DNA of 64,000 nt, from positions 1,664,001 to 1,728,000 of the forward strand of contig OZ244732.1 in NCBI GenBank assembly GCA_965219345.1, written 5' to 3'. Origin of the DNA: Nitrosopumilus sp. GTDB taxonomy: Archaea > Thermoproteota > Nitrososphaeria > Nitrososphaerales > Nitrosopumilaceae. The notes under the pieces are model-generated. The model saw only the letters and a list, made by a program, of their open reading frames with translations. It made no database searches and was not told where the DNA came from. The position numbers and the translations under genes are program-made. Position 1 is the stretch's first letter, and every line of letters begins with the position of its first letter. This document shows, piece by piece, positions 1-64,000 of this stretch.

Positions 1-470
1 TACTCAAATTGGGTTCATGTAAGATGTGCTTCACAAAAAAGATTTTGAGAGAATCATGCAAACCAGTTTTGAGATCCTGCAGAGTTTACCATCATGTTCA
101 TTTTCAAAACTGCCCATACTGTTTTACAGCATTCCAAAAAGGAATACTTAGATGTGCCGAATCTGCATTCTATTTTAGCCCTTACTGCATCGGACATGGA
201 TTTTTCAAATGAAAATATGTTATACAATCTATCAATAGTACTTGCACGTGATGATTGGGTTTCATTGCCAAACACTTCTGCTAGAAAGATAGAGGAGTCC
301 ATGCAAACAGAAACATTGCTTAGTTTATGCAAGAACAATCGAAAAGAATCTGCTACTTGAGCGTCTTAGTGACCTCGATGATGCAAAACCTGTATTTGAA
401 GGTAGGATGACAAACGTAAAACTGCTGTCCAATTCTGGAATCATAAAGGGCGCGGATCCAACATTGCCTT
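1..470 (+). pseudogene. Probable degraded coding sequence of unknown function (fragment 94-360 plus broken flanking frames)
   Basis: Short protein-like frames interrupted by stops and frame changes; no recognisable motif. Confidence 0.25.
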
Positions 471-813
471 AGACTTTTGCCGATGCAGTCACTCCGCACA
501 AGCAGGCAGAATACGGAATTCCGCTTGAAAGCATCGAATGTAGTTGTTCCTTACAGCTGATGTTGAGTGCCAACGGACAGGGTGCAATATGCGTGTAGGA
601 ATAAGCGTCTCTGACAGGAATCACCCATTTGATCTGATGAGATAAAATGCCTGTCGTAAGCTGCAGAAGAGATCATCGTGTTTTTGTTGCAATATTTTTG
701 ATCTCGGTGGCTTTGCTACATTATGATACATGTATTTCTAAACTCGAATTTAAAAATATTATAAACCTACATGCCTAAAACAACATAATATTAGGCAAGA
801 CAGCATCCAGACC

Positions 814-1260
814 ATGGCTCAAGACCTCAGAGACGCAGTAGAGCGGTGGCTGACTCATGAAAGCTACAAGTTCAAGAACACTACTGCAGAAGACGATTCA
901 TTCAGGATCACAGTAAGCCATGTGGGCAGTTTTGGAAACGCCATAGAAATATTTGAGCCAAAAAGCCAGCCAGACGTACTTGTTCTGGGAGCAAAATGCC
1001 CCCTAAAGAACAGCCAGAATGCCAGGTTCCTGAAATTCTCAGATCAACAAAAAGCAGGTTTTGAGGGAAGGGTCACGGAATACTGCAAGGTTATCGGCGC
1101 AGTGCATAGGTTCTCTGAGGAGAACGGCAAAAAAACCGTAGGAATTTACGCTGTTCTGGACAAAAAAGAGCAGCTAAACCATGGGAATTTTGCACAAACC
1201 ATCCAAAAAGTCTCAGAGATGAGTGAGAAGATGACCCGATACTTGATGAAAACGTTCTGA
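814..1260 (+). CDS. Hypothetical protein (DUF2299-like, thaumarchaeal)
   Basis: 148-aa ATG ORF with AT-rich upstream region; resembles archaeal DUF2299-type proteins. Confidence 0.6.
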   Translation: MAQDLRDAVERWLTHESYKFKNTTAEDDSFRITVSHVGSFGNAIEIFEPKSQPDVLVLGAKCPLKNSQNARFLKFSDQQKAGFEGRVTEYCKVIGAVHRFSEENGKKTVGIYAVLDKKEQLNHGNFAQTIQKVSEMSEKMTRYLMKTF

Positions 1261-1472
1261 CGAAAGTCTCCAGATCACTTGATTGATCATCTTGCTTGAC
1301 ACAGTGCAAGAAAATACGTGAAAATTTTCCAGTCAAGTGTAGCAAGAGTCTAGAGGCATTGTTTTGGATGTTCCGAAAAAATAGAAAACAGGCACCACCA
1401 TGCAACTCTTGTCTTGGGGTTTATGCTCTCTTAAAGCAAGATGGCTGCTCCAAAACGCGATTGTGCCCAAAA

Positions 1473-1722
1473 GCTAAACCCCCCTCTACCAAACCCGCTT
1501 TCAGGCACCATACGATATTTCCAAAAACCGCCGTTTTGATGGGGGGTTTAACACCTGTGCCTAGATACGATATGCAACGGTCAAACCACCCAGCTAGCTC
1601 AGCTAGACTAGTATGATCTTTTTTTGTTGTGCGTAAATGCTAAACCCCCTAAATTTTAGTAAAAAATAAAGAAAAAGTAGTTGTCAATCACCCATTTTTT
1701 CTGAAATGGTAGGGGTTTTTTA
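1473..1722. repeat. Four TAAACCCCC-type motifs in alternating orientation
   Basis: GCTAAACCCCCC 1473-1484, GGGGGGTTTA 1541-1550, GCTAAACCCCC 1639-1649, TAGGGGTTT 1710-1718. Confidence 0.5.
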
Positions 1723-1873
1723 GTGAAATTTCCGCGGATTTTATGTTATTCTATGTGATAATAATATTTGAGTTCAGACCTATCTATGCCCCTTGTGCCA
1801 TTCGTTGCACTAGGTCTGAATTTCTTCCTAAAAATTGCGTTTCAACTATATACCAAAATAATTTAGGGTTTTC

Positions 1874-2359
1874 ATGGGAGGTATTGTGATTGTGATTATA
1901 ATTGGAGCAATAATTGCTTCAATGGGAGCTGGAATGTTCATGTATTCACAATACCAAACAAACTACATCTCATCAATAGCAGGAGAAACAATTATCATTG
2001 GACCAGTAGAATATGTTATTACATTTGAAGGAACACATGAGGGAAGTAAAGAAGTTGTGCCAGAAAATGTATTTGTAAAAATTGGAATTAGTGCAAAAAA
2101 CACAAGTAATGAAAAAACTATGCTTACAGGAGGACAATTTTACATTATTGATGACAAAGAGCAGAAACATGAAGCAGTATATGGAGAATTTTCTTCTAAA
2201 GACCTATTCATAGAATGGTTAGAGCCAAACAAACCAATTGAAATTACAACACAGTTTGATATTCCGTTTGATGAAGAAACACAATACAAAATAATTGTTA
2301 GACCACAAAAAGAACAATCAACTGTTGATACAGCTGTTGTTTGTATAACAAATTGTTGA
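1874..2359 (+). CDS. Membrane-anchored DUF4352-domain protein
   Basis: N-terminal TM helix, Ig-like beta-rich domain with WLEPNKP..TTQFDIP pattern. Confidence 0.75.
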   Translation: MGGIVIVIIIGAIIASMGAGMFMYSQYQTNYISSIAGETIIIGPVEYVITFEGTHEGSKEVVPENVFVKIGISAKNTSNEKTMLTGGQFYIIDDKEQKHEAVYGEFSSKDLFIEWLEPNKPIEITTQFDIPFDEETQYKIIVRPQKEQSTVDTAVVCITNC

Positions 2360-2458
2360 TCGCAAATTTTTAAAACAAAAAAGTGTCAAATTTTACTATT
2401 GTTAGCGTAGTTATGTGTGACTTGTACTATATAACATCATAACTTTTGCAAAAAAGTC

Positions 2459-2758
2459 ATGGCAATATCTAAAGCCAAAAGAGCAGCAGCAGCTAAAAAA
2501 GCAGCAAGAACTCGAAAGAGAAATGCAGCAGCTAAAGCAGCAGCAGCAGCAAAGACAAGAGCATCTCGAAGGAGAAAAGCAGCAGCTAAAAGAGGTGCAG
2601 CAACTCGTAAGAGAAAGGTATCACGTAAAGCTCCAAAAAGAAAGGCAGCTAAACGTAAAGCTCCAAAAAGAAAGGCAGCTAAACGTAAAGCTCCAAAAAG
2701 AAAGGCAGCTAAACGTAAAGCTCCAAAAAGAAAGGCAGCTAAACGCAGAAAACGTTAA
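2459..2758 (+). CDS. Lys/Arg/Ala-rich histone H1-like basic protein
   Basis: 99 aa dominated by K/R/A; RKAPKRKAAK repeats; T-rich terminator-like tract follows. Confidence 0.8.
   Translation: MAISKAKRAAAAKKAARTRKRNAAAKAAAAAKTRASRRRKAAAKRGAATRKRKVSRKAPKRKAAKRKAPKRKAAKRKAPKRKAAKRKAPKRKAAKRRKR
2624..2743 (+). repeat. Four perfect 30-bp tandem repeats inside the basic protein gene
   Basis: CGTAAAGCTCCAAAAAGAAAGGCAGCTAAA x4. Confidence 0.95.
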
Positions 2759-2839
2759 ACTGTCTTACAAACTTTTTTCTATTTTTTTAATTCTTAATTA
2801 AATATATTTCTAAACTCAAATTTAGAAACATTCTAATTT

Positions 2840-3244
2840 CTATTCATTCATTTTTAATTCAGGCAATACAAAAACTTTGTTTGGTTTAATTTTTAGAATT
2901 ACTCTTTTTTCATCATCACGTTTGAATGGATAATGTTCACGACCCATGTATTGTTGTGTAAGTTTGTCTGCATGTTTGTAACTATAATCTGGAATCAGCT
3001 CTTCAACGATTCCACGAATTGTTGTCATATCAAGTGGGTTATTTTTTGATACAACAGATACCGCAACACGAGTGTCACGTAAAACATTTTTGTGTTTTAT
3101 CCTACCTTCTGCAGTATTTACTAGAATATATCCGTCTTCATAATTTGCCCAAACAGGAGATACTTGCGGTGAACCATCTTTCATGATTGTTGCAATAAAA
3201 ACGAGATTTTTTTCAGAAAATAATTTTACAGCCTTTTCTTCCAA
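2840..3244 (-). CDS. PPOX-class putative F420-dependent oxidoreductase
   Basis: ATIMKDGSPQVSPVW and K.KN..RD.RVAVSV motifs. Confidence 0.85.
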   Translation of the reverse strand: MEEKAVKLFSEKNLVFIATIMKDGSPQVSPVWANYEDGYILVNTAEGRIKHKNVLRDTRVAVSVVSKNNPLDMTTIRGIVEELIPDYSYKHADKLTQQYMGREHYPFKRDDEKRVILKIKPNKVFVLPELKMNE

Positions 3245-3256
3245 TACCGTTCATCA

Positions 3257-3760
3257 TCATTTTTTTGCAGAATTTTCAAGTATATTGGTCATGGCACGGT
3301 TCATAATCTCCATTACCAAGTATTGAGAATATTCTTTAGATTTTTTGCCCTTTGATTTGGGAGTTTTTGGTGTTAAACCTTTGAGAATCTTTTCAATTTT
3401 GGCTGATGTATGATCAATGACCTTGGAATATTTTGAATCAAAATCTTCAGGAGCATGAAAATCCAACAATTTGATAGATGTGCCATAATATTTTTTTATA
3501 GCACCCCTTGATTCTTCAATTTTCACGATTTCAATTAATCCAGCATTTTTGAGGATTTCCAGATGGTGACGAATTGTTGTTAATGCTTTTTTACATCCTT
3601 TCTTTTTTAGAGCAGTTGTGATCTGATCCGCAGAAAGTTTTTGATGGTATAAAATTTCTACAATTTTAGCTCGTGCAGGATCTTCAATTGCACGTGCGTG
3701 TTCAATATTGGTTGTAACAATACGATTTACTTTGATTTGTTTTTCTAATAGGGTAGACAT
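3257..3760 (-). CDS. ArsR-family winged-helix transcriptional regulator
   Basis: DPARAKIVEIL...TIRHHLEILKNAGLI HTH pattern. Confidence 0.85.
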   Translation of the reverse strand: MSTLLEKQIKVNRIVTTNIEHARAIEDPARAKIVEILYHQKLSADQITTALKKKGCKKALTTIRHHLEILKNAGLIEIVKIEESRGAIKKYYGTSIKLLDFHAPEDFDSKYSKVIDHTSAKIEKILKGLTPKTPKSKGKKSKEYSQYLVMEIMNRAMTNILENSAKK

Positions 3761-3772
3761 GCTAAGATTACC

Positions 3773-3789
3773 TTTAGATCTGATCTAAA
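3773..3789. promoter_or_regulatory. Perfect palindrome just upstream of the ArsR-family gene, candidate operator
   Basis: TTTAGATC-T-GATCTAAA, 12 bp from the start codon. Confidence 0.45.
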
Positions 3790-4087
3790 AGATCCTTGTA
3801 TCATATTTTTTTGTCTAATAGCATCAATTTTTTTTCATTTTAATAAATTTCATAATGTTACTAAAAATATCGTAATGCTTTTCATAATATTGATACCATT
3901 ACAATGAATATAGAAGTGGTAGAATAATTATTGTAACGGTTTCAGATATTTTCAAAAATATTAAAAAAATATAGTTCTGGGAAATAATGTTGGCAAATGA
4001 CTCATCAAGACGTAATTTATCAAAATATCAAAAATGAAATTCGAGTTAATGTTAGCTTCTAGTCAACAACAAATAAACAGTGAAGAG

Positions 4088-4912
4088 TCAGAGAGAACTT
4101 CCCGAAAGTTTTTCATATGCAGTTACATAACGTTCTGTCATCTTTGCAATTATCTCTTGTGGAATTTCTGGAGGGATAGGTTCTTTTCCTGCATTACGTG
4201 CATCATCAAATTGTTTTTGATATCCATTAGCAGTCAGCCAATCACGCAAAAGCTGTTTATCATATGCTTCTTGAATTTTTCCTACCTCAAAAGATTCTTT
4301 TGGCCATAGACGATACTCATCGGGTCCAATTGAATCGCCTAGAGTAATTTGCCCATCCAAGATTCCAAATTCTAATTTCAAATCAGCCAAGATAAAACCA
4401 ACACCTTCAGTAATTTCTGCCATTTTTTTGTAAATTTCAATCGAAGTCTTTTCTAGCCAATTAAATTGTTCTTCAGTAACTAAATTCATCTCTAAAGCTT
4501 TTGATTTGTCAATAGGGATATCATGCTCTGATTTTGTAGTAGGATCGAAAATTGGTTCTGGAAGTTTCGTAGCCAATGCAGTGTCAGTACCTTCAGGCAA
4601 TGTAACTTCACCATTCTTCCATCGGTTTACTAAACTTCCATAGAAATAGCCTCTAACAACACACTCTATTGGGAGCATCTGCATCTTTTTTACAACAATC
4701 TCAGTATCGGATTCATGTCTAACAAAATGATTTCTTACTGATAGTTTATTGAACCAAAACTCTGCGAATTTGCACAAAACTTCACCCTTTCGTGGAATAT
4801 CCTGCTTGAATTTGACATCATATGCAGAAACTCTGTCTGAGAACTTGAAAAGAAACGTATCTTCATCTATATCATAGATGTCCTTTACTTTACCACTTGT
4901 AAGAAACTTCAA
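4088..4912 (-). CDS. purC: SAICAR synthetase
   Basis: [41 protein letters not shown] motifs. Confidence 0.97.
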
Positions 4913-4957
4913 ACAATCACACTTGATTTTGATGTGATTTAACTTATAGTAAAAAGG

Positions 4958-5344
4958 TCATGAACCCATCATACCAACCATCTTTGGCATCTCACGATAT
5001 GCTTTATTTACAAATATATCGTTATCGGCACTAATCATCACAAACTCCATTGGATTATCAGGAGGTGGGGAGAGTATAATTTTTTGTCCTGCTTTTAGAG
5101 TTGCAAGATCAAGAGTATCTCCAGCCCCAAAGTTTACATGAATATTTGTTAATGGTTGAGAACCAGTATTCTGAATTGTTACTCTCCCCATTACAAATAG
5201 ACTCTGTTTGTCTAAAATTGGATCAACAAAGATATCATAATCCTGAGTTGAAACAGATAATTTCAAAATATCTGCGCCAAAAATTACTCCCATTATTGCG
5301 ATTCCTCCAACACCCACAGCAATAATAACAGCATATTGATTCAC
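4958..5344 (-). CDS. Hypothetical membrane-anchored protein
   Basis: N-terminal hydrophobic helix followed by an Ig-like beta domain. Confidence 0.7.
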   Translation of the reverse strand: MNQYAVIIAVGVGGIAIMGVIFGADILKLSVSTQDYDIFVDPILDKQSLFVMGRVTIQNTGSQPLTNIHVNFGAGDTLDLATLKAGQKIILSPPPDNPMEFVMISADNDIFVNKAYREMPKMVGMMGS

Positions 5345-5379
5345 AAATTTTGTGTTGTTTTTCTAATAATTAAGATTAA

Positions 5380-5658
5380 TTACTTTACTTCAACACCATT
5401 CCAAAAGGCCACCATTCCTTTGATTTTCTTAGCAGCATCATTTGGTTCCTCATAATACCATGCACAATCTTTGTTAGTTTTTCCACTTACGGTAATAGAA
5501 TAGTAATTTGCCATTCCTTTCCAACCACAAAGAGTTGTTAATTCAGTCTTTTGGAAATACTCCTGTTTTATTGAATCAAATGGAAAATAATGATTTCCCT
5601 CAACTAAAACGGTTTCATTACTTTCAGCAATTACGACATCATTCCATATAGCTTGCAC
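5380..5658 (-). CDS. DUF427 family protein
   Basis: VEGNHYFP, CGWKG.A.YY, AWYY.EP motifs. Confidence 0.9.
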   Translation of the reverse strand: MQAIWNDVVIAESNETVLVEGNHYFPFDSIKQEYFQKTELTTLCGWKGMANYYSITVSGKTNKDCAWYYEEPNDAAKKIKGMVAFWNGVEVK

Positions 5659-5661
5659 GAT

Positions 5662-7095
5662 TTATTCGCCTTTCATCTCTAGTCTGCTTCTAAATTGAGG
5701 AGTAATTCCAAGAGAAGCATAGTTGCCTGAAGAGCATGTAAAGCACATAGAGTCTTTTGGAATGCCAACTGCTGCTGCAAGATTTTCAGCATCATTATAT
5801 CCCAAAAAGTCCGCACCTATGCTCTGTCTTACCATCTCAGTGGTTTGTTCCGGTGTCATATCTTTTCCGTTAGAAAATGTTGCAAGTTCTTCTTGTGATG
5901 GAAAGTCAATTCCAGCATAACATGGAAATTTGATTGGCGGGTATGTAATGACCATACTAATTTTTTTGGCACCTGCCCTTCGAAGTGCCTTAATAATTGC
6001 CTTAGAACTTGTGCCTCTAACTAAACTATCATCAATTACAACAACGTGTTTTCCTTCAATTATTTCTTTAATAGGAATAATCCATCTATTGATCTCTATT
6101 CTGTCAGTTTGATGTGGTTCAATAAAACTTCGCAATGGTCCTTTCTTACTATATCTGTCTTTGAGTAAGCCTTCATCAAAAGGCACTCCAAGTTCTTGTG
6201 CATATCCCAATGCCGCAGGTCTAGCAGAGTCAGGTACAGGTATCACTAAATCTGCATCTTTAATTGAAAATTTCTTTGCCAGAAATCTACCAATGTTTTT
6301 TCTTGCAACATAGATGTTAGTTCCTTCCATGTTGCTTGATGGATGTGCAAAGTAAGTAAATTCAAAAGAACAATGTGCACGTTCAGGATTATCAGAAAAG
6401 CGTTCGGTTTCTAATCCATTTTTGCTTAACTTGATTAATTCGCCAGGGTTTACATTTCGTTGCAGTTCAGCCCCAACTGCAGATAATGCAGAAGATTCAG
6501 ATGCAACAATGTAAGTATTGTCTATTTCTTTATGTCCTAAAACCATTGGACGAAAGCCTTTAGGATCACGTGCAGCATAAACAGAATTATCATCAGAAAT
6601 AAATGTAAAACAATAAGACCCAGCTATCTCGTTTTTAAGAATTGAGAGGGCTTTGCCCATCTGACCATTCTCAGAGATCAGTGTAACAAGTCTTTGTGCT
6701 GCAACAAGTGTATCACTTGCATTTTGTGGCGTAAATGAACAACCCCCTACAAGATTTGATAGTTCTTGAACATTTGCAATGGTTCCATTATGGGCAATAC
6801 AAAGATCTTTCACTTTGAGAGGTTGTGCATTTTTAAGGGAACTTTGGCCCATGGTGGAATAACGTACATGTCCAATTACTGAAGGAGAAGCATATTCTTG
6901 GGTAATTGCCTTAAATTCCGAGGATGCCGCAGAAACTAGTCCCAACCTCTTTAGTGGCTCTTTGTTTGGAATTGCAAGACCCCATGCTTCTTGACCTCGA
7001 TGTTGTAGTGCTCTTAGTGCATCAATTACCATAGGTATCACATTGGTTCCACTTTGACTGTAGATTCCAACTACGCCACAATTCTCCTTAACCAT
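5662..7095 (-). CDS. purF: Amidophosphoribosyltransferase
   Basis: ENCGVVG, LQHRGQE, GHVRYST, VIDDSLVRGTS motifs. Confidence 0.97.
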   Translation of the reverse strand: MVKENCGVVGIYSQSGTNVIPMVIDALRALQHRGQEAWGLAIPNKEPLKRLGLVSAASSEFKAITQEYASPSVIGHVRYSTMGQSSLKNAQPLKVKDLCIAHNGTIANVQELSNLVGGCSFTPQNASDTLVAAQRLVTLISENGQMGKALSILKNEIAGSYCFTFISDDNSVYAARDPKGFRPMVLGHKEIDNTYIVASESSALSAVGAELQRNVNPGELIKLSKNGLETERFSDNPERAHCSFEFTYFAHPSSNMEGTNIYVARKNIGRFLAKKFSIKDADLVIPVPDSARPAALGYAQELGVPFDEGLLKDRYSKKGPLRSFIEPHQTDRIEINRWIIPIKEIIEGKHVVVIDDSLVRGTSSKAIIKALRRAGAKKISMVITYPPIKFPCYAGIDFPSQEELATFSNGKDMTPEQTTEMVRQSIGADFLGYNDAENLAAAVGIPKDSMCFTCSSGNYASLGITPQFRSRLEMKGE

Positions 7096-9253
7096 GAAGC
7101 ACCAAGTCCTTTAACGAATTTACCCAAGTCTTTTGCGCAATATCAACTCTTAGATCAATGATTGACTTTGATCCCTTTGTGAATTGAATTTTCTTTCCTG
7201 TAAACTTACCAATAAGTTTGAATGAAACTTTGTTCTTATTGAGCAATGTTTCAAGTTTTTTGAGATTTTTCTTGTCTAATACTAAGAGATAGCGAGAATG
7301 ACTTTCAGAAAATAAAATTCTGTCAACATCAAGTTTCTCACCGGGGACTTTTTCTAACGATATTTTACAACCAATTTGATTTGTCATACAAAGTTCAGAT
7401 ACTGCAACTACCAGTCCTCCTTTTGAACAATCGTGAGCAACTTTTATGAGTTTATTTTCAATAATATCCAACACTGCTTTCATGTTTTTCTTTGATTCTG
7501 CAAAATTGACAGTAGGGCATTTTCCTCCAATGAAGTTATGGACGTATTCAAAGTATTCAGAACCACCCATCTCATCTTTGGTATTTCCAACAATTACAAG
7601 ATAGTCATTATCTGTGATCTTTTGAGGGACAAGGGGATTTTTGTCAATTAGCCCCAAGACTCCAATTAATGGAGTTGGTTTGATTGGACCCATAGGTGTT
7701 TCATTGTACAAACTTACCTTGCCTCCAACGCAAGGAATCTTGAAATCATTAGCAAAATCAGTTAACCCTTTTAGAGATTCTAAAAATGTCCAAAATATTT
7801 CAGGATCTTTTGGATTTCCAAATTGAAGATGATCAAGCATGCCAACTGGTTTTGCGCCAGTACAGACAACATTTCTACATGCCTCCTCAAAACAACCTAT
7901 CGCACCTTCTCTTGGATTGATGTAACATTGTTTAGGATTTCCGTCAATCTTTACAGAAAGGAATTTTCCGTTATCTAATCGTAAAACTGATGCATCATAT
8001 CCAGGCTTTACGACAGTCCTAATACCAACTTCATGATCATATTGTCCATAAACCCAAATTTTGCTTGCTATATTTGGTGCAGCAAGTAATTTCATCATTG
8101 TTTTAGAATAATCAGAAATTGGTTCAAGTTTTTTTTCTTTTTCAATTGTTTTTAGATATGCAGGCTTTTGTGATGGTAGATCTAGAAGAGTTGCATTTGC
8201 AATAACATTAGTTGGGAGATTTGCAAATGTCTTTTTGCCTTTTTTCACATGCATCTGATTATCTGATTTTACATGACCAATTACAGAGCATGCAATACGG
8301 AATTTCTTGCAAATTTCTTGCAGTTTTTCTAATTTAGTTTTGCTTGTGATAATTAGCATTCTCTCTTGCGATTCAGATACCATAATTTCGTCTGGATGCA
8401 TATTTGATTCACGTGTGTGAACCCTATCAACATCCATCTCTATTCCGACTTCTAACGTATCAGCAATCTCTGAAACGGCACAGGACAGTCCACCGCCCCC
8501 AAGGTCTTTCATGGCGTTAATTAGTTTTTGATTTCGTGCCTCCAAGATCGCCTCTATGATTAATTTCTCAATAAAAGGATCTGGAATTTGAACTGCAGAG
8601 CGATCTTCGGATTCTAAAGAATCAGAAGCAAACTGAGATCCGCCCATTCCATCTCTGCCAGTGGAACCTCCAAGTAACACAACCAAGTCTCCTTTCTTAG
8701 TGTGATTTTTAATCAAATTCTCTTTTTTTCCAAACCCTACTGCCGCTACATCAACTAGTGCATAGTTTTGATAGCAGTCATCAAACTCAACCTCACCTCC
8801 AATAGTTGGAATGCCTAAACAGTTTCCATAGTCAGCAATTCCAGTAACTGCATTTTTGAAAAGCCATCTTGCTTGTTGATCTTTTTCTATATTTCCAAAA
8901 CGCAATCCGTCAAATATTGCAATAGGTCTTGTACCTGCTGATAAAATATCTCTAATTACACCGCCAACACCAGTTGCAGCCCCACCATATGGTTCAACGG
9001 CAGACGGATGATTATGACTTTCAATGTGTGCAGTTACAACGTAGCCACCTCCAACATCTAGTACACCAGAATCATATCCTTTCTCATGAATTACAAGAGG
9101 TCCCTTCATCGGCAACATTTTGAGATGTTTTTTTGATGATTTGTAAGAGCAATGCTCAGACCATTCTGCAGCTATAATTTGTAATTCAGTAGAAGTTGGA
9201 GTTCTACCAATTTTTGATTTTAGTTCAGTTAGTTCTTGTGGTTCAAGACTCAA
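7088..9253 (-). CDS. purL: FGAM synthase subunit PurL
   Basis: WSEHCSYKSS, ESHNHPS, GGKVSLYNET motifs. Confidence 0.97.
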   Translation of the reverse strand: MSLEPQELTELKSKIGRTPTSTELQIIAAEWSEHCSYKSSKKHLKMLPMKGPLVIHEKGYDSGVLDVGGGYVVTAHIESHNHPSAVEPYGGAATGVGGVIRDILSAGTRPIAIFDGLRFGNIEKDQQARWLFKNAVTGIADYGNCLGIPTIGGEVEFDDCYQNYALVDVAAVGFGKKENLIKNHTKKGDLVVLLGGSTGRDGMGGSQFASDSLESEDRSAVQIPDPFIEKLIIEAILEARNQKLINAMKDLGGGGLSCAVSEIADTLEVGIEMDVDRVHTRESNMHPDEIMVSESQERMLIITSKTKLEKLQEICKKFRIACSVIGHVKSDNQMHVKKGKKTFANLPTNVIANATLLDLPSQKPAYLKTIEKEKKLEPISDYSKTMMKLLAAPNIASKIWVYGQYDHEVGIRTVVKPGYDASVLRLDNGKFLSVKIDGNPKQCYINPREGAIGCFEEACRNVVCTGAKPVGMLDHLQFGNPKDPEIFWTFLESLKGLTDFANDFKIPCVGGKVSLYNETPMGPIKPTPLIGVLGLIDKNPLVPQKITDNDYLVIVGNTKDEMGGSEYFEYVHNFIGGKCPTVNFAESKKNMKAVLDIIENKLIKVAHDCSKGGLVVAVSELCMTNQIGCKISLEKVPGEKLDVDRILFSESHSRYLLVLDKKNLKKLETLLNKNKVSFKLIGKFTGKKIQFTKGSKSIIDLRVDIAQKTWVNSLKDLVLHG

Positions 9254-9930
9254 GTAACAACACCCATTTTTGCCATTAGAGATTCAAAGATGAGAGAGGA
9301 AGGCTTGTTATCAATTGGATTAATTTCAGACTCTACTGCTCTTTCTGGATGTGGCATCATGCCAACAACATTTCCTTCCTCATTACAGACACCTGCAATT
9401 CTGTTTGAAGAGCCATTTACAACTTGACTGTATCTAAATACAATCTGGTTTTTTTTCTTTAATTGTTTTAGAGTATCATCATCAACATAATATCTTCCTT
9501 CACCATTTGCGATTGGTATTGGGATTTTCTCATGCAGTTTGAATTGATTTGTAAATGGAGTCTTGTTGTTTTCGACAATCAAATTTGTCCATTCACACAT
9601 AAAATTTAGAGACTTATTTTTGAGCAGAACCCCGGGAAGTAAACCAGATTCTACAAGGATCTGAAATCCATTACATACACCTAAAATTGGAATTCCTTTT
9701 TCTGCCATTTTTTGGATATCTTTAATGACTGGACTATGAGCCGCGATTACTCCGGCTCTAAGTCTATCTCCATAAGAGAATCCACCCGGAAGAATTACTG
9801 CATCAATATTTTTTGAGAGAGGTTTCTCATGCCAATAGTATTGTGTATCAAGATTAAAGACATCAGTTAGCACATGATACATATCACGATCACAGTTACT
9901 ACCAGGAAAAACTACAACCCCAACCTTCAC
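9250..9930 (-). CDS. purQ: FGAM synthase glutaminase subunit PurQ
   Basis: FPGSNCD, PGGFSYGD, GVCNGFQ, MMPHPER motifs. Confidence 0.97.
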   Translation of the reverse strand: MKVGVVVFPGSNCDRDMYHVLTDVFNLDTQYYWHEKPLSKNIDAVILPGGFSYGDRLRAGVIAAHSPVIKDIQKMAEKGIPILGVCNGFQILVESGLLPGVLLKNKSLNFMCEWTNLIVENNKTPFTNQFKLHEKIPIPIANGEGRYYVDDDTLKQLKKKNQIVFRYSQVVNGSSNRIAGVCNEEGNVVGMMPHPERAVESEINPIDNKPSSLIFESLMAKMGVVT

Positions 9931-9979
9931 ATTTGTATTTACAATTAGTGATATTTAATTTGAATCGAATCTGAAAAGT

Positions 9980-10240
9980 CTAGGCATCAAAAACAACTAC
10001 CGATACTTTGCTAACCATGGGATTGAATATTCGTAGTTCATCACAGATCTCTTGTATTTTTGATTGAGCAGTCTTTTTGTCTTTTTCTTTGATTGTGAAT
10101 TTTAGCATCTTTGCAGTTTTGATTTTAGAAACTGTTTTGTGAGTTCCTTTTAAAACTAGATCATTTAGAATAGTATCCCCTTCAGGATCACTGATACCAG
10201 GTTTATTTTCTATGGTGACGTGAACATTAAAAGTTGCCAT
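9980..10240 (-). CDS. purS: FGAM synthase subunit PurS
   Basis: KPGISDPEG and NP motifs; upstream of purQ/purL. Confidence 0.93.
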   Translation of the reverse strand: MATFNVHVTIENKPGISDPEGDTILNDLVLKGTHKTVSKIKTAKMLKFTIKEKDKKTAQSKIQEICDELRIFNPMVSKVSVVVFDA

Positions 10241-10371
10241 TAACAATTTTCAAATTTAAATCGAGATTAATCTATCTTCCGAATAATTTTATACATTCAT
10301 GCTTATTTTGAAAAATATATCAGGCTACCTATTAAAAATAGAGATACTACAAAACAACTCCTAGTTTTGAA

Positions 10372-10527
10372 TTATGCTTTAAATTTCTTGAGACCTTCAC
10401 TCACAACTAAATTCAGTACATGTGAGAAGCTGATGGATTTAGGGGAAGTTCTGATCATCTTTGCTTGAATGTTACGAAGTTTCTCAACATTTGTAGTATT
10501 CAATACAATGGTTATTCTGTCTCCCAT
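10372..10527 (-). CDS. Small ribbon-helix-helix-like protein, 51 aa (not in ORF track)
   Basis: Hand translation MGDRITIVLNTTNVEKLRNIQAKMIRTSPKSISFSHVLNLVVSEGLKKFKA. Confidence 0.7.
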   Translation of the reverse strand: MGDRITIVLNTTNVEKLRNIQAKMIRTSPKSISFSHVLNLVVSEGLKKFKA

Positions 10528-10626
10528 AGATTATTTACGTTAATTTGCTATAAAAGGAAGATCACATATTCCTACTGCTCAGATACACATTGGGATTTAT
10601 ATCAGAATAATTTACAGTATTGCATA

Positions 10627-11094
10627 ATGCCAAAAGGTAGATCAAGGTATTGGAAGCTCACATCAGATGAAATGGGCGGGTTTACGTATGATGAAAGTAA
10701 ATTGTTAAACTGGGAAATTAAATGTGTTAGAGAACCAGAAGAAGAAGCTCACTTTATTGGTGTTTTCATGTATAGGCATGGTACTGCATTTGACTATGAA
10801 TCAGTAAAAGGAATATGTTATTTTTACAACAATATCGATAGAAAAGAGCTTCCAGCAATCACTAGTTTTCTTAAAGGAAAATTCAACGGCAAAGAGATGG
10901 AGAAGGGAGAAAGAGTCTTCCTTAAAGATTCAAAAGAAATCTACTCCAGCAAAGACATTGGAGAATTGGCAAAGGAAATGGAAACAAAATTCAATACAAA
11001 GGCTGTTATTTCTTTAGAGTTTGAGAATTTAACTGCAGACCAACTCAAAGAAGCAGGACTGCCAGAGGGAAAATTGTTACCAATTCCCACATAA
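10627..11094 (+). CDS. Conserved thaumarchaeal hypothetical protein
   Basis: Likely start is ATG 10627 (MPKGRSRYW); the longer TTG extension overlaps the divergent small gene. Confidence 0.75.
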   Translation: MPKGRSRYWKLTSDEMGGFTYDESKLLNWEIKCVREPEEEAHFIGVFMYRHGTAFDYESVKGICYFYNNIDRKELPAITSFLKGKFNGKEMEKGERVFLKDSKEIYSSKDIGELAKEMETKFNTKAVISLEFENLTADQLKEAGLPEGKLLPIPT

Positions 11095-11124
11095 TTGATA
11101 TAGCTTAAAGCACAAAGATATTAG

Positions 11125-11916
11125 ATGTCAGAGTTAGAAGGAATAAATCGCCATCTCGAAGAGTTAAGAAAGAGATTACTTAGAATTGTACTAGTTATTG
11201 GTATCATTACTGCATTTATTCTAACTTTTCATGCAGAACCAATTCAAATAGGACAAATTACTTTGTACTATCCATTGCCTGAACCACTAAACAATATTGC
11301 TGCACAAATTACTAACCACATGAAATTCAATCTTGTTCCAGAAGATGTTCAGTTAATTCAAACAGCCCCAGGACAAGCTTTCTTTGCTCAAGTATACATT
11401 GCAGCACTTGTAGGAATTGTGGTTGGAATGCCAATTATTATCAAAGAGTTAGTTGGATTCATCAAACCAGCACTAAAAGAAAATGAAATCAATGTTAGTA
11501 GAAGCATATCACTTCCAGCATTAGGGCTATTTATTGCAGGTTGTGTTTTTTCTTACAATTTTGTAATTCCATATATTTTAGAATTTTTGTATAGATATGG
11601 CGAATCTGCGGGGCTTGTAACTTTTCTGAACATAATGGATTTTGTGACTTTTGTTTTACAATTTTTGTTAGCGTTTGGGTTTTCATTTCAGCTTCCACTT
11701 GTAATGTACGCGATATCTGTATCAGGAATGGTAGATTCAGACTTTTGGAGAAAGAATATCAGATATGCAATTGTAGTTATTGTGATCTTTGGTGCAGTGA
11801 TTACTCCCGACGGAAGTGGTGTAACCATGTGGTTTATTGCAGTTCCAATGATTGTTCTTTACGTCACAGGCATGATAATAATTGAGCGTCAAGAACGCAA
11901 AAAGTTGAACACTTAA
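11125..11916 (+). CDS. tatC: Twin-arginine translocase subunit TatC
   Basis: HLEELRKRL, FIKPAL, FQLPL, ITPD motifs; six TM helices. Confidence 0.95.
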   Translation: MSELEGINRHLEELRKRLLRIVLVIGIITAFILTFHAEPIQIGQITLYYPLPEPLNNIAAQITNHMKFNLVPEDVQLIQTAPGQAFFAQVYIAALVGIVVGMPIIIKELVGFIKPALKENEINVSRSISLPALGLFIAGCVFSYNFVIPYILEFLYRYGESAGLVTFLNIMDFVTFVLQFLLAFGFSFQLPLVMYAISVSGMVDSDFWRKNIRYAIVVIVIFGAVITPDGSGVTMWFIAVPMIVLYVTGMIIIERQERKKLNT

Positions 11917-11943
11917 ATCTAAAATCAACGAACTTTATTCAAT

Positions 11944-12123
11944 ATGCTTGGAAGTACTGAAATTATTGTATTGGTTGTGGTAATTGGTGTATTAATTTTT
12001 GGTGCAAAAAAGATTCCAGAATTAGCAAAAACCTTTGGTAAAGCAAAGGGAGAATTTGAGAAAGGAAAGATCGAAGGCGACAAAGAACTCAAAGACTTTA
12101 AGGATAAAGTAAAATCTGACTAG
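11944..12123 (+). CDS. tatA: Twin-arginine translocase subunit TatA, 59 aa (not in ORF track)
   Basis: MLGSTEIIVLVVVIGVLIFGAKKIPELAKTFGKAKGEF; directly downstream of tatC. Confidence 0.93.
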   Translation: MLGSTEIIVLVVVIGVLIFGAKKIPELAKTFGKAKGEFEKGKIEGDKELKDFKDKVKSD

Positions 12124-12548
12124 TTCTCAGCAATTTTTGCAAAATCATCTAAAATTTTGGCATAATCTTCTTCAAACTTGTTTTTTTCAAACATGCTTGA
12201 CATCTTCATCTTCCCGTTTAGTTTCAAATCTACATCAACCACAACTCTGGTTCCTTCCGAAATTTCAATAAATTGTTGCTTGATATGGCTTCCCTTGGCA
12301 TCACCGCCAATAACAAAAACCTCATGCAATACAGGTTCTTCAGTAACATGCTTTGCCATAAGTACCAGTTCTTTATCTCCAAGATTCATGTGCTCCTCTA
12401 CAACTGAGGTATTTCCTCGAACTGAACGTACTCGAATTGATGGAAAATGTTGAGGAATTAATTTCTGATAGTTTTCATAATTTGATAATATTTTAAAGAC
12501 AGTTTCTCTTTTTGCATTGACAGTTTTTTTTAAAGAAAACTTTGACAA
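12120..12548 (-). CDS. SRPBCC/polyketide cyclase-like protein
   Basis: V.A.RE.VF..LSNYENY...IP pattern. Confidence 0.75.
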   Translation of the reverse strand: MSKFSLKKTVNAKRETVFKILSNYENYQKLIPQHFPSIRVRSVRGNTSVVEEHMNLGDKELVLMAKHVTEEPVLHEVFVIGGDAKGSHIKQQFIEISEGTRVVVDVDLKLNGKMKMSSMFEKNKFEEDYAKILDDFAKIAEN

Positions 12549-12555
12549 CAGTAAT

Positions 12556-13113
12556 TTAGAATGTACCCCATCGAGGGTATAAGTCGTGCTCTATGCCAAA
12601 CTGGTCCAGGCACTTTCCCACCCCATGATTAACAATATCATCAATTGATTTGGGTTTTGTGTAAAACTCTGTAACGGGCGGTAAAATTACAACCCCCAGT
12701 CTAGATAACTTTAACATGTTTTCTAAATGGATTGCAGAAAGTGGGGTCTCTCTTGCCATCAAAATTAATTTTCTGGATTCTTTTATTGTTACACCTGCTG
12801 CTCTTGCAATCAATGTATCATCATATCCATTTGCAACTGCAGATAATGTTTTCATGCTACATGGTAGAATAATCATTCCATCAACTCTATGAGTTCCGCT
12901 TGAAACACTTGATGCCATATTTTTTTCATCTGAAGTGTTTGTTGCAAGTGATTTCACATAGTCAACTGTATATTCAGTTTCCATAGAGATGCATTTTTCA
13001 GCCCACCCAGACATTATCAAGTGAGTTTCAACGTTTAGCTTTTTTAGAATCTCTAACATTCTAATTCCATAAATTGCTCCAGTACTGCCAGTAATACCAA
13101 TGACTAACTTCAA
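12556..13113 (-). CDS. ubiX: Flavin prenyltransferase UbiX
   Basis: GITGSTG, SSG, PCSMKTL, RETPL motifs. Confidence 0.95.
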   Translation of the reverse strand: MKLVIGITGSTGAIYGIRMLEILKKLNVETHLIMSGWAEKCISMETEYTVDYVKSLATNTSDEKNMASSVSSGTHRVDGMIILPCSMKTLSAVANGYDDTLIARAAGVTIKESRKLILMARETPLSAIHLENMLKLSRLGVVILPPVTEFYTKPKSIDDIVNHGVGKCLDQFGIEHDLYPRWGTF

Positions 13114-13168
13114 TAATTAATCTTGGAAAGTGCAGTATTTTATGTGTTAGATAGAAGAGAGCATAATA

Positions 13169-13318
13169 CTAAGGATTTTGCGCCTCGTCATTCTCTGCAG
13201 ACTTTTTCTCTAACTCTTTTCTTGCTTTTCTTCGTTTAAGCCACAAAAAAATTCCAGCTGCTGCCATTACAGGTAGTAAAATTACTCCTACCAGCTGTAA
13301 TTCAAAATGATAAAACAT
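13169..13318 (-). CDS. Small single-pass membrane protein, 49 aa (not in ORF track)
   Basis: MFYHFELQLVGVILLPVMAAAGIFLWLKRRKARKELEKKSAENDEAQNP: TM helix plus basic stop-transfer segment. Confidence 0.6.
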   Translation of the reverse strand: MFYHFELQLVGVILLPVMAAAGIFLWLKRRKARKELEKKSAENDEAQNP

Positions 13319-13416
13319 ATCTGAAATCAGATATTAATTAAAAAAAAATCTTGTGATTTACGCCTATTAAATAAATTGAAAATTAGCTATATTAGATCCC
13401 ATAATGTGGGAATAAT

Positions 13417-14508
13417 GTGATCAAGAGTTCTGAGATAAAGAAGATAGTAAACAACTATTCAGATGTCAGGATAGGAGTTCTTGGCAGTCACTCGGCATTA
13501 GAAGTGATGGATGGTGCAAAAGATGAGGATTTCCAGACTAGTGTTTTTTGTCAAAGAGGAAGAGAAGGACCATATCAGAGATTTGCAAGGATTGCAGACG
13601 AGATCATAGTGTTAGATAAATTCAAAGATATGGCTTCAGCCAAAATTCAAAAAAAGTTGCTTGAGTCAAATACAATCATAGTTCCACATAGATCACTTAC
13701 TGTTTATCTAGGTTACAAAATAATAGAGAACACATTCAAAGTGCCAATTTTTGGAAATAGAAAATTATTCCAAGCAGAAGAGAGAACTGCAAAAAAAGGC
13801 CAGTACTATCTTTTAGAGAAATCTAGAATAAAATACCCTAAATTATTCAAAGACCCAAAAAGAATTAACAGACCTTGTATTGTAAAGGTTCAAGAAAAAA
13901 ATAGACCACTGGAAAGAGCATTCTTCACTGTTTCATCTTACAAGGATTATAAAGAAAAATCAGAAGCAAAAATCAAACAGGGCGTTATCTCGAGAAAGGA
14001 TCTAGAAAAATCAAGCATCGAAGAATTAGTAATAGGAACATACATGAATTTTAACTTCTTCCATACACCAATTTCAGACCAAGTTGATTTTATTGGAATT
14101 GAAAGAAGATTGCAAACGAACATACACGATTACAATGCACTTCCTGCAAAACAGCAACTAGACATTAACATAGATTTACAAAATATTGAGGTAGGTCATA
14201 CGCCTGCAAGCATTAGAGAATCACTGCTTGAAAAAGTAATCAAGATGGGAGATAAGTTTGTAGCAGCTGTCAAAAAAGAGTATGCTCCAGGAATTATTGG
14301 GCCATTCTCACTTCAAAGTGTAATTACAAAAGATTTAGAATTAATAGTATATGATGTATCGTTACGAGTTCCTGGAAATCCAATAGTAGCAACCACAAGC
14401 CCTTACACAAAATATCAATATGGTAAGACCTTTGGCGTGGGTAGAAGAATCGCAATGGAGATTAAGCGAGCCCAAGAAGAAGATCGTCTTGATGAAATAG
14501 TAACATAA
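13417..14508 (+). CDS. purP: PurP-family ATP-grasp ligase (archaeal purine biosynthesis)
   Basis: GSHSAL..DGAKDE.F.T, VPHRS, VPIFGNR, GRRIAMEI motifs. Confidence 0.88.
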   Translation: MIKSSEIKKIVNNYSDVRIGVLGSHSALEVMDGAKDEDFQTSVFCQRGREGPYQRFARIADEIIVLDKFKDMASAKIQKKLLESNTIIVPHRSLTVYLGYKIIENTFKVPIFGNRKLFQAEERTAKKGQYYLLEKSRIKYPKLFKDPKRINRPCIVKVQEKNRPLERAFFTVSSYKDYKEKSEAKIKQGVISRKDLEKSSIEELVIGTYMNFNFFHTPISDQVDFIGIERRLQTNIHDYNALPAKQQLDINIDLQNIEVGHTPASIRESLLEKVIKMGDKFVAAVKKEYAPGIIGPFSLQSVITKDLELIVYDVSLRVPGNPIVATTSPYTKYQYGKTFGVGRRIAMEIKRAQEEDRLDEIVT

Positions 14509-14701
14509 TGGTACCTAATAAATCCAAAAATATATTTCCGGTAAAAATTGTCTATTTTTGTTAATTGGCTAGATTGAGAAATATATTGAATACTCAACGT
14601 TTTGGCTCAAATAATTAAAACGGTTTGATGTTTGAGACAAAATTGCTGGATGCCAATTGACAATACAAACTCTTTTTTGACCAATTAAGATTCAAAGAAT
14701 A

Positions 14702-14962
14702 ATGGGTAGAACTATCTTCATCAAAGAGATCATAATCATAGGAAAAGAACCCAGACTTTGTCCCACTTGTGAGAAAGAAGACAGGTTAGAAAAAGAAATC
14801 GTTAGAGAAGAAAGATCTGGTGGAAAAACAATTCTCTGTTCTCGTTGTGAAGCATTAATCATAATTACAAATCATAATCTCAAGGAAGTAGAATTATCAT
14901 CACAAAAAGATGATATTATTATGCTAAAGGAACCTTATCTGATTAGAAAAGTGACATATTAG
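14702..14962 (+). CDS. Small zinc-ribbon hypothetical protein
   Basis: CPTC...CSRC. Confidence 0.7.
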   Translation: MGRTIFIKEIIIIGKEPRLCPTCEKEDRLEKEIVREERSGGKTILCSRCEALIIITNHNLKEVELSSQKDDIIMLKEPYLIRKVTY

Positions 14963-14988
14963 TTTTCAGCTTTTACAATAAATTCCTG

Positions 14989-15426
14989 TTATGCTTCCAT
15001 AGTTTTTTTGAGTAAATTTTTTCTAACAAGAATTGGAATATTATAAAATGATGCAAGTGCCATGGCATCAGATGCACGATAGTTTCTCAATACAAGGTCT
15101 TTTTTGCCGGTAAAGTATAGATTTGCTCGTAATACTTCACCACTCTCATAGATTTTTACTTTGACTAAAATCAATTCGTTTTCTTCACAAATCTCTTCAA
15201 TCATCTTGTAGATTGAGGGTACTGGCTCTCCTTCATTTTCATCAAAACTTGAGATGTGTCTTACAACTTCACCAGAAAAGGCCCTCATGTGAAATTCTTT
15301 TCCATTATCAGCCTTTAGAACAACCATTCCTTCAACAGCATAAGGATCAACGAATCCAATGTAATCAATTTTGACTGATTCATAGTCAGGCTCTTGTGCT
15401 TGATCAATATTCATTGTATTACGCAT
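14989..15426 (-). CDS. Bifunctional nuclease domain (DUF151) protein
   Basis: RASDAMALA....PI.V motif. Confidence 0.8.
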   Translation of the reverse strand: MRNTMNIDQAQEPDYESVKIDYIGFVDPYAVEGMVVLKADNGKEFHMRAFSGEVVRHISSFDENEGEPVPSIYKMIEEICEENELILVKVKIYESGEVLRANLYFTGKKDLVLRNYRASDAMALASFYNIPILVRKNLLKKTMEA

Positions 15427-15553
15427 AAACTTCAGGCTCAGTGTTTATAAACATAGCAAGAACTGAGATCAAATTGCAAAAAGATCGGAAGGTAAATTAT
15501 TTTTTAACAATCAAGACTACTGGTTAACCCCAAATTATTTAAAATCCCTAACT

Positions 15554-17380
15554 ATGGTTAGCTTAATGTCAACAAATCCAGAACGTGCAGTTTCATATGT
15601 TCTGAGCAAGTATGTCACGCAATACATGGACAAGGATATACTTATTCTTAGTCCGAGTATACAGACTAGCGAAGCAGCTAGAATGTTGCATCGTTATGAA
15701 ACAGATGACATTATTATTGCCGATAAAGATGGCGTTCCAGTTGGAATTGTCACAGATGAAGACATTCTAAGCAAAGTTAGTGATGTTTCAGTTTACGCCG
15801 AAGCTACTACATTAAAAGAAGTCATGAGCACTCCACTTGTTACAATTAATGAAAAGGCAACATTACAAGATGCTTTGCATAAAATGAGAGACAATGACAT
15901 CAGAAAACTTCCGGTTATATCAAAGAAAAACAAAGTTGTTGGAATAATCTATCAGACAACTATTGCAAATGTAATTAGAAACGCCACTGCCACTACTCCC
16001 CGCCTTTTGAGTCCCCCTGTAAAGGCAGTTCTTGGCAGTCTAGGTTTTGTTTTACAGTTTGCAGGAGTTTTGTTGCTTGTACCTGCTCTTGTTGCAACAG
16101 TTTTAGAGGATACAGTGATTGCCACGGGAATTTATCTGACTACAGTTCTTTTGTTAATTACTGGATTTTTTCTAAACTCTTATGGCGAAAAATCTAGCCT
16201 CAATTTACAGCAGGCATCAATTCTGGTCTTTGCCAGTCTATTTTTGCTATCATTATTCGGAACTGTTCCATATCTATACGTATTTCCAAGTGTCGAGAGT
16301 GATGCAGAGGTCTTTGGAAATGCTTTCTTTTCAAGTGCTGCAGGATTTACAACTGGGGGCATATCCCTATTTGATGAACCAGAGGAACTTTCTCAGAGTT
16401 TTACCTTCTATCGTAGCTACACACAGCTTGTAGGAGGTATGAGTTTCATTTACTTGGTAATTACAGCATTTTATCCAGAGTCAAAACTACAATCGATGCG
16501 GGGTTTCATATCAGGAAGAACACTTCACATGAAGGAACTTTTCTTAACCATCACAGTCATTTTTTCAATTTACATTGTAATTGTTGCAACCCTTTTGTAT
16601 TTCTTGGGTGAAAGAGACATACTTGATAATTTTTCATTGGCTATGAGCACTCTTTCAACAGGTGGATTCATTCCTACATCGACAATTCTTGAAGATTTAC
16701 TTTGGCAGGAACACATAGTCTTAATGGGTGCAATGATACTTGGAGCATTGCCATTTACATTCCATTATGCATTCGTTAGAAAAAAATTCCTTTCACCAAA
16801 ACTTGGAAAGGAAGTTCTAACATACTTTGCAATTTTAGGTAGTGCAACTGTTTTGTTTGTAGCAGTTAGTGGATTAGATCCTTTGGAAAGTGTTTTTTAT
16901 TCCGTGTCAGCTAGTACCACTGCAGGACTTCAGCAAGACAGCCTTACAGGACTCAATGGTGGAGCTTATACTGTTTTGATAATTTTGATGTTTATTGGAG
17001 GATGTGGATTCTCAACTGCCGGTGGTTTGAAAATATTTAGGCTATTCCACTTGAAAGATGTAACATCACTCTTCAGTAAAATAAAAAGGGCAGAACTATC
17101 AACCCAAGCAAAAAAAGAAGTTATTTCTACTTTAATTATTTTGGCACTATTTCCTACCATTGCAGCAATTACAGGATTACATCTTGCAGCAATAGAGGAA
17201 GTACCATTCCAAGAGGCATTCTTTGAAGCAGTTGGAGTTATTACAACTGGCGGTCTATCAGCAGGAGTAATTGACTCTGATACAGATTCTGCGACAAAAA
17301 TTGTTCTAGGATTTTTGATGATATTTGGTAGATTGGAGATAATTGCAATTATCTACATCTTTGTTCCTAGACTTAGCTAA
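15554..17380 (+). CDS. trkH: TrkH-family cation transporter with N-terminal tandem CBS domains
   Basis: Two CBS motifs (VGIVTDEDI, VGII); four pore loops FTTGG, STGG, TTAG, TTGG; MFIGGCGFSTAGGLK and GRLEI. Confidence 0.9.
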   Translation: MVSLMSTNPERAVSYVLSKYVTQYMDKDILILSPSIQTSEAARMLHRYETDDIIIADKDGVPVGIVTDEDILSKVSDVSVYAEATTLKEVMSTPLVTINEKATLQDALHKMRDNDIRKLPVISKKNKVVGIIYQTTIANVIRNATATTPRLLSPPVKAVLGSLGFVLQFAGVLLLVPALVATVLEDTVIATGIYLTTVLLLITGFFLNSYGEKSSLNLQQASILVFASLFLLSLFGTVPYLYVFPSVESDAEVFGNAFFSSAAGFTTGGISLFDEPEELSQSFTFYRSYTQLVGGMSFIYLVITAFYPESKLQSMRGFISGRTLHMKELFLTITVIFSIYIVIVATLLYFLGERDILDNFSLAMSTLSTGGFIPTSTILEDLLWQEHIVLMGAMILGALPFTFHYAFVRKKFLSPKLGKEVLTYFAILGSATVLFVAVSGLDPLESVFYSVSASTTAGLQQDSLTGLNGGAYTVLIILMFIGGCGFSTAGGLKIFRLFHLKDVTSLFSKIKRAELSTQAKKEVISTLIILALFPTIAAITGLHLAAIEEVPFQEAFFEAVGVITTGGLSAGVIDSDTDSATKIVLGFLMIFGRLEIIAIIYIFVPRLS

Positions 17381-17415
17381 GATAGGATTTAATTTCATAA
17401 AAAAAGTTCTAAATC

Positions 17416-18246
17416 ATGAAAGATCAATCATCTAAGAGTACAAACTCCGGAAGGAACATGATTGTTTTTGGATTTGTAATAATTACAATACTTTTTTTGC
17501 TTTATCACAGATATCAGGATCCAGAGATAATTACACCTGATGCACTAAATTCAATACAAAGAATTGCCTATGGATTTTACATAACGCTTGCTGCAGCATT
17601 TGGTGCTATTGCTTTTGGCATGTATAGATATCACAAGGAAAAAGTTGTAAACAAAGGAAAGGGACTAACAACAATAATTGCGCTGACAACATGGAATTCA
17701 AAATCACGTAAAATCTTTGTTGCCACATTTATTGGATATGGTTTATTCTTTTCACTAGCATCAGGTACACTAGTCTATCAGCCTGAAGTTAACTTTGCAA
17801 TTCATTATGGTGCAACAATTCCTTCTGGTTTTATTGCACCATGTTGTGATAGTCCTGGATACATGCCAAAGATAATTATCTACTTGACAGAACATGTAGG
17901 TTTGCAGATAATTCCAGTTAATTTAGTATTACAAGTGGTTGTGTCATATCTAGTTGGATTGAACGCGTCAATTGCTGCCAATGCTTATGCAATTTTAAAG
18001 AAAGGAAGTGGGATAAGCACTATTGGCGCAGCTACAGGACTTTTCATTGCATGTCCAACTTGTGCAGGAACACTTCTATCAATATTTGTTGGAACTGCAA
18101 GTGGAATTGCATTATCAATTGCGTTAACACAATTACAGACATTATTTATTGCGATATCAGTCCCAGTGTTAGTTATTACACCATATCTTATGGCGAGGAA
18201 ATTACGAAACACCGATGGCAGTTGTAAAATTGTTCCTACAAATTAA
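17416..18246 (+). CDS. Hypothetical multi-pass membrane protein
   Basis: Several TM helices; PCC and CPTC motifs. Confidence 0.75.
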   Translation: MKDQSSKSTNSGRNMIVFGFVIITILFLLYHRYQDPEIITPDALNSIQRIAYGFYITLAAAFGAIAFGMYRYHKEKVVNKGKGLTTIIALTTWNSKSRKIFVATFIGYGLFFSLASGTLVYQPEVNFAIHYGATIPSGFIAPCCDSPGYMPKIIIYLTEHVGLQIIPVNLVLQVVVSYLVGLNASIAANAYAILKKGSGISTIGAATGLFIACPTCAGTLLSIFVGTASGIALSIALTQLQTLFIAISVPVLVITPYLMARKLRNTDGSCKIVPTN

Positions 18247-18488
18247 ATTTTTTGACTTCAGGAATCCTGTGATTTCCGATATCGCATCCATCACGTCTTA
18301 GATACTTGGGAGTTAGCTTGTAAATTAGCTCATCATGATCAACTTGTGTCAGTATTTCAGTCCATAGTACTTCCTTTTGCTTCAATTTGTTTTTTAAAAT
18401 CAGGATTCATGGGTTCAGCAATGTCTATGCACTGATCAAAAGTTTTCCCATTTTTGTAAGCACGAGCATGTCTATCACAACTATCCAT
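18236..18488 (-). pseudogene. Frameshifted small hypothetical gene
   Basis: MDSCDRHARAYKNGKTFDQC...EAKG continues in another frame as VLWTEILTQVDHDELIYKL...EVKKFNL. Confidence 0.55.
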
Positions 18489-18567
18489 AATCAAATATTC
18501 TTGAAATTCTAAATAAACCTAGTTTGAGGGTGTGTCAAACAAATACTAGAGGAGGAGATTAGGAATA

Positions 18568-18801
18568 ATGGGCATACAATCAGCCTTTGAATATGTGGAT
18601 TTTTTCATTAATCTCAATATGGGAGAAAATGTGAGCTTACTGAGTTTTGTTAACAATGAAAAAATAGTGCTCAAACAAAAACTAGAATACAAGAATTTAG
18701 AAAAAGAACCAATTCAGAAAGGAGTAGAAATTTTGGAAAAATTAGTAAGAGAGATTAATGAGATTGGAGAAAAAGCAGTACTAGAAAAATATCAAAAATA
18801 A
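18568..18801 (+). CDS. Hypothetical protein
   Basis: 77-aa ATG ORF with host-like codon usage. Confidence 0.65.
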   Translation: MGIQSAFEYVDFFINLNMGENVSLLSFVNNEKIVLKQKLEYKNLEKEPIQKGVEILEKLVREINEIGEKAVLEKYQK

Positions 18802-18819
18802 TTGCTAGGAGATAACCAA

Positions 18820-19386
18820 ATGGATAAAAATTTAGGAATAATTAGAACTGAGATCATCAGAATTCTTAACGAAAATGGAAAAATACGTGGAACCGAACTT
18901 GCCAAACGAGTAATAGAAAAAGTTGGTAATGAAAAAATGGTTTACAGAGAAATCAGTGCACTTGTTGAAGCAGGAGAAATTGAAAAGAAAATCCACAGCC
19001 GGTCTCACATAGAATATGAGTTGATCAATTTATCAGAATCAGTTAACAGTCAACTCAAAAATATCCACAAGGAAATTGATATAATTTTTAATGAAATTGC
19101 TAATTTTGATATCAGTAGTAAAGAAGAAAAATTTTCTTCCCGGGAAAGATTAAGATCAATCATCCATCTTATTCACATAGTACAGTCAACGGATGGAGTA
19201 ATGAAATTACTGTCTTATTATCCCGCATTCAAAAAAGACAAAATGTTCTCACAGATTAACAGAAAGATAAATGATTGTTGGCAAGCAATCATGAACACAA
19301 TTGCACATCAACCAGAAGATAATTTCATAAATGAAATTCTTGCAAACTTGAGGATATTGCAGTTTGATTCAAAGAATGTAAATTAG
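18820..19386 (+). CDS. Winged-helix-containing hypothetical protein
   Basis: EIIRIL..NG.IRGTEL....VYREISALVEAGEI pattern; ATG at 18820. Confidence 0.7.
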   Translation: MDKNLGIIRTEIIRILNENGKIRGTELAKRVIEKVGNEKMVYREISALVEAGEIEKKIHSRSHIEYELINLSESVNSQLKNIHKEIDIIFNEIANFDISSKEEKFSSRERLRSIIHLIHIVQSTDGVMKLLSYYPAFKKDKMFSQINRKINDCWQAIMNTIAHQPEDNFINEILANLRILQFDSKNVN

Positions 19387-19659
19387 AATTTTTTTAGTTT
19401 CTCTACAACAATTCTAAAAATCTCATCATTATCTGGCAATACATAAGGAAGATTATTTTCTTCACACGCCTGACCACTCTCCGTGTCCCGTGTAACTAGT
19501 ATCATGTCATTTTCTTGGGCATAACTTATCACAGAATAGTCAGTTCTGAGTTTATGACCATCCATGCGCGCATCTTCTTAACACTATATGCATCATATCC
19601 TAACTCCTTGAGTTTTTCATCTAAACCATCATCCATCCCATAGATTAAAATTTTTATAT
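19383..19659 (-). pseudogene. Frameshifted PIN-like (DUF5615/Mut7-C-like) gene
   Basis: KILIYGMDDGLDEKLKELGYDAYSV joins MDGHKLRTDYSVISYA...ILVTRD across a 2-bp shift at GCGCGC (~19566-19571). Confidence 0.6.
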
Positions 19660-19731
19660 AATTGCATGATTTTACTTTAATATTAGTATAAACAAAATGA
19701 TCAAGTACTTATTTTCAATAAAATAACAGTT

Positions 19732-19968
19732 TTGATGGATGTAAAAGAAGAAGACAAATCGGAAGAATCCAAAAAGAATCATCTTACATACTATAAATCA
19801 CTAACCAAAGTAATTTTTGATTTTCAAGAAGAAAAAAATCAAGTGGTAGACCCCACAATCAAAAATCATCTAGATGGGAGAATTAATGCTGTTGAGAGAG
19901 ACAGAAAAAGGATTAGAGAAATGTTTCCAGATATTACAAAAGAGGAATGGGATGTCTACACCAACTGA
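19732..19968 (+). CDS. Hypothetical protein
   Basis: 78-aa ORF with host-like composition. Confidence 0.65.
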   Translation: MMDVKEEDKSEESKKNHLTYYKSLTKVIFDFQEEKNQVVDPTIKNHLDGRINAVERDRKRIREMFPDITKEEWDVYTN

Positions 19969-20158
19969 AAAAAACCATAACAAACATCTCGACTTACTTC
20001 AAGACTACAAGTTACACTTGATAACATATGTCCAAGAATTAGAAAAGATGGATGAACAATCAGAATTTGCAAAAAAATGGAATGAGACTACCATTAAAGA
20101 AAGAAAGGAAGAGATTCAAGTGGTTGACAAGATTCTAAAAAACCTAGTTAGATTCTAG
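19952..20158 (+). CDS. Hypothetical protein
   Basis: Likely start MSTPTEK at 19952, overlapping the upstream stop. Confidence 0.6.
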   Translation: MSTPTEKNHNKHLDLLQDYKLHLITYVQELEKMDEQSEFAKKWNETTIKERKEEIQVVDKILKNLVRF

Positions 20159-20508
20159 TTATGATATTTCTGCGTCAAGTCATAGAGACTTGAACAAAAT
20201 TCATCAGTATGTTCAGGCGATATGTCATTAAACCAGGCAAGTTCTTTGTTAACATTAAAGCCCTGAAAATCTGACTTTGAGTTTAACTTTGTAAACTCTA
20301 TTTCATTTTTGATTAGTTTTGTAATTTCTTCTTGTTCTTGATTTGAAAATTCATAATTACATGTCATCAAATCAATCTGAACATAATATTTTTTATTTCC
20401 GGGATTAATCCTTGCCTTGATAAACGGCTTGTTTAGTTGCTTACATTCTCTGTAGTGCCTATCATACTCAAACATCTTTGAGTCTCCAAGATATTTGTGA
20501 AATGTCAT
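20155..20508 (-). CDS. Hypothetical protein
   Basis: 117-aa ATG ORF. Confidence 0.65.
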   Translation of the reverse strand: MTFHKYLGDSKMFEYDRHYRECKQLNKPFIKARINPGNKKYYVQIDLMTCNYEFSNQEQEEITKLIKNEIEFTKLNSKSDFQGFNVNKELAWFNDISPEHTDEFCSSLYDLTQKYHN

Positions 20509-20544
20509 TATGTTTAGAAATTAATGAGATTATCTAAATTTTCT

Positions 20545-20928
20545 CTAGAGATCAGCAGTAATTTTCTTTATTTTTGTAATTAATCTGATTTTGGTGTTAA
20601 TTGGCATCTCAGGTTCCATTGCAAAATAGACAATGTTTCTTTTTGTGTAAATTACCATCTGAGATACTTTTTCTCGTTCAACATGTACGTACCGTACTTT
20701 ACCGAGACTTTTGTTGAATTCTTGTCTCATTGCTTTTCTTTGTGCCACTTGTTTACAGAAATGTTCTTCCTCTTTTTGGGAGTCAAGGCTTGTTTTTCCG
20801 GCCTTCATTATCGCCTCTCGGATTTTGCCTTTTGTGTCAATTATTGCTGCAAATCTCATTTGTGAATCCAATTTGAGAATTTTCTGAACTATATCTAACA
20901 GATCAGGTTTTTTCTTTGCTACCAACAT
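20545..20928 (-). CDS. DUF6659/roadblock-like thaumarchaeal protein
   Basis: ILKLD..MRFAAII...G and F...LGKVRY..VEREKV pattern. Confidence 0.75.
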   Translation of the reverse strand: MLVAKKKPDLLDIVQKILKLDSQMRFAAIIDTKGKIREAIMKAGKTSLDSQKEEEHFCKQVAQRKAMRQEFNKSLGKVRYVHVEREKVSQMVIYTKRNIVYFAMEPEMPINTKIRLITKIKKITADL

Positions 20929-21027
20929 TAAATTCAAAAATTTCTGACTAAATATAAGCCATTGAAAGTGTCCCAAAAGGGGTTGGACAAAGTCACGGTT
21001 AAATTATTTTAAAAATACACAGATAGT

Positions 21028-21645
21028 ATGATAAACTCAATCTATCAGGTGCTTGAAGAGTTAGAAATACAATCAACCCTAGAGAAATCAAAGCAAGTCA
21101 ACATTCCTTCTGAAGACAGAATGCTTGCAATAACAAAAGAAACAGGAGAATTACTAAATATGATTTTACGGCTAAAGAATGCAAAAAATATACTTGAAGT
21201 AGGTATGTCAACAGGATATTCCACTATATGGTGTGCGGAAGCCATATCTGAGCAATCAGGTAAAATCATTACAATTGAACAAAATCAAAGCAAAATCAAA
21301 AGAGCAAAAGAGAATTTTCAGAAAGCGGGTGTAATGGATACAATCACTATAAAAAAAGGATTAGCGATGCAAATACTTACAGAATTGAATTTACAGCAAA
21401 GATTTAGGGATTTTTTTGATTTTGTGTTAATTGATGCAGATAAAGAGAATGTAATAGAATATTTTGATTTAATTTTTCCAATGGTTTCAGTTGGTGGAGT
21501 GATTATTACTGACAATATGCTATATCCTGAAAAGTTTAGAGAAGACATGAAAAAATTCTCAGACTATCTCAAAAAGAATCCTAACCTTAGGACTATAACA
21601 TCACCGATTGGAAATGGTGAAGAGATTACAATAAAGCTAAAATAG
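21028..21645 (+). CDS. SAM-dependent O-methyltransferase
   Basis: ILEVGMSTGYS, FDFVLIDADK, GGVIITDN motifs. Confidence 0.92.
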   Translation: MINSIYQVLEELEIQSTLEKSKQVNIPSEDRMLAITKETGELLNMILRLKNAKNILEVGMSTGYSTIWCAEAISEQSGKIITIEQNQSKIKRAKENFQKAGVMDTITIKKGLAMQILTELNLQQRFRDFFDFVLIDADKENVIEYFDLIFPMVSVGGVIITDNMLYPEKFREDMKKFSDYLKKNPNLRTITSPIGNGEEITIKLK

Positions 21646-21696
21646 TTATTTCCTGGCCTTTATGATTTTGTTCTTGTTATTTATTAATCAGAAATA

Positions 21697-21933
21697 ATGA
21701 GTTTTCATATGAAAGTAGGGATGTCAGTGATCATTATAGGGATAATCATGTTTGTTGCAGGGCTAGTATTTTTTTACTCCATCGAATTAGGTCAAACAGA
21801 TCCTATTTTTAGATTTATCAAGAATATAGGCACATTTATTGGCATTAGTGGAATGGGTGTTGTTCTGGCAGGAATTTTACTTCATCTTATAAATAAGAAC
21901 GAACCCCCCGTAAAAGAAAACTATGATTTCTAA
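21697..21933 (+). CDS. Small two-TM membrane protein
   Basis: Two hydrophobic helices. Confidence 0.7.
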   Translation: MSFHMKVGMSVIIIGIIMFVAGLVFFYSIELGQTDPIFRFIKNIGTFIGISGMGVVLAGILLHLINKNEPPVKENYDF

Positions 21934-21973
21934 AATTCCAAATTATTATAATACGGGAAATTAACGTTGATAA

Positions 21974-22399
21974 ATGCCTGAGAAGATCTGGGTTGGTGGA
22001 ATCTATCTTAAAGATGAAGGAGGGTATGAAATTGTTCTAAAATCTTTGAAGCACTACAAAAATAGATTAAAAACAATGGGCAACAGCCCAGAACTAAAAG
22101 ATGCAGGTGCAATGTTTGCACCAGTTTTACATCAACAAGCAATGAAAACAATTCTAAAAATTGATCAGATAATTCAAAAGATTCAAGACAATATGGAAGA
22201 TATTCAATCAGTTAACAAGATAAGTGAAGATGTTCCATTTTTAGAAAAAGCGTTGTTATGTTATGAAGCAGATATTCACAAGGCGGAAGATATAGGACAT
22301 GAATATTTTGTAAAACTTGTTGGAAATATAACAGAAGCAAAAGATGATCTAAATACTATCAAAAATGCACTGGAAAAAATAAATCAGTATTCAGAATAA
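21974..22399 (+). CDS. Hypothetical protein
   Basis: 141-aa ATG ORF. Confidence 0.7.
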   Translation: MPEKIWVGGIYLKDEGGYEIVLKSLKHYKNRLKTMGNSPELKDAGAMFAPVLHQQAMKTILKIDQIIQKIQDNMEDIQSVNKISEDVPFLEKALLCYEADIHKAEDIGHEYFVKLVGNITEAKDDLNTIKNALEKINQYSE

Positions 22400-22401
22400 T
22401 T

Positions 22402-22632
22402 TTACAGTCCTTGCAGATACCAGTCCAAGTATGGTCTTAAAGCATTACACAATTTTTTCCTTTCAGTCTCATCATTTATACCTAAAATCTTCTGGATTTT
22501 TCCCTGAAGATATTCTGAAATGAGTGCATTTTTGAATTCAGGTTTAATCTTACTTAGAATTTCAAGAATCTTCTCAGAAGGAGTATTCTCAAAATCATCC
22601 AAAGTCTGTTTAATTTGGTCTTCTAATAACAT
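22402..22632 (-). CDS. Hypothetical protein
   Basis: 76-aa ATG ORF. Confidence 0.65.
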   Translation of the reverse strand: MLLEDQIKQTLDDFENTPSEKILEILSKIKPEFKNALISEYLQGKIQKILGINDETERKKLCNALRPYLDWYLQGL

Positions 22633-22668
22633 AAGATTATTTGAAAAATGCCATTATTATTTGTAGAA

Positions 22669-22896
22669 TTAGAGAACATCCTCATCATCCCAGGTAAGAC
22701 GGAATTTCCCCGTAACTCTAAACATTTTGAACTTTCCGCCCTCCTTAAAATGCAGTTTATATAATTTGTGAGACGTGTCTTCTATTTCCAAACTAACGTC
22801 ATCCTTGATTGTTTGAAAAACTATAGGATCATTTGAAATTTGTTTCCACTCTTCTTCAGCAAAGTCCATGTAGAATTTAGTATACAGCAATCCCAT
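22669..22896 (-). CDS. Hypothetical protein
   Basis: 75-aa ATG ORF. Confidence 0.65.
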   Translation of the reverse strand: MGLLYTKFYMDFAEEEWKQISNDPIVFQTIKDDVSLEIEDTSHKLYKLHFKEGGKFKMFRVTGKFRLTWDDEDVL

Positions 22897-22938
22897 GAAT
22901 AGTGATAAATGGACCTGAATAAATAACTAGATGGAATA

Positions 22939-23517
22939 TTATCTCTCCATTGATCTTTTTGGCATGATAATTCCTAGATAGCTCAGAATAGCAGGTAAAA
23001 TTATCTCAAAGTCCCTGTCGTGTCTTATCGTTTCAAAAACCTGATAAATTAACTGCTGAATTGTCAGATGCTCATCTCTGTATAACGTTTTTTTTGGATT
23101 TTTTGATGAATCCAAAATAGTAAATCCATTATCTGTCTGCAATAGATTTTTTAGAAGAGAGCTTGCAATCGTTATCTTCTCATCTACATCCTTGTGTGGA
23201 TAGTCAGTCTCCAATCTTTTGATTTGTGATTTTAAATCATGAAAAGAGTTGTTTGTATTTCGTTCAATATGTTGTTGTGATTTTTGTTCATAATTTTCAG
23301 TTAGACGATAAAGCTTCATGTTCGCTTTAGTCTGCACAAAAATAATTTCTTTTTCTAGTAAAGAATCTCTTGTCTTCTCAAAAGTTGTTTTTGCCATAAA
23401 TTCAGGTACGATTAATTTTAGGAGTGCATTATGATGCAAATTTGGGTTATTTTTAATATTCTCAAGTAGTATCCTTTCACGCTCATATATCTCAAAGTTA
23501 GGCTCATGATGACTCAT
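22939..23517 (-). CDS. Hypothetical protein with N-terminal winged-helix-like region
   Basis: 192-aa ORF, architecture similar to 18820-19386. Confidence 0.7.
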   Translation of the reverse strand: MSHHEPNFEIYERERILLENIKNNPNLHHNALLKLIVPEFMAKTTFEKTRDSLLEKEIIFVQTKANMKLYRLTENYEQKSQQHIERNTNNSFHDLKSQIKRLETDYPHKDVDEKITIASSLLKNLLQTDNGFTILDSSKNPKKTLYRDEHLTIQQLIYQVFETIRHDRDFEIILPAILSYLGIIMPKRSMER

Positions 23518-23606
23518 TTTTACTAGGTCGACCCATTATAGGTGAGTTAACTATTAATCAGTTTCTATACAAGAAATTAGCTCAGAAAGTTGGATATGAA
23601 ATAAAG

Positions 23607-23900
23607 TTAGGAAAAGTCTTCAGGTGGTTTTTGGACGAAGATATTACAAACAAGCGCATCAGTTTTTGAATCTCTATATTGAACATTACATGATACAAAT
23701 TTTCCTTTTAATGCACGTTCTAGCTGAACTCGTGTGGTTTCTGCATATTGTGGATCATCAGGATTATCGATCTTTGCAATGATTATTTTTTCAGTCTTAC
23801 CATATTCGTCTTTGTTGTCTTTTCTTACATGACTAACAAGTAACTGAAAAGCATTATTTGTCAGAATCCCCATGACAGGACCACCGATACCATCACCCAT
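23607..23900 (-). CDS. Hypothetical protein with thermonuclease (SNase)-like OB pattern
   Basis: IIIAKIDNPD...LERALKGKFV.C.VQYRD resembles SNase IRL.GIDAPE...L..LL.GK.V....RD. Confidence 0.55.
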   Translation of the reverse strand: MGDGIGGPVMGILTNNAFQLLVSHVRKDNKDEYGKTEKIIIAKIDNPDDPQYAETTRVQLERALKGKFVSCNVQYRDSKTDALVCNIFVQKPPEDFS

Positions 23901-23926
23901 AATTTGTAAAATTTTTTGTTCTATAA

Positions 23927-24754
23927 TTACTTGGTGGCAATACTAATCTCAAAGTCAGGTACCAGATTCTTGTTTTTTGCCATCTCAAAGAGTTTTCTAA
24001 TGGATTCCTCGCCAGAATCTCCCATGTTAACAGTTACCTCATTAACATACATCTTTACAAATTTTTCAATCAAATCACGTGGCTTGCCTCTGGAATACTG
24101 CATTGCATAATCTAGTGCATCTGAAAGATGCTCTAATCCAAATTCTATTGATGTTTGAAGATGCTTATCAAATTTACAAATGGTCTCCATACCTAGATCT
24201 GTTCTCATCACATTGATTCCAAGTGGCACTGGCAATCCATTTGTTGTTTTGTCCCACCATTCCCCAACATCCAAAATCTTGACATTTCCTTCTTGCTCGT
24301 ACGATAACTGGGTCTCATGAATTACAAGTCCTACATCAACCTTGCCGCTTTTGACAGCTTTAGGAATATCACTAAAATTCATCTCTACATAATCAAATTT
24401 ACCAATCATTAGTTGTAACAGCAAGAATGCAGATGTCATTTTTCCTGGAATTGCAATCTTAGACTTTTTTATCTGGTCAATTGACATCTGTTGTTTTGCG
24501 GTAACTATTGGACCATAACCGATTCCAAAACTTCCACCGCTTCTCAGGATTGTGTATCCGTGGATATAGGCACATGCGTGGACTGAAACCGCAGTTACAT
24601 CGAGTTGCGGATCAGTTGCCTTACGATTTAACTTCTCAATATCTTCAATAACATGACTTACCGTAAAGTCTGGAGATGTAACTTTGTCTGTGAACATTCC
24701 ATAAAACATGAATGCGTCATCTGAATCAGGAGTGTGTCCCACAGAAATTTCCAT
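23927..24754 (-). CDS. mqnD: 1,4-dihydroxy-6-naphthoate synthase (futalosine pathway)
   Basis: HTPDSDDAFMFY, GYGP, IAIPG..TSA, IHE, PVPLG, MYVN motifs. Confidence 0.9.
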   Translation of the reverse strand: MEISVGHTPDSDDAFMFYGMFTDKVTSPDFTVSHVIEDIEKLNRKATDPQLDVTAVSVHACAYIHGYTILRSGGSFGIGYGPIVTAKQQMSIDQIKKSKIAIPGKMTSAFLLLQLMIGKFDYVEMNFSDIPKAVKSGKVDVGLVIHETQLSYEQEGNVKILDVGEWWDKTTNGLPVPLGINVMRTDLGMETICKFDKHLQTSIEFGLEHLSDALDYAMQYSRGKPRDLIEKFVKMYVNEVTVNMGDSGEESIRKLFEMAKNKNLVPDFEISIATK

Positions 24755-24837
24755 GACTGTTTGCTGAAAGGTCGTAATAAAAACCAAAACTTAGGTTGAA
24801 CCGTTTTTCTAATATATGTCCAAAATCATTTGATGTT

Positions 24838-25743
24838 ATGAATACAATTGAGGCATATGAAAAAGACATTGAACTTCAATTAGATTTTTTAAAATCATTT
24901 AGAAAACAAAGACTACTATCTCATAGTCAGCAAAAAAATACTATCTTTTCAGGTAGTGGTGATTCTTTAGCATCTGCAATGCTAGCTGAATCGTTTTCAG
25001 AGGGGGTGGTAAAAGCAATGGATCCATTAGATATTTACAGAAATAAACAATTGGTCAAATCTAAACATGTCTACTTTGTATCAATATCTGGAAACACAAT
25101 CACAAACGTAAAGGTAGCAAAGATTGCAAAAAGAGCTACTGCAATCACCTCAAAGTCTAAAAGTAGGTTGGCTGATGCTTCTGATGAAACTATTCTCCTT
25201 ACTTCTCCAAATAATGAAATCTTTACTGCCGGAAGCATTTCATTTTTGGAAAGTGCTTTAACATGTATTTCTTTAGTTAAGAAGATAACAATTCCACAAA
25301 ACTCTAAAATATTTTCAAAGGCAAAGGCGGATGCAAAAAAATTTAGAATAACAAAAAGGATATTCATTCTTGGGAATCTGTTTACATTTCCATTGGCAAT
25401 GTATTGTGCCGCAAAGTTTTATGAAATTCTAGGTTATGACGCCCATTATTGTAAATTAGAACAGTTTTCTCACATGGAGTTGTTTTCAATTCACAAAGGG
25501 GATACTGTCATTATCTTTGAGGAGAAAAACTCTTACAATAAACATCTTGAAAAAAATCTCAAGAAAATAGGCGTGAATATAATTCATCCAAGCATACCAT
25601 CCTCAAAGATCTCTCAAATGATTTACTGTATATTTTTTTCTCAACTACTTGCCCTTTTTGAGGGAAAAAAGAAAAGGAAAAAAGAATGTCATTTTGTTAC
25701 AGCAAAAAAGATTCACAATGTTAGCAACCAAATGATCTATTGA
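24838..25743 (+). CDS. SIS-domain sugar isomerase
   Basis: FSGSGDS, SISGNT, AKFYE, EQFSH motifs. Confidence 0.85.
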   Translation: MNTIEAYEKDIELQLDFLKSFRKQRLLSHSQQKNTIFSGSGDSLASAMLAESFSEGVVKAMDPLDIYRNKQLVKSKHVYFVSISGNTITNVKVAKIAKRATAITSKSKSRLADASDETILLTSPNNEIFTAGSISFLESALTCISLVKKITIPQNSKIFSKAKADAKKFRITKRIFILGNLFTFPLAMYCAAKFYEILGYDAHYCKLEQFSHMELFSIHKGDTVIIFEEKNSYNKHLEKNLKKIGVNIIHPSIPSSKISQMIYCIFFSQLLALFEGKKKRKKECHFVTAKKIHNVSNQMIY

Positions 25744-25791
25744 TCTTTTCCTAGGCTAAGGTTTAATAGCTGATTACTGGGGTTTGCGAAT

Positions 25792-27984
25792 ATGGTAAAA
25801 TACAAGTCAACAGGTGAGGTTTTAAAAATCATCAAGAACAAGGACCAGATCCGTAACTTCGGTGTTATTGCTCACGTTGACCATGGAAAAACTACTATGA
25901 GCGATAGTCTCTTAGCGTACTCTGGGATTATTGCTCCATCTGCTGCCGGAAAGGCATTGGCAATGGACTTTGATAAAGAGGAGCAGGAAAGAGGAATTAC
26001 AATTTATCAGGCAAATGTTACTTTACACTTTTCTCAGAAAGACAAAGAATACGTCATTAACATGATTGATACTCCTGGACACGTAGATTTCAGTGGAAGA
26101 GTAATTCGTAGTCTTAGGGCAATAGACGGTGCAGTTGTAGTTTGCGATGCAGTGGAAGGAATCATGACTCAGACTGAAACTGTAACCAGGATGGCACTTG
26201 AAGAGAGAGTAAGACCGGTTTTATTTATCAACAAAGTTGACAGACTCATCAAAGAACTCAGATTGACTCCTGAGAAGATGCAACAACAACTAGCTGAAGT
26301 TGTTTCTGACTTTAACCAATTAATTGACACATATGCAGAACCTGAATACAAAGAAAAATGGAAAGTATCAATTCAGGATGCAAGTGTTACATTTGGTTCT
26401 GCAAAGGACAGATGGGCAATCAACATTGATTTGATGAAGGAGAAAGGACTTACATTCAAAGATGTCATTGATGCTTATCAAAGTGAAAAAGTTCCAGATC
26501 TTGTAGAGAAAGCACCATTAGCCGAGGCCATACTTGGCATGGTTGTAAAACATCATCCTCCACCCCATGAGGCGGTAAAATATAGAATTCCACAAATCTG
26601 GAAAGGTGATTTAGATTCTGATGTTGGAAAGGCATTACTTGCTTGCAGTGATGATGGTCCGACAATTATGATGATTGTAAATATGGTGTTAGATCCTGCA
26701 GCAGGACCTGTTGCAATAGGTAGATTATTCTCTGGTAAAATCATAGATGGGCAAACAATCAATATTATTGATGAGAAAAGAGAGGGAAGAATTCAATCCG
26801 TAAACTTTTTCATGGGAAACCAAAGAGAACAAGTAGGTGAGCTTGGAGCAGGAAACATACCAGCATTATTAGGATTAACTGATGCCAGAGCAGGAAACAC
26901 TCTATCTTCTGTCAAAGGCATTCAAATGTTTGAAGGAGTAAAATACGTTTCAGAACCTGTAGTTCAAATCGCAATTGAACCAAAACATCCTAAAGACTTA
27001 CCTAAACTAGTTGAATTTCTAAAACAATTAACAATTGAAGACCCAAACCTTATCGTAAAAATTGATCAGGAAAGTGGTGAAACTATCATTGCAGGAATGG
27101 GTGTATTACATCTTGATGTTGCAATTCATCGTATACAAGATGCCAAACTTGAGATTATTACTTCCGAGCCTTTGATCAACTATAGAGAAACTGTAAAAGG
27201 TACCTGTGAACCAATCATGTCAAAGTCTCCTAATAGACACAACAAGATCTTCATGAAAGTAGGGCCATTGGAGCCAGAGATTGCAAACATGCTTAGAACT
27301 GGTGAAATCAGCGACATGAAAGACAAGAAGTTTGTTGCAGACAAGCTAAAAGAGGTAGGATGGGATACTGACACAATTAAGAGAGTTATGAAACTTGATT
27401 CACGTGGAAATGTTTTGATTAATGGAACAAAAGGGGTTCAGTTTGTCCAAGAGTCAACTGACTCCATTAATACCGGTTTTGATGAGGTAATGAAAGAAGG
27501 CCCACTCTGTAGAGAACAGATGAGAGATTGCAAATTTATCTTTACTCACTTCGTTCCACATGAAGATACAGCTCACAGAGGTCTCTCTCAACTTGGTCCA
27601 GCTTCTCGTCGAGCATGTATGGGGGCATTACTAACAGCTGGCACTACAGTTTTAGAACCAACTTTAGCTATTGAGGTTCGAGTTCCAACCGACTTGGTTG
27701 GAAACGTTGCAACTGTTCTTTCTGGTAAACGTGGTAAAGTCCTTGACATGTCACAAAAAGGTGCATCAAGTATCGTTATAGGTGAAATTCCAGCTTCTGA
27801 AACATTTACTTTATCTGAAGCAATGAGAGGTCAAACTGCAGGACGTGCAACATGGAATACATCATTTAAACAATGGACTGAAGTTCCAAAATCATTATTC
27901 CAGACAGCAATAGCTGATATTAGAAAAAGAAAAGGATTGGCTCCAGATCCACCACGTATAAACGACTTTATCGATAAAGATTAG
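25792..27984 (+). CDS. fusA: Archaeal translation elongation factor EF-2
   Basis: AHVDHGKTT, ERGITI, DTPGHVDF, NKVD, HEDTAHRG (diphthamide His). Confidence 0.98.
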   Translation: MVKYKSTGEVLKIIKNKDQIRNFGVIAHVDHGKTTMSDSLLAYSGIIAPSAAGKALAMDFDKEEQERGITIYQANVTLHFSQKDKEYVINMIDTPGHVDFSGRVIRSLRAIDGAVVVCDAVEGIMTQTETVTRMALEERVRPVLFINKVDRLIKELRLTPEKMQQQLAEVVSDFNQLIDTYAEPEYKEKWKVSIQDASVTFGSAKDRWAINIDLMKEKGLTFKDVIDAYQSEKVPDLVEKAPLAEAILGMVVKHHPPPHEAVKYRIPQIWKGDLDSDVGKALLACSDDGPTIMMIVNMVLDPAAGPVAIGRLFSGKIIDGQTINIIDEKREGRIQSVNFFMGNQREQVGELGAGNIPALLGLTDARAGNTLSSVKGIQMFEGVKYVSEPVVQIAIEPKHPKDLPKLVEFLKQLTIEDPNLIVKIDQESGETIIAGMGVLHLDVAIHRIQDAKLEIITSEPLINYRETVKGTCEPIMSKSPNRHNKIFMKVGPLEPEIANMLRTGEISDMKDKKFVADKLKEVGWDTDTIKRVMKLDSRGNVLINGTKGVQFVQESTDSINTGFDEVMKEGPLCREQMRDCKFIFTHFVPHEDTAHRGLSQLGPASRRACMGALLTAGTTVLEPTLAIEVRVPTDLVGNVATVLSGKRGKVLDMSQKGASSIVIGEIPASETFTLSEAMRGQTAGRATWNTSFKQWTEVPKSLFQTAIADIRKRKGLAPDPPRINDFIDKD

Positions 27985-28341
27985 AAATAGAATTACTTGG
28001 ATTCAAAAATCCTTGGTTGATAAAAAAACAGAGGTATGATTTGTTGGAAAATTATTTTATTTATATTTGAACAAGAAATTTAAAGAAAGAAAGAAACACA
28101 CCAAGACAATCAATCCTTGAGAGGGGCATGGATAATCTTATTTTGATTATGTTACCAACTTTCTCTGATTTCTTTATGAATGAGATTAATAAGTCAATCT
28201 TGGTTAATGCGATCATACAATTTGGTTTAGTTTTTTTGTGTGCGATCATCACTCTAAATAACTTTAAGATTTTGTTAGATAAAATTAAAAAATGTGAGTA
28301 ATTTAGATTAAAAAACTATTAAGAAATTTAGCCTAAAATTT

Positions 28342-28470
28342 TTAGTTACGATGTTTTTGCAAACATTCTTTGCAATACACCGGTCTGTCGGGTGTCGGTT
28401 CAAAAGGTACTTCTGAATCTGTGCCACAATCAGAGCACTTGATAGGGTGCATTTTTCGTTCTTCTGACAT
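28342..28470 (-). CDS. CxxC-x17-CxxC domain microprotein, 42 aa (not in ORF track)
   Basis: MSEERKMHPIKCSDCGTDSEVPFEPTPDRPVYCKECLQKHRN. Confidence 0.88.
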   Translation of the reverse strand: MSEERKMHPIKCSDCGTDSEVPFEPTPDRPVYCKECLQKHRN

Positions 28471-28661
28471 AATTTTCCAGAATTTCTTAACTATAAGAAG
28501 GGTCCTATTTTTGTAAAAAGTTTCATTAATTCATCTAATTAATTTTTTCAAGGAAAAGATAACAGTATTTAAGATGAAAAGCCAGAATAATATTTGGTAT
28601 CTCATATGTCATTGTGCCATCATTTTAAAAATTCGATTATTTCTGGAGGGTATTACAAAAA

Positions 28662-29582
28662 TTATACTTTCAATTTGGATGCTAATCCTTCCTTTAATCC
28701 CTTGTAACGATTTCTTATGGTAACTTCAGTAACTCCTGCAGCTTCTGCTAGGTCTCGTTGAGTGATAGATACCCCATTTTGGACACAAGATAAGTATAGT
28801 GCAGTTGCTGCAAGACCCATTGGATCCTTTCCAGCTGATTCTTTACGGTCTTGTGCATCTTGGAGTACTTTGATTGCATATCGTTTTGTTTTTTCTGTGA
28901 TCTTTAGTTTACTTGAAATTCTTGCAATACATTGAATTGAATCCACAACAGGCATCTTCAACTCTAATTCATTATGCAATAATCTATAACATCTTGAAAT
29001 ATCTTTTCGTTTAACATTTGCAGCATCAGCAATATCTTTTAGGGTTCTAGGTGTTTCGGTATCTCTGCAAGCAGCATAAAGTGATGCAGCAATCATTGCA
29101 GAGATAGATCTTCCACGAACAAGTTTTTTCTCCAATGCCTTTCTGTAAAGATAAGCAGCCTTTTCAAGGACATTTGCAGAAATTGCAACCTTGTCTTTTA
29201 GCTTATTTAATTCACTGAGAGCTTGTCTCAAATTTCGATCAACAGGTTCATGAACTTGGCTTCTATTGTCCCAAGTTCTGAGTCTTTCAATAGTGCTTTT
29301 CATTGAAGCAGTAAGAGGTTTTCCCGTCGCATCTCTATTTTGAGGATTAATAACTGTAGATAATCCCATGTCGTGAATTGTAAGTGATGATGGTGCACCA
29401 GTTCTTGCTGGATCTGAGCCACCATCTTTTTGAAAAGATCTCCATTCTGGGCCTGATGCTTGTAACTTTTCGGAAATTACAAAACCACACTTAGCACAAA
29501 ACTGTTCCCCAGTATCTTCATCTGTCAATAATGAGTTTTTTCCACAACGTAGACAATTAGAATTTGACTTGAAAGTTACCAT
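28662..29582 (-). CDS. tfb: Transcription initiation factor IIB (one of several paralogues expected)
   Basis: Zn ribbon CLRC..CAKC, GPEWR, RTG, two cyclin repeats, GVTEVTIRNRY. Confidence 0.97.
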   Translation of the reverse strand: MVTFKSNSNCLRCGKNSLLTDEDTGEQFCAKCGFVISEKLQASGPEWRSFQKDGGSDPARTGAPSSLTIHDMGLSTVINPQNRDATGKPLTASMKSTIERLRTWDNRSQVHEPVDRNLRQALSELNKLKDKVAISANVLEKAAYLYRKALEKKLVRGRSISAMIAASLYAACRDTETPRTLKDIADAANVKRKDISRCYRLLHNELELKMPVVDSIQCIARISSKLKITEKTKRYAIKVLQDAQDRKESAGKDPMGLAATALYLSCVQNGVSITQRDLAEAAGVTEVTIRNRYKGLKEGLASKLKV

Positions 29583-29846
29583 GTAAACTATAAAGTTATC
29601 TCAGATGACTAATTTAAACGAGTAGTATATCATCTAATTTATTCATACAAAATAAGAAAGTTATTGGTTAATCAAGAAATTATCATCTCAGATTGAATTC
29701 TAGATTTCCTGTTTTACAATTCATCATAAATGAAATATCAAAAAATACCATACAGGAATAATTTGAGCCTGTAAGTGTCAGTGTTTTAATTACAAATACG
29801 ATCAGACTTTTATGATATTATTATAATAATTCATTGAGAGTGGGCA

Positions 29847-31835
29847 TTGGTGCATGTAGCAATTCTATTATTAGTTGTCCCAGTCTGGAGTATCACAATT
29901 TCTGGAATTAGTCAAAGTTTTGCTGAAGAAGGCGGGATTCTTGATTGGGTAAAGACAGCTCTGATTTTATGGTCTGAAGATGAAATAACAAATGTAGAAT
30001 TTGTTAAAACAATAGATTATCTATCGTCAAAAGGAATTGTAACAATTTCGTCCACTAATGATAAAGAAGTTCAAAGGCAACTCGAGTATTTAAAAGCGAA
30101 AAGTGAAGTACCCCAAGAAGAAGTAAAGGAACTTCGTGACGAAAACAAGGAATATAGAATTTTACTCAAGAGTCAAGAAATAAGTGAACCAATCAAGAGT
30201 TCAGCATCATTTACAAAATGAGAATACTCTATTCAGAAATGACATGATGTTCATACAAGACCAAAACACATCAGAACGTAAATCACTCATAAGACAACTT
30301 GAGAGTAAGAAAAACAATCAACAGACGATCATAACTTCAATGAATGTAGAAATTGAAGAGTCAAATGATCTAATAAACACACTCAATTCAAAGATTGTAG
30401 TTTATCAAAAACAAATTAGTTTAATGGAACAAGAAGGAGTACAGTACAAAAATGAGATTACTACGTTAAGGATAGAAAACAATGACCAACAAGATTCGTT
30501 AAGCATTACAAGCAATACAGTTGATGAAGACATTAGTATGATAAATCCATTAACTGAGGAAAATAAAAGACATCAAAATATAATTAATGAACTCAAACAG
30601 GAAAACAAACTATTAGAAAAGAAAACTAGTTTTACAATAAATGAAAATGTAGATAATTTTATCTTGATTACTGAAATTGAATCTGAAAACAATGAGATGA
30701 AAAAGCAAATCGAATTATTGCAATCTCAAATTAAACAAAAACGCGAACAAATTGAAACTTTGAAGAATGGCCAAATACAAAAAGATAATGAAATTTCACA
30801 GATTCAGGCACAAAAATTACAGGTTTTACAGTCAACAAACAATCTAGGTGAGATAGAAAACCTATCAAATCAAAATGATATGTATCTTGTAGAACTAAAC
30901 TATCTGAAAGCAAAGAACCTTGTTAATGATGAAGAAATAAAAACTCTAAGAGGAGAAAATGAAGAATATAGAGTATTACACAATCTCTTAAAGAAAGGAC
31001 AGGACTCAGTTACAGGAATTGATAATGTAAACTATGATTCTATGAATGATATGCAGTACAGGGTGTTGTAATGTACGGAACAACTAGAATGGAAAAGAGT
31101 TTGCCTGATGATTGGATTGCAAAAGTAAATAATTCTAAAGAATACTCAATATACATCGAACCAACATCCAAGTGTTCAAATGATGTTTTGCCTGAAGTAC
31201 ACAAAGCATTGGAGTTTTGGAACCAAGTAGATGGTGTACAATTTGAAATTATTGATGCACCATCATTTGGAATTATTTCTATTGCGTGGGAAAAAGAATT
31301 ACGAAATGGTTATGATGGATATGTTTTGGGCCAAACAAATGTATCTATTGGACTTGGAAGTAATGATTGCGATAGTAACTGGAAAGCATATAATACTGAA
31401 TCAGTAAGAAATATTTTGATCCATAAAATTGATCATACTGTTGGGTTAGATCATGCAGTTAGCAAATCAAACATTATGTATCCATTGATTCATGACGCAA
31501 AGTTTACAGCAATTGAACAATCATTTACTATCCCACAAAACGATTCAATATTCATCAAGGGATGTTCGTTTAGCGCTGATCCATCATATAAATATCAAGT
31601 AGAAGTGAATGATTCAAAAAAGATGGATGTCTTCTTTGTACCATCAATGGAGGAGAAATACAAAGTTGATTCTGGAGATTCGTTCAACTATTATTCTGAT
31701 ATCAGTTGCCTTGGAATAGATAAATCATTCAAAATGGGAGTCTGTAAAGAAATAGCTGATTCTGGTGGAATGTTGATAATTAATTCAGATAATGAAGGTA
31801 CAATTTTACTCAAAGTGTATCTAGAAGAGCAATAG
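29847..31835 (+). pseudogene. Fragmented secreted coiled-coil protein with C-terminal matrixin-like metalloprotease domain
   Basis: Three abutting ORFs; signal peptide plus a WVK..A..WSE..I...EF...IDYL...GI surface-protein motif; zinc motif reads HKIDHTVGLDH instead of HExxHxxGxxH; Met-turn IMYP. Confidence 0.7.
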
Positions 31836-31920
31836 TCCAAATTCTTCTAAATTAAAAAATTGAGAGATAAAAAATTAAGGAAAATAGATAATATATGATA
31901 AAACCCAAACATAGTCAGAA

Positions 31921-32196
31921 TTGGTTCTTGTTAACAAAAAAATGCTAATGAGTGGTCTTGCAATGATAATTGTAGGAATAGTACTCACAGTGATCATTAG
32001 TGCCTCAATGCCAACAGTTCAAGTAGGAATGAGTGAAGAAAAGGTATTTGATTTGCTGATAGCACAACAAGAAATCCAAGATTACAATACACTATCCGGA
32101 ATCCTAATCGGAGTTGGATTCTTGTTAGTACTAATTAGTTTTGGCGCTAGAAGAAGAAAGGGAAGTGTAAAAGAAGAAAAAAAGTCTGCAGAATGA
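31921..32196 (+). CDS. Small two-TM membrane protein
   Basis: Two hydrophobic helices and a basic tail. Confidence 0.7.
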   Translation: MVLVNKKMLMSGLAMIIVGIVLTVIISASMPTVQVGMSEEKVFDLLIAQQEIQDYNTLSGILIGVGFLLVLISFGARRRKGSVKEEKKSAE

Positions 32197-32234
32197 TTCA
32201 AACCTTTTAATCTTAATTTGCTCAAACTACACTA

Positions 32235-32543
32235 TTGATTCAGACTGAAATTAGTGTCTACCCCATGGCAACAAGAACTACTAGTGCAAGTTTTTACATT
32301 GCAAAGACAATAGAATCAATCCAAAACATAAAGAATCTCAGATATGAAATAAATTCAATGGGAACAGTTTTAGAATCAGACAGTATTGACATAATCTACG
32401 AAGCATCAAAGAAGATGATGCAAACAGTTCACAATCCAGGAATTGATAGGGTTGAAGTTGTGATCAAGATTGATTCAAGAAGAGACAAACATGTTAAGAT
32501 GGAAGAAAAGGTAGAGTCTATCAAAAAACATTTGAGTGGATAA
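32235..32543 (+). CDS. MTH1187/thiamine-binding family protein
   Basis: EISVYPM, YEINSMGTVLE, RV..VIKID.RRD motifs. Confidence 0.85.
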   Translation: MIQTEISVYPMATRTTSASFYIAKTIESIQNIKNLRYEINSMGTVLESDSIDIIYEASKKMMQTVHNPGIDRVEVVIKIDSRRDKHVKMEEKVESIKKHLSG

Positions 32544-33000
32544 ATAATCTAGAAATATAAAAAATAATGTATGTTAAATTTTTTAGAAAAAGGATTTCAA
32601 AAAAAAGATATAGCCCCATGTTGGAATTAACCCAATTGACTATAGTCACAATATTTTGAACGTTACCAAACTCTTCACCTTCAAGACTCACAAACAAAAG
32701 ATGATCATTTGGGAGAGGTATCGTAATTCTCTTTATTTTGTCATAAGCAACAATTGCGTATTTTCCATTTCCAATCTTTGCTGAGAATTTATCACGTTCT
32801 TGCCAAGATTCAATAGATCTCTTCAATGATTCCTTGGTTTCATCCATAGTAAGATAGCTAGCTGTGTTATCACGAATACTATTCCAAAGAATATTTCCAT
32901 CATGATCACAAATTATTGCGACCCTTGAACTAGGAATTTCACCTAAGATCATGTTAAGGAGTTTTTCTTCATGTTCGTGGACAGCTTCTGATATAGACAT
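32521..33000 (-). CDS. DUF6659/roadblock-like protein (C-terminus may be read-through extension)
   Basis: R.AII.D.DG and IGNGKYAIVAYDKIKRITIPL pattern. Confidence 0.65.
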   Translation of the reverse strand: MSISEAVHEHEEKLLNMILGEIPSSRVAIICDHDGNILWNSIRDNTASYLTMDETKESLKRSIESWQERDKFSAKIGNGKYAIVAYDKIKRITIPLPNDHLLFVSLEGEEFGNVQNIVTIVNWVNSNMGLYLFFEILFLKNLTYIIFYISRLFIHSNVF

Positions 33001-33108
33001 TACTACAAAGTATTATTAAATAAACATAATCTTGATGTTTGACTTTCTTTAGAATTGTTTAAAAATTTTAAATATTTTTAACAAATTTTAGGAAGGAAGT
33101 TTACAAAA

Positions 33109-34206
33109 CTAGAACTGTTTTAGAATTTTAAAGTGGGTGCTTCTCTGAGCTGGAATTCGTCCAATCTCTTTTACCATTGTTGCAAGTTCTTCAACAGACG
33201 ACGCAGTTGGCTTTCCTGCAGCACGATAAATCTCTTCAGAAAATGCGGTTCCTACCAAATCACTTCCACCATTTGATAGTGCAACTTGTGCTAATTTTTT
33301 TCCGTACGCTACCCAGTAAACTGAGATGTTGTTTAGTACATTTGCAAGCATTAATCTAGATAACTCAATTATTCGTAAATCATACACAGATGAGCACTCG
33401 CTATTTACTAGATGTTCTTGTTCAAGTTCAGTATTATCTAAACTAAACTTTAATGGAATCAATGTGATGAAGCCGTTAGTCTTTTTTTGTAGTTCACGAA
33501 TTTTTATGAGATGATCAATGATGTGTTCTGGTTTTTCTATATGTCCATAAAGCATTGTAACATTACTTGTAATTCCCATGTTGTGTGCCTCTTCAATCAC
33601 ATCAAGCCATTCTTGTCCTGAACATTTTCCACGAACGATCTTATTTCGGATTTCTGGATGAAATAATTCTGCACCACCACCGGGCATAGAATCAAGCCCA
33701 GCATCTTTTAGACGAGATAAAATTTCTTTTGTAGAATTTTTTGTTAGTTTTGATAAATAAAAAATCTCAGCTGCAGTCAATGCTTTGATGTTGAGTTGTG
33801 GATGATTCTTTTTGATAACTTTCATCATATTCTCATAATATTCTAGTGGAAGTTTTGGGTGAAATCCACCAACGATATGAACTTCAGTTGCACCCATCTG
33901 TTTAGCAATTCCAACTCTTTGCTCAATTTCTTGTGGAGACAATGTGTATGCATCATCTGATCCTTCTTTTCGATAAAATGCGCACATCTGGCAGCTAGCA
34001 GCACAGACATTTGTGTAATTCATGTAGTATGATGCCGCAAAAGTGACTGTATCACCAACCAGTTTTTTTCTTGTAGCATCTGCAACTGCTCCAAGTAGAT
34101 GCAGATTATCGTAATCCATAAGCTCAAGACCATCTTTGTAGGATAGTTCTTCTCCTGCAATTGCTCGATCTAACGCCTGAGAATCTCTAACCAGTTGTTC
34201 TAGCAT
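33109..34206 (-). CDS. mqnE: CofH/MqnC/MqnE-family radical SAM enzyme, most like aminofutalosine synthase
   Basis: NYTNVCAASCQMCAF, EVHIVGG, MPGGGAE, TMLYGHIE motifs. Confidence 0.75.
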   Translation of the reverse strand: MLEQLVRDSQALDRAIAGEELSYKDGLELMDYDNLHLLGAVADATRKKLVGDTVTFAASYYMNYTNVCAASCQMCAFYRKEGSDDAYTLSPQEIEQRVGIAKQMGATEVHIVGGFHPKLPLEYYENMMKVIKKNHPQLNIKALTAAEIFYLSKLTKNSTKEILSRLKDAGLDSMPGGGAELFHPEIRNKIVRGKCSGQEWLDVIEEAHNMGITSNVTMLYGHIEKPEHIIDHLIKIRELQKKTNGFITLIPLKFSLDNTELEQEHLVNSECSSVYDLRIIELSRLMLANVLNNISVYWVAYGKKLAQVALSNGGSDLVGTAFSEEIYRAAGKPTASSVEELATMVKEIGRIPAQRSTHFKILKQF

Positions 34207-34280
34207 GTTGTATTAATTTTTCATCGGGATATATTCCTTATAGGCTTAAGAAATAAGTAGCCAATATTGCTATTCCTATT

Positions 34281-34454
34281 ATGGTACTTCCTTTAGTTGA
34301 TGAACATAAACCAAAATGCTATCTGTGCCATGAGGGATTTGAGAACCTAGAGGATCTCAGGGATCATCAAAAGACTAAACATAAGGACTTTTTTGAATCA
34401 AATGAAAAACAGGTCAATCGAGAACCCGCACCTGGCGACGTTACTGTGTTTTAG
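34281..34454 (+). CDS. C2H2-type zinc-finger microprotein, 57 aa (not in ORF track)
   Basis: KPKCYLCHEGFENLEDLRDHQKTKH. Confidence 0.8.
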   Translation: MVLPLVDEHKPKCYLCHEGFENLEDLRDHQKTKHKDFFESNEKQVNREPAPGDVTVF

Positions 34455-34938
34455 TTTTCTTTTCTTTGATTGACTTTAATAGTTCTTGGGCAATTTCTTT
34501 TGAGATGTTTGCCAAGTCATAATGGTTGTCAATTGATAGTGATTTTTTGAAATGTTTTATTGCATTTGTTAGTTGTCCCATTTCACCTAATGAAAGTCCC
34601 TTGTATGCAAGTGCCATTGCACATTTTTTGTCAATCCTCAAAGCCACATCATAACACTCTATTGCTTTTTGATACTTTTGGTCTGAATGTAATGCTGCGC
34701 CCTTATTTAGCAACGCATCAAGATTATTTGGGGAGACCACAAGTGCTTTATCATATGAGCGAACAGCAAGTTTGAATCTTCCCATGTTTTGTAGAGTTGC
34801 TCCTTTGTCAACAAGTACATTAACGTTCTTAGGCTCTTTTTTGAGCATCAAGTCATAGAGTCTTAATGCATCAGAATAGTTTCCATCCTCTGCAAACTCA
34901 AACGCTTCTGATAACATCTTATCTATTTTATTACTCAC
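34441..34938 (-). CDS. Tetratricopeptide repeat protein
   Basis: Repeated KG..L...G....A...YD.AL patterns. Confidence 0.9.
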   Translation of the reverse strand: MSNKIDKMLSEAFEFAEDGNYSDALRLYDLMLKKEPKNVNVLVDKGATLQNMGRFKLAVRSYDKALVVSPNNLDALLNKGAALHSDQKYQKAIECYDVALRIDKKCAMALAYKGLSLGEMGQLTNAIKHFKKSLSIDNHYDLANISKEIAQELLKSIKEKKTKTQ

Positions 34939-35097
34939 AGTATCAAATAATATCTTGTTAATAATATAGGCTTACAATTAGTTAACTATATTTCCACATT
35001 ATCAATAAATTTTGGGCTAAAATTCGCTTACATTTATCGTGAAATGTTAACGAGAGGATTTGGTAACAATACAGATTCGCAATTGGTCTATGTGAAA

Positions 35098-35325
35098 TCA
35101 AGATGCATTTTTATCTCGAGGATCAATCTTTAACGACTTGTTAAAGCATTCCATTGCTTCCTCGTATCGTCCCATGCTTCGAAGTACTACACCCTTGTGA
35201 TTCCAAAGATCAGGATCCTCTTGATTCAAAAGGAGTGCTCGTTCAAAGAACCCAAGAGCATCATTAAATTTCCCATCTTTCAGAAATGATTGTCCCTTTT
35301 CTACAAGGTCTTGGATTTCATCCAT
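35098..35325 (-). CDS. Tetratricopeptide repeat protein
   Basis: WNHKGVVLRSMGRYEEAMECFNKSLKIDP. Confidence 0.88.
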   Translation of the reverse strand: MDEIQDLVEKGQSFLKDGKFNDALGFFERALLLNQEDPDLWNHKGVVLRSMGRYEEAMECFNKSLKIDPRDKNAS

Positions 35326-35454
35326 GAACCATAAAATAAAACATTTGTATTAAATCTGAAAAACCAACACCAAAATTTATTCAATAAAACTGGACAGATT
35401 TTCACTTATTCACTGAAAATTTAAATAAATTTTTTGTTAATATGAACTAGGAAG

Positions 35455-35892
35455 ATGGATGAGACAGATGAGAGGATTCTCAAAAATTTAATGGTTGACG
35501 CAAGATTGTCAGCTAGACAACTTGCATTAAAACTTGGAATGTCAACCGTCACCGTACTATCTAGAATCAAAAAATTAGAAAAAGAGAAGATCATTCATGG
35601 ATATACTGCAATTATTGACCATGAAAAACTAGGATACGTACTTACTGCAATTATTGAAATTATAGCAAAAAACGACAAAATTGAAGATATTGAAAATGAG
35701 ATATCAAAATTTGAAAATGTGTGTGGGGTTTATGATATTACGGGTTCTACAGATACATTGATCATTGCAAAATTCAAGGAGCGAAGTGAATTAAGTAAGT
35801 TTGTAAAGGGTTTAGCGGCCATTCCTAATGTGGAAAACACTATCACTCATGTTGTTCTTAATACTGCAAAAGAAGATTTCAGATTATCGTAG
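35455..35892 (+). CDS. Lrp/AsnC family transcriptional regulator
   Basis: MDETDERIL..L..DAR, RIKKLE..KII.GY, YDITG..D motifs. Confidence 0.95.
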   Translation: MDETDERILKNLMVDARLSARQLALKLGMSTVTVLSRIKKLEKEKIIHGYTAIIDHEKLGYVLTAIIEIIAKNDKIEDIENEISKFENVCGVYDITGSTDTLIIAKFKERSELSKFVKGLAAIPNVENTITHVVLNTAKEDFRLS

Positions 35893-35902
35893 GTAAGAAA
35901 AA

Positions 35903-36457
35903 TTGAAACAACTAGATATTTTTATAGTTTCTATATTTATCATTGGAGGATTACAAATAGCATATGCGCAAACTGATGAATTAAACACGGAGCTTGAAGT
36001 TTCTGATGAAGAAAAGATAATACTTTTTGGCAGTTTTGCAATTGCAATAATTATGATCTTTTTATTTTTAGCAAGAGATACCGTACTTAGAAGAAAAACA
36101 TCATATGATAATGAGGAACATGAATCAAAAAAAGATAGGACATATGAAAAATATCACTCTGACTGGGGAGATGATTATGAAGACATAGGAAAGAGAGAAA
36201 ATACAAAAGAGGATGAAGAGTTTCGTGATGCTGCAAGAAAAAATGAGATCCCAAACTACTATGAGGTTCTAGGGGTTTCAAGAAATGCAACTCAAGAAGA
36301 AATTAAAAATAAATTTAGAGAGCTTGCAATGAAGACCCATCCAGACAAAACAAAAGAAAATTCTGAAGAAGCGATGGCAGAATTAAACAAAGCTTATGAA
36401 GTGCTTTCAGATGAGGAACGCAGAGAAAAGTATGATAAATATGTAAAAGTCAACTAG
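35903..36457 (+). CDS. Membrane protein with C-terminal DnaJ domain
   Basis: NYYEVLGV, HPD, LNKAYEVLSD motifs; N-terminal TM segments. Confidence 0.9.
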   Translation: MKQLDIFIVSIFIIGGLQIAYAQTDELNTELEVSDEEKIILFGSFAIAIIMIFLFLARDTVLRRKTSYDNEEHESKKDRTYEKYHSDWGDDYEDIGKRENTKEDEEFRDAARKNEIPNYYEVLGVSRNATQEEIKNKFRELAMKTHPDKTKENSEEAMAELNKAYEVLSDEERREKYDKYVKVN

Positions 36458-36858
36458 ATAGATTCTAGTTTGACTATTATCATACTAAGTTCAATAGAAT
36501 TTGGGGTCTGTACGCTGTTTGTTAGATTAGTAAAGATTTCAAGATTCATCACTTTCCCATTAGATTCAATTTGAGTTGAGATTTTGAGTTCACTAAATTC
36601 AGTGTTAGGGCCAAGCATTTTTTTTGTTAGTAGTGGAATCACAGAAAGGTCTTCAATCACTCCTTTCATTTTGTAGGTAAATGTGTCTGAGAAATATACA
36701 CCTCCACGAATAGTGGGTTCATTAACAGGAGTAGGTGAATTCGATATCGATACGGATGTGACTGGAAAAGTATCATCATCTAGGTAAAGCAAATACTCTG
36801 AAGAGTTTTTTTCATTAAACTTCATCAAAATTTCAAGTAAATCCAGGTTCAATGACAT
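36454..36858 (-). CDS. Conserved thaumarchaeal hypothetical protein
   Basis: 134-aa ATG ORF. Confidence 0.7.
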   Translation of the reverse strand: MSLNLDLLEILMKFNEKNSSEYLLYLDDDTFPVTSVSISNSPTPVNEPTIRGGVYFSDTFTYKMKGVIEDLSVIPLLTKKMLGPNTEFSELKISTQIESNGKVMNLEIFTNLTNSVQTPNSIELSMIIVKLESI

Positions 36859-36967
36859 CTAAAATTAGCCAGACCATAATTCTATTGAATCTTTCTAAGA
36901 AATCAATAAAAAATCAAACAGATTCCAGGCTGCTTATGTCATCTTTAAAAACAAGAATTATGATCGA

Positions 36968-38293
36968 GTGTTATTGCAACAATTTGCAAATACACATTCA
37001 ATGAGAAAGGAAATTCTCAATCTAATGGTACAAAATGGATTAGAGAATGATTGTTATGTTGAGATGTTAGATTTTACTATTGACTTATTTGAAAGTCAAG
37101 GTCTTGGAGTTGATTATTACGGGTATCATAACATCAATCATGAATTAGAAGTAACATATTTTTCACTTTTAGCTATAAAACAAGATAAGGTACAATTTAC
37201 GGATGAGGATATAAAATATCTGTATGTTGCCGCATTATTTCATGATTTTGATCCTGAAAAAAGTGTAGATAAGCCACATGAGAAAAATGTTATAAAATTT
37301 ATCTCAACTGATAAAAAACTCCGTCAATTAATTGACACTACAAATATAGATTTAGAAATTATTAAGGTGTTGATTTTAAGGACAACATATCCTTGGAGTG
37401 ATGAGCTCAGAAAAAATGCAGAAGAACAAATTAAACAGTGTTTTCAAAATTCGGATTTAACAAGAAGTAACCGACAATATCAACAACATATTATGGAAAT
37501 TGGCGAGTATCTATCAGTTGCAGATAGAATCAGCGGTTACGCATTAGGAGATTTTGCTAAAGCAATGGAGATGGCTAAGATGAATGCACACGCACTTGCA
37601 TGGAGACCATCATTGATCATTAGAAGTTCGGTTGCTTATTTTGAAGAATTATTAAACAAAGAACCAGACATGGTAAAAGGAATTCTCAAGGTTCTTCCAA
37701 AAGAGATAAGAAAGAACTTTTTCGATACTGTGTTGTCGTTTATGAAAATCAGACAGCAAGAGATTGCCATTCAAGCAGATTATGCTTATGAAAATCTCAA
37801 GCTTACTCCAACAATAGAATCTATGACAACTAGAAAAGATCCAAATTTCATCAAGGCACTATATCAGATCTTTTTGGAGCTTCCAAGACCACTGCAATTT
37901 GAAAAAGAGAATTTTGAGAAATCTATCAATGATCCGCAGATAATCATTAACACACTCAGACTAAATGATAAAAATGGAGAAATTATAGGATTTGTCAAAG
38001 GGGGAGCGCTCGAAAAATATAATCTGCGTGAAGAGGTTAGAGATGAGAATTATGGTCTAGGAAATACAATATTTCTAGAACCACTGGCATTGAAGATGGG
38101 GTATTGGGGACTAAAAGGTGGAAGCGAGATGCGTCATTTGTTCATTATGCAGGCTTTGTCTATGAAATACAAGTATCTAACAAGTTTTGCATTACGCGAT
38201 GTCATCAAAGCAAGAATTGGCAGAGGAGAACAAGCAGAGTTTGTAACTCAGCTTGATCCTGAAAGATGGGACTATTATAGAATTAAAATTTAG
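36968..38293 (+). CDS. HD-domain protein with GNAT-like C-terminal region
   Basis: YHNINH..EV, AALFHDFD, HE and VAD motifs. Confidence 0.8.
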   Translation: MLLQQFANTHSMRKEILNLMVQNGLENDCYVEMLDFTIDLFESQGLGVDYYGYHNINHELEVTYFSLLAIKQDKVQFTDEDIKYLYVAALFHDFDPEKSVDKPHEKNVIKFISTDKKLRQLIDTTNIDLEIIKVLILRTTYPWSDELRKNAEEQIKQCFQNSDLTRSNRQYQQHIMEIGEYLSVADRISGYALGDFAKAMEMAKMNAHALAWRPSLIIRSSVAYFEELLNKEPDMVKGILKVLPKEIRKNFFDTVLSFMKIRQQEIAIQADYAYENLKLTPTIESMTTRKDPNFIKALYQIFLELPRPLQFEKENFEKSINDPQIIINTLRLNDKNGEIIGFVKGGALEKYNLREEVRDENYGLGNTIFLEPLALKMGYWGLKGGSEMRHLFIMQALSMKYKYLTSFALRDVIKARIGRGEQAEFVTQLDPERWDYYRIKI

Positions 38294-38302
38294 ATTCACC
38301 AC

Positions 38303-39754
38303 ATGAAAAAATCAATTCTAAAAACATTACATTCAACAATTCAGGGAGATGTATTTTCTCAAAAAGAATTTAGACAATTTTATTCAGTTGATACAAGTTC
38401 TTATCAAATTATTCCAAAGGTAATAGTAGTTCCTAAAAATGAAAAAGACGTAATCAATGCGGTAAAAATTGCAAAAAAATTCAAAATATCAGTTACTGTG
38501 CGTGGTGCAGGAACAGGTCTTGTTGGAAGTGCATTAAACAATGGGATAATACTTGAAATGAAAAATTTTGATTCAATCAGGCTCACTAAAGACCATGTTA
38601 CTGTAGGCCCAGGTACAATAAAAGGTAAACTGGACCAAAAACTTGAAAAACACAAAAAGTTCTTTCCACCAAATCCGTCAATTGGTTCTTTTTGTTCAAT
38701 TGGTGGAATGTTAGGAAATAATTCCAGTGGAAGTAGAAGTTTAAAGTATGGAAGCGTAATTGATAATGTAACAGAGATTACATTTATCGATGGAAATGGA
38801 AATAAAATTACTCTTCCAGAAAACAAAAGGATTGGAAAAAAGATTTTAGAATTCACAAAACAAATTGATAGAAAACATATTCCAAATGTGACAAAAAATT
38901 CTTCAGGATACAGAATTGATAAAGTAAACTCAATTAATGATTCCCATAAACTATTCATTGGTTCTGAAGGAACACTTGGAATTATTTTATCAGCAAAGCT
39001 TAAGATCAGATATAACCCAAGAAAAAGAATTCTTTTTGTAATAGAGTACAAATCAGTCAGAGATGCAATAAAAAATTGCATTAAAATCAATGAAAGTAAA
39101 CCATCAGCAATTGAATTTGTAGATAAAACAACACTTAATCAAATAAAGTTCAAGTTCGGTAAGAGAACTAAATGCCTGCTCTTCGTAGAATATGATGAAA
39201 ATATTAGTTCAAATGAAAATAAGATTAAATTGGTTATCACAGGGAAAATTATTAAAAAATTAAAGAGGGATTCAGATATTTTCAAATGGTGGAAATACCG
39301 AGATTCATCATTATATTATAGTTTAAAATCGATAAAAAAAGAAAAAAGAATCCCGCATGTCATTGAAGATGCAGTAGTACCTTTAGAAAATCTTCAAAAA
39401 TTATTTTTAGTTTTAAACAAGATTGACAAAAAATACAAAACAAGATCAATCGTATATGGACATGCTGGAAATGGAAACATTCATGTTCGTCTGATTGCAG
39501 ATCGAAAAAAAATTACAGTTATCAAAAATATTGCGATTCAGTACTTTGATCAAATAATCAAACTAGGGGGAGCTATAACTGCTGAGCATGGCGATGGCCT
39601 TGCACGCTCAGAATTTATCGAAAAGCAGTATGGATCTAAAAACTACAAAGTATTCAAGGAAATCAAAAAATTCTTTGACCCTAAAAATATACTCAATCCA
39701 GGTAAAATAATCACAAAGAAAAGTTCGATTATAGAAAACCTAGAAAATTTTTGA
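38303..39754 (+). CDS. FAD-binding oxidoreductase (GlcD/D-lactate dehydrogenase family)
   Basis: RGAGTGLVG, GSEGTLGII, GHAGNGNIH, EHGDG, DPKNILNPGK motifs. Confidence 0.92.
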   Translation: MKKSILKTLHSTIQGDVFSQKEFRQFYSVDTSSYQIIPKVIVVPKNEKDVINAVKIAKKFKISVTVRGAGTGLVGSALNNGIILEMKNFDSIRLTKDHVTVGPGTIKGKLDQKLEKHKKFFPPNPSIGSFCSIGGMLGNNSSGSRSLKYGSVIDNVTEITFIDGNGNKITLPENKRIGKKILEFTKQIDRKHIPNVTKNSSGYRIDKVNSINDSHKLFIGSEGTLGIILSAKLKIRYNPRKRILFVIEYKSVRDAIKNCIKINESKPSAIEFVDKTTLNQIKFKFGKRTKCLLFVEYDENISSNENKIKLVITGKIIKKLKRDSDIFKWWKYRDSSLYYSLKSIKKEKRIPHVIEDAVVPLENLQKLFLVLNKIDKKYKTRSIVYGHAGNGNIHVRLIADRKKITVIKNIAIQYFDQIIKLGGAITAEHGDGLARSEFIEKQYGSKNYKVFKEIKKFFDPKNILNPGKIITKKSSIIENLENF

Positions 39755-40082
39755 GAAATTTAATGGAAAGAAAAAACATACTTCAATTGAACTTGATTAA
39801 TTTACTGCAAAAATTTATGTTTGGAAAAGTGTGACAAATCATAAAGATTTAGATCAATATATCACGTTACAAATACACATCAGTTAAAATTTTGACTAAA
39901 TATTTTGGTCAATGATATGCATATTATTTAAGAAATTTGGATTATTTGTTCCTAAATTGATCAAAAAAACACCCTATACAAAAAAAATATCATGTTTCAC
40001 AATAATCAAGATCGTAGATTTGCTTTTTAGTTAAAAAAGTTCAACAAGTTCTTGCTAATAGAACATAGAGCCTACTGCAGTT

Positions 40083-40226
40083 ATGACAATAGGATATTGT
40101 GTAAAGTGCCGAGATAAACGTGAAATTCAAGACGCTGGACCTTACACCATGAAAAACGGTAAACCTGCAATTAAGGGCACTTGCCCAACATGCAGTACAG
40201 CCATTTTCAGAATCGGTAGAGGCTAA
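40083..40226 (+). CDS. DUF5679 zinc-ribbon microprotein, 47 aa (not in ORF track)
   Basis: MTIGYCVKCRDKREIQDAGPYTMKNGKPAIKGTCPTCSTAIFRIGRG. Confidence 0.88.
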   Translation: MTIGYCVKCRDKREIQDAGPYTMKNGKPAIKGTCPTCSTAIFRIGRG

Positions 40227-40431
40227 AATTTTCAATAGAAAATTTTAACACTCTCACATACAGGGCCGTTCCATAGCGAATGTGTTGTGGATGGATCTTT
40301 TTCTATTTCTTGTGTATTTCTATTTTTTAAATTAGTTAATGATAAATCTGTTTAATTTTTTTCGATCATCTTTACAATAATTAAGAAATTCAAGAATCAA
40401 ATTTATTTTTAATATTGTACTTGTAATATTA

Positions 40432-40686
40432 ATGCAGAGTGATATTTCTCAAGAGATCAAAAATTTGGAAGAGGATATTTTGCAAACAGAGGATAGGATT
40501 ATAAAATTTTTGGGAATGAATTATGAGGAAGGAATTAAAAGATCAATTCATCAATTAGAATCTAATCTAAAATATCTCAGCATTCTTGCAAATGGAGCAC
40601 CAATTGATAAAAATGAAGATAGGAGAACTATGGATTTCTTGAGAACACACTATAACCATCTACGAAAACTATCTGTTCCTGCTTAG
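40432..40686 (+). CDS. Hypothetical protein
   Basis: 84-aa ATG ORF. Confidence 0.7.
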   Translation: MQSDISQEIKNLEEDILQTEDRIIKFLGMNYEEGIKRSIHQLESNLKYLSILANGAPIDKNEDRRTMDFLRTHYNHLRKLSVPA

Positions 40687-40752
40687 TCCTTTAAACATTT
40701 GTTTAGTTTTTTTATAGTTAGTCTTATCTAAAATGTATTTCTTAGATGATTA

Positions 40753-41175
40753 ATGAACAAATCTTCAAAAGAGTCAAAAGATCTTTTTGGGGTATCTAAA
40801 AAAAATATTGAGCGATTTTTTAATGAGGTCGAAAAATCTACTCCCAAATATCATCAATCAGTCTCAAAACTTCAGAAAGACTACATAGATGCATGGAAAA
40901 CTGTGATTAATTCAGCAATTTCTTTGGAACAAGAATATGCAACTAAAGCAGGTTACAAAATGGATGTACCTGATTCTGTTCTGAGAACTATCCGTGACAT
41001 TACAGATGTCTCTCTTCAAGCATATGCACATCAAAATAAAATTGCTACAAATACATCTGAAGCAACAAAACAGGCGTTTAAAACATTTAATCAAAATACA
41101 AAATCATTTGCAACTCTGAACAAAGAGATAATGGGATATATCATGTCGGTATTTGAACAGAAACTAAATACCTAA
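40753..41175 (+). CDS. Hypothetical helical protein
   Basis: 140-aa ATG ORF followed by a T-rich tract. Confidence 0.7.
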   Translation: MNKSSKESKDLFGVSKKNIERFFNEVEKSTPKYHQSVSKLQKDYIDAWKTVINSAISLEQEYATKAGYKMDVPDSVLRTIRDITDVSLQAYAHQNKIATNTSEATKQAFKTFNQNTKSFATLNKEIMGYIMSVFEQKLNT

Positions 41176-41233
41176 TTCCATTTTTTATTTTTGACTTAAT
41201 AGTAACCGATCTTTTGAATATAATATGGGAAAT

Positions 41234-41353
41234 ATGGCAGAGGGACAAACATATACTTGTTCAGAATGTGGTCTCGAACTTAAAGTTACAAAACCTTGTG
41301 ATGAAGAAGATTGTGACTTGATTTGTTGTTCTAAACAGATGAATCAATCATAA
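41234..41353 (+). CDS. Desulforedoxin-like microprotein, 39 aa (not in ORF track)
   Basis: MAEGQTYTCSECGLELKVTKPCDEEDCDLICCSKQMNQS: Y.CxxCG...L.CC...M pattern. Confidence 0.7.
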   Translation: MAEGQTYTCSECGLELKVTKPCDEEDCDLICCSKQMNQS

Positions 41354-41468
41354 CTAAAATTGTATCGAGTTAATCATCTTTTGATGATGCTGTCTTGTAC
41401 AAAACCAAAATTATTTTATTTAAAACTATAATTGAATTTATTTACTTAAATCAAAAATAAAAAAGAGA

Positions 41469-41843
41469 TTATTTTAGACGTTTGTAAAGCTCTTTAAATT
41501 CAATTGAAATGGTACATGATAAATTAAGCATGTGAGTAAGTTGGTTCATGGTTGTCTTGTCATGTGCCAACTGTCTTAACAGTGTCAAAGCTTTTTGTGG
41601 AGAAGTATCTGAAAGAGCGCTTTGGCCAGACCATGTCTTAAAAGCATGTTCAACATCCATGCAGAAATTCAAAACAAATTCTTTCCAGTGTGGCATTTTT
41701 TGTAGTGCCTTTTCATTAAGGAGTACTAGGGACAACTCACGAAATTCAATTACCCTATCCACATACAGCATGTCAAGGGCTTGTTTGATTTTTTCTGGTT
41801 TGTACTCGACTGTATTTAACATATACATTCCAGCAATACTCAT
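41469..41843 (-). CDS. Hypothetical protein
   Basis: 124-aa ATG ORF. Confidence 0.7.
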   Translation of the reverse strand: MSIAGMYMLNTVEYKPEKIKQALDMLYVDRVIEFRELSLVLLNEKALQKMPHWKEFVLNFCMDVEHAFKTWSGQSALSDTSPQKALTLLRQLAHDKTTMNQLTHMLNLSCTISIEFKELYKRLK

Positions 41844-41963
41844 GTCACAATATTCTCATAATCAAAGATAAATCAGGTACTTAATTCTCTGAAAATTTGT
41901 TAGAATTTTTTAATTAAAATTAACAGTTGTAAAGGATTTAAAAAATAAAAAAGAGATTAGATC

Positions 41964-43265
41964 TTATTGAAATGGGTCAATAAATGGACAGTTAACAATG
42001 TGGTCACTATCCATTGGACGTGCAATACCAATACCGATCAAGCCAGCTTCTCTGTATGCGTTCATGTCATCTATGGTTTCTAATAATTGTGCTTCATCAG
42101 GATTATCCCATCCTATCATGAAGATTCTCCACATTGGAGAATAGTTAACATCACCAGGAGCTCCTGCAGCTATTCCTGCTTGGAATCCTAATGGACCAGA
42201 ACCAATCAGACCATTTTTGAACTGAAACAAGTCTACTGCTGCTGAATTTGTAATCAAGCTTGCAGATGTTGGTGCACTTACAACACCCATCATTCCTGCA
42301 GGGCCACTTGGAGTAGCATCTGTTACAATGTAATAGATAGTTCTACCATCTGGACCCCATCCACGATGAGCAATGAAAGTTACAGTCATCTCGTCTGTGT
42401 CGATATCAAGAACTTGACCACCACCATATGGTGTTTCATCAGTCAAAGTTTTATCTTCTTTAACCATCATCTGACCTTCAGGCCAAATAATTTGTGGCAT
42501 ATTCAAAACTACATCAAGTTCAGTTAATGTAATTTCTCCGTTGTTAGCTGCTTCCATAATCATTGCGTCTGAATCAAGCACTCTTGATGTTGCACTATCA
42601 TTCCATGTTACGTGAACATGTGAGGTCAATGCACTGTACGTATCTGCTTGTGCAGGAGTACTTGTAAAGACTTCACCTTGGTATCCATGAACACCATCGC
42701 CTTCAATGCCGTTGGTAAACATGTATGTTTTTGAAAGTGCTTCAACAGGAGCATTTGCCAATAAAGGAGCAAGTTCTACTTGCCATCCTTGATTCTCTGT
42801 AATAATTTCTGCATGAGTAGGATCACTAGAATCAGTGATGATGAAATAAACATCTCCACCGTTATAATGTCCTTGATGCAACGGAATATCTGTTGGAACG
42901 TTTGCTCTTGATAATCTAAGTACAGATCCCAAGTCTGCTTCAGTTATTTCTTCCATCATGGTTTCTTCTTCCATAGTCTCTTCCATCATGGTTTCTTCTT
43001 CCATAGTCTCTTCCATCATGGTTTCTTCTTCCATAACTGGTGCTACAGGGGTTGTTTGTCCTCGCTGTTCTTCCCATGCAGCTTTGCCGCCTGGAATTTC
43101 AGAACATAACTGCAATCCACAGACTTTAGTTCGTGAATCAAACTTTGGATTCGAAACGCCTTGACTTTTGTAAGCTTCAGCATCTGTAAAATAATCAGTT
43201 GTCAATCCTGCAGTAAACAAGGGAATGATTGCAAGAAATGCAATATATCTTAGACTCTTATTCAT
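41964..43265 (-). CDS. Secreted protein with Met/Glu-rich linker and duplicated YYI.TD.S/YSP domain (DUF7482-like)
   Basis: Signal peptide, VCGLQLCSE motif, MEEETMMEET repeats, two related domains ending in VLNMP and IVNCP. Confidence 0.8.
   Translation of the reverse strand: MNKSLRYIAFLAIIPLFTAGLTTDYFTDAEAYKSQGVSNPKFDSRTKVCGLQLCSEIPGGKAAWEEQRGQTTPVAPVMEEETMMEETMEEETMMEETMEEETMMEEITEADLGSVLRLSRANVPTDIPLHQGHYNGGDVYFIITDSSDPTHAEIITENQGWQVELAPLLANAPVEALSKTYMFTNGIEGDGVHGYQGEVFTSTPAQADTYSALTSHVHVTWNDSATSRVLDSDAMIMEAANNGEITLTELDVVLNMPQIIWPEGQMMVKEDKTLTDETPYGGGQVLDIDTDEMTVTFIAHRGWGPDGRTIYYIVTDATPSGPAGMMGVVSAPTSASLITNSAAVDLFQFKNGLIGSGPLGFQAGIAAGAPGDVNYSPMWRIFMIGWDNPDEAQLLETIDDMNAYREAGLIGIGIARPMDSDHIVNCPFIDPFQ
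42949..43035 (-). repeat. About three 30-bp tandem repeats encoding MEEETMMEET
   Basis: TCTTCCATCATGGTTTCTTCTTCCATAGTC unit on + strand. Confidence 0.9.
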
Positions 43266-43316
43266 TAAATGAAAAATACGATTTTTCTTTAAAAGAATTT
43301 GTCCAAATTAAACAAT

Positions 43317-43940
43317 TTATGCAGAAATCTCTGAGAAACGATTTCCCACATAATCCCAGTTGACAACATTCCACCAGGCATCAATATAATCAGGTCTTTT
43401 GTTTTGGTATTTTAGATAGTATGCATGCTCCCAAACATCCAATCCCAACAAAGGTATTTTTTGAATGGTCCAAGGACTATCCTGATTTGGGGTTGTAATG
43501 ATTTCAATTTTATTAAAAGTTTGATTGAAAACCAACCAACACCAACCACTTCCTTGAATTGCAGTTGCTTTTTCTGAAAAAACTTTCTTAAAATTCTCAA
43601 AGTTATTAAAATAAACATCAATTGAATCTTCCAGTTTTCCACCAGGTTTACTATCATTTTTTGGAGTCATTGTTTCCCAAAATAGTCTATGATTCTCAAA
43701 ACCTCCACCAAAAAAATTGATTGCACTTCGTCCTGATTCAGGGATTGATTTTAAATCGGAGAGAACAGATGAGATATACTGAGGATGTAACGCACTTCCA
43801 ACTTGTTCAAGGGACTTGTTAAGCCCATCAACATATGTTTGATGATGTTTTTGATGATGAATCTTCATCGTTTCTGTATCAATAAATGGTTCTAGTTCAT
43901 TATAGCCATAAGGCAATTTTGGAAGTTGATAATTGACCAT
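43317..43940 (-). CDS. sod: Fe/Mn superoxide dismutase
   Basis: LPKLPY, HHQKHH, NH..FW, GSGW.WL, DVWEHAYY motifs. Confidence 0.95.
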   Translation of the reverse strand: MVNYQLPKLPYGYNELEPFIDTETMKIHHQKHHQTYVDGLNKSLEQVGSALHPQYISSVLSDLKSIPESGRSAINFFGGGFENHRLFWETMTPKNDSKPGGKLEDSIDVYFNNFENFKKVFSEKATAIQGSGWCWLVFNQTFNKIEIITTPNQDSPWTIQKIPLLGLDVWEHAYYLKYQNKRPDYIDAWWNVVNWDYVGNRFSEISA

Positions 43941-44061
43941 AAATCTAACTATTGGAATCCACATATATTCTTCAAGAACAAAAGCCAAATCAAGTATTTA
44001 TTGAAAAAACATTTTTGACAATCATGAAAAAGCTGATAAATCCTAGAGGATAACACAGATC

Positions 44062-44676
44062 ATGAGAAAACTAGGTACTGTTGATTTAGAAGTTTTGAAC
44101 TTGGCAATTGAAAAGAATGGTACGTTTAATGAAAATAGTCTAGAGAATTCAGAGTTGAAGAGACTAGGAGTTGGAAGAATTCTCGATGCCCTTGCCTCAC
44201 TTAAAGACAGAAAACTGGTATCGTTGAATAGTGATGGTTCTTTTTCGATTACAGATCTTGCCAGAGAGATTCTTTGGAGCAATAATGTTCCAACATGGGC
44301 AAAAATATTACGTCTTCTTCAGATAAAGTCTTGCACCATAGAACAGATTGCAGTCATTCTTAGAACATCGGAAGATAAACTAACCAAAGATTTAGAGAAA
44401 TTAAGAAAAAATCAGTTTGTTCTAATGTCACCACAGAGACTAGAAGGCAAACTTGTCAAAGTTTACGAGATATTGCCTGAAGGAGTAGAGAAGATTGACA
44501 AAACAGAGGTGGATGGATTTGACAAGACCAATTTTGATGAACCCAAACAAAAAGTAGAGATTCTCAGTTTAGTTGATGAGATTGTAAAGGAGATTCAAAA
44601 CTTTCAGATGGATCAGTCAAAAAAAGATAGTATTACTGAAAAATTATCTAAATTAAAAGACAGGCTAAAGATTTAG
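44062..44676 (+). CDS. Tandem winged-helix protein
   Basis: Two HTH-like segments each followed by a wing motif (IT..A, IL.EG). Confidence 0.7.
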   Translation: MRKLGTVDLEVLNLAIEKNGTFNENSLENSELKRLGVGRILDALASLKDRKLVSLNSDGSFSITDLAREILWSNNVPTWAKILRLLQIKSCTIEQIAVILRTSEDKLTKDLEKLRKNQFVLMSPQRLEGKLVKVYEILPEGVEKIDKTEVDGFDKTNFDEPKQKVEILSLVDEIVKEIQNFQMDQSKKDSITEKLSKLKDRLKI

Positions 44677-46401
44677 TTATTTTGCTCGAATCTTGTCTTG
44701 TATTTGAGCTAAGATTAGCTCTGCCTTGTTCTTATTTTCAAAGTTGTCAACAGATTCATCCATAATTGTATCAATCTCAAAGCTCTTATCTACCAAGATA
44801 TCGGCAACATGATCATCGAGAGTTCCATTCCCGATCAAGTAGTATGCAAAGACAGTATTTTTCTGACCTATTCTGTGTAATCTATCTTCTGCTTGTCGAT
44901 GTATTGCAGGACTCCAATCAAGTTCTGCAAAGATAACATATTTTGCTCTTGTCAAGTTGATTCCAATATTTCCTGCACGAAGACCGGCAATCATTAGTTT
45001 TGATTCTCCTTTTTGGAATTTATCAATCTGATCTTGTCTAAATGAATCTGTTTGTCCACCAATTATAGAAACAGGGGAAAACTCCTGGAGACTTTCATGA
45101 AGTAGTTTATGAATTACCTTATGATGACAAAACACTACAACACTTTCTTCAATCTCCATAATATTTTTAACAAAATTAATTACATGAGGAAGCTTTGCAA
45201 CGCCTGCAATTTGTCTCTCGCTTTGAATTGCTCGTTGATAAGATGCAGATTTTGAGAATACAGTTTCTGCATCTTTTTGCTCTTCTTCAAGCTTCTTCCA
45301 AATTTTGTCAAGTTCTTCAAGATAGTAATCAGTATCAGATGCAATAACTTCTTTGTAACGAACCTTGTCTTTGAGTTCTTTTAATACATCAGATTTTTTT
45401 CTTCTAAGCATTACATGTTTTTGTAATTCATGTCTAAGCGAGGCTCGTTTGTTTTCTAAAACAATGGCTTTTCCCTTTTCATTTACATAACAAAAGTACT
45501 CACAAAATTCCTTAAAGTTACCAAGCAGTCCTGGCTTTAAGATGTCAATAATTGGCCATATTTCTGAACCACGATTGTAAATCGGAGTACCAGAAAGACC
45601 GATTCTGTACAATACTGATGGAAGTGCTGCAAGTTTTTTGACTGCCTTGTATTTCTGAGTAGTTTTTGACCTTAGATTCTGTACCTCATCACAAACTATT
45701 GTTCTTATTCCAAGTTTTGATAAATCAGAATTTCTCTTGAAAAGCAATTCATAGTTAATTACATAAATATCAGACTTTGGAAGTTGTTTAGATTTTCCAG
45801 TTCGAATAAGTGTAACGCTAGGTGATTCTGATTCTAATATTCGTCCATTTCCACTTTTTTTCTTTAGAAACTTTCCAATCTCTCTCTCCCAGTTAGTTAA
45901 TGTAACTAATGGTGCAACAACAAGTACAGGAAATGTTTGCTTTTCAGTAGCCACATAAGATAATGTCTCGACAGTTTTCCCAAGACCCATCTCATCAGCT
46001 AGTAACGCATTGCCAGAAGATTTTAGTAAAAAGTCTAGTCCTTCTTTTTGGAAATTCAAAAGCTTTCCTCGGAATTGTTTGCCAGCTTTTGCACGTTTTA
46101 GCTTATGTTTAATTGGAGGTAAAACAGGTTTTGGCGCATAAGTCTTAACAATTTTTCTTTGCCATACATATTTTGATAAAATTTCAAGAGGATATCTATC
46201 CATTATTAGTTTGATTTGTTTAATGTTTTCAGTGCTGTCAGGGACGATTACTTCGTTTACATTTTCACCATACCAAGATTCAGAAATTAGCCGTGAGATC
46301 ATACTTACTGCACGATCACCAGAAATTTTCCAACTCCAGATTTTGGAGTACTTGTCAAGAACGTATTCCAATGTACCAATTGTTTCGAGGGATGTTTCCA
46401 T
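44677..46401 (-). CDS. SNF2-family helicase/ATPase (SMARCAL1/HARP-like)
   Basis: LADEMGLGKT, DEVQ, LSGTP, LRR.K, QAEDRLHRIGQ motifs. Confidence 0.93.
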   Translation of the reverse strand: METSLETIGTLEYVLDKYSKIWSWKISGDRAVSMISRLISESWYGENVNEVIVPDSTENIKQIKLIMDRYPLEILSKYVWQRKIVKTYAPKPVLPPIKHKLKRAKAGKQFRGKLLNFQKEGLDFLLKSSGNALLADEMGLGKTVETLSYVATEKQTFPVLVVAPLVTLTNWEREIGKFLKKKSGNGRILESESPSVTLIRTGKSKQLPKSDIYVINYELLFKRNSDLSKLGIRTIVCDEVQNLRSKTTQKYKAVKKLAALPSVLYRIGLSGTPIYNRGSEIWPIIDILKPGLLGNFKEFCEYFCYVNEKGKAIVLENKRASLRHELQKHVMLRRKKSDVLKELKDKVRYKEVIASDTDYYLEELDKIWKKLEEEQKDAETVFSKSASYQRAIQSERQIAGVAKLPHVINFVKNIMEIEESVVVFCHHKVIHKLLHESLQEFSPVSIIGGQTDSFRQDQIDKFQKGESKLMIAGLRAGNIGINLTRAKYVIFAELDWSPAIHRQAEDRLHRIGQKNTVFAYYLIGNGTLDDHVADILVDKSFEIDTIMDESVDNFENKNKAELILAQIQDKIRAK

Positions 46402-46604
46402 AATTTGTCGATGTGTTATTTTTTTGCCTTATGAATCTTTCAGGTCATTTTAAATCATTAAAAAATAAATTAAATCTTCACAAGAGTTAAAATATGATAT
46501 GGTTCTATAATATAGGAAAAAATCCCGATGAAGAACGTAGGCTCAAATGATATCAATTCACTATACAAAATAACAAATAACGAATCAATAATGTCACTTT
46601 AGGC

Positions 46605-47027
46605 ATGACAGAACACGGTTTTATGTGGATTTATTTGATATTTTTTCTGATTCCACTGGCAAGAATAATTCCTCGTCTAGTGAGAAAATGGCAAAAAAAA
46701 GATGGAGCTTCATTTACTGAAAACCAGTTTAGTCGAGATAATCCAAGAATGGAACTAAAACAAGAATCATTTGAAACGCCACAAAAGCAAGAATCATCCC
46801 AAAGACCACAAAACATAGAGACGCAAGTTCTAGGAGAGCTAAACAAAGGTACCAAAGATTTCAATAATATTCAAAAAAATCTAGATATTGATAATCAAAA
46901 ATTAGAAAAGATTTTGAAGGATTTAGAGGAACAGGGGTTAATGAAAGTAATCAAGAAAAAAGGATTTACGGGAATTAAAGTTGAACTGTATCCAACAGAT
47001 AAGGGCTTTAAAAAATATTATACATAA
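46605..47027 (+). CDS. Membrane-anchored winged-helix hypothetical protein
   Basis: N-terminal TM helix; LEKILKDLEEQGL...TDKG. Confidence 0.7.
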   Translation: MTEHGFMWIYLIFFLIPLARIIPRLVRKWQKKDGASFTENQFSRDNPRMELKQESFETPQKQESSQRPQNIETQVLGELNKGTKDFNNIQKNLDIDNQKLEKILKDLEEQGLMKVIKKKGFTGIKVELYPTDKGFKKYYT

Positions 47028-47093
47028 AAAGAATTTCTTTGGATTTTTTTAATCTCAGTATAGGTTTAAAATTCATTACATTTCAGAAAAATT

Positions 47094-47774
47094 ATGGAAT
47101 TCACACAAGATGAAGAACCGAATGTGGAAAAACCGATTGTGATTGCAGCAATGCAAGATATGGGAAATGTTGGGAGTATTGTAGTAAATTTTATCAACGA
47201 TTCTTTAAGAACAGAATTATTCAGAATTGCAAAGACACCACATCCGTCATATGTAGTTGACAGAGGAGGATACATTGATCTTCCAAATGAGAGTTGGGAA
47301 TACAAGTATACAGACGACTTGATAATATTTGGTGGAGGCAAAGGACAACCTCAAGGAAATAGTGAGATAAACGCTTTGTGTCAGGATGTAATTGATGTTG
47401 CAAAAAAATATTCTGCGAAGTTCATCTATACGCTTGGAGGTTTTCACACCAACAGAGTTTTAGACAACAGTCCTAAGACATACATTACAACAACATCCAT
47501 AGAACTAACAAAACAGATGGAAGGACTCAATGTAGAGACAACCCCTCAAAAATCAATAATTACAGGATTCAATGGATTGATTCTAGGGTTTGCAAAAAAA
47601 AATGGGATTCACGGGATAGGCATGTATGGAGAACTAAATGAGCCAGATATTCCACAATATAGAGCGGCAATTAGTATCATCAAAACCCTTGAAAAGTTAA
47701 CCTACAGAAAGTTGGGAGACACAAGTCAGTTAGAAGCTATGGCACAAGAGATTGAAAGAAAATTCAAGAATTAA
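47094..47774 (+). CDS. PAC2 (proteasome assembly chaperone) family protein
   Basis: DMGNVG, IYTLGGF, ITGFNGLILG motifs. Confidence 0.88.
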   Translation: MEFTQDEEPNVEKPIVIAAMQDMGNVGSIVVNFINDSLRTELFRIAKTPHPSYVVDRGGYIDLPNESWEYKYTDDLIIFGGGKGQPQGNSEINALCQDVIDVAKKYSAKFIYTLGGFHTNRVLDNSPKTYITTTSIELTKQMEGLNVETTPQKSIITGFNGLILGFAKKNGIHGIGMYGELNEPDIPQYRAAISIIKTLEKLTYRKLGDTSQLEAMAQEIERKFKN

Positions 47775-47776
47775 GA

Positions 47777-47911
47777 TCAGTGAGATTTTCCAGTTTGGTG
47801 AGGTTCAGTGTTTTCATCATGACAATCACAGGCACATAGATGTGTTTTATGGTTATTCATGCAATCAATACATTCAAAATGTTTTCTTGTCTCACATGCA
47901 GCACAAATCAT
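47777..47911 (-). CDS. Cys/His-rich microprotein, 44 aa (not in ORF track)
   Basis: MICAACETRKHFECIDCMNNHKTHLCACDCHDENTEPHQTGKSH. Confidence 0.6.
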   Translation of the reverse strand: MICAACETRKHFECIDCMNNHKTHLCACDCHDENTEPHQTGKSH

Positions 47912-48056
47912 CTTACTAATAGATGAAAGTAGAAGAATTTGAATTTTTTCTTATTTAAAAAATAAAACTCTACCCAAAAATAAGGAAATTCAAAGCTCAT
48001 GAACGATTGATAAATTCTACGTGCGCCTTATATTCAAAACCACATAATATTATTTC

Positions 48057-48224
48057 ATGAAGATAGACATTCCATTATCCTGTCCATCTTGTGGCGGAAA
48101 AATGTATTCTATTAGTTATGATTCGGCATTTTCATTTCTAAAGAAAAGAAGTTGGCATTTATGCAAAGAATGTAATTTTGAAAGAAATTCTGAAGTTTTT
48201 AAAAAATCCATCTGCTGTGCATAA
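48057..48224 (+). CDS. CPxCG zinc-ribbon microprotein, 55 aa (not in ORF track)
   Basis: MKIDIPLSCPSCGGKM...LCKECNFER...ICCA. Confidence 0.7.
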   Translation: MKIDIPLSCPSCGGKMYSISYDSAFSFLKKRSWHLCKECNFERNSEVFKKSICCA

Positions 48225-48280
48225 CAGCATTTTTTATTTTTCTAAACAATTTTTAAGCCATTTTAGGCATTAAAAATGAA

Positions 48281-48616
48281 TTGAAGGTATACCACAAGTC
48301 TACATGCATCACATGTAAAAAAGCAATTACAGAAATGGAGAGAATGAACGCAGATATTGAGAAGCGTGATTTTTTCAAAGACCCACTTTCAGATACAGAA
48401 CTAAAAAAGATCATCAAAATGACAGGAAAAAAGCCATTAGAACTCCTCAGAAAGAGAGACAAAATGTACAAAGAACTAGATTTGGGGAATAACAAAAAGA
48501 CGGATGAACATCTAATCAAATTAATGGTTAAGTATCCAGGACTAATCTTACGTCCTATTGTGATTGTAAAAAACAAGGCGTTTGTTGGAAAGATTGATGT
48601 AAAGAGCCTGAAATGA
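48281..48616 (+). CDS. ArsC/Spx family protein
   Basis: YHKSTCITCKKA, P.LILRPIV motifs. Confidence 0.88.
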   Translation: MKVYHKSTCITCKKAITEMERMNADIEKRDFFKDPLSDTELKKIIKMTGKKPLELLRKRDKMYKELDLGNNKKTDEHLIKLMVKYPGLILRPIVIVKNKAFVGKIDVKSLK

Positions 48617-48650
48617 AGAAATTGAAATTATTATAAACTAATTTCAATAT

Positions 48651-49715
48651 TTGAGGTCATTGGGTCTAAAGAGATACGCCGCCACAAGAATGATTACAAT
48701 GTTTGGCGTTTTGATGATTACATTATTGATTACAATTGCCCTTGTTGGTTCCAATATGGATACAATACTAAAACAAGGAATTACCTTTCAGGTAAGAACT
48801 GAGATAACAGAGAACCCTGCAATAGCTGAAAGCTTTTCATCAGTTGGGGAATTTGAAGCCTTTGTTCAGAATCAGATAGACCAGAGGATCAAAGTTTTAG
48901 GGCTAGACGAACCGTGGTATTCTCCTCAAAGAATAGGCCTTACAATGTACAAGATAATGCTGCTTGATTTTGGACATGCAACATTTCTAATTAGTGACGC
49001 AGGTTCTTCCGATGTAAAGGACATCATTTTTGAAAAACTTCCAAGAACAATTCTTCTTTTTACAACAGCTACAATAATCATCTCAGTCATAGGAATATTT
49101 CTTGGAGCACTATCTAGCAATAAGGTGGGCTCTCTTATTGATAGAGTTACATCAAGTTTTGCAATAATTAGTTCTAGTTTTCCTGTATGGTGGATAGGAA
49201 TGTTAATGATATTCCTGTTTGCATTTACTTGGCAGATATTTCCAGCTAGGGCAACTCCAGATATCCCATCATCAGATCCAGGATACATTGGGGCACTGTT
49301 GTATCACATGACATTGCCGTTAATTACAATTGTAATGATTGGTTTTGGCTCATGGGCTTACTTGGTAAGAAATTTCATGGTTGGAATCATGCAAGAAGAC
49401 TTCATCATGGCAAAAAAGACCATTGGGATCAAGCAAAATAGGATAATCTATACTCATGCTTTAAAAAATGCAGCCCCCCCGATAATAACAATTTTGGCAC
49501 TTAGTTTATCAGGATCTCTTGGCGGTGCAATTATCACGGAAGCGGTATTTGACTGGCCAGGGATGGGAAGACTGTACTTTGAGGCAATCACAGTAATGGA
49601 CCTTCCAATAATTATTGGTGCAACATACATTCTAACAGTATTCTTCCTTGTCAGCATATTCATTGCAGACTTGCTTTATGGCTATTTTGATCCAAGAGTG
49701 AGGACAGGTCAATGA
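48651..49715 (+). CDS. Peptide/nickel ABC transporter permease (DppB/OppB)
   Basis: LDFG, HMTLP, HALKNA, GAIITEAVF.WPGMG, DPRV motifs. Confidence 0.92.
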   Translation: MRSLGLKRYAATRMITMFGVLMITLLITIALVGSNMDTILKQGITFQVRTEITENPAIAESFSSVGEFEAFVQNQIDQRIKVLGLDEPWYSPQRIGLTMYKIMLLDFGHATFLISDAGSSDVKDIIFEKLPRTILLFTTATIIISVIGIFLGALSSNKVGSLIDRVTSSFAIISSSFPVWWIGMLMIFLFAFTWQIFPARATPDIPSSDPGYIGALLYHMTLPLITIVMIGFGSWAYLVRNFMVGIMQEDFIMAKKTIGIKQNRIIYTHALKNAAPPIITILALSLSGSLGGAIITEAVFDWPGMGRLYFEAITVMDLPIIIGATYILTVFFLVSIFIADLLYGYFDPRVRTGQ

Positions 49716-51079
49716 GTAGCATATCGCCTCAAGAAATAAAACAAGAATTTCTTAAAAGCAGGATGGGCATTGCAGGCATCACAATTCTTGCAATTCTTGT
49801 TGCAACATCAATAATTTCCATTATTGCTATTCCAGTTGAGACTTTTCAAGAATGGAATAACCCCGGTAGTTGGATTTCATATCCAAAAGTTGCAATTCCA
49901 GTTTGGGTAAACCTCATAATAACAGAAAAAATTCCAGAGCATAAAATTTTAGAGACTCCAAACATTCAAACAAATTCAAGAGGAGAAATTTCACTCACAT
50001 CGCATCAGTTTGGAGTGAATTTTGATTATGACGATTTTCCAAATGATTTCATATACGAGTTTTCATCAGAATATTCCGGTTCTCCTTTACTGAAAATGAC
50101 AGTAATTAGACCTGATGGCATTAAACTTGAATTGTTATCAACATCTCTTCCATTCTCAAATTCAAAAACTAGTCACAGTGAGAGAATTTTTTCAACAGAT
50201 GGAGCTATAAAGAAAAACTTGTCATTGCAATCGGAACTATTTGCATTTACATTTGATAGACTATCAGCTGAAGATATTGTTTTTTCCAAAACACAAACAA
50301 ATGAACCTCTAAAAGGGAATTATATTTTTTCAGTAGATGTATATTCAGTAAATTCTGAAGCTCAGATTCCCGAATCAAAATTAATCATTGGAGGTAAAGC
50401 TTTTGGAATAATGGGTACTGATGAGTTAAGACGTGATTTAGCAGTAGGATTGTTGTGGGGAACACCACTTGCATTATTCATTGGCCTTGTTGTTGCAATT
50501 GCATCAGTGATTATGGGATTGCTCTATGGGATCTATGCAGGATTCAAGGGTAAGAAAACTGACGAGACAATGATGAGATTCAATGATGTAATCTATGCAT
50601 TGCCAGCACTTCCGTTTCTCATCATACTTTCAGTGACAATTAGCAATAGCATATTTGTATTGGTGGGATTTTTGATGATTTTTGGTTGGGTAGGAATTGC
50701 AAAAGTGGCAAGAAGTATGTCACTTCAAATCAAGACTCGAGGCTATGTAGATGCTGCAAACATGATGGGTCAAAAAGATTCCAAAATAATTCTCAGGCAT
50801 ATCTTGCCACAACTATTGCCTTATGCATTTGCAAGCATTGCAATATCTGTTCCAGCTGCAATCACCACCGAGGCGGGTCTTAGTTTTCTTGGACTTGGGG
50901 ATCCGTCATTTCCAACATGGGGACAGATCTTACATGACGCTAATATTTTTGGTGCAGCAGCAAGGGGATTATGGTGGTGGATAATGCCGCCAGGAGTAAT
51001 GATTGCGATAACAGGTCTTGCATTTGTCTTTATTGGGAATGCACTTGATGTAATAGTAAATCCAAAGTTAAAACGATAA
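49712..51079 (+). CDS. Peptide/nickel ABC transporter permease (DppC/OppC)
   Basis: GTDELRRD, YVDAA..MG, RHILP, EAGLSFLGLG, WG motifs. Confidence 0.92.
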   Translation: MSSISPQEIKQEFLKSRMGIAGITILAILVATSIISIIAIPVETFQEWNNPGSWISYPKVAIPVWVNLIITEKIPEHKILETPNIQTNSRGEISLTSHQFGVNFDYDDFPNDFIYEFSSEYSGSPLLKMTVIRPDGIKLELLSTSLPFSNSKTSHSERIFSTDGAIKKNLSLQSELFAFTFDRLSAEDIVFSKTQTNEPLKGNYIFSVDVYSVNSEAQIPESKLIIGGKAFGIMGTDELRRDLAVGLLWGTPLALFIGLVVAIASVIMGLLYGIYAGFKGKKTDETMMRFNDVIYALPALPFLIILSVTISNSIFVLVGFLMIFGWVGIAKVARSMSLQIKTRGYVDAANMMGQKDSKIILRHILPQLLPYAFASIAISVPAAITTEAGLSFLGLGDPSFPTWGQILHDANIFGAAARGLWWWIMPPGVMIAITGLAFVFIGNALDVIVNPKLKR

Positions 51080-51084
51080 TAAAA

Positions 51085-51402
51085 CTAGAGGTCAAATTTT
51101 CGAATTAATTCAATAGCACTATCATTCAATTTGATTGAATAACATGATGAATTTTCATCCTTTAATGCAGCCAAATTATTAGCAAATACTTTTTTGCTGT
51201 GACCGTCTTCAGATGCTTTGTCTGATTCATCAAAGCAAATGGACATTTGTTTCATATTTAGATCATTTTTTAGAAGAAAGGCAATGAATTTTTTATAATT
51301 TTCAGTATCAAACCAGTCTATGTTTTTTTCTTTACTTGCTCCAATCCATATCTCAATAGAGTTTTGGTATAGTACTTTTTTTCTTAATTCTTCTAATGCC
51401 AT
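51085..51402 (-). CDS. Hypothetical protein
   Basis: 105-aa ATG ORF. Confidence 0.7.
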   Translation of the reverse strand: MALEELRKKVLYQNSIEIWIGASKEKNIDWFDTENYKKFIAFLLKNDLNMKQMSICFDESDKASEDGHSKKVFANNLAALKDENSSCYSIKLNDSAIELIRKFDL

Positions 51403-51414
51403 TTTCTTTCACAA

Positions 51415-51738
51415 TTAAAAATCAGCACGTTGCATTTTTGATCCACAACGTGGACAAGTACCGCCATTGTGTTTGCTGTTACAAACAAGGCAGACATATC
51501 TAACTTTACTTGAGCCTCTTGATGAACCAAGTCCAAAAAATCCACCACCTCTTGTTTCAGAATCACCGCCATAACCACGCATACGATTCATGTATCGTCT
51601 TCTTAGAATTAATGGAAATGCAATAAAGATTGCCAGTGCAGCAGCTAATCCAATTCCACCGGGAAGGGCATACTGCAACCCAATACTGATAGCAAGGGAT
51701 GCGCCTAGAAAAAGTAAATAGGTTTTGTAATTGAACAA
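51415..51738 (-). CDS. Membrane protein with C-terminal zinc ribbon
   Basis: Two TM helices, YVCLVC...CPRCGS. Confidence 0.75.
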   Translation of the reverse strand: MFNYKTYLLFLGASLAISIGLQYALPGGIGLAAALAIFIAFPLILRRRYMNRMRGYGGDSETRGGGFFGLGSSRGSSKVRYVCLVCNSKHNGGTCPRCGSKMQRADF

Positions 51739-51844
51739 TTCATTAAAAGTATCTTAAAAAAAGGTTATAAAGCTTACACCAAGAAACTGCCAAAGCCACA
51801 ATTCCTCGACAACTCATTAGTTACTGATTTTCCAAGGAGTTTCT

Positions 51845-52262
51845 ATGATGTCTAGAACACGAAACAATCTCAATGTTATCAAAGACGACAAAGACATTCA
51901 CGGGATTGAAAGAGACATAGAAAATGTTCTCAAAGCTCTAGAAAATGACCTGAATGCTGGAAATTGGGCACTAATTAATAGATATTTCAAGGTCCTAAAT
52001 GCTTCGGGACGGTAGAACAGCGATCAGAAAGACGCTAAGAGAGCTACACAAAGTTGATGAAATCATTAATCACGCAAATTTTGAGACAATGACAAAAGAT
52101 GATGTTGATGATTTCCTCTTTGAGGTTGGATGCAGATATCCAGCCAAAAAGAAAGACTGTTCCTATCACAATACTGTCCAAGACTTTTAGATTTTCATGA
52201 GATGGGTTATCTTAGGAGATAGAAGATTCAAGACAGTTGGGAGTCCTGACATTACAAAACAC
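51845..52262 (+). pseudogene. N-terminal remnant of a tyrosine integrase/recombinase, truncated at the MITE
   Basis: DIHGIERDIE..., FETMTKDDVDDF..., DF*IFMRWVILGDRRFKTVGSP resemble thaumarchaeal integrase N-termini; frameshift and in-frame stop; no catalytic domain. Confidence 0.6.
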
Positions 52263-52570
52263 ATTAGACTTTATGCGTAATCGCACTTGCAAATTTTTTT
52301 TTTTTTTGTGGCGCAGGCCGTGCCAAGCCTGTCTGTACCCGTTGCCCACAGGCCATCCTCAAGTTCCAGCCGCTCGCGGAGAGAGCTGACTGCCTTGCTG
52401 TGCTTGCTGACTTCCCTGTCCTTCTGCCTGATCGTCTTGGCATTCTCTTTGAGCTCCCTTTGCAGCCTTCGTATGGTCTGTTCGGGGGACTCCATTGCAT
52501 GTGGCGGCGATCAAGGCGGATCTAAATCTTTCGAAAAATTTGCAAGTGGCGATTACGCATAAAGTCTAAT
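52263..52570 (-). mobile_element. MITE / internally deleted IS with ~36-bp terminal inverted repeats
   Basis: ATTAGACTTTATGCGTAATCGC-ACTTGCAAATTTTT (52263-52298) versus its reverse complement at 52534-52570 (one indel); GC-rich interior; coiled-coil ORF 52271-52495. Confidence 0.85.
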
Positions 52571-52738
52571 ATTGTAATCTGCTTTTGAATTGAAAAGCGG
52601 GTCAAGATAGATTAGGTCAACTGATTCATCACTAATTTGTTCCCTTAGAATCTTTAGATTGTCACCAAAGAAAAGTAAATTTTTTGCGAACCTCCCCCCC
52701 CCCCCCGCGTTCCCGATTGGGTTAGATGTGGAGATCAT
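52571..52738 (-). pseudogene. 5' stump of an N6/N4 DNA methyltransferase truncated by the MITE
   Basis: NLLFFGDNLKILRE.I.DESVDLIYLDPLFNS..DYNI (motif IV DPPF variant); G13 tract near the start. Confidence 0.8.
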
Positions 52739-52739
52739 C

Positions 52740-52910
52740 TTAGGCAGATCCTATAATTTCTATTTTTTTACCTTTTATTACAAATTCAATGTGATCAGGA
52801 TTATGTAACACTTCTAAAACTTTTGGTGGGATTCTACAAAGTTTACTAAACTTGCTAGTAGTACTTACGGCCACTCTGAAATTTGTCTCATCTTTTTTCC
52901 AACGTGTCAT
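52740..52910 (-). CDS. Small AbrB/MazE-like DNA-binding protein
   Basis: MTRWKKDETNFRVAV...CRIPPKVLEVLHNPDHIEFVIKGKKIEI swapped-hairpin pattern. Confidence 0.65.
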   Translation of the reverse strand: MTRWKKDETNFRVAVSTTSKFSKLCRIPPKVLEVLHNPDHIEFVIKGKKIEIIGSA

Positions 52911-52964
52911 AATGTATTCCAAAACCTTGACTATATTAAGAGTACGTTTACTAGTAATTATTAA

Positions 52965-52980
52965 ATAAGAGTACTCTTAT
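52965..52980. promoter_or_regulatory. Perfect 16-bp palindrome in the divergent promoter region (imperfect copy at ~52937)
   Basis: ATAAGAGTACTCTTAT; TAAGAGTACGTTTA upstream. Confidence 0.55.
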
Positions 52981-53001
52981 CTAAATAACAATGAAGCGAG
53001 T

Positions 53002-53076
53002 AAAAATGAGGGCAATAATGAGCCAACTCTCGTCTGATCAAATGATGATCACGGCATGATCTGAGCCCTCATTTTT
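53002..53076 (+). ncRNA. Archaeal box C/D guide sRNA-like element
   Basis: 12-bp terminal stem; box C ATAATGA 53015-21 (one mismatch), 12-nt guide, D' CTGA 53034-37, C' ATGATGA 53042-48, 12-nt guide, D CTGA 53061-64. Confidence 0.7.
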
Positions 53077-53118
53077 TGATTCTCATTATTCTATTTTAAT
53101 TTTCAAGAGGTCTTACGC

Positions 53119-54266
53119 ATGAACGCAAGACAGCAAAGAGGAAAACAAATAGTTAAAAGACAAGATCAGATTATCAGAATAGATGAGAATCATTACAGGG
53201 TCAATTCACAAAGTAGAGGAAATATCCAGCATGATGTTGTCTCTACCGAGTTTGGATGGTCTTGTTCCTGCGAGGATCGTCTATTTAGAAAGACCTGCTG
53301 CAAGCACATTCATGCAGTAGAGATTTCATTATCAATTAGAAAAGAAGTAGAGAAAATAATCACGGTAGGACAAATTCAAACCGATTGCTGCATACACTGC
53401 AAATCATCTAAAATTAGAAAAAGAGGAATCAGAAAGAACAAGACACATTCGATTCAGTTGTATCAGTGTGGTGATTGTAAAAAATACTTTTCATTTAATC
53501 TTGGCTTTGAAAAGATGCACGCCTCGCCTCAAATAATTGCCAGTGCAATGCAGCTATACTTTACAGGTGAATCCTTAAGATGGGTCCAGAAGTTCCTGAA
53601 ACTTTAGGGTGTCAACATAAGCCATGTTTCTATCTACAAATGGATTAAGAAATACATCAAACTCATGGATGATTATCTAAACACCATAACCCCCCCCCCC
53701 AAGTAGGTGAAAAATGGCACGCAGACGAAGTATGGCTAAAGGTAAAGGGTGCAGAAAATACCTTTTTGCCATGATGGACAACGACACCAGATTTTGGATT
53801 GCCCAAGAGGTCGCAGATTCAAAGTTCAAGCATGATGCTAGAAGCCTGCTAAAGATGGGAAAAACGGTAGCCAAGAAGGTTCCTTCTGTCTTTGTAACTG
53901 ACGGTTTACCAGCTTATAATGATGCCTTCGAGAAGGAATTTGCACCAAAGAACTTTCCTGCACAAGTCAAGCAGGCACGTAAAAGAAGTTCATTTTAGAA
54001 ATCAAGTAGCAAATAACAATATCCAGGAGAGATTGAATGGCGAGTTCAGGGACAGGGAAAAAGTCTTTAGGGGCCTGAAAAAGGATGATAGTCCAGCAAT
54101 TACAGGAATCAAACTGTATCATAACTACACAAGGCCACACATGAGCCTAGACGGTAACACTCCTGCCGATAGAGCTGGAATTGAGATTAAAGGCGATAAC
54201 AAATGGAAGACAATAATCCAAAATGCAAGCCTAACGAAACCAAAGCGTTTAATTTCTACCTTGTAG
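53119..54266 (+). mobile_element. Disrupted IS6-like DDE transposase with N-terminal SWIM finger and zinc ribbon
   Basis: SWIM CSCED....CKHIHAV; CIHC...YQCGDC; WHADE, YLFAMMD..TRFWIA, VTDGL.AY, NN.QERLNG, HNYTRPH; TAG at 53605 and frameshifts at C11 (53690-53700), ~53750 and ~53955. Confidence 0.85.
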
Positions 54267-54374
54267 AAATAACAATGAAAGCCTTTTGACGTTTCCGTCT
54301 TCGTCCATGATTGCCGAATCATGATATAGACGACCCCTGATCAGACGTTACAGTCAGGGGCATTTTTTCTTCAT

Positions 54375-54455
54375 GCCATGATAGTCTAGTGGTAAGACGC
54401 CAGTCTCCTAAACTGGTCATGTAACGTGACGGGGGTTTGATTCCCTCTCATGGCG
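54375..54455 (+). tRNA. tRNA-like gene with CCU (Arg) anticodon and long variable arm
   Basis: Acceptor GCCATGA/TCATGGC plus G73; D arm GTCT-AGTGGTA-AGAC; anticodon arm CCAGT-CTCCTAA-ACTGG; variable arm TCATG-TAA-CGTGA; T arm GGGGG-TTTGATT-CCCTC. Confidence 0.8.
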
Positions 54456-54530
54456 TTTCAGGCGACGGAAGTTAACACGGAGAAGAAAGCTACGATAAGC
54501 TAACAGAATCGAATTAAATAAATAAATACT

Positions 54531-54554
54531 ATGGGTACCCATGGGTACCTATGG
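54531..54554. promoter_or_regulatory. Tandem palindromic operator-like repeats at the antitoxin start
   Basis: ATGGGTACCC-ATGGGTACCT-ATGG; ATGGGTACCCAT is a perfect palindrome. Confidence 0.6.
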
Positions 54555-54784
54555 TAGAAAGTTCAATGTCAGTATCACAGGAATCAAAATTGAAATGGGC
54601 AGCTTTCAAGAATCATCCAAAAGAATCCATGGAGGCTTTGATTAATCGAACTTTCAATTTAGCTTACGTAAATGAAGAACCACTTGATGCAAGAGATATA
54701 TCTGACATTCAGAGATCACTTGCAGATTTTAAAAACGGTAACTTCAAGACTAACGCCCAACTTCTCAAAGAACTAGAAGCTTGA
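54551..54784 (+). CDS. Putative antitoxin (RHH-like N-terminus)
   Basis: K.HPKESME.LI.R and EPL....I.DI.RSL.DFK.G.F.T..QL.KEL; overlaps the toxin start. Confidence 0.7.
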   Translation: MVESSMSVSQESKLKWAAFKNHPKESMEALINRTFNLAYVNEEPLDARDISDIQRSLADFKNGNFKTNAQLLKELEA

Positions 54785-55035
54785 GTTGGATTGCACAGTG
54801 GTCTAACACTGCCAATAAACAACTAAAGAAATTACCAAAAAAAGATCGAAAGAGAATTTTATTAAAGACAGCAGATGTTGAAGAAAATCCTTTTTTGCAT
54901 CTTTCAAAACTATCAGGAGAGCCATTTTTTCGTTTCAGAGTAGGAGATTATAGAATTTTTTGTGATGTAAATAATAAGGAACTGCTAATCATGATTGTCA
55001 AAGTCAAAGGCCGTGGCGGCGCCTACAAGAGATAA
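54781..55035 (+). CDS. RelE/ParE-family toxin
   Basis: A.KQLKKL...RKRI, KL.G..FFRFRVGDYRI, V..R..AY motifs. Confidence 0.9.
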   Translation: MSWIAQWSNTANKQLKKLPKKDRKRILLKTADVEENPFLHLSKLSGEPFFRFRVGDYRIFCDVNNKELLIMIVKVKGRGGAYKR

Positions 55036-55054
55036 CCCGTACTTTTAGAATTAA

Positions 55055-55315
55055 TTATCTGTCCATCTTCTTTTGCAATTTATCTAATCCTTTATCCAAT
55101 TTGACAATTTTTTCTAAATTACTATTATGATTTTTTTCTGTTTCATGTTTTAATTCTTTAATCTGTTTTTCAAGCTCATCTTGTTTTTTGAGTAAACGCA
55201 TAGCAAATCTAGCAACATCCGCATACATTTCAAAATCATCAAGTATTTTCTTTATTACCTGCTTGGTCTTTTCATCCGTCTCTTTAGACATCATGCCTTC
55301 CATAAATGATTTCAT
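55055..55315 (-). CDS. Hypothetical coiled-coil protein
   Basis: 86-aa ORF; start uncertain. Confidence 0.5.
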   Translation of the reverse strand: MKSFMEGMMSKETDEKTKQVIKKILDDFEMYADVARFAMRLLKKQDELEKQIKELKHETEKNHNSNLEKIVKLDKGLDKLQKKMDR

Positions 55316-55381
55316 TTTTATGAAATCCTGTTTCTCCCATCCAGATTAGTGAAAAAATCGGAAACATCCTCTAGGACTATT

Positions 55382-55513
55382 TTATCAATTTTGAACTATG
55401 TTGATATGGATTCAGAAGTGAAAGTCTTGGGATATGGAATTAGTTTGATTTTACTAAATATTGGAATGTATTTTGGAATACCTGCAATTGTTATTATGAG
55501 GATTAGAAAATGA
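55382..55513 (+). pseudogene. Orphan 3' tail of a CFI-box-CTERM-type surface protein
   Basis: LSILNYVDMDSEVKVLGYGISLILLNIGMYFGIPAIVIMRIRK* with no upstream body. Confidence 0.65.
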
Positions 55514-55696
55514 AAGCTTCAGCTCAAATGTACAGTATACCAACTCTTAACTTTGAAAAGTATGTCATTGATGGGATGATGAGTCAAACATTGCAGCATC
55601 AAACTGTTATTGTCTCAACCTTTGTCACTTTTCAGTCAAAAAGTTATAAAGTTTTGTCAGTTTGTTTCATTAATTCTAACAAACATTTTGCATATT

Positions 55697-56095
55697 TCAG
55701 ATAATTGAAAGAGGAATAGAATTTGCGCCACTATCCCATGCAAAAATAGAATCATCATTATAAGGAGATTTTACAATTAATGAGACCAGCCCAAAGAAGT
55801 TATTCGAATCCGTAACAGAAGGTTCCGCTGAACCACTTGGATGAGAATGAACAATTCCAAGATAGCTCATATCAAACGGTAAAAACGAATGAGGGAACCC
55901 TGCAAATGTAGGTCCAGTTTCACTAAAAGGAGGAATTACAAGTCCATCAATTTTGATTTCGCCATCTTTTGATTTTCCTTTTAGTATCAAAATTGCTTCG
56001 TTTGGATGTTTCATTTGGCAATAGGATAAGATACTATCAAGTACATCTTTTTGGATCAATACCTTGCGTTCAAACTTTTTTTTCTTGAATAACAC
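55697..56095 (-). CDS. JAMM/MPN (Mov34) metalloprotease
   Basis: HPNE, VHSHPSG...PS.TD motif. Confidence 0.9.
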   Translation of the reverse strand: MLFKKKKFERKVLIQKDVLDSILSYCQMKHPNEAILILKGKSKDGEIKIDGLVIPPFSETGPTFAGFPHSFLPFDMSYLGIVHSHPSGSAEPSVTDSNNFFGLVSLIVKSPYNDDSIFAWDSGANSIPLSII

Positions 56096-56126
56096 AAAAA
56101 ATCTTCAGTTTTGAACTAATTTAATT

Positions 56127-57404
56127 TTAAGGTAACAATACGGTATATTTTGTGTTTGAGAATTGTCTTAGTTTCTTTTCAATTTCAGATACAAGTTGTG
56201 GAACCTTTGAATCAATTTCATTCATTTCGCCTTGAAAAGTTTCAGATTTGAGTTGTGAATCTTCCTTAAATGAGGTGTTTTTAGCCAGCTCACGTTCCAA
56301 AGATACAAGTTCGTCAGGATATAGAGAATTCAGATCATTCTTTATCTTTTCATGTTTTTCTAAATATTCTGAAATTTGCTTTGCAAATCCATCAAGTAGT
56401 TCCTCAGTTTCTGTGATATGAGACAAAGACTTGTCAATATCTTTTACAGAAATAGAACCAGAAGAAATTCCTTTTCTAACATTTTCCAAAATCACAATAA
56501 TAGAATCTGTGTTTTGAGGAATAAGCACTTCCAATGGTTCCTTGATTAATTTAGTCAAGAGATTTTTTTGTTCTTTGTCTAAAGAAGATCCATACTCATA
56601 TCTACTTAGAGGACGTGAAATTTTTGTAAATTGTGTGTCAACCTCATTTTTTATCTTTGACCGTTGAGCAGTAAACGCATCTAATGTATTTTTCAGATCA
56701 AGATACTTTTTGTAATTATCAGAAGACTTGATCCCCTCAATTGAATTCTGATTTGAAGTAATTTTTTCATCGAGTGATTTTATATTTTGACTTGCGTTGC
56801 CAATCTTTTGATTTTTTTCTAGCTGCGATTCTTTTAGAATTTTAATTTGATTTAGGGTATCTATAATTTTGTCAGAAGTTGATTGGGTAGAATCATAATT
56901 TTTTAGTAGTTTGCGAATTTCGGAATGGTTTCTGTTCATGATTTCAAGATTTCCTTTTAATTGATTTGCATATTTTTTTGCAAAGATGTGAATTATTCGA
57001 GTTTGTCTTCCTAAAACATCACCAAGTTTCTTAAGAATTTGATTCAGAAGGATGTTAAGTTTTTTTGCATCATCAATGGATAAGATTTCTGGTAAACGTA
57101 CAACATCTTTTTTGATAGCATTAATTACCTGCTTTTTGCCTCTAATCACAATAGTTGACAGATGCTTGTCAATATCATCAACTTTAAGATTATCTTTTTC
57201 GAGAACATTTCCTATTTTTGTTAGTTCATCCATCAGAGGCTCTGTATTATTTCTTAGATACTTTATTTCGGAGATAGTTTGAGATTTTCGTAATTCATTA
57301 AGTTCAGCCATGATTTTGTGAACATCAGAAAGTTTAACTTTTTTCTCCTGAGGAGTTTTCTCTACGTATTCCTCTTGCTTCTTTTTTCCCCATCCAAATA
57401 CCAT
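56127..57404 (-). CDS. Conserved coiled-coil protein
   Basis: 425-aa heptad-rich ORF starting MVFGWGKKK. Confidence 0.75.
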   Translation of the reverse strand: MVFGWGKKKQEEYVEKTPQEKKVKLSDVHKIMAELNELRKSQTISEIKYLRNNTEPLMDELTKIGNVLEKDNLKVDDIDKHLSTIVIRGKKQVINAIKKDVVRLPEILSIDDAKKLNILLNQILKKLGDVLGRQTRIIHIFAKKYANQLKGNLEIMNRNHSEIRKLLKNYDSTQSTSDKIIDTLNQIKILKESQLEKNQKIGNASQNIKSLDEKITSNQNSIEGIKSSDNYKKYLDLKNTLDAFTAQRSKIKNEVDTQFTKISRPLSRYEYGSSLDKEQKNLLTKLIKEPLEVLIPQNTDSIIVILENVRKGISSGSISVKDIDKSLSHITETEELLDGFAKQISEYLEKHEKIKNDLNSLYPDELVSLERELAKNTSFKEDSQLKSETFQGEMNEIDSKVPQLVSEIEKKLRQFSNTKYTVLLP

Positions 57405-57481
57405 TGAATATTATTATTTTATGGGGATTAAAAATCGTTGTACGTCTAAAATTTAAAATTAATCAGAATTTAGGTTATGAT

Positions 57482-57943
57482 ATGGCAAAAATTGCAAAAA
57501 AATCATTTCACACAGGTTCTGTAAAAAAAACTATTACAGTAAAAACATCAAAAGACAAAGTTTGGAGAAAAGTTAGTGATATTGTAGGATTGCCAACTTG
57601 GTTAATCGATGTAAAAAAGACAGTTTATCTTTCTAGAAAGAAAAGAGGTATTGGTGCAGTTAGGCTAATCACATTTGCAGATGGAAATAAAATTGAAGAA
57701 CATATTGTTGCATGGAAGGATCAAGAATATTTTACATACATTGCAACTGAGGGCTTGCCATTAAGGGCATATGTTGCAACAATTTCAATAAAGGTAAAAT
57801 CAAAAAAGATCATTCAAATAACATGGGAGTCTTATCTTAACAGCAAAAAGATGTCGGAGAAACAGTTCTTAGAGTTTCTCGCATTTATGGGCTCATTCTA
57901 TGAAGCATCACTAGAAAGCCTCAAAGCATTACTTGAAAAATAA
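57482..57943 (+). CDS. SRPBCC family protein
   Basis: KVW..VSD..GLP.W, G.GAVR...F.DG..IEE motifs; likely ATG at 57482. Confidence 0.85.
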   Translation: MAKIAKKSFHTGSVKKTITVKTSKDKVWRKVSDIVGLPTWLIDVKKTVYLSRKKRGIGAVRLITFADGNKIEEHIVAWKDQEYFTYIATEGLPLRAYVATISIKVKSKKIIQITWESYLNSKKMSEKQFLEFLAFMGSFYEASLESLKALLEK

Positions 57944-57994
57944 TACAAATAATTTCGGGCTAAAATGTAAATACGATAAATCAAGGAAAAGAGC

Positions 57995-58339
57995 ATGAGC
58001 GACATGCGTTTTACAATAATTGGGATTGTGTTAATCTTTGTAGGATTTATTATTCTAGGAGTATTTGGGCATAATTATCAAGCAGCAACTCTGGAATCAA
58101 ATGAGTTTGGAATATGTTATGAATACTCTGATCAAAAGGAACCAGTTGAGATCAACTGTTCATCTAAGATATTTAATCAGACATTATTCTTCGGATTAAT
58201 TATTGGGTTTATTGGTGCAGGAATCATTGCATTAGTTAAAGGAGCAAGAGGGGACTGGGACAACAAGGTAAAGTCTGAAGATATGGTTGGACCAGGCAGC
58301 AGAGAAAATGGGAACAATGAGGATTCAGATAAGGACTAA
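57995..58339 (+). CDS. Two-TM membrane protein
   Basis: Two hydrophobic helices, G.WDN.VK.EDMVGP tail. Confidence 0.75.
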   Translation: MSDMRFTIIGIVLIFVGFIILGVFGHNYQAATLESNEFGICYEYSDQKEPVEINCSSKIFNQTLFFGLIIGFIGAGIIALVKGARGDWDNKVKSEDMVGPGSRENGNNEDSDKD

Positions 58340-58349
58340 AGAAACTGGG

Positions 58350-58436
58350 TTATGAGGATTTTCTAGATTTTAGCTTCTTATAATCTTCAGGATCGTCTTG
58401 TTTCAATCTTTGAAAGAATACTTCTTCATATGGCAT
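58350..58436 (-). CDS. Possible 28-aa microprotein
   Basis: MPYEEVFFQRLKQDDPEDYKKLKSRKSS with TATA-like AT-rich upstream region. Confidence 0.4.
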   Translation of the reverse strand: MPYEEVFFQRLKQDDPEDYKKLKSRKSS

Positions 58437-58537
58437 TTTTTATCAGTTAATTATTATCAAATTTGCATTTAAGCTTAAGGAACAATTTGTACTTTTCAAG
58501 TAATTTTAACCTCAAAGATTAATTTTAGTTTAAAGCA

Positions 58538-58918
58538 TTAGGCGTCAGATTCAATAATATTCTTCATCACAACTATCATCTCGCCAATTTCAGATATTCT
58601 TTGATCAAACTGGTCATCAGATAGTTCATCAGGTTTGTTCAAAGTAATTTCAACTTCAGAAAAATCACCACTAGCAACAACACGCATTGGAACATTCCAA
58701 GAGGATTCCTCATCAATATATTGATGATCTAAGATTCCAAGTGACTTGTTTTCATCGAATTTGAGTCTAGCTTTTCCATGAAGACTAGAAAAGGACCACC
58801 AACCATCATCATTCATTTTTGCATCAGGTATCATCTTTGGAGGAACTCGTAAAATTGCATCAAATACATCACCTGTCTTCTTTTTTACAATAATAGAGAC
58901 AGTTCTAGATCTTGTCAC
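58538..58918 (-). CDS. Hypothetical protein (SRPBCC-like)
   Basis: SRTVSI.V, GILDH, VPMRVV pattern. Confidence 0.7.
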   Translation of the reverse strand: MTRSRTVSIIVKKKTGDVFDAILRVPPKMIPDAKMNDDGWWSFSSLHGKARLKFDENKSLGILDHQYIDEESSWNVPMRVVASGDFSEVEITLNKPDELSDDQFDQRISEIGEMIVVMKNIIESDA

Positions 58919-58983
58919 AGTAAGAAGATCAAATAATGATTAAAAAAGATATAGCAGGAATCATAGGAATCAATGTTTCGAAT

Positions 58984-59160
58984 CTATTTGTTGAGAAAGT
59001 CTTTGATTTTCTTTAGATTTGAGACATTTGATTCATGAAACATAACCATAGATTCTGCGAGTGAGTTTGGTAATACAGTTTTTAGATTATCAACTAATTC
59101 ATCACCAGTAGTAATCATATTATCAATAAGTTTTTCAATCTCGTTTTTCTCATCAGCCAA
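58984..59160 (-). CDS. Small helical hypothetical protein, 58 aa (not in ORF track)
   Basis: TTG start: MADEKNEIEKLIDNMITTGDELVDNLKTVLPNSLAESMVMFHESNVSNLKKIKDFLNK. Confidence 0.65.
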   Translation of the reverse strand: MADEKNEIEKLIDNMITTGDELVDNLKTVLPNSLAESMVMFHESNVSNLKKIKDFLNK

Positions 59161-59437
59161 TTAAATTAGGTAGGGGCTAGTCTTAATTAAGTGATAAAAA
59201 ATATCAGTTAATTCGTAAATTCATGCCTAAAAAATTTAGAATCTATGTTTTATCACAAACACACCAATAACAGCACCAACTGCTATCACTGAAATCATCC
59301 ACATCGAAATACTTTGTGCTCTGTAACGAACAAAGATATTGTATCAACTGGAAAGACTGGTTCTGCACGCAAGGTAAGCGAGGAGCTTAAAAAGGCGATA
59401 TTAGAATATATGAAGAAAAAATAACTAGGTAATATTT

Positions 59438-62069
59438 TTAAAACAATTTTGCTTGTTTCTCGTCTTTTGGTTCTAACATATCAAAACCTGTCAAAAATCC
59501 TCCAATCCATCTCTTTTCAATGCTTGAATCAGATAATGATTCGCTGATTGCTTGTGCAACTATTCTTAACTGTTTACTGTTTTTGTATCCAGTCTCTTTA
59601 AGAAATTGATTTATTTCATTACGTTTGTTATTTTTCCATAATATAAGGACATGATGAAGAATATCGATTAGTTCTTTTATGTTTTTTAATTCATCAATTT
59701 TATGTTCATCAGGTCCGATTACTCTAATGTAGCCACCATCTTTTATTATAAATCCTTTATTCCATTCTTGTTCCAAACTTATACCCATACTTTGAGCCAA
59801 TTTTTTTGCATCATCATATGGTATCTTGGATTCTTTGTATACCCAACGCCACATAATATAGAATCGAGTCAAAGAAGATATCTCAGTTAATGAATCATCA
59901 CGTATTATTTTTTTAATTGTATAATCTGTAGCAATTTTTCTTGTATCATCTAATAGTTTCAATATAGATATTTGATTATCTGTGTCATCTATAATTTTTT
60001 TATATTTCCCAAAGACTTCTATTGCAGACCCAATTGCCGCTATGAAAAAATCAGAACCTGAAATCCCTTGATTCCAAAGTTGTTCCAGCTTTGCATTAAT
60101 ATATGAATTCAATTCTTTTTTCACGTCTCGGTAAAAACCATGTTGAATTTCTTGGGATTTTCTTACAGTCATGTATAGTGATGAGGATAACGATGCAGTT
60201 CCAGCCTTTGAAGCTGAAGGCATCTCTGTTTTTATGGGCCATACAGATGTAACAGATAGGCCGAATTTAACAGGGCATTGATTAGAGTTTCCCACCCCTG
60301 TGTAGATTTATGAGCATAAACAATTACTGCAATTCCATCAGCCTTTAAAACACGATTTATTTCAGAAAATGACTTGCTTAGATTCTCTTCAAAGAATGAT
60401 TTTGCATTCTGTGTTCCGTCATGTCGTTTTGGATTTGATACAATTTCTTGTTGTTTTGGAGATAATGGAGTTACAAACAGATCTGGATAAATGTCTCCGA
60501 GTATACGTTTTTGCCACACATAAAAATAATCAGACAATTCTGCATAGTTTACATTGTCATAGTAAGGTGGATCAGTTATGACTGCATCAAAGTATCCATC
60601 ATCAAATGGTAGTGATTGTGCAGACCATCTTGAGACCTGAGGTATTTTGAAATCAGAATCAATCGGGATTTCTAAACAGTGCTTTATCACTTTTATCATC
60701 CATTTTAGATTAGTTGTCCAGCTATACGCATCAGATATTGGATTGCTCTCTGCATAATCAAAATGCATAGTAAACGTGTGTTTAGGAAATGTCGGCGCCA
60801 TTATTTCTCTGGTAACATGCCACACACATAATGATGAGCAATATGCCAAGATACGGTCAAAATTCAATGACAGATATGTGACCAGAGCCTTTGCATATTC
60901 TTTGTTAGTTTCTTTTTTTAGAATTTCCTGATAAGCATCACGAATCTTGTCTGCAAATGTAAGTAATGCAAGTTTTTGTCGTGTGTTAAACAATTCGCCC
61001 CATTCCTTCATGCCATAGATCCAGATGGCTCTTGGCTCTTGGCTTTTGGCTTCAATTGGCTCATCAGGTATTGGGGTTATTTGCCATTTGAATTGCAGTT
61101 TGTTTATGACTGTCTCTAGTTTTTTGTCACATCTAGAAGCTAGTTTAATATCAGCATTATCTGTAATTTGATAGATCTTTCCTCTAATTCTTGATTTTAT
61201 TATTTTTGCAACTAGCATTTCTTTATATTTTTTTTCAAAGAATATTTTTCGAGTTGAATTGGGATCTATGATAAAGCCACAGTGACTGCAAGTTACAGCA
61301 GCTCTTGATATGTTTCCATTTGATGGGTTAAAATCTTTAGGCATTTTCTTGTACCCATCTCCTACAATTGTAAATACTATCTCATCTGATTTGATTTGTG
61401 GAAACAATGCTATCTTTTTGTTTGGTTTGTTAGAAAGCCAATATTGTTTGAAGATTGGAATTTCCTTTCTACATTTGGGATTTTGGCACTGTACAACTCT
61501 GGACCAGATATATCCTATCTCACCATTGCTATAGTTATCTTTTAATTCCTTTGTGGATTCTTGCAATATCCATCCTGCCCATTTTTTTATATCAGCTAAT
61601 AGTTTGTTTTCTTGAGTAGATGCAGCATTGCCATATTTTTCTCGATAACGTTGAGGAAATTCAATGCCACATTTGAGAATTAGAATTGCTATTGGGTTAT
61701 AGTCTCCAGTATATGTCTCACATCCAAGTCTTATCGCTTCCAGAGGAATAGAGCCCCCCCCCCGAAGGGGTCTAAAATGCGCAAACTAGCATTGTTTTCC
61801 TTTACATGTTTTCTTGCTGATTTTAGAATTGATAAATCAAGAGAATTTTTCCACAATGCAAGATTTGTGATAAAATCTTTCTTTTTTGATTTTGGATCAC
61901 TTGTATATGGAATTAAAGAAGAATAGATAGTAGATCTGGATGATGCCAAGGGGCGTCTTGCCCACCATAAATGCAGTGTGGAGATGTGTCCGTGTCTGAT
62001 ACTTTTTTCTTTGACTGATTCTTCACTGATCTCTTTAATTGGAAAGTCCTCTTCGATAAAACGCTTCAT
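59438..62069 (-). pseudogene. DUF1156-family adenine DNA methyltransferase split by two frameshifts
   Basis: LHLWWARRPL, DPFGGG(G)SIPLEA.RLG, Zn ribbon, FN.RQ, TDPPYYDNV.Y.ELSDYF, WPI.TEM; shifts at G10 (61754-61763) and ~60262. Confidence 0.88.
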
Positions 62070-62194
62070 GGATATCCAGTAATTGCGGTCTATTTTTGAT
62101 TATCTAATATCTATCAAAAAATCACTATTGAATAATAAATATAGTAAATTTGAATCATGATGACTATTCCATTCTGCAAAAATTAACGCCTGCA

Positions 62195-63226
62195 TCATAA
62201 TCTAAACAAAGCTATTTTGGCATTTTTCTTCCTCCTCTTTTTATCTAGGGTTTTGTAATTCCTGTTCCATTCCATTGTTCCAATTTTCTTCTCTTTAATT
62301 TCATCAATTATTTCATCCACAAAATTCATGTTTTGTTCTCGTCCAGTTACATAAAGAGAATTTATTTTTTCTGAGTATGCCTCTTCTGCACGTTTAATAT
62401 ATGGTGTGATGCCCTGAGAATATCTTTTGTAAGCTTTTGCAACAAGGATTATTTGTACACAAAAGACATCACTATGATAATCGAGTGGAACATCTTCATT
62501 TCCGATGTTTTTCAAGAATGCAAGAAAATTCTTTATTTCATTGGTTTTTTGATTAAGATCAAGTCCGTGTAATCTTTCGCCTACAAAAACAAATTCTGTA
62601 AGAAATATGTTATCAAAGTATCCAAATATGTCTAACTGTTTAAACTCCTCATAAAATGATTTGATTTTATCGTCATTATCTATTTGTTCTGGTAGCATTT
62701 CTTGTCTAAAAACATCCAATGCGTCAGGACGTTTTTCTTGTATTATTTTTTCTTGGATAGTTAACTCAGCCGCAGTTAAAATTTTAGATGGCAACTTATG
62801 TCTGACCATTGGAAGAAAAGCTTTTGACGTGTACTGGCGTATTGCATTAACAAAATTTCTAGCATTATTATTGTGATAATCCATGATTACAATAACATCT
62901 TCTTTTTCAATATACGAGCTAGAATCATCATCTTTGATCCAGCGGAATTTTAAGCCATACGGAAGTATTCTATCAGCATGATTGTTTTTTATGTAAGATG
63001 AGATTCTGCCTTGTATATCTGAGGCAACACTATGTCTAGCAGAACGTTTGCTCATCTTTTCAAACATAGATGCAATTAGACTACTCCAGATAGCAATCTT
63101 GTCAGGATGAGTAAAGAAATAAAATAGTAAATATGATAGAATTGCTATTGGAAGCGACCACCAAAAATCCACAAAATTTTGAAACATGCTAACAAACACA
63201 TCTTGTAAAATAATATCTTTTGTCAT
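62195..63226 (-). CDS. Hypothetical protein with N-terminal TM helix
   Basis: Intact 343-aa ORF upstream of the methyltransferase; no recognised family. Confidence 0.75.
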   Translation of the reverse strand: MTKDIILQDVFVSMFQNFVDFWWSLPIAILSYLLFYFFTHPDKIAIWSSLIASMFEKMSKRSARHSVASDIQGRISSYIKNNHADRILPYGLKFRWIKDDDSSSYIEKEDVIVIMDYHNNNARNFVNAIRQYTSKAFLPMVRHKLPSKILTAAELTIQEKIIQEKRPDALDVFRQEMLPEQIDNDDKIKSFYEEFKQLDIFGYFDNIFLTEFVFVGERLHGLDLNQKTNEIKNFLAFLKNIGNEDVPLDYHSDVFCVQIILVAKAYKRYSQGITPYIKRAEEAYSEKINSLYVTGREQNMNFVDEIIDEIKEKKIGTMEWNRNYKTLDKKRRKKNAKIALFRL

Positions 63227-63243
63227 GCTACACTAATTTATGA

Positions 63244-63474
63244 TTAGTGAATAGTTTTAACTATTTTATCATAACACGATATTTTGTTGCATGCAAACAC
63301 AAATTTTTCATTGACTAATTTTATGCTTCCAACATTTGTTGGCGATATCTCATTGGAGCATATATGACATTTTATATTACTGCTACGAAAATCCTGTAGT
63401 TGACCATATTTTTTCAATAGGTTATCTAGGTCTGCAATATGAACTGCCTTGATTTCCTTGCTTTGAGTAGACAT
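63244..63474 (-). CDS. Small Cys-rich hypothetical protein
   Basis: KAVH..DL..LL, KCHIC, FACNKISC; 17 bp upstream of the 343-aa gene. Confidence 0.7.
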   Translation of the reverse strand: MSTQSKEIKAVHIADLDNLLKKYGQLQDFRSSNIKCHICSNEISPTNVGSIKLVNEKFVFACNKISCYDKIVKTIH

Positions 63475-63615
63475 CATGATACAATTATACATTTTTGGCC
63501 TAAATAACTTGTTCGCATTTTATTGGATTATTTTGTCAAACTTGTGATCATTAGGTTTGAAATATCGTCATGACTCTGAATACATAAGTTTTCATCTGAG
63601 GTTATCTGTGTCTAT

Positions 63616-64000
63616 TGTACGGAAATTATGTCGCGCGCCAAGAGTCCGGCGTACTGCCCAAGAGTATTTTACACTACACAAGTCCAGGCACCCCATGCCA
63701 ATACGCCTGACCGACAAGGCCATCCGATACGCCGTCAGGCAGCTGGAGAAGGGCAAAGACACCAAGACGGTCGCAGAAGAGATCAACGTCACCCAGAGGC
63801 ATGTGCAGCGGCTGTGGGCCGAATTCAACAGGACCGGTTCGATCCACGTCCAGCAGCCTGCAGGACGGCCGGCAGATCTCCCACCGCCCGACGAGGAAAC
63901 CAATATGGTATTAGACGTTCACGGACGCAAGCCGGAGGGTGTGCTACGGACAGCCAAGAGGCTTCGGAAGGAGGGACACGATATAAGCTACTCCCGCGTA
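63616..64000 (+). mobile_element. Left end of a GC-rich IS481-like element; transposase starts at 63695 and runs off the window
   Basis: TGTACGGAAATTATGTC end sequence; abrupt GC rise; HTH VAEEINVTQRHVQRLW...GRP and KRLRKEG..ISYSRV. Confidence 0.78.

Follow-up and report, generated by a model that had tools for sequence, protein, structure and literature searches.

The window, the whole 64,000-nt stretch of Nitrosopumilus DNA analyzed here, carries a broken transposase gene flanked by two noncoding RNA genes, and each of the eight features that a first-pass annotation had listed in this region was recovered in its place. On the minus strand, a fragment encoding the N-terminal 61 amino acids of a DNA methyltransferase (positions 52553 to 52738; PHROG phrog_67, 9.2e-7) represents a cargo remnant of the transposon. 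Next to it, on the same strand, lies a small regulator-like open reading frame (ORF; 52740 to 52922, likely start at 52910), which is divergent from the RNA and transposase genes that follow. The intervening region contains two copies of a 14-nt, partly palindromic motif (52937 to 52950 and 52966 to 52979, the second palindromic; repeat family D14) with an AT-rich, TATA-like stretch between them. Element-specific repeats occupy the same position in paralogues, and we consider this region a candidate operator and promoter driving the box C/D sRNA encoded on the plus strand at 53002 to 53076. The sRNA gene is followed by a T-run and then by an AT-rich segment that is conserved and promoter-like (53077 to 53118, plus strand), about 27 nt ahead of the start of the transposase pseudogene (53119 to 54266, plus strand). 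Downstream of the transposase, two hairpins on the plus strand (54301 to 54361; minimum free energy of −23.8 kcal/mol, z-score of −4.22), the second with a terminator-like T-run after it, precede a class-II tRNA-like gene with the anticodon CCU (54375 to 54455, plus strand). A sequence that fits the terminal repeat pattern of the transposon family and resembles the ends of other copies is located at 54460 to 54510. The first-pass annotation had reported no IS6-type terminal inverted repeats; in fact, the right one is present and only the left one is missing. The right repeat places the tRNA-like gene inside the element and leaves a candidate antitoxin gene and a RelE/ParE-type toxin gene, initially counted as part of the module, outside it.

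The transposase combines a SWIM-like finger, a zinc ribbon, a helix-turn-helix, and a DDE domain. The window copy had been described as decayed, and we confirmed this: its left end is gone and its transposase gene is a pseudogene in three pieces, in which comparison with an intact copy shows one in-frame stop codon (53605 to 53607) and a reading frame shifted twice, once at a poly-C run (53690 to 53700). Poly-C lengths vary between assemblies (contigs from four runs of one study). The broken copy scored weakly against family profiles; its intact paralogues reached 97 to 121 bits against the NCBIfam IS6 model NF033587, below the cut-off of 125, and 50 to 54 bits against Pfam DDE_Tnp_IS240 (cut-off of 27; 2e-14). 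A tblastn search located 26 transposase loci in the same genome, and the family is present in 53 of the 121 genomes of the genus. The likeness to IS6/IS26 elements (PMC7986276) extends from the IS6-type DDE core to the GG tips of the terminal repeats, which paralogues and relatives share together with a conserved internal motif, and to 8-bp target-site duplications, which three elements of relatives show and several others lack. Two copies in G131 have swapped flanks, a sign of replicative intramolecular events. According to the same source, typical IS6 members measure 700 to 890 bp with 15- to 20-bp repeats, and a passenger gene is listed for only a single member. In contrast, the elements described here do not have the compact, single-gene format of about 0.8 kb but extend over 1.5 to 4.6 kb with 20- to 60-bp repeats, protein cargo, and RNA genes, and their transposase adds the SWIM-like finger and the zinc ribbon; at 120 to 121 bits, its NCBIfam score falls just short of the family cut-off of 125.

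The right inverted repeat of the window element has a GA tip, as opposed to the GG tips of the family, and a blastn-short search with this right end found no left partner. At the point where the left part of the transposon breaks off sits a GC-rich, multicopy, MITE-like repeat (52263 to 52579), the ends of which match each other in inverted orientation. Its other genomic copies are 93 to 98% identical, its GC content is 0.47 to 0.50, and its summed contig depth is several-fold higher. Taken as a whole, the segment from about 52553 to 54510 is probably best explained as the dead, truncated right-hand portion of a cargo-bearing, IS6-like transposon that is common in Nitrosopumilus.

Closed by a 12-bp stem, the box C/D sRNA contains a box C that departs from the consensus at one position, a 12-nt D′ guide, boxes D′ and C′, a 12-nt D guide, and box D, and its fold has a z-score of −2.97. 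Its best-scoring Rfam families, snoPyro_CD (30.8 bits, E value of 5e-4, threshold of 45) and sR14 (27.5 bits, threshold of 38), stayed below their gathering scores, the archaeal C/D families of Rfam being lineage specific; at the gathering level, the tRNA was the sole match over the window. Nevertheless, about 12 archaeal C/D families stacked on 53002 to 53076 and nowhere else in 1.7 kb. Our covariance model R1 gave the sRNA 84.3 bits, the window copy being among its five training sequences. Across the C/D family the guides differ from copy to copy, and the boxes and stem are invariant, with compensatory changes in the stem. Both guides agree at 12 of 12 positions between two elements that share 70.3% identity in their transposase genes.

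The CCU tRNA-like gene was read by ARAGORN as Arg (anticodon CCT) and scored 62.3 bits against the Rfam tRNA model (threshold of 29). The Rfam alignment shows a 7-bp acceptor stem, a 5-bp T stem, and a long variable arm, the variable region holding 11 inserted nucleotides. We considered whether it could simply be a host tRNA-Arg isoacceptor but rejected this reading, as the long variable arm does not belong to a class-I body, matches occur in only 3 of 121 genomes (one of the other two being the tRNA-Ser [CGA] of that genome), and its nearest relative is the host tRNA-Ser CGA (67% identity). Closer inspection of the family revealed full cloverleaves scoring 41 to 62 bits against Rfam tRNA, with one CCU copy of the same genome (at about 1,235 kb) below the threshold. 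The family members share with the CCU gene its long variable arm, its discriminator G, and its serine-type D loop, and their anticodons are those of Arg, Ile, or Leu. They are only moderately identical to host tRNA-Ser (54 to 75%), some being equally near tRNA-Leu, and their acceptor stems are AU rich. By the tRNA-Ser identity rules that we took from PMC9976931, namely a long variable arm and G73, both of which the CCU gene displays, these bodies are predicted to be charged with serine and not with the amino acid of their own anticodon.

Paralogues and relatives show how intact family members are organized. Such an element begins with a GG-tipped left inverted repeat, after which a methyltransferase or restriction-modification gene and the small regulator share one strand. 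The middle part is formed by a putative divergent promoter, which contains repeats specific to the element, by an RNA module in some members, and by the transposase. Small ORFs or a tRNA-like gene may fill a second slot ahead of the right inverted repeat. In support of the left part, full-length ORFs of paralogous elements, which we read by eye as methyltransferases from conserved motifs, occupy the position of the methyltransferase fragment. The RNA module starts with either a box C/D sRNA or a tRNA-like gene of class II and continues with a T-run and a second promoter-like segment, which would serve the leaderless transposase gene. The AT-rich segment is conserved in C/D-type and tRNA-type elements alike and is probably a promoter. 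Intact members generate 8-bp target duplications. In G052, two copies, 99.96% identical over 2,560 bp and bounded by inverted repeats of about 55 bp, enclose a C/D RNA, and one of the two shows the 8-bp duplication. In G132, a 3,332-bp element with perfect 31-bp repeats and an 8-bp duplication contains a UAU tRNA-like gene, and four more tRNA-bearing elements are enclosed by inverted repeats. The tRNA-like gene lies directly inside the right repeat in the window element and in four others. Since these RNAs lie within near-identical copies that are flanked by 8-bp target duplications, they move with the element; both RNA genes of the window copy, the C/D RNA and the CCU tRNA-like gene, are built-in passengers of this sort. 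They are dispensable for transposition, as many active-looking relatives do without them.

The slot upstream of the transposase is filled repeatedly. Among the eight copies of the same genome with an intact N-terminus, four carry a C/D RNA (one degenerate), two a tRNA-like gene, and two neither, so that the slot is occupied in 6 of 8, with the 3′ end of the RNA 40 to 55 nt ahead of the transposase start. In 29 related Nitrosopumilus genomes, an RNA was present in the slot at 16 of 80 loci, distributed over 6 of the 29 genomes, with 10 of these 16 resting on boxes and stems read by eye. The R1 model, which recognizes the compact C/D type only, matched two of these 80 loci, both training members, and Rfam in E-value mode returned weak C/D matches at 2 of 10 loci with noncompact C/D-like RNAs. 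All nine atypical tRNAs of the genome adjoin transposase or repeat remnants; among the canonical tRNAs, 1 of 43 lies within 1 kb of a transposase locus, a distance within which 3.8% of the genome falls. Beyond the genus, ARAGORN and a box pattern found no upstream RNA module in 80 cross-archaeal loci. The promoter-like motif occurred in 2 of the 79 such loci with enough upstream sequence, one of the two being true. Inspection by eye of 20 cross-archaeal upstream regions revealed a C/D RNA at two Nitrosopumilus loci, and two further cross-archaeal loci contained ambiguous tRNA-like pieces, both below the Rfam threshold. The fixed upstream slot, its recurrence in paralogues and relatives, and its location inside inverted repeats bear out the earlier proposal of a transposon family carrying translation-related RNAs. 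The first-pass annotation had also suggested searching the flanks of homologous transposases; the recurrence found there rules out the case in which homologues lack RNAs and the neighborhood arose by chance juxtaposition.

We then compared the guides with stable RNAs, the rRNA and tRNA of the window's own genome standing in for those of the relatives; on this basis, 5 of 13 unique D guides (four distinct targets) formed at least 10 contiguous pairs with 16S rRNA, 23S rRNA, tRNA-Cys, or tRNA-Asp. Shuffled D guides averaged 0.22 matches, and none of 2,000 shuffle sets reached 4, hence none reached 5. Applying the N+5 rule places the predicted methylations at catalytic or anticodon nucleotides, an unusual pattern for ordinary guides. 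None of 15 D′ guides had a target in stable RNA. The window's own guides had no significant target in 16S rRNA, 23S rRNA, tRNAs, or the genome and formed no stretch of at least 10 contiguous pairs with rRNA or tRNA, the D′ guide having no convincing target at all; their best match, to 16S rRNA, comprised 10 Watson-Crick pairs and one G:U pair out of 12, and shuffled guides did as well or better in 2 of 50 and 8 of 100 cases.

As to function, we consider it most likely that the RNAs of the family are trans-acting, translation-related cargo. Their target would be the translation apparatus: the C/D RNAs would be loaded with the proteins L7Ae, Nop5, and fibrillarin of the host (a fibrillarin gene is present in the genome) and guide 2′-O-methylation of rRNA and tRNA, while the tRNA-like genes would furnish extra decoders. 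Alternatively, the module may serve the element itself, a stable, protein-bound RNA and a terminator behind a regulator-controlled promoter insulating or tuning transposase expression, possibly by means of L7Ae bound to a k-turn or of RNase P/RNase Z processing; guides and anticodons would then be incidental. This would account for the fixed position of the RNA 40 to 55 nt before the start codon and for the T-run and promoter-like segment that always lie 3′ of it in RNA-bearing copies, the same promoter directly abutting the start codon in RNA-less relatives. It would also suit the interchangeability of C/D RNAs and tRNAs in one slot, their bearers being interleaved on the transposase tree, and regulation of mRNAs by L7Ae via k-turns is described in PMC5539422. 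Nevertheless, a purely structural role predicts neither the conservation of guides in diverged elements nor the enrichment of D guides for rRNA and tRNA targets. Moreover, tandem arrays of this C/D family exist that have no transposase in the surrounding 1.5 kb, and tRNA-like genes are found downstream of the transposase too, so that we regard this explanation as possible but rather unlikely. The arrays, the common closing stem of the C/D family in many contexts, and its many orphan guides would also suit selfish or decaying hitchhikers without present function, that is, a proliferating C/D cassette and tRNA-derived pseudogenes in a permissive spot of the transposon. Such a reading, for which the MITE-like sRNA element of Pyrobaculum (PMC6009581) offers a precedent and to which the AU-rich acceptor stems and the copy under the Rfam threshold could be added, appears improbable to us in view of the conserved guides, the targets of the D guides, and the full cloverleaves retained in the tRNA-like genes, two of which are identical at 86 of 87 positions within elements that are 77% identical.

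The first-pass annotation had also raised the use of the RNAs for targeting. In such a scheme the RNAs would work like the bridge RNAs of IS110 or the omega RNAs of IS605, with either the two C/D guides or the tRNA base-paired to donor or target DNA. The RNA does adjoin the transposase inside the element, the C/D RNA has two programmable segments, an evolutionary link between the IS110 recombinase and Nop5 has been proposed (PMC11213020), and one D′ guide matches 10 nt of the sequence 3′ of the transposase gene in its element (3 of 200 shuffles). However, near-identical copies (99.96%) carry identical guides in unrelated flanks, and 9 of 10 guides had no above-chance match to their own element, one low-complexity guide matching trivially. 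Most family members, multicopy ones included, have no RNA, and the enzyme is of the IS6-type DDE class, with 8-bp duplications and no apparent site specificity; RNA-guided transposition is thus very unlikely. An ordinary host C/D gene and a host tRNA that happen to flank an insertion sequence in an insertion hotspot would agree with the mosaic character of the region, an island with several mobile remnants. This explanation is hardly credible, since the same arrangement recurs inside inverted repeats in paralogues and six other genomes, the tRNA is not conserved in the genus, and the whole segment is missing at the syntenic site of relatives.

A more far-reaching reading, which we hold to be unlikely, is that the IS6-like elements are vehicles of a translation-reprogramming kit that combines serine-identity tRNAs with C/D guides directed at catalytic or decoding nucleotides. 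If so, the tRNAs would recognize codons for Arg (AGG/AGA), Ile (AUA/AUC), and Leu (CUG/UUA) and bring about programmed missense decoding, as an archaeal, canonically shaped counterpart of allo-tRNAs. The C/D guides would direct host methylation to N+5 sites equivalent to A2451 of 23S rRNA and U1498 of 16S rRNA and, in tRNAs, to position 36 of tRNA-Asp and position 37 of tRNA-Cys, and the related tandem C/D arrays would be expanded guide libraries. With its promoter controlled by a repressor that the transposon encodes, such a kit could be an addiction, competition, or antidefense device.

Insertion sequences are usually thought to carry at most protein-coding passengers. The literature search found no account of an IS6-like transposon with a C/D RNA or tRNA-like passenger, in line with the earlier description of the module as undescribed, and the nearest systems were a Pyrobaculum C/D element and bacterial allo-tRNAs. 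As described by Lui et al. (2018; PMC6009581), the MITE-like C/D box sRNA element of Pyrobaculum calidifontis likewise multiplies in a transposon-like manner and has many orphan guides, but it is nonautonomous and has its own flanking inverted repeats, whereas the C/D RNA here is a passenger of a DDE transposon that is autonomous, and its fixed slot can be taken by a tRNA-like gene instead. The allo-tRNAs (Mukai et al. 2017, as reviewed in PMC7609411) likewise combine serine identity with nonserine anticodons, UAU being prominent; they are tRNAs of bacteria, with 8/4 or 9/3 acceptor/T arms as the defining trait, unlike the archaeal, transposon-borne genes found here, which we read by eye as having the canonical 7/5 arrangement. 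The bridge RNA of IS110 (PMC11213020) and the omega RNA of IS200/IS605 share with the present family a structured noncoding RNA beside the transposase inside the element; there it is required and specifies donor or target, whereas here it is optional and identical guides occur at unrelated sites. The parts covered of a survey of thaumarchaeal integrated elements (PMC6563490) describe insertion sequences as one- or two-gene elements and do not mention RNA cargo.

Phages and plasmids carry tRNA genes, the bodies of which normally belong to their own isoacceptor family. The present elements resemble them as mobile elements with their own decoders and in that the codon usage of element genes is mildly shifted toward the codons read (transposase versus host ORFs: ATC, 38% versus 19%; CTG, 14% versus 10%; AGG, 19% versus 15%); the vehicle there is a virus or plasmid and not an insertion sequence. 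The modular slot for noncoding translation RNAs in this widespread archaeal IS6-like family gives C/D guide RNAs and tRNA variants a direct route for horizontal spread and rapid turnover, and it suggests concretely how archaeal C/D sRNA genes, long noted for their mobility, could move. The family also supplies natural candidates for missense-decoding tRNAs in archaea and, for ammonia-oxidizing archaea, a testable guide set with predicted targets, no published C/D sRNA catalogue having been found in the literature searched. If the predicted peptidyl-transferase and decoding-center sites are truly modified, mobile elements would edit the host ribosome.

The small regulator-like ORF had been annotated as AbrB-like; the gene and its position stood, the label much less so. 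About 35 homologues in the fetched loci were always divergent from the transposase in the same relative place. The window ORF had no Pfam match and gave a weak result in a PDB profile search (E value of about 1). Against PF04014 (cut-off of 24.7), a positional analogue in a paralogous element reached 27.2 bits and a distant member of the regulator alignment 19.5 bits, and hhalign linked this alignment weakly to the positional analogue (E value of 0.027), so the ORF is possibly AbrB/MazE-like.

Beyond the transposon end, a 77-amino-acid candidate antitoxin (54551 to 54784, plus strand) overlaps by 4 nt an 84-amino-acid toxin (54781 to 55035, plus strand). The toxin matched Pfam PF05016 (39.9 bits, cut-off of 23) and the PHROG RelE-like family (5.5e-20); the antitoxin had no family match in Pfam, NCBIfam, or PHROG. 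A RelE/ParE-fold toxin after a small overlapping ORF is the arrangement of RelBE/ParDE type II pairs, and a tandem 9-nt repeat with an internal 6-nt palindrome (54531 to 54549), directly 5′ of the antitoxin start, is a candidate operator of the pair. The pair is a separate passenger of a larger, 3.9-kb island (51776 to 55654) between imperfect 17-bp direct repeats (51759 to 51775 and 55638 to 55654; family D5, 15/17 identical, spacing of 3,879), the right copy bounding the island on that side. Two short ORF fragments in different frames (51845 to 52190, plus strand) were considered as an integrase remnant, an assignment that we dropped as they had no family in Pfam or PHROGs. As in the thaumarchaeal integrated elements of Krupovic et al. 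(2019; PMC6563490), whose median att length is given as 17 bp, the island carries methyltransferase and toxin-antitoxin genes; it differs from them in that searches of Pfam and PHROGs identified no integrase in it. The island is absent at the syntenic site of relatives, which join window position ~51775 straight to ~55638, and it is present in contigs from four runs of one study, where no joint skips it.

The box C/D RNA and the CCU tRNA-like gene of the window lie in a broken IS6-like transposon copy (~52553-54510). Within the 1.91-Mb genome (G000; GC content, ~33%), the window corresponds to G000:C1:1664001-1728000. The first-pass annotation had listed an ordered set of features as a candidate mobile module, and ORF, Rfam, ARAGORN, Pfam, and PHROG evidence confirmed that every listed item is present. 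The locus comprises a small divergent ORF of 60 amino acids on the minus strand (52740-52922), a repeated, partly palindromic motif detected by repeat search (52937-52979), a box C/D RNA (53002-53076) with a 12-bp closing stem, two guides of 12 nt, and the full set of four boxes, a transposase split into three pieces (53119-54266), two hairpins (54301-54361), a tRNA with the anticodon CCU (54375-54455), a tandem palindromic repeat (54531-54549), and a 77-aa ORF with an overlapping 84-aa RelE/ParE toxin (54551-55035). The C/D RNA scored 30.8 and 27.5 bits, under the respective curated Rfam thresholds of 45 and 38, and about 12 archaeal C/D families of Rfam piled up on it and on no other spot in the 1.7 kb searched. 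As the annotation had also assumed, the copy is decayed: read against an intact paralogue, the transposase is a pseudogene with an in-frame stop (53605-53607) and two frameshifts, one of them in a poly-C run. Among RNA-carrying elements, the copy in the window is a dead one.

No terminal inverted repeats had been noticed in the first pass, but a right end typical of the family is present at 54460-54510. Consequently, the element includes the tRNA-like gene, and the antitoxin/RelE pair, which had been counted as part of the module, sits outside, beyond this end. No left end of the window element was found. Of its cargo methyltransferase, a 61-aa fragment (phrog_67) is left, which stops where a GC-rich multi-copy repeat sits (52263-52579). 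This repeat of ~315 bp (GC, 0.47-0.50; inverted ends), at which the left part of the transposon is cut off, has copies of 93-98% identity at three further genomic positions, and its summed contig depth is several-fold elevated. Two poly-C runs, at 52696-52710 in the methyltransferase remnant and at 53690-53700 in the transposase, differed in length by 1-2 bases among assemblies made from four runs of a single study, a difference that could reflect either homopolymer error or genuine variation in length.

Using an intact 377-aa paralogue as the tblastn query, we detected 26 transposase loci in the same genome, with identities of 33-77%. Intact transposases passed Pfam DDE_Tnp_IS240, scored 97-121 bits with the NCBIfam IS6 model (cut-off, 125), and carried a weak SWIM match plus a zinc ribbon of the IS1/IS1595 type. 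The family was present in 53 of 121 sampled genomes of the genus and also in Nitrosotalea, Bathyarchaeia, Methanoperedens, and others. Its ends are inverted repeats of 20-60 bp with GG at the tips, near-identical copy pairs defined units of 1505, 2560, 2829, and 4027 bp, and 8-bp target duplications were seen in three elements. In the related genome G131, two identical 1505-bp copies (L188 and L189) lie in opposite orientation with their flanking 8-mers exchanged between them, as would be expected of an inversion by replicative intramolecular transposition. The GG tips, the 8-bp duplications, and the replicative events fit the IS6 family as described in a review (PMC7986276); however, typical members measure 700-890 bp there and one single member carries a passenger gene, whereas the present units measure 1505-4027 bp. 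In larger elements, the region from the left end to the transposase holds methyltransferase or restriction-modification ORFs, as read by eye, and a small divergent regulator. One copy of the same genome (L009, at ~212 kb) has, instead of a tRNA-like gene, two small unassigned ORFs of 54 and 78 aa 3′ of the transposase, which may be followed by a degenerate right-end-like sequence.

The arrangement of RNA and transposase is recurrent. Among the 8 own-genome copies with an intact N-terminus, the only ones counted, four carry a C/D RNA ending 55 nt before the start codon (~45 nt in a degenerate copy, which has variant D boxes), two carry a class-II tRNA-like gene (anticodon, CAG) whose end lies 49 nt before this codon, and two are devoid of the module. 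In all RNA-bearing copies, a T-run and then a conserved AT-rich segment, ~27 nt before the start codon, come after the RNA; we read this segment as a second, putative promoter for a leaderless transposase gene. A TATA-like stretch lies 5′ of the RNA, between repeats that vary from element to element. In the own-genome copies L009-L014 and L018, a short motif specific to each element occurs in two or three copies around this stretch, in the interval from the regulator gene to the RNA or transposase, which suggests regulator-operator pairs that diverged element by element. The first-pass annotation had proposed inspecting the flanks of homologues, and among 80 full-length transposase copies fetched from 29 further Nitrosopumilus genomes, 16 copies spread over 6 genomes had the same module. 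Twelve of these modules were C/D-like (four by box-and-stem pattern and eight by eye) and four were tRNA-like (three by ARAGORN and one by Rfam at 41 bits). Outside Nitrosopumilus, no clear case of the module was found in 80 loci.

Direct proof that the RNAs move with the element was provided by two related genomes. In G052, two copies are 99.96% identical over the 2560 bp between their inverted repeats, both contain the C/D RNA, and one is flanked by an 8-bp duplication; in G132, a 3332-bp element with perfect 31-bp repeats and an 8-bp duplication contains a UAU tRNA-like gene. In the window and four further elements, a tRNA-like gene occupies a second slot, located after the transposase and before the right repeat. 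Collectively, these data showed that the cargo-carrying IS6-like transposon includes the RNAs as integral but optional modules, which move with it. The proposal of a transposon family with translation-related RNAs was thereby upheld, with modules in 6 of the 8 own copies besides those of relatives, located inside inverted repeats where this was demonstrated. On a FastTree phylogeny (n = 84, supports not inspected; the window's broken copy and copies of <300 aa left out), C/D-bearing, tRNA-bearing, and RNA-less elements were intermixed, and the module therefore seems to be often gained, lost, or swapped. The C/D RNAs of the elements L128 and L138 are nearly identical, with transposase genes 70% identical, and the tRNA-like genes of L013 and L018 in the own genome are identical at 86 of 87 positions, with elements 77% identical. 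This better conservation of the module than of the adjoining transposase points to selection or recent module exchange.

Alignment of five compact C/D copies revealed invariant boxes and stem and variable guides. Covariance model R1, trained on five copies including that of the window, reached at least 45 bits in 12 genomes of the genus; its three strong matches in the own genome were all transposase-linked and were all training members. This genome also encodes fibrillarin. In two elements with 70.3% identity between their transposase genes, both guides were identical (12/12), a D-guide core of 10-11 nt was kept in three other element pairs, and the window copy had no guide in common with its closest paralogue (75.3%). 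When the 16S rRNA, 23S rRNA, and 43 canonical tRNAs of the own genome were used as the target set, 5 of 13 unique D guides formed at least 10 contiguous Watson-Crick pairs, with four distinct targets, while shuffled D guides gave a mean of 0.22 matches and none of 2000 shuffle sets got to 4. The N+5 rule predicted as sites the second A of the conserved peptidyl-transferase segment of 23S rRNA, a U in the conserved 3′-terminal segment of 16S rRNA, position 37 of tRNA-Cys, and position 36 of tRNA-Asp. We take the two rRNA sites to be A2451 and U1498 in E. coli numbering. In the searches of stable RNAs, no target was found for D′ guides and no convincing one for the window copy's own guides.

Canonical box C/D sRNA genes were also observed in relatives as tandem arrays of 2-11 genes with a period of ~130-260 nt (loci L198, L200-L202, and L206), at G119:C1:276034-276929 and 451035-451775, G131:C1:483760-484549, G082:C2:119853-123220, G070:C1:262816-263096 and 1964520-1964784, and G123:C1:2142827-2143619. 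They have the closing stem in common with the transposon-borne copies, and their guides are varied, some of them recurring in transposon copies. No IS6-like transposase was found within 1.5 kb of the arrays; in G119, a nuclease-domain gene and a DDE_3 transposase flank the array. Elsewhere in the own genome, beyond the window, the C/D model gave a weak match of 30 bits (G000:C1:1193385-1193469); most genomes of the genus contain a single counterpart scoring 27-32 bits, and the match is probably a conserved chromosomal host C/D sRNA, unlike the accessory transposon-borne ones.

ARAGORN identified nine atypical tRNAs in the own genome (two each of CCU, GAU, UAU, and CAG, and one UCU). All share a long variable arm, a discriminator G, an AU-rich acceptor stem, and a short D loop as in host tRNA-Ser; eight exceeded the Rfam threshold (43-62 bits) and one CCU copy failed. 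All nine lie beside a transposase or inverted-repeat remnants of the IS6-like family, five of them <200 nt from a transposase locus. Of the 43 canonical tRNAs, one is within 1 kb of such a locus, a distance covering 3.8% of the genome. The window CCU gene is 67% identical to host tRNA-Ser (CGA) and was detected in only 3 of 121 genomes (E value of ≤1e-4), one of the two matches in other genomes being that genome's own tRNA-Ser (CGA). Serine identity resides in the variable arm and G73 independently of the anticodon, and G73 blocks LeuRS in Haloferax, as stated in PMC9976931; from these rules we infer that the atypical tRNAs would be serylated. The nearest published likeness is that to bacterial allo-tRNAs (review, PMC7609411), which combine serine features with non-serine anticodons, UAU being prominent, and have a suspected tie to transposons and toxin-antitoxin systems. 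However, the 8/4 or 9/3 stems of allo-tRNAs are absent from the present genes.

We propose that the module would place the RNA behind a regulator-controlled promoter and leave the transposase with a promoter of its own. The C/D RNAs would recruit the host methylation machinery to rRNA and tRNA, and the tRNA-like genes would supply extra decoders, with serine predicted by the tRNA body. It is unlikely that the module instead acts in cis in a regulatory role, and we regard it as still less probable that the RNAs are selfish or decaying passengers. RNA-guided targeting of transposition, raised as an option in the first pass, is disfavored and appears very improbable, since identical guides occur at unrelated sites and the guides do not match the own elements. 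Chance juxtaposition was refuted by the recurrence of the arrangement and has next to no probability. Effects of these RNAs on translation are our preferred reading. In the literature searched, we found no description of C/D sRNAs or tRNA genes as passengers of insertion sequences, in agreement with the module having been called undescribed, although the supplement of PMC6563490 may list the elements as IS; likewise, no description of C/D sRNAs in Nitrosopumilus was found. Insertion sequences with passengers are known; what we rate as new is the nature of the passengers, translation RNAs, and the slot dedicated to them.

The broken copy is itself embedded in a larger insertion. Most relatives carry the sequence ending at window position 51775 joined straight to that starting at 55638, with the two matches overlapping by 17 nt, and these 17 nt are doubled in the window (51759-51775 and 55638-55654; 15/17 identical), indicating that the intervening 3.9 kb constitutes an island. 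Besides the truncated transposon and the toxin-antitoxin pair, it contains the GC-rich repeat, a ~130-nt repeat, one further small ORF, and two unassigned ORF fragments. No integrase could be confirmed in the island. The 17-bp direct repeats equal the median att length of thaumarchaeal integrated elements given in PMC6563490. The ~130-nt repeat (55376-55515) occurs at several places of the own genome and in many genomes of the genus at 78-87% identity. Finally, a pattern search yielded, as a by-product, a CRISPR-like array of >150 units with a period of ~73 nt, ~10 kb before the window (G000:C1:1641735-1653813).

Follow-up and report, generated by a model that had tools for sequence, protein, structure and literature searches.

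Archaeal box C/D sRNAs, such as those of the families snoPyro_CD (RF00095) and Sulfolobus sR14 (RF01145), contain C, D', C' and D boxes with two 12-nt guides, have about 60 nt between the strands of their stem, and are complementary to rRNA with the target lying opposite the fifth guide position. All of these traits recur in the family described here, one member of which lies in a 64,000-nucleotide stretch of Nitrosopumilus sp. DNA (contig OZ244732.1; the whole stretch is called the window, and positions are counted from its first letter). The family is unlike the known sRNAs in its long (8–12 bp) conserved stem, in occurring in multiple copies with unrelated guides, and in its location inside a DDE transposon; the window copy differs further in its AUAAUGA box C and in scoring below every gathering threshold.

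According to the passages on these elements in Lui et al. 2018 (PMC6009581), the MITE-like sRNA elements of Pyrobaculum calidifontis are multi-copy C/D-like units in which conserved inverted repeats flank boxes C and D. Their guides are loosely related and mostly orphan or directed to non-conserved targets, and a spread of sRNA genes was proposed; the same passages describe the elements as non-coding, far from genes and with degenerate D' and C' boxes. This element is the closest precedent and the only earlier hint. The units reported here have good internal boxes instead and lie either inside autonomous IS6 transposons with 45–50-bp repeats of their own or in tandem arrays; they are not short, self-dispersed non-coding units bounded by their own inverted repeats, as the Pyrobaculum type is. 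Mammalian snoRNA retroposons (Weber 2006, as cited in PMC7994747 and PMC6009581) are also guide-RNA genes that spread as mobile DNA and whose guides then diverge, but, as those citing papers report it, theirs is RNA-mediated retroposition in eukaryotes, whereas here the gene is the cargo of a DNA transposon.

The IS6/IS26 review (Varani et al. 2021, PMC7986276) gives repeats of 15–20 bp and a single cargo-carrying tIS member with one hypothetical gene. The elements studied here share with IS6/IS26 the DDE_Tnp_IS240 transposase, repeat tips GG..CTGT and 8-bp duplications, but differ in their longer repeats, in a SWIM/zinc-ribbon extension, and in carrying methyltransferase-like genes plus a small RNA gene. 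Structured RNAs with variable guide segments are found beside the transposase in IS110 (bridge RNA) and IS605 (omega RNA), where they guide the machinery to DNA. In contrast to these, the guides here match rRNA or tRNA and not element ends or targets. A 2019 survey (PMC6563490) reports, in the part concerned, that passenger-carrying transposons were undetected in archaea, thaumarchaea included. Our search of main texts found nothing on C/D sRNA genes inside archaeal transposons and nothing on Thaumarchaeota C/D sRNAs or hammerhead-C/D arrays.

The C/D unit of the window and its immediate flanks consist of the following features.

52966-52979, plus strand: palindrome TAAGAGTACTCTTA, between a divergent small ORF and the C/D unit
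52980-52989, plus strand: A/T-rich TATA-like stretch, lying with the palindrome about 15–25 nt before the stem
52990-53001, plus strand: 5' flank motif AATGAAGCGAGT, read by eye
53002-53013, plus strand: 5' strand of the 12-bp terminal stem, AAAAATGAGGGC, 100% complementary to GCCCTCATTTTT
53015-53021, plus strand: box C ATAATGA, after a 1-nt spacer; third position A where the consensus RUGAUGA has G
53022-53033, plus strand: D' guide GCCAACTCTCGT (12 nt), an orphan for which no target was found
53034-53037, plus strand: box D' CTGA, followed by the 4-nt spacer TCAA; invariant in the three-copy alignment
53042-53048, plus strand: box C' ATGATGA, invariant in the three-copy alignment
53049-53060, plus strand: D guide TCACGGCATGAT (12 nt), complementary to positions 1001-1012 of the genome's own 16S rRNA
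53061-53064, plus strand: box D CTGA, an invariant box
53065-53076 (the entry runs to 53077), plus strand: 3' stem strand GCCCTCATTTTT, ending in T6 at 53072-53077
53089-53118, plus strand: conserved transposase leader TTCTATTTTAATTTTCAAGAGG plus 8 nt, with a TATA-like box and the SD-like motif AAGAGG

A sequence-only reading of this DNA had described the 12-bp stem, the four boxes, the two exact 12-nt guides, a G-to-A change in box C and an end 42 nt upstream of the transposase ATG (at 53119), and all of this was confirmed. It had also proposed that AATAATGAG in box C can pair alternatively with CTCATTATT (53082-53090); this pairing does exist in the sequence, but it is missing in the two paralogues described below and is unused in the minimum free energy fold. 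The T6 run may be an archaeal oligo-T terminator. From its position before the stem, the segment 52966-52989 is presumed to be the promoter/operator of the sRNA; it is 89.6% identical at locus L061 of a related genome (G384). Words resembling ATGAA(T)nnAAG were seen by eye before the stem in the paralogues c212 and c1035 and at the loci L051, L052, L053, L057 and L061.

An Rfam scan of 52500-54700 at E<=10 returned 21 matches, 14 of which were C/D-box families on this unit, with sR14 (E 8e-5) and snoPyro_CD (30.8 bits, E 6e-4) at the top; no Rfam gathering score was reached by the window unit (30.8 against 45 bits for snoPyro_CD). The fold of the unit had z = -2.8, and 2 of 200 shuffles were equally good. 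In its predicted K-turn a G-A pair is replaced by A-A; the stem is perfect and covaries in the family. Genes for fibrillarin, Nop5 and L7Ae are encoded in the genome, all above the Pfam cut-offs. Judged by this architecture, 53002-53076 is an archaeal box C/D methylation-guide RNA gene with predicted expression.

BLAST within the same genome gave two paralogues, C1:212619-212702 on the minus strand (c212) and C1:1035434-1035517 on the plus strand (c1035). When the three copies were aligned, stem and boxes were invariant apart from one stem pair changed from C-G to G-C, and the guides were unrelated; the variation of guides on fixed boxes that the sequence-only reading had asked about was thus seen between copies. 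A covariance model built on these three copies, which it scores at 93–99 bits, gave matches at E<=1e-4 in 5 of 100 further genomes from the genus, and related units were also found with it in three genomes of other genera (G016, G080 and G041). At E<=0.01 a match was present in 50 of 151 genomes (a tally that takes in the unpublished G077 and G092), mostly at two conserved, unrelated C/D genes that stand alone. In the alignment of 19 units, 88.2% of the stem cells pair and 6 of the 12 pairs change on both sides; the covariation score was reached by none of 500 shuffles and by no slid control, in an alignment that was itself fitted to the covariance model. A strict pattern of the scaffold, run over the species-genome collection, hit only five stretches in four records, all titled Nitrosopumilus sp. 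or Nitrosopumilaceae; within what was searched, the scaffold family appears to be limited to Nitrosopumilaceae. The generic Pyrococcus C/D model retrieved only 15 loci in the own genome at E<=10, of which the top four were one stand-alone gene and the three units, and one relative, in G080, passed the snoPyro_CD gathering score (45.7 against 45). C/D units of this scaffold occur in the own genome only beside transposase leaders; elsewhere the scaffold is also found in tandem arrays with no transposase within reach, and in loci of the G016 type hammerhead motifs separate the arrayed units.

The leader motif upstream of the window transposase was searched through the genome and gave 12 matches, 10 of them leaders of IS6-family transposases. 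All 10 are preceded, 40–55 nt before the ATG, by a small RNA gene or a remnant of one. This slot holds a C/D unit, complete or degenerate, in seven copies and a tRNA in three, as follows.

window, c212 and c1035: C/D unit of this scaffold
c330 and c747: C/D unit built on a second scaffold, the spacer of which is a stem-loop (by eye)
c1636: degenerate unit
c1264: remnant
three further copies: tRNA, Leu-CAG twice and Ile-GAU once

Inverted repeats of 45–50 bp, which start GGTTCTGT and have the tips GG..CTGT, are clear in six paralogous elements. They lie 0.5–3 kb upstream of the ATG and about 40–500 nt past the stop codon; a search within 600 nt upstream of the ATG found none, the true ends being further upstream. 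Target duplications are absent in three of the six elements with repeats (c747, c1220 and c330), and the other three are these.

c1035 element, C1:1033406-1036785: 45/45-bp inverted repeats and a 7-bp TAATGAT duplication, with the C/D unit inside at 1035434-1035517
c1730 element: 47-bp repeats and the 8-bp duplication TCATATCA, with tRNA-Leu(CAG) in the slot
c1009 element: 8-bp target duplication

In elements with intact ends the small RNA lies within the repeats and duplications, and it is therefore cargo of the transposon and not its neighbour. The tRNA-Leu(CAG) genes carried by transposons are near-identical in sequence, and the chromosomal tRNA-Leu(CAG) does not resemble them. Further cargo, assigned from motifs, comprises methyltransferase-like ORFs (from an SPPY motif seen by eye), nuclease-like ORFs and a divergent small ORF. 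The transposase of the intact paralogue c212 matches DDE_Tnp_IS240 (PF13610) at E 2.3e-14 and has a SWIM domain in addition. Genome-wide, TATA-like motifs peak at -32 to -27 and SD-like motifs at -15 to -10, and the leader spacer carries both: its TATA-like box stands at the distance typical of leaderless genes, and its SD-like motif matches the 3' end of 16S rRNA.

Two other genomes (G374 and G291) have the same order of C/D unit, leader and transposase, and two copies in G384 have lost the middle of the transposase but retain its first codons and 3' end together with the leader and the C/D unit. Of 60 further genomes in the genus, 30 have the transposase family itself. Upstream regions were inspected at 25 loci: at only two of these, L071 and (by eye) L082, a small RNA stands before this leader, and the others have palindromes directly upstream; ARAGORN found no tRNA upstream of the 25 transposase genes of other genomes, and L082 has, by eye, a tRNA-like 3' half. 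As the slot is present in few of these 25 regions, it marks a sub-lineage of the transposase family.

In the window the element around the C/D unit is broken, and the parts still recognizable are listed below.

52740-52922, minus strand: divergent 60-aa ORF in the position of the AbrB/MazE-like ORF of c1035; no Pfam match
53119-54266, plus strand: pseudogene of an IS6-family transposase (SWIM zinc finger and DDE) in three ORF pieces; the SWIM match is weak
54374-54456, plus strand: tRNA-Arg(CCU) with a long variable region (ARAGORN; Rfam tRNA 62.3 bits, 11-nt insert)
54461-54511, plus strand: remnant of the right inverted repeat, ending ...CTAACAGAATC, by eye a homologue of the c212 element's left repeat

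The transposase gene is interrupted by an in-frame TAG at 53605-53607 and by at least two frameshifts, placed by eye near 53749 and 53955; over residues 1-192 it is 73% identical to that of c212, and homology matching recovers it as two pieces with internal stops. The tRNA-Arg(CCU) sits between the transposase and the right repeat; the remnant of this repeat aligns with a score of 30, just above shuffles (21–28). No left inverted repeat was found in 30000-53100 and no IS6-type repeat pair around the window copy; as the element has no definable pair of ends, no target-site duplication could be assigned to it. Pfam gave no match for the window ORFs 52740-52922, 52553-52738 and 54551-54784. The small ORF of c1035 matched MazE_antitoxin at 23.3 bits, below the cut-off of 24.7, and the ORF at 52740-52922 is tentatively taken as its AbrB/MazE-like counterpart.

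Guide targets were sought for 33 distinct guides from the 19 units against the rRNAs and 46 tRNAs of the own genome, using the longest contiguous pairing through position 5 and 40 shuffles per guide. Nine of the 33 pair at levels that at most 2 of 40 shuffles reach, where about two would be expected by chance; the other 24 have no convincing target among the RNAs of this one genome (G000), which stood in for those of each carrier genome. The guide GTTCCATTCATT, which G384 and G080 share and c212 carries with a single change, forms 11 bp with LSU 2062-2073; CAGCCTGTTAT[A/T] pairs with LSU 2540, ATCTGGCGTTGT with SSU 905, and one family guide with the anticodon region of tRNA-Ala(UGC). By a simple match score on rRNA and the 46 tRNAs, none of 12 guides tested stood out.

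The window D guide is also among the nine. Its complementarity to 16S rRNA, proposed by the sequence-only reading with one G-U, was found on the genome's own 16S at 1001-1012 (CTCGTGCCGTGA): guide positions 2-12 form 10 Watson-Crick pairs and one G-U, a duplex matched by 0 of 40 shuffles but significant only by the contiguous-duplex measure, as a looser match score was equalled by 13% of 500 shuffles. Counting back from box D, the fifth guide nucleotide faces U1005 (own numbering). The proposed approximation of the D' guide to a 23S segment did not hold up: no rRNA site, in the LSU or elsewhere, lies within 3 mismatches, and the best contiguous pairing of 7 bp was equalled by 39 of 40 shuffles. 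In 400 other genomes of the family (Nitrosopumilaceae) the D guide sequence was found in none, and the D' guide matched in 15, always with 3 mismatches, where controls gave 11 matches. A match of the D guide to 10 of 11 nt at the junction of the downstream tRNA (54371-54381) had also been pointed out; it exists, with 2 mismatches in 12, but is at chance level, since with at most one mismatch the guide has 2 genomic sites besides its own locus against 0–11 for 20 shuffles. This candidate was rejected, matches in the flanks and in the whole genome being at chance level only.

The C/D family looks functional, with methylation predicted. The units of G374 and G291 are identical at 61 of 63 positions and at 24 of 24 guide positions, in an aligned region, transposase included, that is 69.7% identical; both shared guides have no clear target, and their identity could reflect recent conversion rather than selection. 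Over 52696-53022 the window and locus L061 agree at 89.6%, and the similarity ends precisely where box C meets the guide; past box C, L061 bears the LSU guide and resembles c212. New specificities seem to arise by a swap of the guide-bearing middle at the conserved boxes.

Taken together, we favour, at a rough probability of 0.55, the reading that the window holds a guide RNA gene of a transposon-borne Nitrosopumilaceae family and that this copy is a decaying relic. In IS6-family cargo transposons of this genus the C/D unit would have a fixed place between a divergent regulator-like small ORF and the transposase, directly before the latter, and would be copied each time the transposon moves. 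Its RNA would assemble with L7Ae, Nop5 and fibrillarin, and the particle would direct 2'-O-methylation of the nucleotide facing the fifth guide residue counted back from box D or D', which for the window D guide would be 16S U1005. The sequence-only reading had suggested a mobile rRNA-methylation guide; this is supported for the family, the units of which lie inside IS6-family transposons bounded by repeats and duplications, with several guides that beat shuffles and a 16S match in the window, but the activity of the window copy is doubtful, given the loss from box C of a G that is invariant elsewhere and the relic state of the element.

Whether the window copy has decayed or is still active turns on box C. 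Its third position is A in the window and G in all 18 other distinct units. In K-turns, L7Ae binding depends on two sheared G-A pairs, and this G would take part in one of them. The surrounding element is decayed, and an active copy is further disfavoured by the G-U that adjoins the target nucleotide in the 16S duplex and by the failure to find the guide in the 400 relatives. Most likely this copy is a relic in decay, its activity presumably impaired or lost. Against decay stand the perfect 12-bp stem, the intact D, D' and C' boxes and the good 16S match, which a long-dead gene would not be expected to keep and which count against the relic reading. In an alternative with the same origin, the window copy would still be active: aided by its long stem and undamaged C' and D' boxes, the AUAAUGA box C would bind the core proteins, and the RNA would guide methylation of U1005. 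This would accommodate the features just named together with the exact 12-nt guide spacing, the 11-bp duplex with the own 16S and the presence of the RNP genes. It would also fit the stability of the sequence, 53002-53090 having no variant letter in the contigs of four DNA runs, which come from one study, possibly the assembly's own source, and so are not independent. In view of the changed G, we consider an active window copy a serious possibility but an unlikely one.

A role in cis, also raised by the sequence-only reading as an L7Ae-bound control element, would make the K-turn a structured part of the 5' region of the transposase transcript that binds L7Ae or terminates transcription and keeps expression low, the guides being irrelevant. 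The fixed position before the ATG in 10 of 10 leaders and the stem followed by T6 agree with it, read-through transcripts would accord with the SD-like motif of the spacer, and archaeal L7Ae-mediated translational control is, by its stated topic, the subject of PMC5539422. We nevertheless hold it to be improbable: a tRNA fills the slot in 3 of 10 copies, so that a K-turn is not required, guides are kept at 24 of 24 positions where the transposase is only about 70% identical and several match rRNA, the scaffold occurs in arrays with no transposase in reach, and the window transposase is a pseudogene. An insertion preference of the IS for sites just downstream of pre-existing small RNA genes, which would make the RNA no cargo at all, could account for tRNAs and C/D genes both occurring upstream and for the elements without target duplications, but is very improbable and largely refuted by the repeats 0.5–3 kb upstream of the transposase that enclose the small RNA, by the duplications flanking the whole unit in c1035 and c1730, and by the near-identical transposon-borne tRNA-Leu(CAG) copies. 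That the unit is a terminator-like hairpin or repeat with box-like words in its loop by chance is suggested by its imperfect box C and its sub-threshold Rfam scores; a set of four boxes, spaced by exactly 12 nt and conserved in 19 units whose guides vary, the relative that passes the snoPyro_CD threshold, and the guide-rRNA matches make this extremely unlikely. Variable guides on a constant scaffold beside a transposase, and the 10/11 complement near the tRNA junction, recall a bridge-RNA-like guide specifying the donor end or target DNA. However, the own ends and flanks (-1500 to +3000 scanned) give only 2-mismatch, chance-level matches, the family guides match rRNA instead, and DDE IS6 enzymes are not known to use RNA, which leaves this hardly credible.

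Beyond the transposon-borne guide gene favoured above, a wider reading may be put forward tentatively, although we rate it as doubtful: Nitrosopumilus IS6 transposons would keep a small-RNA slot and spread through it programmable methylation guides and atypical tRNAs that act on the host ribosome and tRNAs, with new specificities made by guide-cassette swap at the boxes. If this were true, the transposon would rewire translation rather than merely carry protein genes. A benefit of these methylations to the carrier, such as protection of its rRNA or tRNA from cutting by ribonuclease toxins, is pure speculation. The findings bear on the means by which guide RNA genes of the C/D type increase in number, change place and gain targets in archaea. 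The family forms a natural set of paralogues with a fixed scaffold and differing guides, and an autonomous DDE transposon with defined ends is a concrete and testable vehicle for the spread of guide genes in abundant marine ammonia oxidisers.

Away from the window, two transposase genes of genome G384 (loci L051 and L057) carry an internal deletion that spares the opening codons and the 3' end with its repeat-like tail; the leader and the C/D unit are kept as well. The guides differ between these two copies, and the pattern is as would be expected of non-autonomous derivatives. In two other genomes, G374 (L052) and G291 (L053), the guides GTCTCTGGCGAT and CAGCAAAGCTAT are identical and the adjoining transposase region is about 70% identical; neither guide had a recognisable rRNA or tRNA target.

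Two features flank the transposon relic in the window:

Window 52263-52570, inverted repeat pair of 37 nt around 234 nt
Window 54551-55035, ParE-family toxin gene (Pfam E 6e-10) preceded by a small ORF, just beyond the right-repeat remnant

The right end of the former has matches of 96-97% identity at C1:54936, C1:1366074 and C1:1841378 of the same genome, and the whole resembles a small non-autonomous repeat element that has inserted beside the relic. The latter is probably a toxin-antitoxin pair. The homopolymer C runs at window 52694 and 53690, the second within the broken transposase, varied in length by 1-2 bases among contigs from four DNA runs, which may be true variation or assembly noise.

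Members of a set of long-variable-region tRNAs lie at window 54374-54456 and at C1:1235416, 1220105, 1730533, 951658, 969887, 903933 and 1038939, and several of them adjoin IS6-type transposase genes or fragments. The anticodons in this set include Arg-CCU (twice), Leu-CAG (twice), Ile-GAU and Ile-UAU, which are unusual for such tRNAs, and both transposon-borne Leu-CAG tRNAs differ from the chromosomal Leu-CAG tRNA.

The genome also holds stand-alone C/D genes, the guides of which are kept across many genera of the family:

C1:447055-447108, minus strand, stand-alone C/D sRNA gene (no convincing rRNA target for its guides by simple scoring)
C1:41075-41131, minus strand, stand-alone C/D sRNA gene

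Units of the window-type scaffold were further found in tandem, repeating at intervals of roughly 150 and 235 nt:

G080:C2:117735-119175 (locus L012), tandem array of C/D units
L096, 4005-4304 (a named Nitrosopumilus MAG record), tandem array of C/D units

No transposase was detected by tblastn within the 3-kb locus L012 or the 8-kb locus L096. Several of the arrayed units bear the guides predicted to pair with LSU 2540 and SSU 905, and the spacer between units is similar, by eye, to the transposase leader of the window.

In a further tandem array, L011 (G016:C31), C/D units of this scaffold alternate with matches to the type I hammerhead ribozyme on the minus strand, at 1053-1101 and 1427-1475, scoring 35.4 and 33.8 bits respectively; the 35.4-bit match exceeds the gathering score of 34. 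Hammerhead-like words are present in L054 (G419) too. In the literature searched, a single paper mentioned hammerhead ribozymes, box sRNAs and archaea, each of them 1-3 times and outside its title and abstract. The alternation in L011 suggests that the guide RNAs of this array would be freed from a long precursor by self-cleavage.

Follow-up and report, generated by a model that had tools for sequence, protein, structure and literature searches.

The window, the whole 64-kb stretch of archaeal DNA analysed here, carries a tRNA gene that combines the body of a serine tRNA with the CCU anticodon of an arginine tRNA. We favor, at a probability of roughly 55%, the reading that this gene specifies an accessory, transposon-linked tRNA on a serine-tRNA scaffold, that its product is predicted to be charged with serine, and that it is an archaeal counterpart of the allo-tRNAs and nev-tRNAs. 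The features on which the argument draws are listed here, with the source of each in brackets.

53007..53071, plus strand: C/D-box-like small RNA motif with a terminal stem and C, D', C' and D boxes (read by eye)
53119..54266, plus strand: decayed DDE (IS240/rve-like) transposase, in ORF pieces 53119-53607, 53714-53998 and 53919-54266 (Pfam, tblastn, neighbour clustering)
54334..54374, plus strand: upstream module of a 7-bp hairpin (54334-54360) and a T-rich box (T run 54363-54368) (comparison of 8 subfamily upstream regions)
54375..54455, plus strand: tRNA-like gene of class II (with a long variable arm), anticodon CCT, G73 (ARAGORN, Rfam RF00005, R2 model, fold)
54407..54409, plus strand: anticodon CCT, which reads AGG, within the 7-nt loop CTCCTAA (sequence, loop table)
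54417..54430, plus strand: variable arm of 14 nt, with a stem of 4-5 bp and a 3-nt loop (subfamily alignment, pair counts)
54436..54442, plus strand: T loop TTTGATT, with U56 instead of C56 (sequence)
54551..55035, plus strand: two small overlapping ORFs resembling a toxin-antitoxin pair, one of 77 aa with no family and one of 84 aa for a ParE/RelE-type toxin (ORF list, Pfam)

The window gene is a complete tRNA gene, extra to the normal set

The gene was the sole ARAGORN tRNA call across the 64-kb window (54374-54456, plus strand, Arg (cct)). It also gave the window's only RF00005 match at the gathering threshold (54375-54455, plus strand, model positions 1-71; 62.3 bits against a gathering score of 29, E 4e-11), which places it in the tRNA family, and the subfamily model R2 scored it at 92.8 bits. 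The acceptor (7 bp), D (4 bp), anticodon (5 bp) and T (5 bp) stems contain no mismatches, with a single G.U pair in the T stem. Folded alone, the gene reached -29.7 kcal/mol (z = -3.05), a stability equalled by 0 of 200 shuffles, and the minimum free energy structure contained the acceptor stem, the variable-arm hairpin and the T arm. The anticodon loop has U33 and A37, the anticodon stem has G-C as its fourth pair (G30-C40), the discriminator is G73 (at 54455), and the D loop, AGTGGTA, puts U20 directly after G18G19. The structural details described by an earlier, sequence-only reading (the cloverleaf, the variable stem, G73, U20 and the T-loop TTTGATT) are thus all in place. Column 56 holds C in 7/7 subfamily homologues and U in the window gene; this genome's other CCT copy, at C1:1235417-1235498, also has T there. 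We considered a tRNA-Sec identity and rejected it: that identity needs a UCA anticodon and the 9/4 archaeal acceptor/T arrangement, and the window gene has CCT and 7/5. Nor did the window contain a match to the tRNA-Sec family at the gathering threshold.

The same reading had called for a search for a separate canonical tRNA-Arg(CCU). We found one at approximately 638718-638814 of contig C1 (minus strand). An intron interrupts its D loop, position 20 is A, the variable loop has 5 nt (AGGTC), and the T arm equals that of tRNA-Arg(TCG) over 23 nt. The gene is hidden by its intron, and ARAGORN and the Rfam scan both overlooked it. The window locus is therefore a real tRNA gene that is non-canonical and extra to the normal set.

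The gene body is serine-like

To place the body, we ranked in-genome relatives by identity to the window gene: Ser(CGA) (60/82), the second CCT copy (59/80), a similarly odd TAT copy (61/79) and Ser(TGA) (59/78) led the ranking, and no Arg tRNA was among the top five. The earlier claim of a Ser/Leu-type long-arm body is thus upheld as a serine-like body, with tRNA-Ser(CGA) as the nearest canonical relative. That tRNA (C1:1745780-1745861, minus strand) shares with the window gene the D loop AGTGGTA, G73, the first three acceptor pairs and a similar variable-arm layout. The window gene differs from it in its anticodon (CCT rather than CGA), in changes on both acceptor strands, in a shorter arm and in U56; moreover, tRNA-Ser(CGA) lies among core genes and is conserved in relatives, whereas the window gene lies in mobile DNA. 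Host Ser tRNAs have variable arms of 15-16 nt, and that of the window gene is shorter, at 14 nt with a 3-nt loop. Among tRNA-Ser traits, the window gene has the long variable arm, G73 and G30-C40; in place of a serine anticodon (NGA or GCU) it has CCT.

SerRS reads the long arm and G73 and ignores the anticodon, so the window RNA should receive serine from the single SerRS of this genome, which is encoded at about 857.6-858.9 kb of C1 and has an N-terminal arm domain. We found no second SerRS or mobile-element synthetase in the genome, where a single Seryl_tRNA_N match passed the cut-off and 5 class IIa cores were counted. G73, followed by G30-C40, is described as a strong element for bacterial-type and archaeal SerRS, and G73 as blocking LeuRS in Haloferax (both PMC9976931). 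From the gene, we thus predict that the window RNA is charged with serine. If made, the serylated RNA would read AGG as serine, in competition with tRNA-Arg(CCU) and tRNA-Arg(UCU). For the window RNA, we infer the charging, the decoding and the level of expression.

The host code is unchanged, and the window copy may be silent

We assessed codon use at genome scale in 820 alignments against 800 kb of another genus. AGG, which is rare in this genome (5.1 per 1000 codons), was aligned with R in 56% of cases, K in 18.5% and S in 2.4%, a serine share below that of AGA (4.8%). ATA stood opposite S in 1.8% of cases and ATT in 2.0%; CTG stood opposite Leu in 67.6% and S in 1.9%, with CTT opposite S in 1.1% (p = 0.09). 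This test thus revealed no proteome trace of serine decoding at AGG, ATA or CTG. A hint of codon reassignment in a small sample (17 AGG codons, 2 of them opposite Ser alone) was not confirmed at genome scale. Throughout the genome, AGG, AUA and CUG keep to Arg, Ile and Leu in the alignments, and the host code is unchanged. Because the proteome gives no sign of AGG as serine, such activity is weak, conditional or absent.

The upstream region of the window copy is damaged. Only 14 nt separate its T-rich box from the gene; in 7 homologues with the same hairpin and box, the distance is 29-38 nt, and about 20 nt have been lost between the TATA-like box and the window gene. Between -42 and -18, uninterrupted A/T runs do not exceed 3 nt in the window gene; the longest such run has at least 6 nt in 35/37 canonical tRNAs, and 8-15 nt in the remaining 8 odd tRNAs. 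In addition, U56 would weaken the G19-C56 elbow pair. Because of the lost promoter spacing and U56, the window copy is probably poorly expressed or silent. A search for RNA runs covering 53600-55100 returned none, and the four records that span 53000-56000 are DNA contigs of 8-9 kb. Insertion of Ser at AGG and action as a decoy, both suggested by the sequence-only reading, stay conjectural: AGG aligns with Arg genome-wide, and the promoter spacing of this copy is damaged.

The window gene belongs to a family with variable anticodons

Counting the window gene, this genome contains 9 genes that combine a long arm and G73 with an Arg, Ile or Leu anticodon, and the family as a whole numbers 30 genes from 9 genomes and 2 metagenome contigs. 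G73 is present in 30/30, and the pattern Y32-U33-NNN-R37-A38 is kept in 28/28 seven-nt anticodon loops; two members have 8-nt loops. The anticodons are CCU, UCU, UAU, GAU, GAA, UAA, CAA, CAG and ACC, with TAT the commonest (6/30), and the closest subfamily alone has CCU, UAU, GAA, UAA, ACC and one 8-nt loop. When the 8 sequences of this subfamily were aligned, 96.6% of cells were paired, compared with 43-60% when partner columns were shifted by 1-3 as a control. Eleven of the 26 pairs had changed on both sides, which 0/500 shuffles reached. Covariation extended to 5/5 pairs of the anticodon stem; the variable arm and T arm were nearly invariant. The variable-arm helix was paired in 95% of cells across the 8 homologues, and the arm is nearly identical among homologues with other anticodons. 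Within this genome, 6/9 members have perfect stems and 3/9 have 1-3 stem mismatches, and one member of genome G036 also has stem mismatches; from the three mismatched in-genome members we conclude that part of the family is decaying.

BLAST found no same-anticodon orthologue of the window gene in 36 same-genus genomes or 400 family genomes. A pattern search of genome contigs was too general, returning 119 loci, most of them standard Arg, Ser or Trp tRNAs of bacteria, with one new relevant match (L110) and one repeat (L178). Viral contigs gave 0 matches to two subfamily patterns searched for a viral origin. The family is patchily distributed in Nitrosopumilaceae-type archaea, with scaffold and helices kept and the anticodon arm varying by copy. 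The sequence-only reading had correctly recognized one odd tRNA and had missed the transposon-linked family to which it belongs.

The family is linked to mobile DNA

The window gene lies in accessory DNA beside the decayed transposase and the toxin-antitoxin-like pair, whose toxin ORF (54781-55035) matches PF05016 (E 6.3e-10), in agreement with the foreign setting proposed earlier. A single DDE transposase family, that of the decayed window copy, occurs within 1.5 kb in 11/19 flanked odd-tRNA loci, on either side and in either orientation, with gaps down to 26-71 nt. A separate transposase-distance test is biased, as its queries came from the odd tRNAs' own flanks, and a repeat-based proximity test replaces it: 8/11 odd tRNAs, compared with 7/44 canonical ones, have a repeat of at least 400 nt within 500 nt (Fisher p = 5.6e-4). 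For one GAT copy (C1:951659), the nearest transposase is 15 kb away.

Directly upstream of the decayed transposase is the C/D-box-like motif (53007-53071), for which Rfam gave no match at the gathering threshold. Comparison of the regions upstream of 11 transposase copies revealed a tRNA-like gene 50 nt upstream in two copies, and in the same slot of three others a C/D-box-like RNA with differing guide regions. In genome G194, a duplicated unit of 405 nt (84% identical) has an end that coincides exactly with the tRNA 3' end. The two CAG copies of the present genome match at 86/87 positions, while the transposase DNA next to them is 77% identical. With up to 3 mismatches allowed, the final 19 nt of the window gene have no second occurrence in the window; we thus saw no att-type repeat and no sign of an element with a tRNA-derived repeat at its borders. 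The 13-nt anticodon-arm cores of 8 members had only scattered, patternless genome matches at no more than 1 mismatch, so that we saw no guide-like complementarity.

Alternative explanations

We asked how far other readings account for these data. The tRNA shape could be a non-translating module of the mobile element, with an anticodon that has no coding role; we regard this as possible but unlikely. Such a module might be an RNase P/tRNase Z processing or insulator signal, a landing site or the structural end of a unit, possibly interchangeable with the C/D-box-like RNA of the same slot. The close association with one transposase family, the alternation of tRNA-like gene and C/D-box-like RNA in one slot, the duplicated unit that stops exactly at a tRNA 3' end, the conservation of the CAG copies relative to the adjoining DNA, the 8-nt anticodon loops of two members and the absence of a proteome trace of miscoding are all consistent with it. 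In contrast, U33, a purine at 37 and A38 are kept in 28/28 loops while the anticodon varies, which is the signature of a decoding loop, and G73 in 30/30 points to an aminoacylation constraint. In addition, some members, such as the GAT copy, have no nearby transposase, and the complementarity of the anticodon arms to other genome sites is not beyond chance. It is very unlikely, in our estimation, that the whole family consists of functionless, decaying tRNA-Ser duplicates, spread by mobile DNA, whose anticodons drift under A/T-biased mutation. Some anticodons do lie one G-to-A step from serine ones (UGA to UAA, CGA to CAA, GGA to GAA), the TAT copy at C1:1038939 resembles Ser(TGA) (64/83) and Ser(GCT) (62/84), and the mismatched stems, the patchy distribution and the damaged window promoter would fit. 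However, 96.6% of cells stay paired across genera through compensatory changes, neither G73 nor the loop signature varies, most in-genome members have perfect stems, 8/9 have a TATA-like box at normal distance, and the CAG pair is much more conserved than its own flanks.

Two further explanations concern arginine. ArgRS might charge the window RNA through its anticodon, alone or together with SerRS, making it a harmless spare tRNA-Arg for rare AGG codons with an incidental long arm. The window gene has the Arg-type C35, U36 and purine discriminator (CCT, G73), and shares C35, U36, A37, A38 and G73 with the host's canonical Arg tRNAs; in yeast, C35 and U/G36 are described as the main determinants of arginine identity and position 20 as marginal, and a table in the same source gives archaeal Arg identity rules as not established (PMC9976931). 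The genome-wide pairing of AGG with Arg also agrees. However, an A directly follows G18G19 in 4/4 canonical Arg tRNAs (TCT, GCG, TCG and the intron-bearing CCT), where the window gene has U; the 14-nt variable region and different T arm are not those of an Arg class I body, and the closest relatives are Ser tRNAs. Moreover, the same G73 scaffold bears Ile, Phe, Leu and Gly anticodons in relatives, and the canonical Ile, Leu and Val tRNAs of this genome have A73; the scaffold therefore cannot suit every cognate enzyme. We consider arginine charging improbable. Hardly credible is the last explanation, raised by the sequence-only reading, in which the extra arm is a short non-canonical variable-loop intron whose removal by the splicing endonuclease yields an ordinary class I tRNA-Arg. 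This genome does encode a tRNA splicing endonuclease, and it has non-canonical introns: one in the D loop of Arg(CCT), one in the T loop of Glu(TTC) and an insertion in the variable loop of Val(CAC). However, the Val(CAC) insertion ends in the class I loop AGGTC and varies in length and sequence between two species, whereas the window gene has nothing similar to that loop. Its arm is still present, as a helix of almost the same sequence, in homologues whose anticodons differ, and it looks like the arm of a genuine tRNA-Ser. An intron here would be only 9-10 nt long, its excision would leave no normal variable loop, and the body is not Arg-like. In a targeted bulge-helix-bulge scan, the central helix reached at best 3/4 bp in the window gene, and the Val(CAC) control likewise failed; a general scan was unspecific.

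Overall, the preferred reading, a serine-scaffold accessory tRNA carrying CCU with a long variable arm, G73 and D and T arms like those of tRNA-Ser(CGA), agrees with the earlier interpretation on an extra, non-canonical tRNA with a long-arm body in foreign DNA; the serine insertion at AGG that it suggested stays hypothetical.

Significance and comparison with known systems

A broader idea, which we hold only as a long shot, is that an archaeal mobile element carries two kinds of RNA as functional cargo: the serine-scaffold tRNAs, whose anticodon arms are interchangeable, and the C/D-box-like RNAs, whose guide regions are, both in one slot next to a single DDE transposase family. If so, the tRNAs could be a programmable missense-tRNA weapon that conditionally inserts serine at chosen codons, and thus a toxin, abortive-infection or addiction device in defence islands; or the cargo RNA could serve to regulate the transposon or to direct it. 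No system of either kind has been described in archaea. There is also a consequence for annotation: anticodon-based labels of tRNA-Arg, tRNA-Ile or tRNA-Leu are given to such genes, and the true tRNA-Arg(CCU) is hidden by its intron.

Identity-mismatched long-arm tRNAs are known from nematodes (leucine type) and from bacteria (serine type, 8/4 or 9/3 fold); the archaeal family adds a normal 7/5 fold, and is tied to insertion sequences and to defence or toxin islands in ammonia-oxidising archaea, which are culturable. The phenomenon is now seen in all three domains, with UAU, Arg-AGR and Leu anticodons recurring, which suggests that serine-scaffold missense tRNAs arise by a general evolutionary route or serve a general purpose. 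The pair of long-arm CAG genes with G73 in this genome also recalls the tRNA-Ser(CAG) of Candida and the CTG clade, a serine-identity tRNA with the leucine anticodon CAG. In CTG-clade yeasts the codon is reassigned or ambiguous genome-wide, whereas CTG in this genome remains a leucine codon by alignment (Leu 67.6%, Ser 1.9%).

The nematode nev-tRNAs, as described by Hamashima et al. (2012, PMC3333845), are class II tRNAs whose anticodons are not those of Ser or Leu but mainly Gly CCC and Ile UAU. According to the same source, they are weakly expressed and mostly read rare codons, and AGG is likewise rare here. They differ in that 115/115 have A73 and are leucylated, whereas the archaeal family has G73 in 30/30. 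They are also nuclear and eukaryotic, and no transposon link is reported for them, whereas the archaeal family is transposon-linked. Our searches turned up no report of archaeal identity-mismatched long-arm tRNAs, although such cases could be present in the tRNA supplements of PMC5389517 and PMC8450103.

A close parallel is with the bacterial allo-tRNAs, described as serine-type tRNAs with a long variable arm and the anticodons of other amino acids (Mukai et al. 2017, PMC5389517). Among these UAU is given as most abundant, with Arg (AGA/AGG) and Leu (UUA/UUG/CUA/CUG) types as well (PMC5389517), and the archaeal repertoire overlaps strikingly with theirs: TAT is again commonest, and CCT, TCT, TAA, CAA and CAG occur. 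What defines an allo-tRNA is an 8/4 or 9/3 split between acceptor and T stem (PMC5389517), whereas the window gene and its family have the canonical 7/5; the eighth T.G acceptor pair that ARAGORN draws is drawn for this genome's ordinary tRNAs too. Their recorded hosts are Clostridia, Proteobacteria, Acidobacteria and soil metagenomes rather than archaea, and some were shown to be active in E. coli (PMC5389517). Allo-tRNA genes are reported near toxin-antitoxin systems, a UAU pseudogene overlaps a transposon-related ORF, and some stems are destabilised by mutations (PMC5389517); all three are paralleled in the archaeal family. Like the allo-tRNAs, the window gene joins a serine-type body to a non-serine anticodon near toxin-antitoxin and transposon genes.

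An extra tRNA with a long variable arm

We found that the tRNA recognized in the sequence-only reading is real and lies exactly where that reading placed it: ARAGORN calls one tRNA in the 64-kb window (54374-54456, + strand, Arg (cct)), and the full-length Rfam tRNA model aligns to 54375-54455 with 62.3 bits (gathering score 29), as the only Rfam family match in the window. The cloverleaf, described as fully paired, indeed has stems of 7, 4, 5 and 5 bp with zero mismatches when read from the sequence, and G73, the U after G18G19 in the D loop and the T loop TTTGATT are all present. Two further features were read in the same way:

54407-54409, + strand: anticodon CCT, in a normal 7-nt loop
54417-54430, + strand: variable region of 14 nt, with a 4-5 bp hairpin

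Folded alone, the gene was stabler than 200 of 200 shuffles (z = -3.05), and the variable-arm hairpin is present in the minimum-energy structure.

The genome (1.91 Mb, 2 contigs, 36% G+C) is that of an archaeon rich in intron-bearing tRNAs. ARAGORN reports 52 tRNA genes in it and Rfam 51 at E <= 0.001, and a normal Arg(CCT) gene is absent from both lists. Using BLAST with halves of ordinary Arg tRNAs, we nevertheless found a separate canonical tRNA-Arg(CCU) gene on contig C1, at ~638718-638814 (- strand). Its acceptor, anticodon and T stems are perfect, A follows G18G19, the variable loop is the 5-nt AGGTC, and the T arm equals that of tRNA-Arg(TCG) over 23 nt; the D loop is split by an insertion of 16-18 nt. 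The same approach with half-tRNAs yielded two more genes:

C1 246489-246575, + strand: Glu(TTC) with a T-loop insertion
C1 ~869760-869880, + strand: Leu(TAA) with two insertions

From these three finds, we conclude that hidden intron-bearing tRNA genes are normal in this genome. Essential tRNAs with non-canonical insertions were missed or mislabelled by ARAGORN and the Rfam scan; a probable Trp(CCA) gene (C1 884452-884605, - strand), whose long intron bears C and D box motifs, is called Gln by ARAGORN. The window gene is an extra tRNA, distinct from the cell's tRNA-Arg(CCU).

A serine-like body

When the window gene was aligned globally with each of the genome's 54 tRNA sequences, its best partner was Ser(CGA) (60/82), and no Arg tRNA was among the top five. 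A second long-arm CCT gene (C1:1235417-1235498) aligned at 59/80, and the next partners were a long-arm TAT gene (61/79) and Ser(TGA) (59/78). The window gene and Ser(CGA) agree in their D loops, in the first three pairs of the acceptor stem, in G73 and in how the arm is laid out, and position 20, A in 4/4 canonical Arg tRNAs, is U in the window gene. The body of the window gene is serine-like. Passages of PMC9976931 give G73, then G30-C40, as strong elements for bacterial-type and archaeal SerRS, and G73 as an antideterminant for Haloferax LeuRS; the window gene carries all three features of these passages, G73 and G30-C40 among them. We found a single SerRS in the genome, with an N-terminal arm domain, and no second copy.

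We put at roughly 55% the probability that the window gene is a tRNA of serine identity bearing an arginine anticodon, drawn from a mobile family in which the anticodon arm varies freely. The earlier interpretation is partly upheld, for the extra tRNA and its serine-like body; its remaining steps stay predictions, namely that the lone SerRS would serylate the window tRNA and that AGG may occasionally be read as Ser. The window copy itself would probably be expressed weakly or not at all.

A family with variable anticodons

The genome contains nine long-arm G73 genes with non-serine anticodons (CCT x2, TCT, TAT x2, GAT x2, CAG x2); by eye, stem pairing is perfect in six, and the other three carry 1-3 mismatches. 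The genome also has two class I tRNA-like genes whose anticodon loops are 8 nt long, at distances of 24 and 151 nt, respectively, from transposase-like sequence:

C1:1438222-1438293, + strand: ARAGORN 'tccg', Rfam 48.6 bits
C1:787950-788025, - strand: ARAGORN 'tcgt', Rfam 39 bits

We found no full-length BLAST match to the window gene in 60 relatives, and matches in four genomes besides its own (G194, G157, G427, G410) among 400 family genomes. The closest homologues are two copies in G194 (L057:6007-6088, +; L058:6078-6159, -; 77% and 75% identity), whose 8-nt anticodon loop, CATGATGA, may represent a GAU anticodon plus one additional base, in the manner of frameshift-suppressor tRNAs; the G157 homologue has anticodon TAT. 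We rejected the G427 match, an ordinary Ser(CGA), and the G410 match, a 41-nt partial without an ARAGORN tRNA call. From a model search of five same-genus genomes, the best 30 loci were inspected, and the odd members among them all came from G036; the other four genomes have further long matches beyond these 30. Over 151 family genomes, a subfamily model listed 95 matches, and the 49 loci inspected included odd members in G194, G074, G125, G204, G160 and G140; another CCT gene, on a different scaffold, was among these finds. The genome_contigs set supplied one member, from a Nitrosopumilaceae archaeon (anticodon ACC), and two metagenome contigs supplied others (TAA and GAA), the arm of the GAA gene differing by one base from that of the window gene.

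In G036, L052:101-184 is a TGT homologue of a TAT gene of the window's genome with the same anticodon stem; its acceptor 3' strand is unpaired (4 stem mismatches counted, 3 of them in the acceptor by eye), and it looks cut or replaced at its 3' end. Also in genome_contigs, an Aenigmatarchaeota MAG (L131) and an uncultured archaeon (L133) carry 98-nt tRNA-like genes that combine G73 and a long arm with an odd anticodon region (ARAGORN 'caat'), so DPANN archaea may have comparable oddities.

Anticodons of the 30 aligned long-arm, non-serine-anticodon genes (9 genomes, 3 genera, and metagenome)
TAT: 6/30
GAA: 5/30
GAT: 3/30, plus 2 with 8-nt loops
CCT: 3/30
TAA: 3/30
CAG: 2/30
CAA: 2/30
ACC: 2/30
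TCT: 1/30
TGT: 1/30

G73 is present in 30/30 of these genes, and the pattern Y32-U33-NNN-R37-A38 in 28/28 seven-nt anticodon loops. In the 8-sequence subfamily that includes the window gene, 96.6% of 208 cells hold standard pairs and 11/26 pairs show changes on both sides. No shuffle (0/500) reached these values, and sliding the partner columns gave 43-60% pairing; the shuffle figures are not probabilities, as the sequences are related and their alignment was fitted to the tRNA model, which favours pairing. Covariation involves 5/5 anticodon-stem pairs and four acceptor pairs, with the variable and T arms nearly constant. These results demonstrate that helices, G73 and loop architecture are under family-wide constraint.

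Association with insertion sequences

The window gene lies between two elements:

upstream: three fragments of a decayed DDE (IS240/rve-like) transposase
downstream: ParE/RelE-type pair

Upstream of the pair's 77-aa ORF, 54531-54552 holds a tandem, partly palindromic 9-10 nt unit with a GGGTACC core, which resembles an operator by which the pair would regulate itself. Inside the decayed transposase region, contigs of sequencing run X6 and one minor X5 contig show a 2-base deletion at 53690 that X3 and X4 do not; different cultures or samples of one organism appear to vary in length here.

Neighbours of the other members in this genome include transposases and restriction-modification, HNH, GmrSD, AIPR and Fic genes; by contrast, core genes surround Ser(CGA) and Val(CAC). 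Taking self-BLAST repeats of 400 nt or more as an unbiased marker of mobile DNA, we found a repeat within 500 nt of 8/11 odd tRNAs versus 7/44 canonical tRNAs (Fisher p = 5.6e-4; Mann-Whitney p = 7e-5); a distance test with transposase queries is biased by query choice. Clustering of neighbouring ORFs placed one transposase family within 1.5 kb in 11/19 flanked loci, on either side of the tRNA-like gene and in either orientation, with gaps mostly of 26-250 nt. In two copies, a CAG tRNA-like gene stands 50 nt upstream of the transposase. This CAG pair (C1:1220106-1220191, -; C1:1730533-1730618, +), long-arm with G73, is identical at 86/87 positions and the adjoining element DNA at 77%, reflecting either strong constraint or gene conversion on the tRNA part. 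In three other copies this slot, 40-50 nt upstream of the transposase, is taken by a C/D-box-like RNA; the three agree in terminal stem and boxes and differ wholly in their guide regions:

window 53007-53071, + strand: C/D-box-like motif with terminal stem and C, D', C' and D boxes
C1, upstream of transposase start ~212581, - strand: C/D-box-like motif
C1, upstream of transposase start ~1035555, + strand: C/D-box-like motif

In G194, a 405-nt duplicated unit with both homologues ends exactly at the tRNA 3' end. We found no family matches in viral contigs, nor is the tRNA 3' end repeated in att-like form within the window. The window gene is better described as a member of an archaeal serine-scaffold family with swapped anticodons that travels with insertion sequences.

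Codon meaning and state of the window copy

We compared 820 ORFs with 800 kb of an other-genus genome, using only cells with a different codon in the relative.

Residues in the relative at codons of this genome
AGG: R 56%, K 18.5%, Ser 2.4% (comparison: AGA Ser 4.8%, CGT Ser 2.8%)
ATA: I 45.6%, Ser 1.8% (comparison: ATT Ser 2.0%)
CTG: L 67.6%, Ser 1.9% (comparison: CTT Ser 1.1%; p = 0.09)

The code is unchanged. AGG is a minor codon (5.1 per 1000 versus 20.5 for AGA).

At -42..-18, 35/37 canonical tRNAs and the other 8 odd ones carry 6 or more consecutive A/T positions, whereas the longest A/T-only run of the window copy is 3. Subfamily genes are preceded by a hairpin and then a T-rich box, which stands 29-38 nt from the gene; the window copy has the same hairpin and box, but 14 nt away, and thus ~20 nt are missing. 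Position 56 is U, versus C in 7/7 homologues. Judged by sequence, the window copy looks impaired.

Alternative explanations

The tRNA shape might instead be a non-translating module of the transposon, akin in position to the C/D-box-like RNAs; given the family-wide G73 and anticodon-loop pattern, we regard this as unlikely. Charging by ArgRS would make the gene an ordinary arginine acceptor in function. Its C35/U36 are present and the archaeal arginine entry in the identity table of PMC9976931 is blank; with U at position 20 and a serine-like body, we judge this route rather improbable. Functionless decay of the whole family, suggested by mismatched members and the state of the window copy and opposed by the constraint on helices, is more doubtful still.

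That the extra arm is an intron has the least to recommend it, at a very low probability. Non-canonical introns do occur in this genome, and Val(CAC) has a variable-loop insertion. However, that insertion ends in an ordinary loop, AGGTC, and changes in length and sequence in a sister species, whereas the window arm leaves no such loop, would give an intron of just 9-10 nt, and is nearly constant in homologues, almost identical even in those bearing other anticodons. Bulge-helix-bulge scans were unspecific or missed the control and carry no weight here. Our preferred reading remains the tRNA of serine identity that bears an arginine anticodon.

Relation to known systems

Within the incomplete set of main texts searched, we found no archaeal report of such tRNAs. 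In the parts seen of a 2014 review (PMC4033280), V-arm tRNAs with foreign anticodons are listed only for nematodes, and in those of a thaumarchaeal mobilome paper (PMC6563490), tRNA genes appear only as integration targets. Bacterial allo-tRNAs, according to passages of PMC5389517, are of serine type with diverse anticodons, UAU being commonest, plus those for AGR and Leu codons; their neighbours include toxin-antitoxin and transposon genes, and not all members are active. They are defined by an 8/4 or 9/3 fold, however, which the window gene lacks, and the nematode nev-tRNAs have A73 (in the part of PMC3333845 seen), unlike the window gene. Allo-tRNAs and nev-tRNAs are the closest known kinds: the window gene belongs to neither and is predicted to work alike.
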